Assembly (NCBI RefSeq): GCF_035285525.1 | Contig: NZ_JAYKGW010000241.1 | Span: 1-23,707 of the forward strand | DNA length: 23,707 nucleotides | DNA from: Okeania sp. | Lineage (GTDB): Bacteria; Cyanobacteriota; Cyanobacteriia; Cyanobacteriales; Microcoleaceae | Reading direction: 5' to 3' | The notes under the pieces: generated by a model | Told to the model about the DNA's origin: nothing | The model's database searches: none | Seen by the model: the letters and a program-made list of their open reading frames with translations, nothing else | Part shown: positions 1 to 23,707 of the stretch, one piece after another | Layout: every line of letters starts with the position of its first letter | How positions within the stretch are numbered: the stretch's first letter is position 1 | Position numbers and translations under genes: made by a program

Positions 1-236
1 ATTTACAGGTACAGGTGTCGGAACTACTGGTTGACTTACCCCTTGATTTACAGGTACAGGTGTCGGAACTACTGGTTGACTTACCCCTTGATTTACAGGT
101 ACAGGTGTCGGAGCTACTGGTTGACTTACCACTACTGGTGCTGTCGGAGCTACTGGTTGACTTACAGGTACAGGTGTCGGAGCTACTGGTTGACTTACCT
201 CTTGACTTACAGGTACAGGTGTTGGTGTATCAGTAA
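1..236 (-). repeat. 45-bp (15-codon) tandem repeat inside the sir 3' extension, encoding Pro/Val-rich repeats ([15 protein letters not shown] and variants)
   Basis: The unit atttacaggtacaggtgtcggaactactggttgacttaccccttg recurs at 1, 46 and 91, then as shortened or variant copies to about 236. The period is a multiple of 3 and in frame with sir. The array continues past the window edge. Confidence 0.85.
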
Positions 237-2307
237 AAGTAGAACTATTTACAGGCTGAGTTTCAGTAGTTACTCCTTCAGTGGTATTTGTCGTCGTTTG
301 ATTCACAACAGTATTTAATGGAGTTACCAATGTACCACCATCAATATTAGTAGGTGAATTGACTGGAGAATTAATAGAACTCTCTTGCTGATTATTTTCC
401 AGATTTGTTGTACTTATCTGTTGCTCTGGAAGTTTAGTCTCTGGAGTCGTCTGAGTAACATTTGTAATTACTGGAATATTCTTTTCAGAATTGACTGAAG
501 TAAAACTTGGATTGTTAATATCTGTATTCATCGAGAAACTAGATTGATTGTTGGTTACAAACTTACGGATGGCTTCAATACCGACACGATTACAGAAATC
601 ACCGAAACTCTCATCTGGTTGCCGTTGTTGCTTGAAATAAATAAAGATTCGCTCCAACTCAGCTTCCAAATTATTGATATGCAGTTTGTCAATATAAGGT
701 TTTGCTAGTCGTGTTTGATTAGGCGAACCCCCTAACCAAATCTGATAAGCATCAGGAGCACTACCAACAAATCCTAATTCCGCCATATAGGGTCTAGCAC
801 AGCCATTTGGACATCCTGTCATTCTAATTACAAAATGCTCCTGTCCTAGTCCCACCTTGTCCAACAATAACCTAATTTGTCCCAGTATGCCAGGTAAGGC
901 CCTCTCTGATTCTGTAATAGCAAGTCCACAAGTAGGTAAAGCAGGACAGGCCATACTATACCGGACTAAGGGATCAATCTCTTTTTCTATTCTGATACCA
1001 TGCTGAGAGAATATTTTTTCTATTGCTTGTTGCTGCTGTGGTTTAATTTCGTAGAGAATGATATTATGGTTAGCTGTTAAAAGCATAGGTAGCTTAAACA
1101 AACCAACTAATTTTCGTATAGCTGTCTTTAACTGAGATGTATCGTCATCTTTTACCCGACCATTTTCTACTGAAATTCCTAAAAATAGGTTTCCATCTCC
1201 CTGTTCATGCCATCCTAGAAAGTCAAAATATTTCCATTCTGGCAAAGGTCTGAAGGGAGCAATAGACTTGCCAAAATATTCTACTACCTTAGCCTTAAAT
1301 TTTTCTACTCCCCAGTCATGGATTAAATATTTCATTCTAGCATGACGACGTTGAGAGCGATCGCCATAATCTCTTTGAGTAGCTACTATAGCTTTAACGA
1401 AATTAAATATATCTTCTTTGGGGATATATCCAATTTCTTGAGCTAGACAAGGGAAAGTTTCTTCTTTTCTATGAGTACGACCTAAGCCACCACCTGCTAA
1501 AACATTAAATCCTTCTAATTCTCCGGCTTGATTAGTAATTACAACTAGACTAACATCCTGAGTATATAGGTCTATGGAATTATCCCCTGGAACTGTTACT
1601 GCACACTTAAATTTTCTGGGCATATAGTGAGTACCATAAATAGGCTCTTCACTATTGGGAAATATTGTACCATTAATATTAAGTTGTCTAGCCGCTTTTA
1701 CCTCTGGAGCTTCTTCTGCACTAATTACTTTTTCTCCATCCAGCCAAATTTCATAATATGCTCCTGTTTGAGGTGTTAATAAATCTGCTATTTTATTAGC
1801 ATAATCTCTAGCATATTCATATTCAGGACGATTTTTATAAGGAGCTGGGGGAGACATAACATTTCTGTTTAAATCTCCACAAGCACCTAATGTCGAACCC
1901 ATACTTTTAATAATGGATGATATGACATATTTCAGATTTTTCTTTAATACTCCATGCAACTGAAAACCTTGTCTAGTTGTTACCCGAAGCGTACCATTAC
2001 CATACTCATTAGATAATTGATTTAAGGTGAGAAAAAGTTGTGGCGGAATAAACCCACCTGGGTTCCGGGTGCGAAGCATCATTTGATAATCTTTCTCTTG
2101 CCCTTTAATTCTATTATCTCTATTATCTTGTTGATAAGAACCGTGAAATTTTAGTATTTGAATAGCTTCTTCCGTGAAGTGAGTTGTTTCTTCCAGCAGT
2201 TGGGTTGCCAGGGGTTCCCGTAAGAAATTACTATTTTCTTTTATTCCTTCTACTTTAGAAGTTTTCTGAGCTATATTTGTGGTTGAAATTTGAGATGGGA
2301 TTGTCAT
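1..2307 (-). CDS. sir: ferredoxin-sulfite reductase (siroheme/[4Fe-4S]); 3'-partial, because the reading frame is still open at the window edge
   Basis: Absent from the supplied ORF track because no stop codon lies inside the window. The minus-strand ATG is the complement of cat at 2305-2307. Plus-strand triplets in phase 1 contain no tta/cta/tca from 1 to 2307, giving 769 codons. The translation starts MTIPSQIST and contains [47 protein letters not shown] and [22 protein letters not shown]. The last two are the Cys clusters of plant/cyanobacterial ferredoxin-sulfite reductase. The conserved part ends near ...[14 protein letters not shown] (about nt 560). Confidence 0.9.
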
Positions 2308-2309
2308 TT

Positions 2310-2342
2310 CAGTTATCAGTTATCAGTTATCAGTCATCAGTT
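2310..2342. repeat. STRR-type heptamer repeat (CAGTTAT)n immediately upstream of the sir start codon
   Basis: The sequence cagttatcagttatcagttatcagtcatcag directly follows cat(2305-2307)ttt on the plus strand. Confidence 0.9.
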
Positions 2343-3125
2343 CCTCCTGGAATAAAGAGGCTTGAAATACTGAAGTTTGTTTCTTCTTGTTAGATTGGAT
2401 ATAGCGAGGTATCCTCGCCATCCCTCGACCGCTTTTCATCTTCATTTAAAAAAGAAGATTGAGACCTTATTTTTGGTCATTGGTGAAAGTAAGAATTGCT
2501 AATATTTTATTTCTATTTGTTAGTATAGTTACTGTCTGAATATTCCTTTTAAGTCACCAACAATTAGAAACTTAATTTTAGCTTTTTTTTATTTATAGAT
2601 AATTTGCTTTATTTTGATAATCTCTTGACTTTAGCATTTTTAATAATTTACCATTACTCTACCAATAATTCAACAGTTTTTTATTATACTCTCATATATA
2701 TGTACTTTGTCAACAACATCTACTGTAAGCTCTCAGCTCAAGCGCAATAAAAATGAATGAAGTCAGCTTTTTTTTACTTCTACCAAATTTTCAACCATCA
2801 ATCTGAGTTATTAAACCATATAATTAATCTATGGTAGAAAATTATAGATATATTTCAAAAGCTAAGAGAGCTTTTTCGCTGACTACTGAATACTTATAGT
2901 CATTTTAGTTTATACTGATGCAATAATTTCTTACTGTCAAAGGATTTTAACTAAAAAAATGTTTCATTCTTACTTAAAATGACTATACCATCTATTATTT
3001 TGTAGCTTTACTTGATTTTTCAATATAAAAATTAGATAAAACAATTAATTCTACTTAATTTTATAATGTCAATGATTAATCATAGTAGTTAAGCATTCAG
3101 CTATTAGCTGTCAACTCTTCCTACA

Positions 3126-3270
3126 GAATGCACTCCCATTCAGCAATCAAAATCTCAAGCTTAAAGAGATTACTTAAACGAAGATAGACCTAAAAACTCG
3201 CTAATGAAAAGTCTTTTATCACAAACTAAAAGCAATAGCTAATAGCTGACTGCTGAATGGGAGTGCATTC
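3126..3270. repeat. 145-bp element bounded by a perfect 20-bp inverted repeat (MITE-like, or a long stem-loop)
   Basis: GAATGCACTCCCATTCAGCA at 3126-3145 is the exact reverse complement of TGCTGAATGGGAGTGCATTC at 3251-3270, with 105 nt between them. Small palindromes of the CAGCTATTAGCTG / CAGCTAATAGCTG type sit next to each arm. Confidence 0.6.
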
Positions 3271-3315
3271 CGCAGAAAATGCTTACCATATTAGTTAAAA
3301 ATTTTCAATAGAAAA

Positions 3316-3573
3316 ATGCCTAATTCACTAATGTACGAAGCAGAAAACTATGTAGTATTAGAGTCAAATCAACCAGAGCAATTTATGACAAGTATAGAAC
3401 TACTAGAAAAATTGCGACTTATTTTAGCTCAACAACAAGATAGTTTGCCTAGAGATTTACAAAAATTATCTTCCCTAGATGCTCAAGCTCAAAAACTAAG
3501 AGATACTTATTGTCAGTATCAAGTGAGCAATGGTAAATTTATCCAATGGTATGTGGTGCGTCTGGAAAAGTAG
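3316..3573 (+). CDS. conserved hypothetical small protein (85 aa)
   Basis: This is the only long ORF here. Its composition is non-repetitive, helical-looking and charged (…ELLEKLRLILAQQQDSLPRDLQKL…FIQWYVVRLEK). It converges with the next gene. I do not recognise a family. Confidence 0.55.
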   Translation: MPNSLMYEAENYVVLESNQPEQFMTSIELLEKLRLILAQQQDSLPRDLQKLSSLDAQAQKLRDTYCQYQVSNGKFIQWYVVRLEK

Positions 3574-3762
3574 GTTGAAAACTACTCAATTTTTTCTAGT
3601 CATAGAAAATTTTACAGTAGATTTCCGGCATTAAGATGCACAGGGTAAGTGGTAAAAATCTTATAGTGCGGGAATTTTGCCCGTATGGGGGTGTACTTCA
3701 CGGGCAACAGAAAGCTCTGTAATTTATGGAGTTTTCAATCTCAGACAATTTAGATGATATAA

Positions 3763-4353
3763 TTATGTTTTTTGTTCTTCTTCAGTCGTTATCAGAGCCA
3801 CATCAATCTTTCCCTCTGTCGGTTGGCTTACTTCTGCCTGCAAATTTGGCCCGAAAAATTTTGATAATTTGTCTTCTTTTGCCTGCCAAGTTTCTAGAGG
3901 AATTAATGAAGAATCAAATTCTAGCACTAGAGTATAATAACCATTAATAACTATTTCTCTTATTCCTTGGAGTATTGGTCTTTCCTCATTTGTGGGACTT
4001 AAACCTAAGCGCTCCAGAGATTCTTCTAAATGAACTTTTTGGCCATACCTATAACGAGTCACATCTTGACGTAGTTGATTTTGGATAGGAGTAGCTTGTT
4101 TGTCTCTAAGAGCTAGAACTTCTTTAGTGGTTGGTTGAGTAAAAGGTGTTGGTTCAAGTTCAGCAGCTTTCAGAGCAAGTCCTCCAAGAAGCAGGGGTAT
4201 TCCATAAAAAAATCCAGCTAGGTTAAGTGTGGCATTATTAGTAAAGTAAGCTGCTGTTCCAATTGCAGAAATAACTCCACCTAAAACCAATCCTACTGTC
4301 GCTAATGAAATTTGACCTAGCATATCATTCTTATTAAGTAAATATAATTTCAA
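3763..4353 (-). CDS. small membrane protein with two N-terminal TM helices plus a soluble domain; resembles the cyanobacterial/plastid DUF2854 family (assignment from memory, unverified)
   Basis: 196-aa ORF. Hydrophobic helices are ISLATVGLVLGGVISAIGTAAYF and LAGFFYGIPLLLGGLALKAA, followed by a charged soluble C-terminal part. The start could instead be the internal Met at MLGQISL. Confidence 0.7.
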   Translation of the reverse strand: MKLYLLNKNDMLGQISLATVGLVLGGVISAIGTAAYFTNNATLNLAGFFYGIPLLLGGLALKAAELEPTPFTQPTTKEVLALRDKQATPIQNQLRQDVTRYRYGQKVHLEESLERLGLSPTNEERPILQGIREIVINGYYTLVLEFDSSLIPLETWQAKEDKLSKFFGPNLQAEVSQPTEGKIDVALITTEEEQKT

Positions 4354-4937
4354 AGTTTTAACACTGAACTACTTTTTGTATAAGCTATGAGGTAATTACA
4401 AGTTGGTAATTTTCACAGATACTTTACTCTTACCATAATTTTGGGTCAACTTTTTCTTTTTCCTCTAATTTTTTCTTGGCAAGTTATTCAGTTGTAAGAT
4501 TTTGGTCAATGAATATTTTGAACCTCTGAAAATTAGATGTGTTTACTTACAGTAAATGAGTTAGACTAAATTAATGTATGGAAGTAGTAACAAGTAACAG
4601 ATTATTTATCTGAATCCCACTATCTCTTGTCCCCTTGTCAAAATTGATTAAATAAAGTAAAAAACGCACAAAAATCTAAAATTAAGATACAATTACCGAA
4701 AAATTCGGTTTAAAGCCTGGCTCTAAAAGGGCGACTTTCTGTGCTACAATAATATTGGTTTTAACAGCCACCTTGTCTCATAAATACAGCAGAAAAAAGG
4801 AAGTTCTAAATCACAAAGACCTAATTTTTTCAGGATTAGTTTTGACACCAATATCCTTCACTCGTAAGAGTGAAGCTATAACTATCTTAAGTTTGCTCAA
4901 TGTTGAGTAGGTTGAGGAAAGTTAAATGTTTCACTAG

Positions 4938-4961
4938 GTAAGTAAGTAAGTAAGTAAGTAA
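4938..4961. repeat. tetranucleotide microsatellite (GTAA)6
   Basis: Six perfect copies, gtaagtaagtaagtaagtaagtaa, lie 19 nt upstream of the candidate small ORF at 4980. Confidence 0.95.
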
Positions 4962-4979
4962 TCATATCACGAATTTACA

Positions 4980-5153
4980 ATGGACTCACAAATAATCAAA
5001 GTCAGATTAGCTACTATTGAAAATAAGCGAGAATCTTTAGTAAAACTTCTCGAAAAGCCAGATTTAGGTACACTCAGAATTGATGTTAATCAAGCATTAG
5101 AAGAAATTGATGATTTGATTGATGAATTAAAGCGGACTTTTCCAGATTCTTAA
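4980..5153 (+). CDS. candidate 57-aa coiled-coil-like small protein (below the cutoff of the ORF track)
   Basis: ATG at 4980 and TAA at 5151-5153. Translation: MDSQIIKVRLATIENKRESLVKLLEKPDLGTLRIDVNQALEEIDDLIDELKRTFPDS. It is amphipathic and non-repetitive, and it is the longest open frame I noticed by eye in an otherwise stop-dense AT-rich 2 kb. There is no clear SD. Confidence 0.35.
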   Translation: MDSQIIKVRLATIENKRESLVKLLEKPDLGTLRIDVNQALEEIDDLIDELKRTFPDS

Positions 5154-6307
5154 TTAATGCATAATTGATAATAAAAACTATCTCTAAAGAGAACAGGAAA
5201 TAGGGAACAGTAAACAATAAAAAATAGAACTAAATTAAATATTAAACTTTTAAAAGGCAGGATTTCTAGGTACTCAAAACAGGATTTTTTACTAGACAAA
5301 ACCTAAATCTAGATTTACATTTCGTTGAAAAATGCTATATCAAAGAAAGCATTCAGCCGTCAACTATCAGCTAACAGCAACGAGTTATTGATTCATTATT
5401 CTCGAAGGAGAAATTATTTTAACTCCGGAAAGTTAAAGAATATCGTAACTCAGGAAAAGCTGAATCTATAATAGCTAAATGTTTACAGCTTTTTTTAGTT
5501 CTGAAAAAGTACAAGTTTTTAAGCGGCTTAGGTAAAGTTCCCGAAAAATCAAAAAGTTAGTCTAAAATTCTAACTAATCATAGCATAAAAATTAAGTTAC
5601 AATTATTCTATAACTTCTATATTCCCCTCCCAGGAGGAGTTAGGGGTGGGTTGACTCCCTACTCCCTCCCTCAACCCAAAGACTTTCCAAAAGCGGGTCG
5701 TCAGCGGAGCTTCCCGAAGGGTGAGATAGATAGGTTCCCTAGCCATTTCTAATCGACCAAGAAAAATCAACTTTTTCCTTTTATTCAATCCTCTTCCTTT
5801 TAGGGCTATGCTTTATAAACATCTTTCTTAACATAAAACTTGACAAACTTGACAAGTTATGTATCAGTCTTAGTTCTGCTTTTTCGAGAGAAAAATGTTT
5901 TTTAATACATTTTTTGGCGATCGCTTAAGTATTTTTATTTAGCTACTATGATTGTTTCTCCTTTCTCCCCTGGGAGGGTTTAGGGGTCTATCCCACAAGG
6001 GTTTCAGGAATTCCTTCCTGATCGGGGATAGTTTTTAGGGAGAAGTAATTATTAATTATCCATTATTGAATACTATTCCCTACTTCCCATTTCTATAAAG
6101 ATTTCAATATTTATTTTTCAGAAATAGCTTTTCCCACAGGAGAGTTTTAACACAAAATTTATCAGCAAATATAGCAGCAGGCAAAAGGCAGAAAGAAAAA
6201 TTTTGCTTCCTCTAGGTTTTAGGCTTTTGATTTGTCCTAACTTTTTTTCTTAGCGTAAATTCTACATCTACTGAAATTAGCAATGACAAAAATATACAAA
6301 TAAAAAA

Positions 6308-8506
6308 ATGGATGATATTGAAAAGGATTTACAAAGATGGAAGAAAGAGCAAGAACTCATCCTTAACCAAATAGATAATGGCATTGCTCTCTTCAATAAT
6401 TCTCATCACCTAATTCTATTTAATCACAAACTGTCTGAAATTTGGGGATTATTACCAGAGTGGCTAAAAACAAAACCTCATAGCAATGACATCTTTGCCG
6501 AAATAGTTGCTCAAGGTTATTGGTCAACCCAACAACGTCAACAACTACAAAACTGTCTCCTCAAAATCAAAACCGAAAATCAAATACTATACATAGAACA
6601 ATCTAATAAAATTTCCCTGAAAGTAGACTGCACCATTACATCAGACAGAAGTTATCTATTAACCTTTCGAGATATAAGTATATATCAACAGTCTCAAACT
6701 AGCCTCAATGCAGAAGTAAAAAGATTAACATTTCTCCTTGGCCTCAACGAACGACTCCAATACTCAGATAGCTTAAGAGAAATAGCCCAATTTGCCCTTA
6801 ATTATCTCGTAGAAGTAATGAATGCTGCCTTTGGCGATGTCAAAGTTATCAATGGGAAAGGAAAAAAACGTCAAGCAGGACCAATCTCTAATCAAATTAC
6901 TTCTCAATTTATTGCTACCTATGGCAAACCAGCAGTAGCTGAAATGGAAAAATTGTTGCAAAAAGGTATTCCTTATGGTAGAGGACTTTTGTGGGAAGTC
7001 GTCGAGAGCAGCAAACCTATATATGTTGAAAATTATGCTCATCAACCCAATTCAATACCAGGATTTCGTCATCCAGGAATTGGTCAACTAGGAATTTTTC
7101 CAATCCCAGCCACAGATGGGACAATTATTGGTGTTTTGACTTTAGAATCTCGTAACCTGCGAAAACTACAAGAAGCCCCCCAAAAAGATATGTTATTTGC
7201 AGCTTGTCGTACTTTAGGAGTAGCAATAGAAAGAGCCCAGTCTCAAGAACGTCTACGTCAAATTAATGAAGAATTAGAACGTTCTTCTCAATTAAAATCA
7301 GAATTTTTGGCTTCTATGTCCCATGAATTGAGAACCCCGCTTAATAGTATTTTAGGGTTTTCTGATTTATTACAACGACAAGCATCCGAACCATTAAGCG
7401 ATCGCCAGCTTAATCAAGTTAGACTAATTCAAAAAAGTGGTCAACATTTATTAGGGTTAATTAACGATATTCTCGATTTATCTAAGATAGAGTCAGGGAA
7501 AACAGAGCTAAGTTTAGAGTTAATTAATATTCACGAAGTTTGTACAGATTGTTTAAGAATGATTCAGCCACGAGCTGATAAAAAAAGATTGGCTTTATCT
7601 TTAGAATTAGATTATCGCATATCTGAAGCTTATCTTGATCGGCGTCGGGTGAGACAAATAATTATTAATTTACTTTCTAATGCTATTAAGTTTACACCAG
7701 AAGGAGGAAAGGTTAAACTTAGCGGAAGTTTAGCTTATGGTAGTCAAATTCAAGGTGATTATCGACCTGATTGTTCTCCAATTAATTCTAGTACACCTTA
7801 TTTATGTTTAGAGGTAAAAGATTCTGGTATTGGTATTCCCCAAGATAGATGGGAAATGTTATTTAGACCTTTTCAACAAGTTGATTCTTCTTTATCTAGA
7901 AAACATGAAGGTACAGGTTTAGGTTTAGCTTTGACAAAAAGATTAGCAGAATTACATGGTGGAACTATTTCTTTAGATTCTCAAGTTAATAAAGGTAGCA
8001 CTTTCCGGGTGTGGTTGCCATTAACAGAAATGCGCCAGGAGTTAACAGTTAGTTCTGTTCCGAAAAATGACGATCAAGTATCTTCAGAGAGTGATACTGA
8101 GAAAAGATTAGAAACTGAAAAGTCTGTTAGGATTTTAATAGTTGAAGATCAGCCTTATAACCAACTTTTAATTTCTCAAGTATTGGAGTTAGAGGGATAT
8201 GAAGTTGAGTTAATTAGTGATGGTAAAACTATGTTGAATATGATTAATTCTCCTCTGGTTATTTCTCCAAATTTACCAAATTTAATTTTGATGGATATTC
8301 AGTTACCGGAGGTTGATGGGTTAGAATTAATTAAGAAAATTAAGAATAATTCTATATGGCAATATGTACCAGTTATTGCTGTAACTGCTATGGCAATGGT
8401 GGGCGATCAAGAAAAATGTTTAAATGCTGGTGCATTGGCTTATCTTAGTAAACCTTTAAATATTGAAGAGATGGTTTCCACTGTAAAATCTTTGTTGAGT
8501 AATTAG
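6308..8506 (+). CDS. hybrid sensor histidine kinase (PAS - GAF - HisKA - HATPase_c - receiver)
   Basis: 732 aa. H-box is SHELRTPLN. ATPase boxes are LLSNAIKFT, KDSGIGI and GTGLGLALTK. The C-terminal receiver has ILIVEDQ, LILMDIQLPEVDG and SKP. The N-terminal PAS-like segment (IALFNNSHHLILFNHKLSEIWG) and the GAF-like middle region are assigned by pattern only. Confidence 0.9.
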   Translation: MDDIEKDLQRWKKEQELILNQIDNGIALFNNSHHLILFNHKLSEIWGLLPEWLKTKPHSNDIFAEIVAQGYWSTQQRQQLQNCLLKIKTENQILYIEQSNKISLKVDCTITSDRSYLLTFRDISIYQQSQTSLNAEVKRLTFLLGLNERLQYSDSLREIAQFALNYLVEVMNAAFGDVKVINGKGKKRQAGPISNQITSQFIATYGKPAVAEMEKLLQKGIPYGRGLLWEVVESSKPIYVENYAHQPNSIPGFRHPGIGQLGIFPIPATDGTIIGVLTLESRNLRKLQEAPQKDMLFAACRTLGVAIERAQSQERLRQINEELERSSQLKSEFLASMSHELRTPLNSILGFSDLLQRQASEPLSDRQLNQVRLIQKSGQHLLGLINDILDLSKIESGKTELSLELINIHEVCTDCLRMIQPRADKKRLALSLELDYRISEAYLDRRRVRQIIINLLSNAIKFTPEGGKVKLSGSLAYGSQIQGDYRPDCSPINSSTPYLCLEVKDSGIGIPQDRWEMLFRPFQQVDSSLSRKHEGTGLGLALTKRLAELHGGTISLDSQVNKGSTFRVWLPLTEMRQELTVSSVPKNDDQVSSESDTEKRLETEKSVRILIVEDQPYNQLLISQVLELEGYEVELISDGKTMLNMINSPLVISPNLPNLILMDIQLPEVDGLELIKKIKNNSIWQYVPVIAVTAMAMVGDQEKCLNAGALAYLSKPLNIEEMVSTVKSLLSN

Positions 8507-8518
8507 TTAAAGAAAGGA

Positions 8519-8548
8519 GGAAGTAAGAAGTAAGAAGTAAGAAGTAGG
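8519..8548. repeat. heptamer repeat (GAAGTAA)n just after the kinase stop codon
   Basis: ggaagtaagaagtaagaagtaagaagtaggagg. Confidence 0.85.
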
Positions 8549-8620
8549 AGGGAATAAATTATTTATAGTTGTTCAACTTAAGAATGAGACAAGTACTTCT
8601 TGATATAAAAATCCTGTCTT

Positions 8621-8914
8621 TTCTTTTTTCAGAAATAGAGAAATTAGTAATAAGCAATAGATAAAATTTTCAGCATAGATTTCTACTTTTTCATTCCTGT
8701 CAATATAACCAAAGATTGCTATCTGAAAATATTTCATCTAAACAAGTACTTTATTCTTCAATTAAATCACTATAAAAATCCTATTTGATTAGCATCAAAA
8801 ATCCAGCCCTTTCTTTTTTTCAGAAATAGGTAAGTTAGTAATAAGCAATAGATAAAATTTTCCCAATAGATTTCTAGTTTTTGATTCGTGACAATATAAC
8901 CACAGATTGCTATA
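8621..8914. repeat. direct duplication of a 104-bp non-coding block (copies at 8621-8724 and 8811-8914, offset exactly 190 bp)
   Basis: Gap-free alignment gives 92/104 identical positions (tttcttttttcagaaatag..ttagtaataagcaatagataaaattttc..atagatttcta..caatataacca.agattgctat). The flanks (acaagtactt, ataaaaatcct) are also repeated with indels. Confidence 0.85.
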
Positions 8915-9257
8915 TATCTGTCAATGCTGCTATATTTAATTAGTAGTAAGCCATAATTAATTTCCAGACGTTTAAAACCTTTTCTTTCCTTTTAAATTGA
9001 TAATTAGAGATAGTTTTTACTATCCATTATTAATTACAGCTTGCGTATGGAAATATAAAAACATTAACAGATAAAGGTTTTAACCTTTTTTAGTCCTAAA
9101 AAAGTACCTAGTTTTTGGTTATTGCCATCTCCTACAGGGCAGGGTTTTGGCAGTAACAATCAGAAAATTTGGCCGTAGCACATACTCTAAACTGTTCCCA
9201 GTTAAATGTTCCCTATTCCCTTACTTCACTAGCAGACTTTTTCAGCAAACCCTAATT

Positions 9258-9299
9258 ATTAATTATCCATTATTAATTATCCATTATTAATTATCCATT
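9258..9299. repeat. three perfect tandem copies of the 14-mer ATTAATTATCCATT, ending 7 nt before the cyclase start codon
   Basis: The copies are at 9258-9271, 9272-9285 and 9286-9299. One exact copy lies at 6051-6064, upstream of the kinase gene. Related TATCCATTAT(T/C)AATTA copies are near 9021 and 13117. Confidence 0.9.
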
Positions 9300-9306
9300 A
9301 AATAAT

Positions 9307-10737
9307 ATGTCTAACAAACAGCCATGTATTCTAGTAGTTGATGATGAAGCAAATAATCTAACTTTATTAAAAGAACTATTAGAATCAGAAGGATACACCA
9401 CTATATCAGCAAACAATGGTAAAAAAGCACTACAAATTGCTAATCAATCTCCACCTGATTTAATATTACTAGATATAATGATGCCCGAAATTGATGGATT
9501 TGAAGTTTGTAAATCCTTACGTCATAATCCACAATTAAACACAATTCCCATAATTTTTTTAACAGCCCTAAATGATGAAAAATCTCAATTAAAAGGCTTA
9601 GAATTAATGGGAGATGATTATATTACCAAGCCATTTAACACTCCTTTGCTTTTAGCCAAAATTGCTAGTCTTTTACGATTAAATAAAATACGTTCTCAAA
9701 CTACAAAATATCAAAAAAACACTAAAAAACTAGATAAACAAAGTGATTTAGAACTATCAGCAGCATTAAAAATTAATCAAGTTTTATCAGAAAAATTTAG
9801 ATTGTTTGTGCCACAGCAATTTTTATCCAGAATAGCACCCAAAGGTGTAGACTCAATTAAACTTGGGGATGCCACAGAAGAAGAACTAACAGTTCTATTT
9901 TGTGATATTCGAGGCTTTACAGCAATAGCTGAATCACAAAACGCAAGAGATACTTTGAAATGGTTAAATTCTTTTTTTAATGAAATGACTACCAGTATTT
10001 CTGCTAATCAAGGATTTATAGATAAATTTTTAGGTGATGCAATTATGGCAGTATTTGATAAATATGAATATCATAGTTTAAATGGGTTGAAAGCTGCTAT
10101 AAGTATGCAGGAAAATTTACAAAATTTTAATCTTAATTATCATAAATATAATCTCAGAGAACCTGTAAAAATTGGTATTGGTGTTCATACAGGTATTGGT
10201 GTTATTGGTACTTTGGGTTCCGAAAAAAGAATGGATTCTACAGTTATTGGAGACGTTGTTAATACTGCATCTCGTTTAGAAAGTTTAACTAAGACTTATG
10301 GATGTTCAATTATTGTCAGCGAGCAAGTTATTTCGGAAATACAAAATAACTGTCAAGCAGGAAAACAGATAGAAGCTAAGAATAAAAATTGCAATAGTCA
10401 TAATAATCAGCCTACTTACCCTGAAAAAATTTATTACAGGTGGATTGATACAGTTATTTTGCGGGGAAAACAAATAGCTATCAACATTTATGAGTTACTA
10501 GGCACTGAAAAGAATATTATTGAATCCGAAAAAATTGCAACTTTATCAATATTTAATAAAGCAGTTAAAGGATGGAAAGTTGGTAAATATGCAGCAGCTT
10601 TAGAATATTTTCAACAAGTAAAAAAGCTCAACTCTCTTGATAATATTGCTGGTTTATATATCGAACGTTGCCAAGAAAAACTTGTTTTGGTAGAAACTGG
10701 AAAAAATGATGTAAATTTAACTGATTCAAATTTTTAA
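9307..10737 (+). CDS. response-regulator receiver fused to a class III adenylate/guanylate cyclase domain, with a TPR-like C-terminal tail
   Basis: 476 aa. The receiver has ILVVDDE, LILLDIMMPEIDG and TKP. The cyclase homology domain has LTVLFCDIRGFTAIAE, FLGDAIMAVF, IGIGVHTGIGVIGTLG and GDVVNTASRLES. Confidence 0.9.
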   Translation: MSNKQPCILVVDDEANNLTLLKELLESEGYTTISANNGKKALQIANQSPPDLILLDIMMPEIDGFEVCKSLRHNPQLNTIPIIFLTALNDEKSQLKGLELMGDDYITKPFNTPLLLAKIASLLRLNKIRSQTTKYQKNTKKLDKQSDLELSAALKINQVLSEKFRLFVPQQFLSRIAPKGVDSIKLGDATEEELTVLFCDIRGFTAIAESQNARDTLKWLNSFFNEMTTSISANQGFIDKFLGDAIMAVFDKYEYHSLNGLKAAISMQENLQNFNLNYHKYNLREPVKIGIGVHTGIGVIGTLGSEKRMDSTVIGDVVNTASRLESLTKTYGCSIIVSEQVISEIQNNCQAGKQIEAKNKNCNSHNNQPTYPEKIYYRWIDTVILRGKQIAINIYELLGTEKNIIESEKIATLSIFNKAVKGWKVGKYAAALEYFQQVKKLNSLDNIAGLYIERCQEKLVLVETGKNDVNLTDSNF

Positions 10738-10799
10738 TCAGGGCTTGCCTATGGAAATCTTTCTCCCATTGACAAATGAAGCAGGCTGTTTCAGGTCAG

Positions 10800-10824
10800 G
10801 TTCAAAAATGTTCAATTTTTGAAC
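10800..10824 (+). terminator. AT-rich hairpin downstream of the cyclase gene (possible terminator)
   Basis: GTTCAAAAAT-gttca-ATTTTTGAAC forms a perfect 10-bp stem. No U-tract follows, so this is weak. Confidence 0.3.
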
Positions 10825-11385
10825 TATGATATAAGAATCACTCTTACTCTCTTTCCAGCCAACTCTTCTGTAACTTTCCTAGCTCTTAACTATTCCCTAC
10901 CTCCACTTTTTTAGTTTTCATGTTTGAAAATTAAAAATTAGATAAAGTTATAGTTTTCTAATTTTGGTTTTAATATTTTAAATTTTACTATTTTTGTCTG
11001 GCTGTTAAATCGGAAAATTTTTTTGACTTGGTTAACGAAGTTTCAAGATTTTTAGCGCTTTTTTTCAGTTTTGTGATATCCTATACTTATGATATTGTTG
11101 GTATATTTTATGTCTTGACTGATTTTTATGGCTATTAATTCTTATTCTGCTGTTGTTTTGGTTGATTTTTGTCTGAATCTGCTTTGCTCAAAATGACTTT
11201 TTTTCTTTGCCCGTTTTTGGCTATTTTGACAAAATCAAAATTTTGTGATATGGAAGCAGAGTTTTTAGTCTTTTGACATTTTATTTTTGTTGAATAATTA
11301 GTCTAGTGTATGGGCGAAAGAAGTCCAACGATATAATGATACCACGGTTGGTTTGAGGATGCAACCCTAATTCTCAGATTTTTTT

Positions 11386-11990
11386 GGGTGCTTCACAGAA
11401 TGAAAAATTTGAGTAGTTAAGAAAGGTTTGACGAAAGAGGCGATCGCTACTTTACCTCCTGGGGTGCTTCACAGAATGAAAAATTTGAGTAGTTAAAAGA
11501 AGTTGGCTCCAAGAGAAAATTCCTGCCTCCTTTCTTAGGGTGCTTCACAGAATGAAAAATTTGAGTAGTTAAAAGAAGTTGGCTCCAAGAGAAAATTCCT
11601 GCCTCCTTTCTTAGGGTGCTTCACAGAATGAAAAATTTGAGTAGTTAAAAAAGGTTTGAGGAAAGAGGCGATCGCTACTTTCCTTCTGGGGTGCTTCACA
11701 GAATGAAAAATTTGAGTAGTTAAAAAAGGTTTTATGAAAGAGAAAATTCCTACCTCCTTTCTTAGGGTGCTTCAGAGAATGAAAAATTTGAGTAGTTAAA
11801 AGAAGTTGGCTCCAAGAGAAAATCCCTACTTTACCTTCTGGGGTGCTTCACAGAATGAAAAATTTGAGTAGTTAAAAGAAGTTGTCTCCAAGAGAAAATC
11901 CCTACTTTCCTTCTGGAGTGCTTCACAGAATGAAAAATTCTAAGTAGTTTAAGAAAGGTTTGATGAAAAAGCTGATAACTGTTCATTGAA
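11386..11990. repeat. array of 8 tandem 75-76 bp non-coding units (invariant 35-nt core plus a diverged 40-nt half)
   Basis: Unit starts are 11386, 11462, 11538, 11614, 11689, 11765, 11841 and 11916. The core GGGTGCTTCACAGAATGAAAAATTTGAGTAGTTAA is identical in units 1-5 and 7, has one substitution in unit 6, and is degenerate in unit 8. Units 2 and 3 are identical over all 76 nt. Confidence 0.95.
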
Positions 11991-12016
11991 AAGAGGACTT
12001 GATTAATACCAAGTCC
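11985..12016 (-). terminator. likely terminator of the pst operon
   Basis: Minus strand: GGACTTG-gtattaat-CAAGTCC followed by TCTTTTC, 28 nt after the pstB stop codon. Confidence 0.5.
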
Positions 12017-12043
12017 CATAAAAACCAAAATAAAAAACCAACC

Positions 12044-12862
12044 TTAACCGAAACGACCACTTACATACTGTTGAGTAGCTTCCTCCTTCGGATTTTGGAA
12101 AATATTGTGAGTTTCATCAAATTCCACCAAATAACCAAAACGCTGACCACCCTCCTCAGCTTTTGCATTAAAAAAGGCCGTTACATCGGCCACCCTAGTT
12201 GCTTGCTGCATATTGTGAGTCACAATAATAATAGTGTAATTTTCCTTCAGCTCATTAATCAACTCCTCCACCTTAATAGTAGAAATAGGGTCAAGAGAAG
12301 CACAAGGCTCATCCATCAAAACCACATCCGGACTAACAGCAACTGCACGAGCAATACACAAACGTTGTTGCTGACCTCCAGAAAGAGCAAAACCACTTTG
12401 CCCCAACTTATCCTTAACCTCATCCCATAAAACAGCTTGTCGTAGCGATCGCTCAACTATCTCATCCATCTCCTCCTTAGTTTTAGCCAAACCATTAATT
12501 CTAACTCCATAAGCAATATTATCATAAATTGACTTAGGAAAAGGATTAGGCTTTTGAAACACCATTCCGATGCGACGGCGAATTTCTACAGGGTCAATAT
12601 TTGGATCATAAATATTGTGATTATGATAAAGAATACGACCTTTTAAACGGAAAATACTAATCAAATCATTGAGACGATTAAAGCAACGTAATAATGTACT
12701 TTTACCACAACCAGAAGGTCCGATAAAAGCAGTTACTCTATTTTTAGGAATTTCTAATGAAACACCTCTTACCGCTTCAAAACCTCCGTAAAAAATACTG
12801 ACATCTTCTGCTGAAAGAGCAGAAGCAAAATTTACTTTAGAAAGATTTATTTGAGACTCCAT
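12044..12862 (-). CDS. pstB: phosphate ABC transporter ATP-binding protein
   Basis: 272 aa. Walker A is GPSGCGKST, the signature is [14 protein letters not shown] and Walker B is VVLMDEP. It is last in a pstSCAB-ordered cluster. An SD (GGAGG) lies 8 nt before the ATG. Confidence 0.95.
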
Positions 12863-13178
12863 TAGACATAACCTCCTAAATTTTGTAGTCTAAAAATTAT
12901 TTTATTTATAGCTTTTATAGCTTTAAGCGGTCAGCCATCAGCCATCAGCAAATCAACGAATAATTCCTTCTTAGTTTAGAGAAAATTACATTGGTAGTAA
13001 CTTTTAATTCTTCCTCAATTTGAGAATTACTTTTACCAATTAACTAATAATTATTCTCCAGAACTTTAAAACCTCTATTTTTAAATAAATAATTGATAAT
13101 TATAGATAGTTTTCATTATCCATTATCAATTAAATTAAGTAAAGTTTTAACCAGAAGTAATTATTCATCATCAATTAA

Positions 13179-14063
13179 TCAAAATTGCTTTTGACTGGTT
13201 GCCCAACGAGAAAGAATACTGGTAATTAAAACCAATAAAACTAACACCAAAGAACCTGCCCAAGCAAACTCTTGTAAAACCAAATCAAAACTACGGGCAA
13301 ACTCATATACTAGATATGCCAAAGATGGTACAGTCGGCGCCAAAGGTCCACGAGGCCAATTATTAGAATAAACCACAGTAAAAAGTAGTGGAGCTGTTTC
13401 TCCAGCAGCACGAGCGATCGCTAGAGTTATACCTGTAATAATACCTGGTAAAGCAGCAGGCAAAACTATTTGTAAAACAGTTTGATAATTAGAAGCACCA
13501 ACTCCTACAGATGCCCATCTAATATCTTTAGGAACTATTTGTAAAGCCTCATCAGTAGTTCTAATAATAGTAGGTAACATCAAAATTGATAAAGCAACTC
13601 CTCCAGCAAATGCAGAAAATTTCCCCATAGTTAAAACCAATAAACTATAGGCAAATACCCCAGCAATAATTGATGGTACACCACTCAAAACATTAGTCGC
13701 AAATCGAATTGGGCGGGAAGTTTTTTCGTCACTAAATTCTGACAAATAAACTGCTGCTAAGATACCAAAAGGTACTGCAATTAAACTAGCAATTACTACT
13801 ACCATAATTGTACCTAAAATAGCATTAGCAATACCCCCTGATGTTTGACCTGCTGCGGGAGGTAATTGAGTAAATAAATCTAAATTTAGACGACTTACTC
13901 CTTTAATAAAAACATAAATTAATACAGCAAAGAGAGGGATAAGAGTGATAACTATGCAACTAGCTGATAAAGCAGTCATCACTTTATTAAAAATTTCCCT
14001 GGAGCTAGTAGGGTTTCTTTTTAGATTAATAGAAGATTGTGGGTTATCGGTAGTATTTTTCAT
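13179..14063 (-). CDS. pstA: phosphate ABC transporter permease
   Basis: 294 aa polytopic membrane protein with a binding-protein-dependent permease loop (LAIARAAGETAPLLFT). Its position between pstC and pstB supports the call. Confidence 0.9.
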   Translation of the reverse strand: MKNTTDNPQSSINLKRNPTSSREIFNKVMTALSASCIVITLIPLFAVLIYVFIKGVSRLNLDLFTQLPPAAGQTSGGIANAILGTIMVVVIASLIAVPFGILAAVYLSEFSDEKTSRPIRFATNVLSGVPSIIAGVFAYSLLVLTMGKFSAFAGGVALSILMLPTIIRTTDEALQIVPKDIRWASVGVGASNYQTVLQIVLPAALPGIITGITLAIARAAGETAPLLFTVVYSNNWPRGPLAPTVPSLAYLVYEFARSFDLVLQEFAWAGSLVLVLLVLITSILSRWATSQKQF

Positions 14064-14113
14064 TTCAGTTATCAGTTACATTTCAGTTATCAATTATCAG
14101 TTATCAGTTATAA
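14064..14113. repeat. STRR heptamer repeat (CAGTTAT-type) abutting the pstA start codon
   Basis: ttcagttatcagttacatttcagttatcaattatcagttatcagttataat. Confidence 0.9.
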
Positions 14114-14325
14114 TATTCTACCTTTGTATGTAATCAGATTTAATTCTGGTTCAATCAAACTTTATTTTTAAAGTTTCAAGTTTAAATAAAGCTTTTCCTT
14201 CAACATAAAGTCATAGCTAATAGTTGACAAATGACCGCTCAATATTTACACCTGAATTAATTTGCATCCTCATTTTCTAGTTTTTCTAATAATTTGAAAT
14301 CCTATAAATTAGCTATTTATCCCAA

Positions 14326-15300
14326 TTAATACTTAGCTTTAATTTGATTCACAATCCAATTAGCAAGTATATTTACAAGTAAAGTTAAAACAAACAGAAC
14401 TATCCCTGTATACATCAAAGCAGAAAGTTGTAAACCAGAAGCCTCAGCAAATTGATTTGCCATCAAAGAAGCGATAGTATTAGCAGGAGCAAAAAGAGTA
14501 AACTTAATCGAATTAGCATTACCAATTAACATAGTTACAGCCATAGTTTCTCCCATAGCTCTTCCTAAACCTAACATTACACCACCAACAATTCCCGAAA
14601 AAGCAGCAGGAATTAAAACCCTAATAATAGTACCCCAACGAGTAGCCCCTAAACCCAAAGAAGCTTGTCGTAAATCAGGCGGTAAACTAGCAAGAGAATC
14701 ACGAGAAATTGCCGTAATAATTGGTAGAATCATTATTGATAAAATAACAACAGCAGGAAACATTCCCGGACCTCCTGCACGGACACCTTCTGGAATAGAA
14801 AATAGTGGAATCCACCCCAAAAATTGACCAAGAAAAGCTTCCACTGGTTCAAGAAAAGGAAGTAAAACATAAATACCCCATAAACCATAAACTACACTAG
14901 GAATAGCTGCTAATAATTCCACCATAAAAGTCAATGGAACAACTATTTTTTTAGGGAGAAAATCCTCACTTAGAAATATTGCTGTACCAACACCTAGAGG
15001 AACCGCAATAAATAGGGCGAAAATAGAACTAACCAAGGTTCCCACAATCATTGGCCATGCACCATAATCACCCTGCCCATCATTAGCAACAGGGTTCCAA
15101 ACACTTTTGAAAAGAAAACTCAGACCAAATTCATTAATAGATGGTATTGCACGAGAAGCTACAGTTAAAGCCATTAATATCAAAAGAACTGCTATACCCC
15201 AAGCAAATATTTTAGTCAGGATAATAAAACCATTATCAAACTTTTTTTCTCCATCACTCCGAGAGCGATTATCTTTTTGAATTTGAGATTGTGCAACCAT
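14326..15300 (-). CDS. pstC: phosphate ABC transporter permease
   Basis: 324 aa polytopic membrane protein with a permease loop (GLGRAMGETMAVTMLIGN). It lies directly downstream of pstS. Confidence 0.9.
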   Translation of the reverse strand: MVAQSQIQKDNRSRSDGEKKFDNGFIILTKIFAWGIAVLLILMALTVASRAIPSINEFGLSFLFKSVWNPVANDGQGDYGAWPMIVGTLVSSIFALFIAVPLGVGTAIFLSEDFLPKKIVVPLTFMVELLAAIPSVVYGLWGIYVLLPFLEPVEAFLGQFLGWIPLFSIPEGVRAGGPGMFPAVVILSIMILPIITAISRDSLASLPPDLRQASLGLGATRWGTIIRVLIPAAFSGIVGGVMLGLGRAMGETMAVTMLIGNANSIKFTLFAPANTIASLMANQFAEASGLQLSALMYTGIVLFVLTLLVNILANWIVNQIKAKY

Positions 15301-15624
15301 ATATTTTTTGATTCTACCTAACGTAAATTGTTCATAAATATTCAGATTTTAGCTATTAGCTATTTCTGCTGAATTTTCACAAATTTTCTACCTTTTCTAG
15401 CCTTGATTAATTTACTTATAAATTTTTTTTAAAGATACTTTTGAAATGACAGCAGATTCCACTTTTATGAAGTACACCTAAGCAAGATTTCCGGTTCGCT
15501 AATATGCGAATATTTAATAATTAAATCCGTGCTTCTTATAATTAGAATTTGCTATATATTCTTTTCCCAAAATGACAAAAGTTTAATTCAAAATACTAAA
15601 TTATGAATTAAACTTTTTTTGATT

Positions 15625-16704
15625 TTATTTGAGAGTCATGGTGTAATCTGGACTAATTTTATCAGCAGCTTCTAGAACTTTTTGACGTACATTTTCAGGT
15701 AGAGGAATATAACCTAATTCAGAACTAACTTGTTGACCTTCATTTAAACCATATTCAATCATTTTTTCTATACCTGTAGCTTTATCTGCATCATCATAAC
15801 TACCATAAACAAGCATCCAAGTATAAGTTACAATAGGATAAGAATCTTCCCCCTCTGGATCGGTAATAAAAGCTCGTAAATTCTCAGGTAATGTAACTGC
15901 GGCTAAAGTTGCTGCCGCTGATTCAGGAGCAGGCTCTATATACTTACCAGCTTGATTTTCTAGAGAAGCCATACTGAGGCCAGCACTCTTAGCATAACCA
16001 TACTCAACATACCCTATAGTTCCTTCTGTTTGTTTAATTTGAGCAGTTACACCATCATTCTTAGCACCACCAATACCTGTTAGCCATTGAACAGTTTTAC
16101 CTTCTCCTACTTTTTCTTTCCACTCTGGACTAATAGCACTTAAATGCTGGGTGAAAACTCCAGTTGTACCACTACCATCAGAACGATATACAACTGTAAT
16201 AGCTTGATCTGGCAAAGTCAAATCCGGATTGATTTCAGCTATTTTGGGGTCATTCCAGTTAGTAATCTTACCCAAAAGGATATCTACATAAACTTTTCTG
16301 GAAAGTTTGAGACCAGAAATATCAGGCAAGTTGTAAGCTAAAACCACACTACCCGCAGTCATCGGTAGTAAGATAACCCCTCTCCCTACTTTGGCAATTT
16401 CATCATCTTTCATTGCCACATCAGAAGCACCAAAATCTACTAACTCTTGAGTAAATCTTTCCACACCAGCTCCACTACCAACTGACTGATAATCTACTTG
16501 TATATTAAGGTCAGTATTACCTAACTCTTGAAACCAACGTTGATAGATAGGTGATGGAAAAGAAGCTCCAGCTCCAACTAAGCTTACTGAACCACCTCCA
16601 TTATTACTACCACCACTACAGGAAGCCAAACCAAATGTTATAACTACTGCCGATACCTTTGCTGTAATATTAGTTATTCCAGAAAGACTTATACCAAATT
16701 CCAT
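15625..16704 (-). CDS. pstS: periplasmic phosphate-binding protein, lipoprotein form
   Basis: 359 aa. It has a lipobox (FGLASC followed by a SGGSNNGGGS linker) and PstS-type motifs GAGASFPSPIYQRW, YQSVGSGAGV and YRSDGSGTT. Confidence 0.95.
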   Translation of the reverse strand: MEFGISLSGITNITAKVSAVVITFGLASCSGGSNNGGGSVSLVGAGASFPSPIYQRWFQELGNTDLNIQVDYQSVGSGAGVERFTQELVDFGASDVAMKDDEIAKVGRGVILLPMTAGSVVLAYNLPDISGLKLSRKVYVDILLGKITNWNDPKIAEINPDLTLPDQAITVVYRSDGSGTTGVFTQHLSAISPEWKEKVGEGKTVQWLTGIGGAKNDGVTAQIKQTEGTIGYVEYGYAKSAGLSMASLENQAGKYIEPAPESAAATLAAVTLPENLRAFITDPEGEDSYPIVTYTWMLVYGSYDDADKATGIEKMIEYGLNEGQQVSSELGYIPLPENVRQKVLEAADKISPDYTMTLK

Positions 16705-16768
16705 AGTTGCTTAGGTTTCTATATTTTTCTAGACACTAAAAAGAATAAACGAAAGCTTCACATTTTGC

Positions 16769-16818
16769 GGTTAAAGGAAGGTTAAAGAAAGGTTAAAGGA
16801 AGGTTAAAGGAAGGTTGA
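16769..16818 (-). promoter_or_regulatory. Pho-box array (PhoB/SphR binding sites) upstream of pstS-pstCAB
   Basis: The plus strand shows ggttaaaggaa ggttaaagaaa ggttaaaggaa ggttaaaggaa ggttgatgata with an exact 11-bp phase. The minus strand reads TTTAACCT + 3 nt, repeated. This matches the published cyanobacterial Pho-box consensus PyTTAAPyPy(T/A) with a 3-nt linker. It lies 65-115 nt upstream of the pstS ATG. Confidence 0.75.
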
Positions 16819-17065
16819 TGATAGTGAATTATTAGCATAAATATAGGGGATATTAATTAAATTTTCTCAGAAAAATCTTATATTTAAAGTCGAATCAAAA
16901 TATCAGAGAAAGTAGTTAAAAGTATCACCTTATTAGTCACAAATAAAGACCCTTTTTCCAATTCCTATCTAATACAAACTCCACTTATGAAAAGGTAGTT
17001 TTTCCAAATTATTCTCACCCTTCCGCCTTACATTATCAAATAATAAAGCTTTTCTATAAACTACA

Positions 17066-17112
17066 AAAACCAAAAAATCAACCCTTCTTTGTATACAAGA
17101 ATAAGAAGGGTT
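17066..17112 (-). terminator. Rho-independent terminator after the upstream pstS paralog
   Basis: Minus strand: AACCCTTCTT-loop-AAGAAGGGTT (10-bp stem) followed by GATTTTTTGGTTTTT, about 20 nt after the stop at 17134. Confidence 0.75.
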
Positions 17113-17133
17113 TAATCATTTTTTTACTAAAAA

Positions 17134-18234
17134 TTACTTAAGTTTAATTTGATAGCCAGAGCTAATTTTATCAGCAGCAGCAGCAACTGTTTGACGAACA
17201 TTGTTAGGTAGTGGAATATAACCTAATTCAGCACTTACCTTTTGCCCTTCATTTAAGCCATATTCAACCATTTTTTCTATAGCTACACCTTTAGATCCAT
17301 CATACTTGCTATACATTAGCATCCAAGTATAAGTAGCAATAGGATAAGAATTAGCACCGTCAGGATCGCTAATAAACGCACGAAGATTTCCAGGTAATTT
17401 TACTGCTGCTAAAGTAGCCTTAACTGAATCTTGAGAAGCGCTAACATATTTACCAGCTTTATTTTGTAGAGCTGCTGTAGGGAGACCAGCGCTCTTAGCA
17501 AAACCAAACTCAATATATCCTATTCCTCCCTTTATTTGTTTGATTTGAGCAGCTACACCATCATTCTTCGCACCGCCAACACCTGTTGGCCATTGAACAG
17601 TCTTACCTTCTCCTACTTTACTCTTCCACTCTGGACTAATAGCACTCAAATGCTTAGTGAAAACTCCAGTGGTACCACTACCATCAGAACGATGAACTAC
17701 CGTAATTGGTAGGTTAGGCAAATTTACCCCAGAATTAATAGCTTGAATTTTAGCATCATTCCAGTTTTTAATTTTACCCAAAAATATATCTACATAAACA
17801 GCTCTGGATAATTTTAGGTTAGATACACCTGGAACATTGTAAGCTAACACAACACTACCTGCTGTCATAGGAAGCATGATAACACCTCTCTTAACTTTGG
17901 CAATTTCATCATCTTTCATTGCCACATCAGAAGCACCGAAATCTACTAATTCTTGAGTAAAATCTCTAACACCAGCACCACTACCTTTGGATTGATAGTC
18001 TACACTAACATCTTTAAAATCTTTAAACCAACGCTGATACAGTGGAGCAGGAAAAGATGCACCCGATCCTAAAAGCTTAACTTTTTGTTGGGCTAGACTG
18101 TACTTTACTCCAGCAACTGTAGTAACTAAACCAATAGTTAATGCTACGAGGGAAGCTTTGGAGGTATTACGAATTACTCGACTAAGATTGATACCAAGTG
18201 TCATGTATTTACTCTCTGATATTGAATTTAACAA
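17134..18234 (-). CDS. pstS: periplasmic phosphate-binding protein, second paralog with a non-lipoprotein signal peptide
   Basis: 366 aa, and by eye roughly 75-80% identical to the neighbouring PstS over the mature part. The N-terminus has a TM/signal segment ending SLAQQ with no Cys. Alignment with the paralog suggests the true start may be the Met at 18204 (MTLGINLS..). Confidence 0.9.
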   Translation of the reverse strand: MLNSISESKYMTLGINLSRVIRNTSKASLVALTIGLVTTVAGVKYSLAQQKVKLLGSGASFPAPLYQRWFKDFKDVSVDYQSKGSGAGVRDFTQELVDFGASDVAMKDDEIAKVKRGVIMLPMTAGSVVLAYNVPGVSNLKLSRAVYVDIFLGKIKNWNDAKIQAINSGVNLPNLPITVVHRSDGSGTTGVFTKHLSAISPEWKSKVGEGKTVQWPTGVGGAKNDGVAAQIKQIKGGIGYIEFGFAKSAGLPTAALQNKAGKYVSASQDSVKATLAAVKLPGNLRAFISDPDGANSYPIATYTWMLMYSKYDGSKGVAIEKMVEYGLNEGQKVSAELGYIPLPNNVRQTVAAAADKISSGYQIKLK

Positions 18235-18266
18235 AAGTTAGAATCAATGATAGTTGAACATACAGA

Positions 18267-18310
18267 GGTAAAAATCAGGTAAAAAATAGGTAAAGGAAAG
18301 GTTAAAAAAA
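18267..18310 (-). promoter_or_regulatory. degenerate Pho-box-like array upstream of the first pstS
   Basis: The plus strand shows ggtaaaaatca ggtaaaaaata ggtaaaggaaa ggttaaaaaaa in 11-bp phase. The minus strand reads TTTAACCT, CTTTACCT, TTTTACCT, TTTTACCT. Confidence 0.5.
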
Positions 18311-18507
18311 TTCTAGGAAAGAGCAAGTAAGGAGTTATTTCAGTTATCAGTAGCTGAAAACCCATAATAAAAATCTTGATTTTTCCTTCTGCTTTCTGCC
18401 CTCTGCCTTCTGCTATATTTTCCTTTAAAGTTAATTATTATGAATATGTGGTGGAAAGATGGTAAAATTCAATTTCATCAAACAATATAGTAATTACAAG
18501 GTTAGTC

Positions 18508-19614
18508 GTGGTTCAAACACCCCTATCAACCCATACAGAAACTAATACCAAAGCTTTCCTATCTTTGCCAGAGACAAGAAGTCAGTTACAACAACAACTT
18601 CATAATTTAGCCAAGCAAATTATTTCTGGGTATCGTCTTAGTCGAGAAGAAGCTATGACACTGACTCAAATTACAGGAGAGGAAGATATTCTGCTACTTT
18701 GTGAAACTGCAGACCAAGTTCGTCAAGCTTGTTGTGGTAACATAGTAGATCTGTGTAGCATTGTTAATGTCAAATCTGGAGGCTGTTCAGAGAATTGTAG
18801 CTTTTGTTCCCAATCAGCTCATCATCCAGGAGAAGGTTCCCCTATTTATGGCCTTAAGTCTACTGAGGAAATTTTAGCTCAAGCAAAAGCAGCAGAAGCA
18901 GGTGGGGCGAAAAGATTTTGCTTAGTGTCTCAGGGTAGAGGGATTAAGTATAACAGTCCCAAGTCTACAGAATTTGAAGAAATTCTGGCTACGGTACGAC
19001 AAATAATTGCTGAAACTAATATTAAGCCTTGTTGTGCTTTAGGAGAAGTAACTCCCGAACAAGCTAAAGCACTAGCAGAGGCAGGAGTGACTCGCTACAA
19101 TCATAATTTGGAAGCCTCTGAGAATTTTTACCCAGAAATTGTCACAACTCATAGTTGGTATGACCGAGTAGAAACAGTGAACAATCTAAAAGCAGTAGGT
19201 ATTCAGGCTTGTACTGGGGGTATTATTGGTATGGGAGAAACTTGGGAAGATAGAATAGATTTGGCCTTAGCTTTGCGAGAGTTAGAAGTTGAGTCTGTAC
19301 CTTTGAATTTGTTAAATCCTCGTGAAGGTACGCCATTGGGTGATGTGCCCAAATTAGAGCCTTATGATGCTTTGAAAGCGATCGCTATTTTCCGTCTGAT
19401 TTTACCACAGCAAATTATTCGTTATGCTGGAGGACGAGAAGCTGTGATGGGAGAATTACAAGCTTTAGGTTTGAAGGCTGGTATTAATGCTATGTTGATT
19501 GGTCATTATTTGACAACTCTTGGTCAACCCCCAGAAAAAGACCAAGCAATGCTAGAATCATTAGGACTGCAGGGTGGAGAAACTCCTGTTAAAACTAATA
19601 GAACTTACCCATAA
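18508..19614 (+). CDS. bioB: biotin synthase (radical SAM)
   Basis: 368 aa with CSENCSFCSQS (CxxxCxxC), YNHNLE and GGIIGMGE. It has a GTG start. About 35 aa at the N-terminus precede the region I can align to BioB from memory, so the start is uncertain. Confidence 0.9.
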   Translation: MVQTPLSTHTETNTKAFLSLPETRSQLQQQLHNLAKQIISGYRLSREEAMTLTQITGEEDILLLCETADQVRQACCGNIVDLCSIVNVKSGGCSENCSFCSQSAHHPGEGSPIYGLKSTEEILAQAKAAEAGGAKRFCLVSQGRGIKYNSPKSTEFEEILATVRQIIAETNIKPCCALGEVTPEQAKALAEAGVTRYNHNLEASENFYPEIVTTHSWYDRVETVNNLKAVGIQACTGGIIGMGETWEDRIDLALALRELEVESVPLNLLNPREGTPLGDVPKLEPYDALKAIAIFRLILPQQIIRYAGGREAVMGELQALGLKAGINAMLIGHYLTTLGQPPEKDQAMLESLGLQGGETPVKTNRTYP

Positions 19615-19673
19615 ACACTAATGGTGGTGCACTGTTTCAGCTAAAATAGTGTATTAGGGAGTAGGGGAGTCGA

Positions 19674-19753
19674 GGTAGGGACGTTGCATAACAAAAATGC
19701 GTTTTCCGTTCCGGAATCCTCCGCAAACATGTCGCGCAGCGATACGTCCCTAC
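19674..19753. repeat. GC-richer element bounded by a 10-bp inverted repeat, probably a dispersed intergenic repeat
   Basis: GTAGGGACGT at 19674-19683 pairs with ACGTCCCTAC at 19744-19753. The surrounding 19650-19835 is much more GC-rich than the local background. Confidence 0.4.
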
Positions 19754-19838
19754 AGGAGAAAGATTTTTGTTGGGTTACTTCTGCGGAGAACCAAGCTACC
19801 ATGCTGCGCAACCCTAACGGGAACAACCGAACCTACAT

Positions 19839-19976
19839 CTATAAAATTATTATTTCTTCCCTGTTCCCTGTTCCCTGTTCCCTGTTCCCTGTTCCCTGTT
19901 CCCTGTTCCCTGTTCCCTGTTCCCTCTATAAAATTATTATTTCTTCCCTGTTCCCTGTTCCCTGTTCCGTGTTCCC
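19839..19976. repeat. nested repeat: the block [ctataaaattattatttctt + (CCCTGTT)n] occurs twice
   Basis: The 20-mer is at 19839-19858 and again at 19926-19945. (CCCTGTT) occurs as 9 perfect copies at 19859-19921, and about 4 copies at 19946-19976. Confidence 0.95.
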
Positions 19977-19994
19977 TCTCTCAACTTAACTGAA

Positions 19995-20579
19995 ATGGCA
20001 ATTACAGTAGAATTACTTTGGGCAGTTGTAGGTTTACTATTAACAATTGCTGCAACATTTTTACCAGCCTCTTTTGCTAGTCCTACTTGGATATGGGAAC
20101 AACAAGAAATTAAGATTTTTTCTTTAGGAGTAACTTACCAAGTTGGTGCAGTTTTATTAGTAGGTTGTTTAGGTGGAAAAAATGCTGCTGTTATTTCTCA
20201 AATAGCCTACATATTGTTAGGTCTAACATTATTACCTGTGTTTACTAACGGTGGTGGTATTGGTTATTTGAGAGAACCTAGTTTTGGTTATTTATTAGGT
20301 TTTATTCCTGGAGCTTGGGTGTGTGGAAATCTAGCTTTTACAGCATATCCTAAATTAGAATCATTAGCTTTTAGCTGTTTATGTGGTTTGTTAAGTATTC
20401 ATGTAACTGGGTTAGTTTATTTAATTATTAGTAATATTTTAGGGTGGAAAAATACAGATTCATTACCTTTATTTGAAGCTATTTTTAGATATTCTATTTT
20501 TCCTTTTCCAGGACAACTAGGAATTATATGTGCTATTGCAGTTATGGCTTATTTTTTACGACGTTTATTGTTTTATTAA
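19995..20579 (+). CDS. bioY: BioY-family biotin transporter (S component)
   Basis: 194 aa polytopic membrane protein directly after bioB, with BioY-like motifs QVGAVLLVGCLGG, LPVFTNGGGIGYL and PSFGYLLGFIPGAW. Confidence 0.75.
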   Translation: MAITVELLWAVVGLLLTIAATFLPASFASPTWIWEQQEIKIFSLGVTYQVGAVLLVGCLGGKNAAVISQIAYILLGLTLLPVFTNGGGIGYLREPSFGYLLGFIPGAWVCGNLAFTAYPKLESLAFSCLCGLLSIHVTGLVYLIISNILGWKNTDSLPLFEAIFRYSIFPFPGQLGIICAIAVMAYFLRRLLFY

Positions 20580-20682
20580 CTAGCTATCAGCTTTTAGCAT
20601 TCAGCATTTAGCAATGAGTTTTTATACAGAAAATTCCACATTAATCTAATACAACTAACAGTAAATTTAAGATAATTATTAA

Positions 20683-21195
20683 TTGTTAAATTTGAAATTA
20701 CGTTTAAAAAAAAATCCTTTATTCTGGATAGTTGCTATTATCAGCATTGTATTCGACCATCTAACAAAATTTTGGGTGGTACAAAATTTTCAACTCGGAG
20801 AAAGTCTACCTTTATGGTCTGGTGTATTTCACTTTACTTATGTGACTAATACTGGAGCAGCTTTTAGTCTTTTTAGTAATGGTGGAGTTTATTGGTTACG
20901 GTGGTTATCTTTAATAGTTAGTTTAGGTCTCATGGGTTTTGCTTGGTTCGGACCTAAATTTAATCCCTGGGAACAACTAGGTTATGGTTTAATTTTAGGA
21001 GGAGCATTAGGTAATGGTATTGATAGGTTTGTTTCTGGTTATGTTGTAGATTTTTTACATTTTCGCCTGATCAATTTTCCTATTTTTAATGTGGCAGATA
21101 TTTCGATTAATATTGGGATTATTTGTTTACTAATTACTACGTTTTTTGCTGAAGAAGGAAGAAGTCAGAAGGAAGAAGCAAGAAGGAAGAAGTAA
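20683..21195 (+). CDS. lspA: lipoprotein signal peptidase II
   Basis: 170 aa with TNTGAAFSLF, GNGIDRF, VVDFLHF and FNVADISI (catalytic Asp motifs). The start is TTG (20683 or 20691), as there is no in-frame ATG upstream of the conserved part. The last 15 codons are encoded by a heptamer repeat. Confidence 0.9.
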   Translation: MLNLKLRLKKNPLFWIVAIISIVFDHLTKFWVVQNFQLGESLPLWSGVFHFTYVTNTGAAFSLFSNGGVYWLRWLSLIVSLGLMGFAWFGPKFNPWEQLGYGLILGGALGNGIDRFVSGYVVDFLHFRLINFPIFNVADISINIGIICLLITTFFAEEGRSQKEEARRKK

Positions 21196-21215
21196 ATAAT
21201 TATTATGACTAAATT

Positions 21216-21242
21216 GTAACACAAGCATCCTGCTTGTGTTAC
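21216..21242. terminator. bidirectional terminator hairpin between the convergent lspA and recQ genes
   Basis: GTAACACAAGCA-tcc-TGCTTGTGTTAC forms a perfect 12-bp stem, with A/T-rich flanks on both sides. Confidence 0.7.
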
Positions 21243-21314
21243 CAAAATTAATTACTAAACAAAATTTTGTGCCTCACTAACTCAAAAATTGTTGTAGTTC
21301 TTTCCCCCTACTCC

Positions 21315-22781
21315 CTACTCCCTACTCCCTCTTTTATTACAATTATCACAATGACCGCAACCCATATTTTGAGCTTCTTGAGAAAAACCAAATGCTTCTA
21401 ATAAAAATTGCCATCGACATTTTTTCGTAGAACAATATTTATTCATTTCCTCAACTCCTGAACTGTAATTTAAAGATGCTTTTTTACCACTACTAGACTT
21501 ATTAATAATATAATTAAACGGGTCGCGCCATCTCAATTTTCCAGAAGAATGGAGAATAGATAAAGCGATCGCTGCATTAGGAAATTCATCTATTAAACTA
21601 TTAATATTTCCCGTAGTTGGCAGTTGCTTAATTAATTTTTCTGCTGTCTGATACTGCGACCTTAATTTATCTGCTAAAAACTTTTGTCTTTGTTTATCCT
21701 CCGAATCTAACCAACCAGTTGGTTCACTAATTAAAGTTAAAGCTTCTGCCATTTTTCCATCTCTACCTCCCCTACCAACTTCTTGAATATATTCTGATAA
21801 AAGACATGGTGCTTGAAAATGTATTACCCAGCGCACATCTGGTTTATTTATTCCCATTCCAAAAGCAGAAGTACAGACTACAAAATTTATTTCTCCACCT
21901 ATCCAAACTTTCTCAATATGTCGTCTTTCTTCCCCACTTAAACCAGCATGATAAGCTGTAGTTTGATAATTTTTGACTCGTAATATTTCCGCTAAATTTT
22001 CACTATCTTTTCTAGTTCTCACATAAACTAAACCAGCTTGTTTTTCTCTAGCTTTGATAAACTTAAATAATTGTTGACGGCGAATTCTAGGAGTACAAAT
22101 ATATTGAATTTTTAGATGTAAATTATTTCGGTAAGGACTAAGTAAAAATTGTGTTGGGTTTTGTAATTTTAGGGTATTTTTGATAATTTTTTGAGCTTCA
22201 GGATCCGCAGTAGCGGTGAATGCTGCAATCGCAATATTTGTACCTGGTGGTTTAGATTTTATTAATGCCGATCTAACTGCTCCTAAACGTCTATAAGCAG
22301 GGCGAAATGTTTCTCCCCATTGTACTAAACAGTGAGCTTCATCTAATATGAAACCATTGATTTTTGTCTGGGGTTGAGATAATAAATTCCAGATTTTTTC
22401 GTTGAATAATGTTTCTGGAGAAAGGTAGAGTAATCTGAGTTTATTTTGTTCTAATTTTTGGAATGTTTCTCGTTTTTTTTGGGAAGTAAGTTGACTGTGG
22501 AGTAAAGCAGCAGGTAGAGAGCGATCGCTTAATTCTTGTACTTGATTTTCCATTAAAGCAACTAGGGGAGAAATAACTAATGTTAAACCTGTTTGTAGAA
22601 GGGCGGGAAGTTGAAAACATATTGATTTTCCCCCTCCAGTTGGCATTATAATTAAAGCATCTTTTCCCGTTAATAAACAGTTAATTATTTCTCCTTGTGG
22701 AGGTCGAAAATCATCATATCCCCAGATTTTTTTGAATGTTTCTTTGACTATATTCCAAGATATTTGTTGTGAGTTATTCAT
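21315..22781 (-). CDS. recQ: RecQ-family ATP-dependent DNA helicase (short form, no HRDC region visible)
   Basis: 488 aa with MPTGGGKS (Walker A), LDEAHC (DEAH), FTATA, AFGMGINKPDVRWVIH and QEVGRGGRDG, plus a C-terminal Cys cluster (CRW…CGHCDNC). Confidence 0.9.
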   Translation of the reverse strand: MNNSQQISWNIVKETFKKIWGYDDFRPPQGEIINCLLTGKDALIIMPTGGGKSICFQLPALLQTGLTLVISPLVALMENQVQELSDRSLPAALLHSQLTSQKKRETFQKLEQNKLRLLYLSPETLFNEKIWNLLSQPQTKINGFILDEAHCLVQWGETFRPAYRRLGAVRSALIKSKPPGTNIAIAAFTATADPEAQKIIKNTLKLQNPTQFLLSPYRNNLHLKIQYICTPRIRRQQLFKFIKAREKQAGLVYVRTRKDSENLAEILRVKNYQTTAYHAGLSGEERRHIEKVWIGGEINFVVCTSAFGMGINKPDVRWVIHFQAPCLLSEYIQEVGRGGRDGKMAEALTLISEPTGWLDSEDKQRQKFLADKLRSQYQTAEKLIKQLPTTGNINSLIDEFPNAAIALSILHSSGKLRWRDPFNYIINKSSSGKKASLNYSSGVEEMNKYCSTKKCRWQFLLEAFGFSQEAQNMGCGHCDNCNKRGSRE

Positions 22782-22864
22782 TTCAGTTATGAAGTAAGCA
22801 TTTAGCCATCAGCTAACAGCTTATCAGCTATTACTTTTTGTTTTATATATTTGTCAGAAAAAAC

Positions 22865-22920
22865 TGTAGGGGTTTGGTCTCCAAATCCCTTTGCACTTGG
22901 GTTTGGAAACCAAACCCCTA
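22865..22920. repeat. 56-nt imperfect long hairpin (REP/MITE-like)
   Basis: GTAGGGGTTTGGT-c-TCCAAATCCC-tttgcact-TGGGTTTGGA-a-ACCAAACCCCTAC. Confidence 0.5.
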
Positions 22921-22950
22921 CCATAAAATCTTACAATCTATTTAACTAAC

Positions 22951-22983
22951 AGAAACCCGGTTTCTTCAAGAAACCGGGTTTCT
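22951..22983 (-). terminator. perfect 15-bp stem hairpin at the 3' end of the TIGR00725-like gene
   Basis: AGAAACCCGGTTTCT-tca-AGAAACCGGGTTTCT. The loop tca (22966-22968) is the complement of the TGA that closes the reconstructed reading frame. Confidence 0.55.
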
Positions 22984-23501
22984 AAGTCCTCTATTCCCTA
23001 CTCCCTGCTCCCTACTCCCTAAAATCAAATTTTTAATCACCTCAATAGCACTTTCTGGGATATTCACCACAAAAACAGTTTCCGGAGACAAACTAACAAA
23101 AAAAGCCTGACTTTCCAAATTACTATTCAACAAAATAATCCTTTTATTATTCCTGCCAAAGCAACCTCTGAAGCAGTACCCGCTTCCATCCCACAGGCGA
23201 TCGCAACATCACTAGAAAGCACATTAACATCCCATCCGACTATTACCCATATCAGTAACAATAGGAATATCCACCGCCTCAGAAATACCATCCACATTAT
23301 TGCCAGGCAAAATACCAATAGTTAAACCATTAACAGACTTTGCACCCCGACTCGCAGCATCCATCACACCCATATTCCGCCCACCTGTCAATAAAACCCA
23401 AGATTCTTGAGCTATTAGTTGACCTAATTTATAGGCATTTTTCAAGTCTACGGAAGTAGCGCCACTTCCCGGACCCATGACACCGATGATAATTTTTTCA
23501 T
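22966..23501 (-). pseudogene. TIGR00725 / LOG-like (Rossmann, lysine-decarboxylase-like) family gene disrupted by three frameshifts
   Basis: Track ORFs 23224..23478 and 23127..23318, plus an unlisted open frame at 22969..23208, are consecutive pieces of one protein: (MKK)IIIGVMGPGSGAT…LLTGGRNMGVMDAASRGAKSVNGLTIGILPG…IVTDMGNSR / DVNVLSSDVAIACGMEAGTASEVALAG / NNKRIILLNSNLESQAFFVSLSPETVFVVNIPESAIEVIKNL. The frame order is A, A+1, A. The SD-preceded ATG at 23499-23501 is also 1 nt out of frame across an A6 run. Confidence 0.7.
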
Positions 23502-23546
23502 TAGATATCTCCAGAAAAGAGAGAACACTTAACTGGGAACAGAGAA

Positions 23547-23707
23547 CAGTTGTAGGTTGGGTTGAGGGACGAAACCCAACAAAACTTTGAACAGTTGTAG
23601 GTTGGGTTGAGGGACGAAACCCAACAAAACTTTGAACAGTTGTAGGTTGGGTTGAGGGACGAAACCCAACAAAACTTTGAACAGTTGTAGGTTGGGTTGA
23701 GGGACGA
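23547..23707. repeat. 45-bp tandem repeat (at least 3.5 copies, running off the window), each unit holding an 8-bp-stem hairpin
   Basis: The unit cagttgtaggttgggttgagggacgaaacccaacaaaactttgaa starts at 23547, 23592, 23637 and 23682. The hairpin is GTTGGGTT-gagggacga-AACCCAAC. Confidence 0.95.

Follow-up and report, generated by a model that had tools for sequence, protein, structure and literature searches.

A predicted disordered tandem-repeat spacer behind the ferredoxin-sulfite reductase core of an Okeania contig, probably leading to a ribbon-helix-helix domain

A gene for a ferredoxin-dependent assimilatory sulfite reductase (Sir) lies at one end of the stretch of Okeania sp. DNA analysed here (23,707 nucleotides, referred to throughout as the window), and its reading frame continues far past the recognizable enzyme until the DNA itself ends. 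An earlier note on this DNA had drawn attention to the extension, which raises the questions of whether such a tail is real, what it consists of, and where it leads.

The catalytic core and the open frame behind it

The sir product matches TIGR02042, the equivalog model for ferredoxin-dependent Sir, at 1016.4 bits against a cut-off of 731.5 (residues 11-585 in Met-numbering; model positions 5-579/581). The Pfam families NIR_SIR and NIR_SIR_ferr (PF01077, PF03460) each match it in two stretches, and the four cluster and siroheme cysteines, C454, C460, C499 and C503 (C-x5-C ... C-x3-C), are invariant in a 36-sequence alignment (A3). With the equivalog cut-off passed and both the half-domains and the ligand cysteines present, the enzyme belongs to the Fd-dependent assimilatory Sirs. 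The final helix of the core occupies residues 577-592 in the AlphaFold model, and maize SiR (PDB 5h8v) aligns to residues 11-589 of the Trichodesmium erythraeum orthologue and no further (E 2e-205). T. erythraeum IMS101 is the closest genome, with 92% identity over the Sir core.

On the minus strand, translation starting at the ATG (2305-2307) met no stop before the window ended at nt 1 (Table 1). The tail, which spans approximately residues 586/593 to 769 (window nt 1 to ~552), has no in-frame stop in 184 codons, while 23 and 12 stops occur over the same DNA in the remaining two sense frames and 3, 13 and 15 in the antisense frames. Dinucleotide shuffles of the tail contained a mean of 12.0 in-frame stops and were stop-free in 0 of 5000 cases; for the non-repeat part of the tail alone, 1 of 5000 was stop-free. 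The composition is highly skewed (V32, T30, P30, N21, S19, Q16; K 2, R 0, D/E 11, aromatics 3), such that 80% of tail residues are V, T, P, N, S or Q. The low-complexity, open-frame tail of at least 185 aa described in the earlier note is confirmed by these counts.

Table 1. Coordinates of the sir gene and its parts within the window.
Feature	Window positions	Strand	Residues	Remarks
sir CDS, Fd-dependent assimilatory sulfite reductase	1..2307	(-)		5' complete, 3' cut by window (contig) end; 769 codons
Catalytic core	532..2307	(-)	1-592	TIGR02042 match, last model helix, maize SiR alignment, dN/dS
Conserved junction motif	469..552	(-)	586-613	only well-conserved linker stretch; includes in-frame ATG (M593)
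Non-repetitive N/T/S/Q/P-rich spacer part	226..468	(-)	614-694	pLDDT ~25-30, no secondary structure
Pro/Val-rich in-frame tandem repeats	1..225	(-)	695-769	TRF and unit parsing; array cut by window end

A repeat-bearing spacer of variable length

In the AlphaFold model, residues 592-769 have pLDDT values of 24-35 and form no secondary structure, which, together with the composition, identifies this region as a low-complexity linker of predicted disorder and bears out an earlier suggestion to that effect. Its non-repetitive part is 38-55% identical to relatives, with dN/dS of 0.42-0.88. Parsing of the array gave five full units (15, 11, 12, 15 and 15 aa) and, at the window end, a partial one of 7 aa, and TRF reported a period of 45 x 2.9 copies at 98% identity (nt 1-130) and a period of 33 x 3.3 copies (nt 88-198). 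Thus, of the at least five 15-aa (45-bp) repeats claimed previously, five full units do exist, but only three of them have that length.

Comparison with relatives indicates where the tail probably leads. Complete relatives (T. erythraeum IMS101, Okeania, Dapis and Microcoleaceae MAGs) are 794-921 aa long, and the approximately 20 closest all run in frame to ...KPKDTSKMRHRVSVRDEIYTKLKEESKRQGKPVVQLATEAIAEYLEKIR..., every complete relative's Sir ending in a near-identical C-terminal domain of ~50 aa. In the finished genome of T. erythraeum IMS101, sir encodes 902 aa, and synteny with the window extends to the DUF2854 gene upstream. The possibility raised earlier, that the linker leads to an extra domain outside the window, agrees with the structure of all complete orthologues.

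In most Sirs, 13-63 aa separate the core from this terminal domain; one Sir has a linker of 94 aa, and those of the Trichodesmium/Okeania/Dapis clade measure 149-288. Among relatives, linker identity is 37-58% and dN 0.28-0.63, compared with a core dN of ~0.05, whereas the terminal domain shows dN of 0-0.036 at dS of 0.14-1.2; window-based omega is 0.42-0.88 for the linker and 0.07-0.14 for the core. By these measures, the spacer evolves fast and almost neutrally. An exhaustive search of representatives clustered at 50%, with the 902-aa orthologue as query, did not resolve the distribution of linker lengths. It did reveal that algal-type SiRs also end in sequences resembling the terminal domain, and that some non-cyanobacterial SiRs bear unrelated C-terminal extensions.

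TRF periods in 15 tails were multiples of 3 in every case, and arrays across relatives are homogenised to 95-100% DNA identity. Repeats of the GQ(E/P)VSQP(V/T)AP(T) type, homologous to those of the window, recur in relatives with other periods; the repeat unit, its charge (acidic QEE-type versus neutral PV-type), its period (27-54 nt and multiples) and its number vary freely among close relatives, one of which (L016) has essentially one unit. Within a single 90%-identity Trichodesmium cluster, Sir lengths of 804, 821, 838, 855, 872 and 889 aa correspond to 1-6 copies of a 17-aa unit, and T. erythraeum Sir is found as 885 and 902 aa, although these copy-number differences derive mostly from short-read metagenome assemblies, which are prone to miscounting tandem repeats. 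The variation of repeat number between strains, which the earlier note had proposed to check, is therefore present, and in-frame repeats whose copy number differs among close relatives (again, mostly in short-read assemblies) place the array in the VNTR type. A literature search for a long or repetitive Trichodesmium Sir linker, or for the accessions Q10YP3 and ABG52631, found no paper.

The array also accounts for where the window stops, since assemblies fail inside this repeat. The other end of the window (23544-23707) is likewise a perfect tandem repeat of 45 bp. One related contig (L003) ends at the repeat array, four others (L004, L006, L011 and L012) have N-gaps inside it, and NCBI lists 'partial' Sir entries (P0002, P0003 and P0008). 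The failure of assemblies in this coding tandem repeat would explain the frequent annotation of Trichodesmium-type Sir genes as 'partial' or broken. No match to an exact 48-mer of the tail turned up in the genome and metagenome contigs searched, a scan of metagenome contigs with the tail peptide yielded no relative, and exact look-ups of neighbouring proteins returned nothing, or only a 2.7-kb Logan contig.

Two further sets of repeats in the window were considered and set aside. TAACTGA heptamers 5' of the sir ATG were rejected as an omega-like operator for a ribbon-helix-helix protein: they belong to a dispersed family that is also present at 14058-14111 and, in related loci, at sites that are not homologous; relatives do not conserve them upstream of sir, and the T. 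erythraeum locus compared lacks them. A 76-bp array at 11379-11968 was rejected as a CRISPR, as its 'spacers' are themselves repeated.

The C-terminal domain of the orthologues

Sequence and model comparisons assign the ~50-aa terminal domain of the orthologues a predicted ribbon-helix-helix (RHH) fold. A C-terminal RHH domain of SiR, the 'C-terminally encoded peptide' (CEP), has been published, cyanobacterial SiRs included, and its cyanobacterial origin was inferred (Kobayashi, 2016; PMC4898807). The impression that a tail on an assimilatory sulfite reductase is unusual or unprecedented is, accordingly, not supported. The related premise that Fd-sulfite reductases end soon after residue 590 is true of the CEP-less maize enzyme, but cyanobacterial Sirs as a rule add a linker (13-94 aa) and the RHH domain. 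Only two features of the spacer are special here: its extreme length and its tandem repeats.

Five diverse CEPs match mainly RHH-type Pfam families, one match (ParG) being above the cut-off, and a profile of 23 CEPs retrieved AvtR, ParG, CopG, ORF56, ParD, PutA-RHH, omega and MazE6 from the PDB (E 4e-4 to 0.04). The AlphaFold model of the CEP (pLDDT 86.9) consists of an extended segment followed by two helices; it is a monomer, so the paired strand is not visible. The top Foldseek matches in the PDB are MazE6, ORF56, the DNA-binding domain of PutA (2jxg), CdbA, CopG (1b01) and Arc; the probabilities reach 0.99, and the E-values are weak (at least 0.098) because the domain is tiny. Members of the RHH (CopG/Arc/MetJ) superfamily have a basic strand at the N-terminus, helix A, a turn of the G-x-S/T/N type and helix B, and are obligate dimers whose strands pair. 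In the orthologues' domain, as aligned and as modelled in monomeric form, the extended segment is basic (K-x-R-x-R-V-S-V-R), the helices occupy 16-29 and 33-55, and the turn G30-K31-(P/T/S) is conserved. In the CEP alignment (A2), R11 and K23 are invariant and K7, G30, K31, A40 and Y44 nearly so.

All complete orthologues of the clade carry the CEP, the syntenic T. erythraeum IMS101 among them, and the window ends before the C-terminus. By comparison with these orthologues, an RHH domain probably lies just past window position 1 in the source organism, and the DNA beyond the contig end is predicted to encode more repeats and then this domain (KPKDTSKMRHRVSV... / ...KPKDTSKMRHRVSVRDEIY...). The cyanobacterial Sir RHH domain is under stronger purifying selection than the catalytic core, and any role that it has outside of plants is putative.

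Proposed explanation, alternatives and known systems

Taken as a whole, the locus is best read as encoding a three-part protein, and we regard this reading as quite probable: a Fd-sulfite reductase catalytic core would be followed by an expanded, intrinsically disordered low-complexity spacer, composed of a short conserved motif, an N/T/S/Q/P-rich stretch of ~100 aa and an in-frame repeat array, and then, beyond window position 1, by the RHH end domain of ~50 aa known as the CEP of SiR. On this reading, the known linker of an already described two-domain protein has undergone a VNTR-like expansion specific to this lineage. The repeat array is envisioned to grow, shrink and homogenise through replication slippage or unequal recombination, hence the differences in unit, period and copy number among species and among near-identical populations. 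Selection would preserve the frame, both flanking domains and a composition devoid of cysteine and poor in aromatic and basic residues, rather than the sequence of the spacer, and the ORF would run off the window since a short-read assembly broke within the array. RHH domains are dimers that insert a two-stranded sheet into DNA. Because they act as dimers, Sir would be dimerised and tethered by its C-terminus, and DNA or the nucleoid would be the most plausible anchor, by analogy with the plant nucleoid-type SiR; alternatively, Sir might be an enzyme-regulator resembling PutA. In either case, the long spacer might allow the enzyme head to range tens of nanometres from its anchor.

Several other explanations were weighed against the three-part reading. 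Hardly any probability can be given to an artefactual extension, in which the real stop at about nt 540-560 has been lost and non-coding DNA follows. The earlier note had named such a loss through sequencing error as the finding that would overturn its claim, and this is excluded by a frame that is open in more than 20 relatives: it continues into a conserved domain in independent assemblies that include a finished genome. The absence of stops from 184 codons where 12 were expected, the absence of stop-free shuffles and repeat periods that are all multiples of 3 argue in the same direction; no supporting point was found for a reading that orthologue comparison already refutes. The gene might instead be damaged in the source organism by a frameshift or stop inside the repeats, leaving a tail without the RHH domain. 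One relative (P0153, 842 aa, on a 73.8-kb NCBI contig) is indeed frameshifted inside its repeats, reading them in another frame, and lacks the CEP, whether in reality or through assembly error, and the window stops before the answer becomes visible. However, the CEP is kept, at dN of ~0, in all other complete relatives, the 225 nt of repeats in the window are in frame and stop-free, and the presence of tandem repeats at both window ends points to an assembly break rather than to biology, so that damage of this kind seems very improbable. A similarly low probability is assigned to the proposal that the gene yields two products, with an internal start at M593 (SMNTDINN) or an RNA element at the core/linker junction giving rise to a free linker-RHH protein or to modulated read-through into the tail. 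Pooled synonymous divergence does reach its minimum for the gene at the junction (pS 0.11; within the core, median 0.417 and minimum 0.138), the DNA there is near-invariant over ~46 nt around the ATG in 16 genomes, and the Met is conserved in other Oscillatoriales Sirs. Against this, the core segment of residues 469-499 is nearly as low in pS (0.138), and at the junction there was no Rfam match, no covariation by RNAalifold, no promoter-like site, no visible Shine-Dalgarno-like sequence 5' of the M593 ATG, and no significance in a strict test for runs of invariant codons; an RNA or promoter element was accordingly dropped. The motif is conserved as protein over wider distances, which fits a peptide motif. 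It is 75-86% identical between the window and relatives, and a weaker S-M-N/T-x-E/Q motif recurs in other Oscillatoriales Sirs.

The spacer might also be a specific functional module rather than a passive tether: a scaffold for multivalent docking, a region that forms condensates, or a 'ruler' tuned in length, with selection acting on its repeat number as on a contingency-type VNTR. Every clade member keeps a long spacer of at least 149 aa, the composition and the GQ(E/P)VSQP-type repeat theme persist across genera, the 95-100% DNA identity within arrays implies ongoing turnover, copy number is polymorphic, and the junction motif is conserved. Nevertheless, the free variation of unit, charge, period and number among close relatives, the linker dN/dS of 0.4-0.9, the relative with essentially one unit, and the 13-15 residues that suffice in other cyanobacteria make such a function unlikely. 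The junction motif and its low synonymous divergence are unaccounted for by a pure 'passive spacer' model. A bolder proposal, to which we likewise give little credence, is that the clade's Sir is a DNA-tethered or PutA-like self-regulating enzyme in which a hypermutable coding VNTR sets the reach or valency of the tether; selection could then act on repeat number (1-6 units among Trichodesmium populations that are almost identical) as on a contingency-type trait, one that couples sulfur assimilation to the nucleoid or to gene regulation, and the junction motif would be a docking or control element.

Returning to the three-part protein, its significance lies outside of sulfite reduction itself, knowledge of which is unchanged. 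Annotation is affected directly, as a coding tandem repeat breaks assemblies, and the array is a potential strain-typing marker for Trichodesmium populations. The placement of up to ~290 disordered residues between an enzyme and its RHH domain also provides a natural experiment on whether proximity of the enzyme to its anchor matters.

The closest known system is the nucleoid-type SiR of plants (pea, soybean and Phaseolus), which has the same Fd-SiR core and a C-terminal peptide of ~50 aa predicted to be an RHH (PMC4898807). There, the CEP lies close behind the core, whereas 149-288 disordered, repeat-bearing residues intervene here. The plant CEP drives nucleoid localisation, as was demonstrated by its fusion to AtSiR, which relocated that enzyme to nucleoids (PMC4898807). 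In contrast, nucleoid or DNA binding by the cyanobacterial protein is putative, and the one biochemical report cited says that cyanobacterial SiR is not associated with nucleoids (Sato, 2004, as cited in PMC4898807). Ordinary cyanobacterial Sirs (634-690 aa; Coleofasciculus, Microcoleus, Lyngbya and Arthrospira) are orthologous and possess the same core and RHH end domain, but their linkers are just 13-63 aa (94 in one) and lack tandem repeats. Maize SiR (PDB 5h8v) and E. coli CysI, which are CEP-less, have the catalytic core in common and end there, without linker or RHH domain; these enzymes are the 'canonical' picture that lay behind the premise of the earlier note.

PutA (proline utilisation A; PDB 2jxg, 2gpe and 2rbf), a 'trigger enzyme', is like Sir a metabolic redox enzyme fused to an RHH domain, and searches with the CEP retrieved the PutA RHH by both sequence and structure. 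The RHH domain of PutA is N-terminal and is a proven operator-binding autorepressor. The parallel is an analogy of mechanism rather than homology of the fusion, and any operator or regulatory role of Sir is putative. Finally, the Pro/Thr-rich linkers and coding VNTRs of bacterial proteins are characterised by low complexity, predicted disorder, in-frame repeats, copy-number polymorphism and frequent assembly breaks, all of which are shared by the Sir spacer. Descriptions of such linkers come typically from secreted or surface proteins, whereas that of Sir belongs to an assimilatory enzyme of the cytoplasm and is flanked on both sides by domains under strong constraint.

The catalytic core and the open tail

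The sir gene of the window has no stop in the 769 codons up to position 1, and its product matches TIGR02042, the NCBIfam equivalog for ferredoxin-dependent sulfite reductase (SiR), over residues 11-585 with a score of 1016 bits (cut-off 731.5). Both expected Pfam half-domains, NIR_SIR and NIR_SIR_ferr, are present, and an alignment of 36 sequences shows no variation at the four cluster cysteines. Because of the limit of this family match, together with those of the maize SiR structure (5h8v), whose alignment to the Trichodesmium erythraeum orthologue stops at residue 589, and of the last helix in an AlphaFold model of the window protein, which stops at residue 592, residues ~593 to 769 (nt 1 to ~530) lie beyond the catalytic core.

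The long, open, low-complexity tail proposed in the earlier note was confirmed. Its 184 codons contain no in-frame stop, against a mean of 12.0 in dinucleotide shuffles, none of which was stop-free in 5000 for the whole tail and one in 5000 for the non-repeat part by itself; the other two sense frames hold 23 and 12 stops and the antisense frames 3, 13 and 15. The open frame is beyond chance. Valine, threonine, proline, asparagine, serine and glutamine make up 80% of the tail, which has two lysines, no arginine and three aromatic residues, and AlphaFold gave residues 592-769 a pLDDT of 24-35 with no secondary structure.

At the junction of core and linker, pooled synonymous divergence (pS) falls to 0.11, compared with 0.417 for the core median and 0.138 for the core minimum. 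Sixteen genomes share a near-invariant stretch of ~46 nt around a conserved in-frame ATG (SMNTDINN). Conservation of the first ~28 linker residues (TN(N/Y)...) extends through the clade and, in weaker form, to other Oscillatoriales Sirs. Searches at the junction for an RNA family, for covariation and for a promoter-like site were negative, and a stricter run test there was not significant. The signal may come from a short peptide motif or from translation starting internally at M593, or it may be noise.

Features of the window
Feature	Coordinates (nt)	Strand	Extent	Remarks
sir, sulfite reductase	ATG 2305-2307 to position 1	minus	769 codons	
Core/linker junction	469-590	minus	Sir residues 573-613	lowest pooled synonymous divergence in gene
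Heptamer tandem repeat TCAGTTA (other strand TAACTGA)	2309-2342		4.9 copies	directly upstream of sir start codon
Hybrid PAS-GAF histidine kinase	6308-8506			near pst-like cluster
Response-regulator adenylate/guanylate cyclase	9307-10737			near pst-like cluster
Intergenic array, 76-bp unit	11379-11968		~7.7 copies	higher-order periods 227 and 303; two unit variants alternate
pst-like ABC transporter cluster	12044-18234	minus		two PBP_like_2 binding proteins, two BPD_transp_1 permeases, one ABC ATPase
Heptamer tandem repeat TCAGTTA	14058-14111		~7 copies	between two ABC-permease genes
Tandem repeat TTCCCTG, 7 bp	19857-19977		16.9 copies	between radical-SAM/BATS gene (18508-19614) and next ORF
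Perfect 45-bp tandem repeat	23544-23707		3.6 copies, 100% identity	right window end; hairpin per unit (GTTGGGTT...AACCCAAC)

The end domain in related Sir proteins

In a search of 5.8 billion proteins, the best 23 matches were Sir proteins from Okeania, Dapis, Trichodesmium and Microcoleaceae MAGs, 736-921 aa long and each with a comparable tail, and all complete ones among them run in frame into a common C-terminal sequence, ...KPKDTSKMRHRVSVRDEIYTKLKEESKRQGKPVVQLATEAIAEYLEKIR.... In the finished genome of T. erythraeum IMS101, sir codes for such a protein of 902 aa, with 92% core identity to the window protein and the same upstream neighbour, a DUF2854 membrane protein; the window thus belongs to a relative of Trichodesmium. 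More distant cyanobacterial Sirs (634-718 aa) carry a recognisably homologous end domain, R-x-R-V/I-S-V-R-D-E-x-Y...LK...QGKP...LA.EAI..YL. This domain is known from SiR as the C-terminally encoded peptide (CEP), for which a ribbon-helix-helix (RHH) fold was predicted and which cyanobacterial and red-algal SiRs also carry (Kobayashi et al., 2016; PMC4898807).

Profile comparisons and structure prediction likewise assign the end domain to the RHH fold. Five diverse CEPs matched chiefly RHH-type Pfam families (RHH_1, RHH_3, RHH_5, ParG, ParD, Omega_Repress, 56B_RHH, FitA-like and others), most slightly below the cut-offs, and a profile of 23 CEPs matched AvtR, ParG, a CopG-family protein, ORF56, ParD, the PutA DNA-binding domain, omega and MazE6 in the PDB (E 4e-4 to 0.04). 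In the CEP model (pLDDT 86.9) a basic segment in extended conformation precedes two helices, and its best Foldseek matches in the PDB are RHH proteins (probability at most 0.99, TM at most 0.77), with the weak E-values expected of only 58 residues. The suggestion that a disordered linker leads to a further domain was right, given the low pLDDT of the tail and the in-frame end domain of complete orthologues. The accompanying premise that ferredoxin-dependent SiRs normally stop at the core was wrong, and the tail is not unprecedented, as the two-domain architecture had been published.

A 728-aa Sir from an uncultured Thermosynechococcus (P0024) has ~90 aa of its core duplicated internally, with ...RDYGDR found twice, possibly an assembly artefact; a 13-aa linker nevertheless joins its core to a CEP-like RHH at the C-terminus. 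Two apparently non-cyanobacterial homologues at 42-45% identity (P0162, 843 aa; P0165, 783 aa) bear a different extension of 180-250 aa, in which a disordered stretch precedes repeated Y..(F)VY...G.V..T.V(F)YYG(E) modules unrelated to CEP.

Repeat arrays in the linker and elsewhere

The array described as at least five 15-aa repeats is present at nt 1-225, but two of its five units are shortened: the units measure 15, 11, 12, 15 and 15 residues and are followed by a stub of 7 residues, where the window end truncates the array; the TRF periods are 45 and 33 nt. Unit length varies among relatives. Against 45/33/36 nt in the window, T. erythraeum has 51 nt, Dapis and some Okeania have 48, a Trichodesmium MAG has 42, O. 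hirsuta has 36/72, and other relatives have 27 and 54. In 15 tails every TRF period is a multiple of three, and arrays are often 95-100% identical internally. A loose theme, GQ(E/P)VSQP...P(T), recurs across relatives and suggests common ancestry followed by homogenisation in each lineage.

As the earlier note had asked, repeat number was compared between strains and proved variable: within single 90%-identity clusters Sir lengths differ by whole repeat units, in data mostly from short-read metagenome assemblies, where repeats can be miscounted. One Trichodesmium cluster contains proteins of 804, 821, 838, 855, 872 and 889 aa, corresponding to one to six copies of TPTLEQQE(D/E)QPEV(A/E)LTT, and T. 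erythraeum Sir occurs in 885- and 902-aa forms. The repeats thus behave like a coding VNTR in which frame is kept and copy number is unstable. In an 842-aa relative on a 73.8-kb NCBI contig (P0153), the array is read in another frame (...GPGKRGPGRISDGPGKRDPGR...) and the RHH domain is consequently missing, which is due to a genuine frameshift allele or to misassembly within the repeat.

Assemblies break in the linker array: one Okeania contig stops within it, four scaffolds have N-gaps inside it and three NCBI Sir entries are flagged 'partial' at it, which explains why the sir frame runs off the window. Since both window ends lie in tandem repeats, the 23.7 kb are most likely an entire short-read contig bounded by repeats. 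Neither exact or peptide-based scans of genome and metagenome collections nor searches for the neighbouring proteins gave a useful continuation.

The TCAGTTA heptamers upstream of sir were considered as a sir operator and rejected, as such arrays occupy non-homologous positions in five Okeania loci (L005, L008, L009, L013 and L015) and are absent from the T. erythraeum locus examined; they resemble a dispersed STRR-like repeat family. The 76-bp array was rejected as a CRISPR because its 'spacer' halves are repeated too. The pst-like cluster, histidine kinase and cyclase are ordinary gene content.

Linker expansion and its possible consequences

Linker length, taken as the distance between the core end (FGDFC.R.G...IR) and the CEP start, was measured in 120 homologues and 20 genomic loci. 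It is 13-15 aa in the shortest forms, 23-63 aa in most cyanobacteria, 94 aa in one intermediate form and 149-288 aa in the Trichodesmium/Okeania/Dapis clade and a sister group; the window already contains ~177-189 linker residues, a range set by the chosen core end, before CEP is reached. Evolutionary rates set the three parts sharply apart, with both flanking domains strongly constrained: dN is ~0.05 in the core (omega 0.07-0.14) and 0-0.036 at dS 0.14-1.2 in CEP, where constraint at least equals that of the core, and 0.28-0.63 in the linker (identity 37-58%, omega ~0.4-0.9). The spacer is predicted to be disordered and evolves near-neutrally. Replication slippage or unequal recombination is the best explanation for its expansion, in a segment where only frame and composition would matter; the extra length may be useful or simply tolerated.

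While the two-domain SiR-RHH architecture is already known, the extreme, repeat-driven and polymorphic linker expansion of the Trichodesmium/Okeania/Dapis lineage is, to the extent that the literature could be searched, new. The finding is of practical use in annotation and may offer a natural experiment on the role of the RHH domain of cyanobacterial SiR. Orthologues have a core-spacer-RHH architecture. From what is generally known of RHH proteins, the C-terminal domains would pair into a dimer whose two-stranded sheet could bind DNA, and in this clade the enzyme heads would sit on long flexible leashes. Bean CEP added to Arabidopsis SiR directs it to chloroplast nucleoids (Kobayashi et al., 2016; PMC4898807), and cyanobacterial SiR is not nucleoid-bound according to a report cited there. 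With its RHH domains paired, Sir would be an enzyme dimerised through its C-terminus, either tethered to DNA in the manner of plant nucleoid-type SiR or working as an enzyme-regulator resembling PutA.

Follow-up and report, generated by a model that had tools for sequence, protein, structure and literature searches.

The window analysed here is a 23,707-nt stretch of Okeania sp. DNA in which three unrelated minus-strand genes, sir (ORF 1-2307), pstA (ORF 13179-14063) and a recQ-family gene (ORF 21315-22781), share the same letters up to and including their start codons. Homologues of sir place the host in the Okeania/Dapis/Trichodesmium clade, the best matches are proteins of Dapis, Okeania and Trichodesmium at 84-93% identity, and synteny links the window to T. 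erythraeum IMS101. A Nostocales host was also considered and is contradicted by the homologue searches. More than 15 heptamer arrays of different units lie in the window. The initial annotation had labelled such arrays STRR, a class reportedly described by Mazel and colleagues in 1990 as tandem heptanucleotide arrays of heterocystous cyanobacteria and defined as hybridisation and fingerprinting repeats, without a link to start codons. The likeness is real insofar as both are intergenic tandem heptanucleotide arrays of filamentous cyanobacteria, with many heptamers per genome. However, because the host is not a member of the Nostocales but a non-heterocystous, Microcoleaceae-type organism, its repeats are not the classic STRR of heterocystous strains; to our knowledge, the TAACTGA heptamer is not among the classic STRR1-3 units.

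The string common to these genes is ATAACTGAA-ATG, which parses as TAACTGA, a single A and ATG. Its exact 12-mer form, ATAACTGAAATG, covers the minus-strand start codons of sir (2305..2316, ATG at 2307-2305), pstA (14061..14072, ATG at 14063-14061) and recQ (22779..22790), and each of these ATGs opens a long ORF. The identity pointed out in the initial annotation is therefore exact at all three genes, although its count of three missed further copies. A fourth exact copy (14079-14090), 18 nt upstream of pstA, derives from an 18-nt tandem duplication and reads ATG-TAA. An 11/12 copy, TTAACTGAAATG, lies exactly at the start of bioY on the plus strand (19986..19997, ATG at 19995; the gene was identified by synteny and by Pfam on its orthologues). 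A decayed minus-strand copy, ATAACTGAAATA / ACTGATAACTGAAATAAC (18336..18347), is intergenic, away from gene starts, with ATG changed to ATA. At no more than one mismatch, the window holds 6 matches versus 0.44 +/- 0.64 in dinucleotide shuffles, and 0/100 shuffles reached 6, in line with the initial annotation, which had ruled out chance. Chance co-occurrence in an AT-rich, repeat-rich genome, which has only the high background of heptamer repeats in its favor, is refuted by these counts; with the same junction recurring hundreds of times in other genomes, it retains next to no probability.

The start codons of all four genes are orthologous to the starts of their relatives. The sir protein begins MTIPSQIST (MITPSQIST in the orthologue) and aligns with TIGR02042 (NCBIfam) from residue 11 to profile position 5, the recQ-family protein begins MNNSQQISWN (MKNSEQTSWN in the orthologue), and pstA starts in the same codon register as its orthologues. 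Because these N-termini match, the start codons of sir, recQ and pstA are right as called, which settles the earlier concern that the true starts might lie elsewhere. The four copies next to genes all have TAACTGA-A-ATG on their coding strand; repeat and ATG adjoin with no canonical ribosome-binding site between them, in agreement with the earlier proposal that a repeat-derived leader takes the place of the Shine-Dalgarno region. At sir, the only GGAGG is found 33 nt upstream of the ATG, within a hairpin. Scanned against Rfam with gathering thresholds, the entire window yielded no match, so neither the leader nor the element described below is a described RNA family.

Judged by its letters, the window motif is the TAACTGA direct repeat ending 1 nt before the start codon that was published by MacGregor (2015, Front Microbiol 6:1397; PMC4679880), an identity that the initial annotation had missed. 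Of the 170 TAACTGA sets in the genome of BOGUAY (Cand. 'Maribeggiatoa' Orange Guaymas), 147 are oriented toward a start codon, and the modal set stops 1 nt short of it; TAACTGA repeats were described in Beggiatoaceae, a range of Cyanobacteria and Bacteroidetes (PMC4679880). The two share the heptamer, its forward orientation to starts, the 1-nt modal spacing, the lack of a Shine-Dalgarno sequence, stops in all frames, and unrelated downstream genes that include essential ones. In the window, at least two tandem exact TAACTGA units are present at sir and pstA, and at all four genes the repeat is intergenic, faces the start and ends 1 nt upstream; recQ and bioY, each with a single perfect TAACTGA beside other heptamers, are 'singletons' in MacGregor's terms. 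For the spread of the repeat there was 'no mechanism evident', and no carrier element was described (PMC4679880). Unlike in that paper, the arrays at sir and in complete copies from related sequences are the tails of a modular element with a constant AATGAC terminus, and one insertion is documented here against empty sites.

This insertion lies at sir. In Dapis, Okeania KiyG1, Okeania SIO2F4, a Microcoleaceae MAG and T. erythraeum, the locus reads ...GCAATTTGCACTTT..CC-ATGAT(A/G)A..., without an array; in the window it reads ...GCAATTCTTACTTTCACCA-ATGAC-(~170 nt)-ATGAC-AATCCCATCT. Comparison with five empty orthologous sites, four of them aligned (L118, L119, L120 and L123) and the fifth read directly (L248), places an insertion of ~170 nt precisely on the start codon of sir. 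The ancestral leader AAATATTAGCAATTCTTACTTTCACCA is kept in the window and still precedes the ancestral ATGAC, displaced to 2476..2480 on the minus strand, where it now opens a 12-codon uORF (MTKNKVSIFFFK and a stop, 2480-2442). Next comes a modular repeat element of about 169-173 nt (2303..2475, minus strand), delimited by alignment with the empty sites, by copies elsewhere and by its fold, which ends in (TAACTGA)3-A-ATGAC, after which the gene resumes. Its modules are, in order, the left end CAAAAATAAGGTCTCAA; three internal hairpins; TATTTCAAGCCTC-hairpin-GGAGG; AACTGA-TGACTGA-(TAACTGA)3; and A-ATGAC. The heptamer array (2309..2342, minus strand; 4.9 copies, with TAACTGA as the coding-strand unit and TCAGTTA as the plus-strand unit) consists of three perfect copies and two variants, and the hairpin just upstream of it, CCTCTTTATTCCAGGAGG (2343..2360, minus strand), pairs CCUC with GAGG. 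Each reading frame meets a stop codon within the three heptamers, and folding predicts an unpaired leader. No terminal inverted repeats were found between the two ends of the 2303-2475 element, only internal hairpins. A promoter and terminator scan of the sir spacer gave no more promoter-like sites than shuffles did and none inside the element, and no claim of an element-borne promoter is therefore made. Comparison with the empty sites thus shows a small, hairpin-rich repeat element that landed on the start codon of sir and brought a replacement ATG. The initial annotation had suggested that arrays insert at initiation regions, which is borne out directly at sir by the five empty sites and statistically for the element family; it did not recognise that the element can also supply the ATG.

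In-situ replication slippage from chance heptamer-like seeds in AT-rich initiation regions would dispense with a mobile element altogether, and the letters of the seed would then account for the identical junction. In its favor, a rotated form of the heptamer, TGATAAC, occurs in the ancestral sir start ATGATAAC, TAACTAACTGATAA lies some 30 nt upstream of sir in relatives, the 18-nt tandem duplication in the pstA leader includes the ATG, and copy numbers differ between element copies by multiples of 7 nt. However, the sir array came with about 130 nt of non-repeat modules common to distant loci, its register mismatches the ancestral seed, and slippage fails to explain the AATGAC conserved behind the final unit (101/126 junctions), which makes this explanation improbable.

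At the other three genes, the record is less complete. The pstA leader array (14064..14111, minus strand) reads TAACTGA, TAACTGA, TAATTGA, TAACTGA-A-ATG, then TAACTGA, TAACTGA-A, that is, 2+1+2 copies with one TAATTGA variant and with the second exact 12-mer forming an AUG-UAA start-stop. It is missing from three orthologous leaders (L122, L123 and L124), and the spacer is too diverged for its boundaries to be defined. The recQ 12-mer contains a single TAACTGA copy; the initial annotation had described an array only at sir and pstA, but degenerate related heptamers (TAGCTGA, TTAGCTGA) extend upstream to about 22835. Here the motif is lineage-restricted, with the near-variant TAATTGAAATG in the closest relative (L125, which reads TAATTGAAATGACA) and no motif in two others (L126 and L127), and at sir, pstA and bioY it was gained lineage-specifically, the relatives having none. 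The bioY copy is preceded by a (TTCCCTG)n array (19857-19977); relatives read TTAATTG(C/T)CGTGACAATT, and leader and ancestral TTAATTGYCGTG align base for base; four or five substitutions may account for the motif, a pattern closer to convergence or conversion than to insertion. A scan for other element modules at pstA, recQ and bioY found none, the complete element being present only at sir among the four genes, and these three continue ATGAA or ATGGC, not ATGAC. Only the tail is recognisable there, and we infer that it arrived by the same route; slippage (pstA) and conversion or substitution (bioY, recQ) may also contribute. A search for strains with different copy numbers found none, the sole exact relative being a 3.9-kb Logan contig identical to the window, and the orthologous loci were absent among 120 metagenome stretches.

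Beyond the window, the element belongs to a modular, hairpin-rich, non-coding and dispersed family of 110-245 nt that recurs in related genomes and metagenomes, with shared modules in contigs of Okeania, Trichodesmium and other cyanobacteria. The family has a constant right end, (TAACTGA)n-A-ATGAC, and a left end that abuts T(G/T)AC. Among 126 unique junctions in a metagenome sample, ATGAC is found in 101 (80%). In a genome sample of 142 perfect arrays, AATG is the sequence that most often comes next when the repeat stops (19 cases, 16 of them ATGAC); it is found after 14/27 arrays of the Okeania/Trichodesmium clade, after 5/50 of other cyanobacteria and after 0/60 of the other phyla and Beggiatoaceae sampled. 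In this sample, only cyanobacteria have the exact AATG(AC) junction, with a concentration in the Okeania/Trichodesmium clade. The hairpin that precedes the array has compensatory changes at 5 of 8 pairs (28 copies), with 21 double-change cells versus 10.8 +/- 2.8 in shuffles (0/500), and is maintained by these changes; an explicit pair count was used here in place of RNAalifold, which predicted nothing on the right-hand module alignment owing to its gaps. An ORF of at least 80 codons follows the junction ATG in 41/118 cases of the metagenome sample (about 35%; ~65% are shorter), and those junction ORFs begin at the canonical N-termini of AccC, GlgA, SufS, MnmG and KdsA. A constant junction of which only about 35% open real genes implies that the shared leader is mainly element-borne, and the AC after the ATG, conserved with or without a gene, points to element-borne sequence rather than to gene-by-gene selection.

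These last observations bear on a second alternative, related to the regulatory leader proposed in the initial annotation, in which TAACTGA-A-AUG is a selected RNA signal recruited independently at many genes that form a post-transcriptional regulon. The leader could then be an S1, Csp-like or CsrA-like binding site, or an unstructured standby site whose all-frame stops favor termination and reinitiation. Such a role was proposed by MacGregor for Beggiatoaceae. In Nostoc PCC 7120, contiguous heptamers lie within 30 nt of, or overlap, the start codons of several genes, and reporter data suggest an effect of start-adjacent arrays on recF and recO expression (Pradhan et al. 2022, bioRxiv 10.1101/2022.06.06.494920); unlike the repeats discussed here, those heptamers are TTTTGAA and GAC(C/T)AAT, in another organism and without element or insertion analysis. 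In several phyla, arrays within 10 nt of a start codon face it in 24 cases versus 4 in reverse, and the essential genes sir, accC, glgA, sufS and kdsA use this ATG. At bioY, the 11-mer seems to have been reached from TTAATTGYCGTG via point substitutions, GTG to ATG among them, recQ keeps TAA(C/T)TGAAATG in two lineages, and predicted accessibility is slightly above that of orthologous leaders at 3/4 genes. However, the accessibility gain is small, with none at recQ, and orthologues of the same genes in sister genera manage without the motif. The 65% of identical junctions that precede ORFs of fewer than 80 codons also count against selection, and an AC kept after the ATG in 80% of junctions, gene or no gene, is unexpected if selection acted gene by gene. 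We give this explanation limited credence.

The preferred reading, a dispersed element, raises the question of element type, which was approached through the flanks of 25 complete elements. The left tetramer is TGAC in 12 and TTAC in 8 (20/25), the right is TGAC in 21/25 irrespective of the left, and the two are equal in only 9/25; no target-site duplication was found among these elements. A model in which TGAC was duplicated and the element's terminal A completed the ATG is rejected, since the tetramers differ in 16/25. A displaced ATGAC is found in the left flank of 4/8 copies abutting long ORFs versus 1/17 others (Fisher p = 0.023, on small numbers). The element lacks terminal inverted repeats and target-site duplications, as do IS200/IS605 PATEs and REP/REPIN sequences, and, like PATEs, it inserts 3' of a specific tetranucleotide (TGAC or TTAC) and has hairpins near both ends, the right one with covariation. 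TTAC is the IS608 target. Atypically for IS200/IS605-type ends, the spacing between the right hairpin and the terminus on that side is not fixed but ranges from 18 to more than 55 nt with heptamer copy number. Host genomes carry TnpB/OrfB_IS605 genes, but element ends matching TnpA or TnpB did not turn up; at the one TnpB locus inspected (L119), modular element copies flank the gene, while TnpB's own proximal ends look different. Lacking such matching ends and a fixed hairpin distance, the element is only a candidate PATE. A classical MITE, derived from a DDE transposase, would have both the terminal inverted repeats and the target-site duplication that are absent here. Neisseria Correia elements and enterobacterial ERIC/RUP are small non-coding repeats beside genes that supply promoters, processing sites or coding ends; MITEs of this type have terminal inverted repeats and target duplications, and we know of none with a heptamer array and a ready-made ATG that replaces a host start codon. 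A literature search on element sequence strings and on Trichodesmium and cyanobacterial MITEs returned no description of the element, which, given incomplete coverage, is weak evidence of novelty.

Taken together, TAACTGA-A-ATG is probably the 3' edge of the known TAACTGA repeat, here the tail of a dispersed element that lands at starts. An element copy would land on the TGAC of a start codon (ATGAC...), push the old ATG about 170 nt upstream, where it would open a short uORF, and replace the old start, in frame, with its own ATGAC. The gene would survive with a new AU-rich, Shine-Dalgarno-less leader, predicted to be unpaired, with stops in all three frames before the ATG. An insertion at any other position within a gene would be lethal, since the array closes all reading frames, so that copies would persist only in spacers or exactly at starts. 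The mechanism of its mobility is presumed, and the analysis yielded no cognate transposase. The leader evidently supports translation of essential genes, and it may drive S1-type, Shine-Dalgarno-independent initiation.

The start-proximal TAACTGA repeat has been unexplained since 2015, with no spreading mechanism evident. The sir locus offers a clean natural experiment, in which an essential ferredoxin-sulfite reductase gene now depends on the ATG of an element. For annotation, only about one junction ATG in three is a true start. If general, this origin would explain the fixed distance between repeat and start, the sharing of the repeat among unrelated genes and its tolerance, and would provide a naturally validated leader without a Shine-Dalgarno sequence for cyanobacterial expression work. 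A broader and still speculative possibility, which we regard as doubtful, is that small mobile elements of marine filamentous cyanobacteria act as a portable 'leader plus start codon' cassette. Such elements would home to T(G/T)AC sites, among them the TGAC within ATGAC starts, replace the 5' UTR and ATG of essential genes with their own hairpin-heptamer leader and ATG, and put dozens of unrelated genes (sir, accC, glgA, sufS, mnmG, kdsA and others) under one Shine-Dalgarno-independent initiation mode, possibly under one regulator. Were this true, the cassette would be the missing spreading mechanism for the TAACTGA repeats of 2015.

The 12-mer ATAACTGAAATG is found at the starts of three minus-strand genes, as the initial annotation had claimed: sir (2305-2316), pstA (14061-14072) and recQ (22779-22790). 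The ATG of each copy is the earliest start codon of a long ORF; the ORFs encode ferredoxin-sulfite reductase (window 1-2307; TIGR02042, aa 11 aligned to profile position 5), PstA (13179-14063) and a RecQ-family helicase (21315-22781). The possibility that the true starts lie elsewhere was examined, and the N-termini of close homologues confirm all three start codons (sir, MTIPSQIST vs MITPSQIST or MMTPSQIST; recQ, MNNSQQISWN vs MKNSEQTSWN; pstA, same register). Further copies had been overlooked. A fourth exact copy, 18 nt upstream of the pstA ATG (14079-14090, minus), reads ATG-TAA; TTAACTGAAATG (19986-19997, plus) falls exactly on the start of a 194-aa ORF (19995-20579), assigned to BioY from synteny and from the Pfam matches of its orthologues; and ATAACTGAAATA (18336-18347, minus) is a decayed, intergenic copy. 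With at most one mismatch the motif occurs six times in the window vs 0.44 ± 0.64 in shuffles, which bears out the view that the three-start coincidence exceeds chance. The shared motif is real and non-random. The decayed junction copy (ACTGATAACTGAAATAAC, 18336-18350, minus) is located in the divergent spacer between bioB and the second pstS copy, and its change from ATG to ATA is as expected for a copy without use as a start.

Sir, PstA and RecQ share 84-93% identity with Dapis, Okeania and Trichodesmium proteins, and the gene order recQ-lspA-bioY-bioB-pstS-pstS-pstC-pstA-pstB ... DUF2854-CRR7-sir is common to the window and T. erythraeum IMS101; together these rule out Nostocales as host. 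One Logan contig (3.9 kb) matches the window exactly along its entire length. The sir ORF (minus) has no stop inside the window (at least 769 aa). Its reductase domain ends at about aa 590, followed by a Pro/Val/Thr/Gln-rich tail (window 1-700, minus), the final part of which is encoded by 45-nt and 33-nt tandem repeats (window 1-198); Sir measures 736-921 aa in clade relatives vs ∼635-690 aa in other cyanobacteria.

A one-base rotation turns the repeat unit into TAACTGA, with TAACTGA + A + ATG as the junction: the window motif is the ‘TAACTGA direct repeat’ of MacGregor 2015 (PMC4679880). [quoted passage not shown] The repeats were known in ∼15 cyanobacteria and five Bacteroidetes; forward copies translate as LITDN-stop, so that all frames are blocked; the author proposed a role in translation (S1, Csp, CsrA), and no spreading mechanism was evident (PMC4679880). 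Other heptamers adjoin the recF and recO starts of Nostoc 7120, with reporter effects (bioRxiv 10.1101/2022.06.06.494920). The start-abutting heptamers spotted in the initial annotation are thus already in the literature, and so is the core of the finding, namely TAACTGA repeats placed directly against start codons.

The sir leader was compared with those of five relatives: Dapis (L118), Okeania KiyG1 (L119), Okeania SIO2F4 (L248), a Microcoleaceae MAG (L120) and T. erythraeum (L123). All five read ...AATAGTAGCAATTTGCACTTT..CC-ATGAT(A/G)A... and lack the array. Alignment with four of these leaders (A1; L118, L119, L120, L123) reveals that the ancestral leader and its ATGAC (2480-2476, minus) are still in the window, followed by a ∼170-nt block (2303-2475) absent from all compared relatives, after which the alignment picks up again at ATGAC-AATCCCATCTCAA. 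Because the ancestral leader and ATGAC are kept while the relatives lack the block, the sir leader represents an insertion placed precisely on the start codon, with the present sir ATG at its right edge. The block consists, in order, of CAAAAATAAGGTCTCAA, three hairpins, TATTTCAAGCCTC-loop-GGAGG, and AACTGA-TGACTGA-(TAACTGA)3-A. The former sir ATG now starts a 12-codon uORF. Within the element, the variant heptamer TGACTGA creates ATGACTGATAACTGA (2332-2346, minus), a 4-codon uORF (MTDN*) 5 nt past the hairpin GGAGG; other element copies carry TACTGA and no ATG at this position, so the MTDN* uORF is probably incidental.

At pstA, three relatives read ...CTTAATT(A/C)ATT-ATGGCAGAT without the array; the first codons have diverged in unchanged register (MADITY to MKNTTD), and spacer divergence from these relatives is too high for insertion boundaries to be defined. 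The bioY start is TTAATTG(C/T)C-GTG-ACAATT in three relatives vs TTAACTGAA-ATG-GCAATT in the window, which would reflect either four or five in-place substitutions or replacement at GTGAC. The closest recQ relative (93% identical) has TAATTGAA-ATGACA preceded by a different heptamer array, and two other relatives have unrelated leaders. Three of the four genes have therefore acquired the motif recently and in a lineage-specific manner; at the fourth, recQ, it is common to only two close lineages. The proposal that arrays insert at initiation regions holds at sir, the only gene where element insertion is directly demonstrated, whereas pstA, recQ and bioY possess the tail alone, continued by ATGAA or ATGGC. 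For these three one has to invoke spread of the tail alone, slippage (as in the pstA 18-nt duplication) or short conversion or substitution (bioY). The minimal AUG-UAA start-stop at 14079-14090 (minus) derives from tandem duplication of the 18-mer TAACTGATAACTGAAATG, indicating that the start codon itself can be duplicated by slippage in these leaders.

Modules of the sir element recur in many copies elsewhere: a left end, C(A/G)AAAAAT..GGTCTCAAGCCTCCCC-loop-GGGGAT(A)n; an optional GCGGTCGAGGGATGG-hairpin-ATATCCAATCGACCAAGAG; and TATTTCAAGCCTCC-hairpin-GAGGTACTGA, followed by the array and A-ATGAC. The pre-array hairpin is maintained by compensatory changes, with both sides altered at 5 of 8 pairs and 21 double-change cells vs 10.8 ± 2.8 in shuffles (0/500; slid controls far lower). 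Junctions were surveyed by a genome scan for TAACTGATAACTGA (one genome per species, at least 116 stretches). Among the matches listed, an ORF of at least 100 codons lies within 10 nt of the array in 24 forward vs 4 reverse cases, and AATG is the commonest non-repeat continuation after 142 perfect arrays (19 cases). Sixteen of these 19 listed junctions have ATGAC, and only ∼8 lead into an ORF of at least roughly 90 codons. The AATG junction rate among listed matches is 14/27 arrays in the Okeania/Trichodesmium clade, 5/50 in other cyanobacteria and 0/60 in other phyla and Beggiatoaceae. In metagenomes, scanning for TAACTGATAACTGAAATG recovered 126 unique junctions, 101 with ATGAC (80%); 41 of 118 evaluable ones (35%) open at least 80 codons, starting at canonical N-termini (AccC, GlgA, SufS, MnmG, KdsA).

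Across 25 complete elements (110-245 nt), the right tetramer is TGAC in 21 and the left-flank tetramer TGAC in 12 and TTAC in 8. Left and right tetramers agree in just 9/25, ruling out a target-site duplication, and a search of the element for terminal inverted repeats found none. A displaced ATGAC occurs at the left flank of 4/8 copies abutting long ORFs vs 1/17 of the rest (p = 0.023). The TTAC/TGAC left flank, lack of duplication and of terminal inverted repeats, and subterminal hairpins recall IS200/IS605 elements; however, the hairpin-to-terminus distance is variable and no transposase was identified, so that these features suggest a resemblance rather than demonstrated membership. Two inverted copies of the modular element flank a TnpB (OrfB_IS605) gene in Okeania L119 (16300-19000). 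Their tails are (TCAATTA)n, not TAACTGA, which indicates that in this clade an array of heptamers can, more generally, form the tail of an element. Different arrays may be interchangeable tails of one family. The AATTATC-type array before the cyclase gene, the plus-strand case of the initial annotation, may be an element tail too; no element modules were recognisable there.

Other repeats populate the window. The interval from the response-regulator/cyclase gene to pstB holds a 76-nt-unit tandem array (11379-11968; 7.7 copies, 82% match, higher-order periods 227 and 303) with no Rfam match. About 17 TTCCCTG copies between bioB and bioY (19857-19977) give spurious ORFs (19684-19989, 19697-19993), both of which an annotator could call as genes. 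Upstream of recQ (22860-22985) are two GC-rich palindromic repeats, GGGGTTTGG...CCAAACCCC and AAACCCGGTTTCTTCAAGAAACCGGGTTTCT, both types of which adjoin a TAACTGA array in Okeania L045. A perfect 45-nt tandem repeat (23544-23707; 3.6 copies, 100% identical) extends off the right end.

The best explanation for the identical start context that these unrelated genes have in common is a terminus carried by an element, in which the ATG and the following AC would be part of a repeat element located 3' of T(G/T)AC. This accounts for the fixed 1-nt spacing, the conservation of AC with or without a following gene, the two-thirds of copies without a gene, the lack of the motif in orthologues and the displaced ancestral starts. 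Insertion exactly on a start codon would be tolerated, the element's own ATGAC restoring the frame, whereas insertion elsewhere inside a gene would be lethal because the array carries stops in all frames. A selected translational function of the heptamer leader is possible and compatible with such an origin: the leader is AU-rich, predicted to be unpaired and evidently serves essential genes, although its predicted accessibility gain over orthologous leaders is small. A limited literature search found no description of start-codon insertion or of a carrier element for this repeat. Beyond the published repeat, this window contributes a start-codon insertion that is documented and, for the TAACTGA repeat in the Okeania/Trichodesmium clade, a carrier element.

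Follow-up and report, generated by a model that had tools for sequence, protein, structure and literature searches.

Short modules that recur both in tandem and at dispersed sites, and in which a tiny hydrophobic ORF is opposed by a strong promoter, are known from the type I toxin-antitoxin systems of Escherichia coli, the LDR (ldr/rdl) and SIB/QUAD (ibs/sib) families. In the NsiR1 array of the Nostocales, every repeat is equipped with a promoter and a terminator of its own and specifies a folded sRNA of ∼60 nt (see also PMC6596454). In Trichodesmium and its relatives, an unusually large part of the genome is non-coding, and ncRNAs of unknown function are extremely abundant (PMC4143802). Here, we describe a tandem array of short units that lies next to the pstSCAB operon in Okeania sp.

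Structure of the tandem array

The window analyzed is a complete Okeania sp. contig of 23,707 nucleotides. Its ten largest ORFs encode an HK, the RR-cyclase, pstSCAB, a second pstS, a radical-SAM/BATS protein, a RecQ-like helicase, and a DUF2854 protein. The gap that houses the array is bounded on the left by the response-regulator/adenylate-cyclase gene (9307-10737, plus strand; Pfam Response_reg and Guanylate_cyc), the product of which is 100% identical to the NCBI protein “response regulator [Okeania sp.].” On the right follows pstB (12044-12862, minus strand; Pfam ABC_tran), the last gene of pstSCAB, which neighbors pstA, pstC, and pstS and is convergent with the array. An exact look-up of the pstB ORF and of P0005 matched no record. 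The pstB terminator hairpin (11994-12017, minus strand) is not followed by a T-run on the plus strand, and a sequence scan detected no plus-strand terminator between the cyclase gene and pstB.

The array occupies 11386-11990 on the plus strand and consists of eight units, the last of which is degenerate. The units start at 11386, 11462, 11538, 11614, 11689, 11765, 11841, and 11916, giving spacings of 76/76/76/75/76/76/75 bp, and TRF returned a period of 76 with 7.7 copies (score 651), placing the array end at 11968. The arrangement reported in an earlier note on this DNA is thereby confirmed. The 35-nt core GGGTGCTTCACAGAATGAAAAATTTGAGTAGTTAA of that note is likewise real: six of the eight units match it exactly, unit 6 departs from it at one position, and unit 8 is degenerate; the expectation for matches in shuffled sequence is zero. 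Among units 1-7, mean pairwise identity amounts to 99.2% in the core and to 73% (minimum 49%) in the other ∼40 nt. Alignment of the units also bears out the two diverged tail types described before: units 2 and 3 are identical, units 5-7 are chimeric, and the A-type tail, as distinct from the B type, contains a HIP1-centered imperfect palindrome (GGAAAGAGGCGATCGCTACTTTCC at 11660-11683, plus strand, in unit 4; counterpart in unit 1 at ∼11432-11455).

The core of unit 1 (11386-11420, plus strand), which recurs in every unit, is composed of an SD-like GGGTG, a 9-nt spacer (CTTCACAGA), and the 6-codon mini-ORF ATG AAA AAT TTG AGT AGT TAA (11400-11420, plus strand). The core ATGs of the later units are found at 11476, 11552, 11628, 11703, 11779, 11855, and 11930. 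The SD-like site reads GGGGTG wherever the preceding unit has a terminal G and GGGTG otherwise, and in the window the invariant 35 nt extend exactly from this GGGTG through the stop codon of the ORF. As the earlier note observed, TGA, TAG, and TAA close all three plus-strand frames within the core. Its verdict that the array is therefore non-coding is too strong, because every core comprises an SD-like site followed by an ATG and a TAA in frame, and thus a complete 6-codon ORF.

Orthologous arrays at the cyclase-pstB locus

Using the cyclase gene as an anchor, we retrieved seven orthologous loci. Five of them display the synteny HK - cyclase - gap - pstBACS; L089 retains the cyclase-pstBAC part, and L090 does not. 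Homologous arrays with units of 71-76 nt (2-22 units) occupy the same gap in Okeania SIO3I5, a Trichodesmium MAG, and a metagenome contig. Locus L083 has 22 units, L086 has 12, and L088 has 2-3, all with cores on the cyclase strand, and between 0 and 22 copies are present at the locus. The first ATG of L083 and of L088 lies 4 nt past the cyclase stop codon. Gene callers already annotate spurious ORFs in the L083 array. The closest relatives of the window carry one core (L035) and three cores (L046), compared with eight in the window, behind a common module and a common AT-rich spacer (10907-11289, plus strand), which in blastn against all compared loci was shared only by these two (83% identity in L035 and 82% in L046).

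Across the homologous arrays (four other loci compared), unit positions 1-20 are the only (near-)invariant part. The tails are near-identical along L083 and along L086, the A tail is common to the window and L046, and both A and B tails are retained in these two. The CCTCC tract that had been pointed out in the tails is found again in the orthologous arrays.

We consider it very improbable that the units are NsiR1-like sRNA genes, each with its own σ70 promoter (TTCACA-N16-TAGTTA) and a CCUCC anti-SD seed. Tandem intergenic units in a filamentous cyanobacterium, the retained CCTCC tract, and the hairpin of the A-type tails would all fit such genes. Against them speaks that TAGTTA is conserved only in the window/L046 lineage; it is absent from the other orthologous arrays, which read TTCAGCAAATGAAACGACTATTACTCTC, and from other family members, and the L083/L086 units offer no alternative -10. 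A consensus promoter scan within the units was negative as well, so that the promoter formerly assigned to each unit is not upheld, and the single conserved promoter module lies outside the units. Moreover, the covariation that might support a fold was not found: the consensus fold of 31 units yields an alifold value of -0.82 kcal/mol with no covariation, and folding of the whole array gives z values of -0.12 for the plus strand and +1.38 for the minus strand. Rfam 15 (gathering threshold on the window, E ≤ 10 on 11000-12100, and 11 related loci) contributed neither NsiR1 nor any other match apart from RNase P in L003. Of the comparison with tandem sRNA arrays that the earlier note drew, a broad likeness to promoter-bearing small-gene arrays persists, and membership in NsiR1 does not.

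Two further readings, an array that titrates SphR/PhoB through Pho boxes and a CRISPR array that has degenerated, are extremely improbable. A Pho-box role is suggested by the adjacent pst operon and by an octamer resembling PyTTAAPyPy that every window core carries on its minus strand. This half-site (TTTAACTA), however, belongs to a stretch of the core that is not conserved, has no counterpart in the orthologous arrays, and occurs once per 75-76 bp, as opposed to the 11-bp direct repeats at 16769-16816 (4.4 copies), which are phased. For CRISPR, the 35-nt repeat, the ∼40-nt “spacers,” the AT-rich, leader-like left flank, and the degenerate last repeat contrast with spacers that are mutually homologous (identical in units 2 and 3, near-identical along L083 and L086), a repeat without a hairpin, and a window without cas genes.

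The adjoining module and its dispersed family

The array is not free-standing, as a conserved family module (11290-11385) directly adjoins unit 1. This single promoter module, the family context, and the SD-ATG-mini-ORF-stop nature of the core had been overlooked in the earlier note. The module begins with Box1, a near-invariant 28-nt box (TTGAATAATTAGTCTAGTGTATGGGCGA; 11290-11317, plus strand) with a single match in the window (0 expected). A palindromic -10 (11332-11341, both strands) reads TATAAT on the plus strand (11332-11337) and TATCAT on the minus strand (11341-11336); its family-wide form is ATGATATCAT. On the minus strand, further promoter parts follow at 11342-11364, namely a TGG extended -10 (11344-11342), a 17-nt spacer, and a TTGCAT -35 (11364-11359). 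A T7 run (11379-11385, plus strand), conserved in the family according to an anchored profile of 177 cores, directly precedes the first core.

A search with the Box1 pattern TTGAATAAWWAGTCNNGNGNANRGGCGA gave matches in 77 metagenome contigs and in the genomes L001-L003; for the genome scan, one 20-mer served as the query. The 103 matches in the 77 contigs include 90 full-length modules (88 distinct) and have a common architecture: the 28-nt box, the palindromic -10, a variable stretch of ∼45 nt, the T-run, and a core of ∼20 nt. Conservation is highest at Box1 (per-column identity of ∼0.9 in 88 copies), the -10, and the core. The first ∼20 nt of the window core (G.G.GCTTCA...AATGAAA) are the conserved cassette of a dispersed repeat family with about 100 copies across the 77 contigs and three genomes, and in L001-L003 the 5' part of the window core corresponds to the 3' end of the conserved module. 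In the related single-copy members L019 and L066, the core is followed by a HIP1 hairpin (GCGATCGC) and a T-run. Near-invariance of the first ∼20 nt in four other loci and in ∼100 family copies supports the view, expressed earlier as constraint on the core, that the array is a constrained, non-random element.

The family is undescribed so far and specific to Okeania/Trichodesmium-type Microcoleaceae. Searching the literature with Box1 and core sequence strings returned no match, and the main text of the Trichodesmium primary transcriptome paper presents other repeat-derived ncRNAs, none of them identifiable as the family of the array. One ncRNA in that text, located “next to a photolyase gene,” was considered as a candidate and rejected, since Pfam revealed no photolyase among the module neighbors. 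Viral contigs contained 0 Box1 matches; a degenerate core pattern matched there twice, probably by chance. A fixed partner gene is ruled out by the unrelated genes up- and downstream of the modules (Pfam: RuvC, NucS-like, kinases, HisRS, SdrD-like, TPR-sulfotransferases, and SasA-like).

A serious rival, which we hold to be somewhat unlikely, is that the family is a selfish or neutral repeat, either MITE-like or spread by recombination, and that slippage and unequal crossing-over turned its end into a satellite, the array. In that case, the core would be uniform as a homology tract for gene conversion or mobility, not through use by the host. The ∼100 dispersed copies with their unrelated surroundings in 77 contigs, the frequent location at contig ends and in 2-4 tandem copies, the 0-22 copies at one locus, and the occurrence of the module on either side of the array and in either orientation are in line with this idea. 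The identity of units 2 and 3, together with the chimeras among the units, points to unequal crossing-over, and the promoter-less units of L051 and L065 stem from deletion between short direct repeats (GAAAAT(T)CC). Okeania genomes are, furthermore, exceptionally rich in small mobile repeats, with the most diverse MITE sets reported (PMC11602168). On the other hand, no consistent terminal inverted repeats or target duplications surround five single-copy modules, L046 and the window each preserve both tail types, A and B, and the position of the array is constant across genera. In addition, conservation is limited to promoter-like hexamers, Box1, and the start-like core with codon-like variation of its ORF, a pattern that is typical of expressed genes and not of transposon ends.

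Predicted promoters of the module

The strand and start site of an array transcript are predicted here from sequence. The opposite strand bears a σ70 match (TTGCAT-17-TGn-TATCAT) that is better than the plus-strand one. The position of this minus-strand promoter is constant across the family (17-nt spacer in 62/92 and TGn in 58/92); the ATGCAA hexamer is kept, and the spacer sequence varies. As the predicted promoter points leftwards, away from the array, it counts against a plus-strand reading. So does the conserved sequence that, in single-copy members, extends further in the direction of the opposite-strand promoter. Box1 itself may either be a promoter or regulator site that lies upstream for the core strand or make up the 5' portion of an RNA read from the opposite strand. 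A hairpin in Box1 was considered and rejected, as G-T and A-C counts of 95 versus 86 give no strand signal. An RNA from the opposite-strand promoter that carries the reverse complement of Box1 was considered as a partner for the core start site and dismissed, because the duplex (-11.2) is no better than those of shuffles (-12.1). In L083, L086, and L088, the module follows the array in inverted orientation, so its promoter is unable to drive these arrays in sense.

The core as a predicted translation start

With its U-tract, GGAG or GGUG, 9-nt spacer, AUG, AAA, and A-rich continuation, the core looks like a strong ribosome start site joined to a mini-gene. In the family, T occupies positions -17 and -16 in 84/88 copies, and at position -11 there is A in 66 copies, T in 21, and never G; hence the SD-like site, 9 nt ahead of the ATG, is GGAG or GGUG. 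Predicted duplexes with the 16S 3' end reach -7.3 to -9.8 kcal/mol for the window units, compared with a mean of -2.9 over all 262 ATGs of the window. For the family, the median is -6.5 kcal/mol versus -2.8 for control ATGs.

In the largest (alpha) subfamily, an 8-codon ORF varies mainly at third codon positions. Codon-position entropy in 72 alpha copies is 0.59/0.42/1.04 (positions 1/2/3), and the third position is the most variable in six of seven codons, a pattern that ends after codon 8-9. A second ORF (beta) follows the same direction, albeit more weakly (0.67/0.60/1.02). In the pstB-locus arrays, codon periodicity is absent (0.50/0.60/0.55 in 36 units), the window units being identical and hence uninformative. 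Indels with a length not divisible by 3 alter the peptide within the window lineage (MKNLSS versus MN versus MKKIE); a two-codon ATG AAA TGA is present in 6/36 units of the pstB-locus arrays (L083/L086), and L046 has ATG AAT TAG. ORFs of 6-9 codons are, moreover, at about chance level at 34% GC. The CTTCA between SD and ATG is as conserved as the SD and ATG themselves, which a pure start site does not require and which thus counts against a plain start-site reading.

A small TTCA-N5-TGAA palindrome in the core recurs every 71-76 bp (∼7 helical turns), and the array might accordingly be read as an array of protein-binding sites on the DNA, serving either as a platform upstream of the opposite-strand promoter of the module or as a nucleoid or titration site. 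We rate this as quite unlikely. The palindrome is present in the window, in L083 and L086, and in alpha and beta cores, and it is compatible with orientation independence. The array is found immediately upstream of the TTGCAT-17-TGnTATCAT promoter, which points away from it, in either arrangement, and no RNA fold is conserved. Yet the half-sites measure only 4 bp, conservation is asymmetric (GGAGC on one side and AAA on the other), no candidate regulator is linked, and codon periodicity 3' of the ATG is unexpected for such a site. To our knowledge, arrays of >1 kb upstream of one promoter are without precedent.

Discussion

We propose, with a probability of roughly 0.4, that the array is a mini-cistron cassette in multiple copies, carried on a plus-strand RNA and arisen by lineage-specific amplification of the 3' cassette of the family. 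Among the closest relatives, tandem amplification would have proceeded from one to three to eight copies. The array would be transcribed on the plus strand, probably from the family promoter at 11290-11340, by read-through from the cyclase gene, after which no terminator is detectable, or by both. The predicted product is one RNA bearing eight ribosome-loading mini-cistrons, which would run in the direction of pstB and probably enter its 3' end as antisense. Constraint would act on the start region and on the act of short translation, not on a fold or a long peptide, and copy number would set the dose.

Several observations count against this mini-cistron proposal. Sense transcription of the L083, L086, and L088 arrays from the module promoter is impossible, the pstB-locus arrays lack codon periodicity, frame-changing indels occur in the window lineage, the ORF length is at about chance level, and Okeania genomes are rich in small mobile repeats.

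In a wider formulation, which we regard as unlikely, Okeania and Trichodesmium would carry an undescribed class of elements, i.e. small transcription units with a ribosome-loading mini-cistron that can be amplified to 8-22 copies. Such elements may act through repeated ribosome engagement or through peptides of 6-9 residues, and not through a fold or a base-pairing seed. Their RNA might shield an antisense transcript that enters pstB, or drive one, or it might serve as a sensor of translation capacity.

A family of at least 100 copies with a near-invariant promoter box and a start-like core would represent a concrete and testable piece of the non-coding fraction of these genomes, and the array described here is located beside the main phosphate-uptake operon of relatives of ecologically important marine diazotrophs. 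If the arrays are expressed, they would constitute a new way to build a regulatory RNA, with ribosome start sites in tandem. Should they turn out to be selfish, the family would still be useful as an indicator of genome plasticity and as a caution for CRISPR finders and gene callers.

Similar to the NsiR1 array upstream of hetF in Anabaena PCC 7120, the Okeania array consists of intergenic short direct repeats in a filamentous cyanobacterium and belongs to a multi-copy family with a conserved promoter type. Unlike NsiR1, it has one promoter module outside the units and features a conserved SD-AUG cassette in place of a conserved fold or an Rfam match. With CRISPR, it has in common a 35-nt repeat, intervening segments of ∼40 nt, an AT-rich flank on the upstream side, and a last repeat that is degenerate, whereas its intervening segments are paralogous and conserved between species, its repeat forms no hairpin, and cas genes are not found in the window. 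The decoy RNAs CsrB and RsmZ likewise repeat many SD-like motifs, and their copy number sets the dose, as is proposed for the array; however, they present GGA in CsrA-binding hairpin loops every 15-20 nt, whereas the units of the array are 76 nt long, unstructured, and equipped with a start codon and an ORF.

By analogy, the family may also be likened to type I toxin-antitoxin modules, as it encodes tiny hydrophobic ORFs (MKMLVIFH, MKIFLVLLLGK...) with an opposed, predicted strong promoter near the 5' region of the ORF. Its ORFs are far shorter and variable in length, though, antisense overlap with the start site is not evident, and the complementarity test was negative. The minigenes of lambda bar and leader mini-ORFs resemble the core in their succession of SD, AUG, 1-8 codons, and stop. 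Whereas those are single elements in leaders, the cassette occurs here in 8-22 tandem copies 3' of a gene and with a promoter owned by the family.

Organization of the array beside pstB

In the window (34% GC), a hybrid histidine kinase gene and then a response-regulator/adenylate cyclase gene (9307–10737, plus strand) precede a 1.3-kb gap, followed by pstB–pstA–pstC–pstS on the minus strand. The array in this gap (11386–11990) comprises, as the earlier note described, eight units starting at 11386, 11462, 11538, 11614, 11689, 11765, 11841, and 11916 (spacings of 76/76/76/75/76/76/75 bp), and TRF returned a period of 76 with 7.7 copies. The 35-nt core opening each unit, for which chance predicts no match in the window, is exact in six of the eight units, with a single mismatch in unit 6 and a degenerate copy in unit 8. 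Among units 1–7, mean identity is 99.2% in the core versus 73% (minimum 49%) in the remaining ∼40 nt. Also in agreement with that description, units 2 and 3 are identical, the tails are of types A (HIP1) and B, and some units are chimeric. The array is a genuine, constrained element, richer than first described. A CRISPR array was dropped as a candidate because the tails are paralogous to each other and cas genes are absent from the window.

Other repeats are found in the window. Tandem 45-bp repeats occupy both contig ends (1–198 and 23544–23707; 98% and 100% matches), where the assembly probably broke inside the arrays, and a 33-bp array overlaps the left one. Heptamer runs (TTCCCTG ×17, TCAGTTA) at 19857–19977, 14058–14111, and 2309–2342 belong to the STRR type, which is common among filamentous cyanobacteria.

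Conservation in related loci

We compared regions fetched around orthologues of the cyclase. The order kinase–cyclase–gap–pstBACS is retained in L083, L084, L086, L087, and L088; L089 keeps the cyclase–pstBAC part, and in L090 the cyclase is followed by a thioesterase gene. Homologous arrays do recur at the pst locus, a point the earlier note had raised: Okeania SIO3I5 (L083; 22 units of 71–76 nt), a Trichodesmium MAG (L086; 12 units), and a JGI metagenome contig (L088; 2–3 units) carry them in the same gap with the cores on the cyclase strand. Only unit positions 1–20 are invariant or nearly so across these orthologous arrays; positions 21–35 of the window core are lineage-specific. The array is absent from the gap in Dapis, Okeania KiyG1, Okeania SIO2G4, and one Microcoleaceae MAG. 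An IS605-type tnpB (OrfB_IS605, Cas12f1-like_TNB) fills the gap of Dapis sp. BLCC M229 (L084, 7774–9195), where neither the core nor Box1, the 28-nt box of the family, remains. The closest relatives sharing the window's spacer and module have one (L035) and three (L046) cores compared with eight in the window, indicating that the window array is a recent expansion.

In L088 (6486–6960), a tandem duplication of the final ∼240 nt of the cyclase gene precedes the short array. Public gene calls of 42–74 amino acids inside the L083 array (7637–8716, minus strand) are probably spurious ORFs made by the repeats.

A dispersed family of modules

When genomes were searched for a 20-mer of the core, only three species matched: one Microcoleaceae MAG and two Okeania. 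In three genome loci (L001–L003), the 5′ part of the core, GGTGCTTCACAGAATGA, ends a ∼115-nt conserved module that starts with Box1 (TTGAATAAAAAGTC..G.G.A.GGGCGA) and is present as a whole in 2–4 repeats. The window has exactly one Box1 (11290–11317), immediately upstream of unit 1, and the array forms the tail of this larger module. Scanning metagenomes with the Box1 pattern yielded ∼100 modules in 77 contigs from 13 assemblies. Their alignment displays three sharply conserved blocks with variable sequence between all of them: Box1; a palindromic −10, ATGATATCAT, followed 17 nt on by a conserved ATGCAA; and a T-run with GGAGCTTCA.A.AATGAAAA. Rfam models matched neither the window nor the family loci scanned, and a literature search by Box1 and core sequence strings found no paper. 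A Box1 hairpin and transposon ends around the modules were tested and dropped, as was a fixed partner gene after a neighbor survey. A selfish or neutral repeat is a serious alternative account of the array, somewhat less probable than the mini-cistron RNA discussed below.

Arrays of ∼160-nt promoter-less units with two cores each (subtypes alpha and beta) occur in L051 (804–2125) and L065 (198–1413), apparently through deletion between direct repeats GAAAAT(T)CC and subsequent amplification. A separate inverted-repeat element (arms ACAGGGCAAACGGATCT and AGATGCGTTTGCCCTGT, ∼85–100 nt apart) near family modules in L058 (3798–3930) and L064 (44–175) resembles a small hairpin repeat of another kind. 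In L040 (395–2391), a module with the mini-ORF MKMLVIFH lies 132 nt upstream of a same-strand histidyl-tRNA synthetase gene, a single case and possibly a coincidence.

The core as a possible translation-start region

The conserved core block can be read as a translation-initiation region, with a U-tract, GGAG/GGUG, a 9-nt spacer, AUG, AAA, and an A-rich stretch. The variable position of GGAG/GGUG is A in 66 family cores, T in 21, C in 1, and G in none. Duplexes with the 16S 3′ end have a median of −6.5 kcal/mol for family cores versus −2.8 kcal/mol at control ATGs, and window units reach −7.3 to −9.8 kcal/mol versus a mean of −2.9 kcal/mol over all window ATGs.

In the commonest subfamily, alpha (72 distinct copies), the ORF beginning at this ATG would encode the consensus M-K-M-L/F-V-I/V-F-H/Y. 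Entropy at codon positions 1/2/3 is 0.59/0.42/1.04, and the third position is the most variable in six of seven codons (p ∼0.007 under equal chances). This pattern stops at codon 8–9, where 38 of the 72 copies have a stop. The beta core, ∼130 nt downstream of alpha, opens MKIFLVLLLGK... and shows weaker periodicity. The invariant 35 nt of the window units extend exactly from the Shine–Dalgarno-like GGGTG to the TAA of ATG AAA AAT TTG AGT AGT TAA, and the last 12 nt, TTGAGTAGTTAA, hold TGA, TAG, and TAA, one per frame. These stops, previously taken as proof of a non-coding array, are indeed present but would serve just as well to close a mini-cistron, whatever its frame. Indels alter the peptide in the sister locus L046 (MN*, MKKIE*), and the three-frame stop is retained.

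We found no conserved secondary structure in the units and no covariation in support of a fold, a check suggested in the earlier note; the whole array folds no better than shuffles. The lack of a conserved fold fits an open start region and speaks against a folded sRNA. Pairing of the reverse complement of Box1, as RNA, with the core was tested and dropped.

Promoters and strand

Promoters and strand are the weak point of the analysis. The −10 of the module is palindromic. Read on the core strand, it gives a perfect TATAAT in the window (11332–11337), with no −35 and with Box1 in the place where one would lie. Family members carry, on the opposite strand, TTGCAT followed by a sequence-variable 17-nt spacer and by TGn plus TATCAT at constant position (11364–11336 in the window), a promoter directed away from the array. 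Conserved sequence extends in this direction in several single-copy members, and the module follows the array, inverted, in L083, L086, and L088. The module is thus a probable bidirectional promoter. That the array is expressed from the plus strand is suggested by the core, which varies like a coding sequence and is built like a start site, and by its orientation, the same as that of the cyclase gene in five of five loci. In the window and L086, we detected no plus-strand terminator separating the array from the cyclase gene, and the first ATG lies 4 nt past the cyclase stop codon in L083 and L088.

A ∼160-nt block, 84–86% conserved, lies between the inverted module and the pstB 3′ end (L086, 7752–7909; L083, 9333–9496; L088, 7338–7494), and pieces of it adjoin Box1 in the unrelated loci L064, L073, L052, and L053. 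It may belong to RNA from the opposite-strand promoter.

Interpretation and comparison with known systems

Judged from sequence, the array is an amplified Shine–Dalgarno–AUG–mini-ORF–stop cassette of a large, undescribed Microcoleaceae repeat or small-gene family, conserved in position beside pstB. It may work as a plus-strand multi-mini-cistron RNA, to which we assign a probability of roughly 0.4.

The earlier note had proposed either a promoter in each unit (TTCACA-N16-TAGTTA), as in an NsiR1-like sRNA array, or titration by Pho-box-like octamers. Both motifs fall within the half of the core that is not conserved, and both are absent from the orthologous arrays. The CCTCC tract, also singled out in the earlier note, is conserved as CCACCTCC in L083, L086, and L088. 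The Pho-box-type repeats at 16769–16816 (4.4 copies of the 11-bp unit GGTTAAAGGAA), upstream of pstS (15625–16704, minus strand), are 11-bp phased, unlike the single octamer per 76 bp of the array. A second pstS paralogue lies at 17134–18234. A DNA-binding array seems improbable, and little speaks for likening the array to NsiR1, Pho-box, or CRISPR systems.
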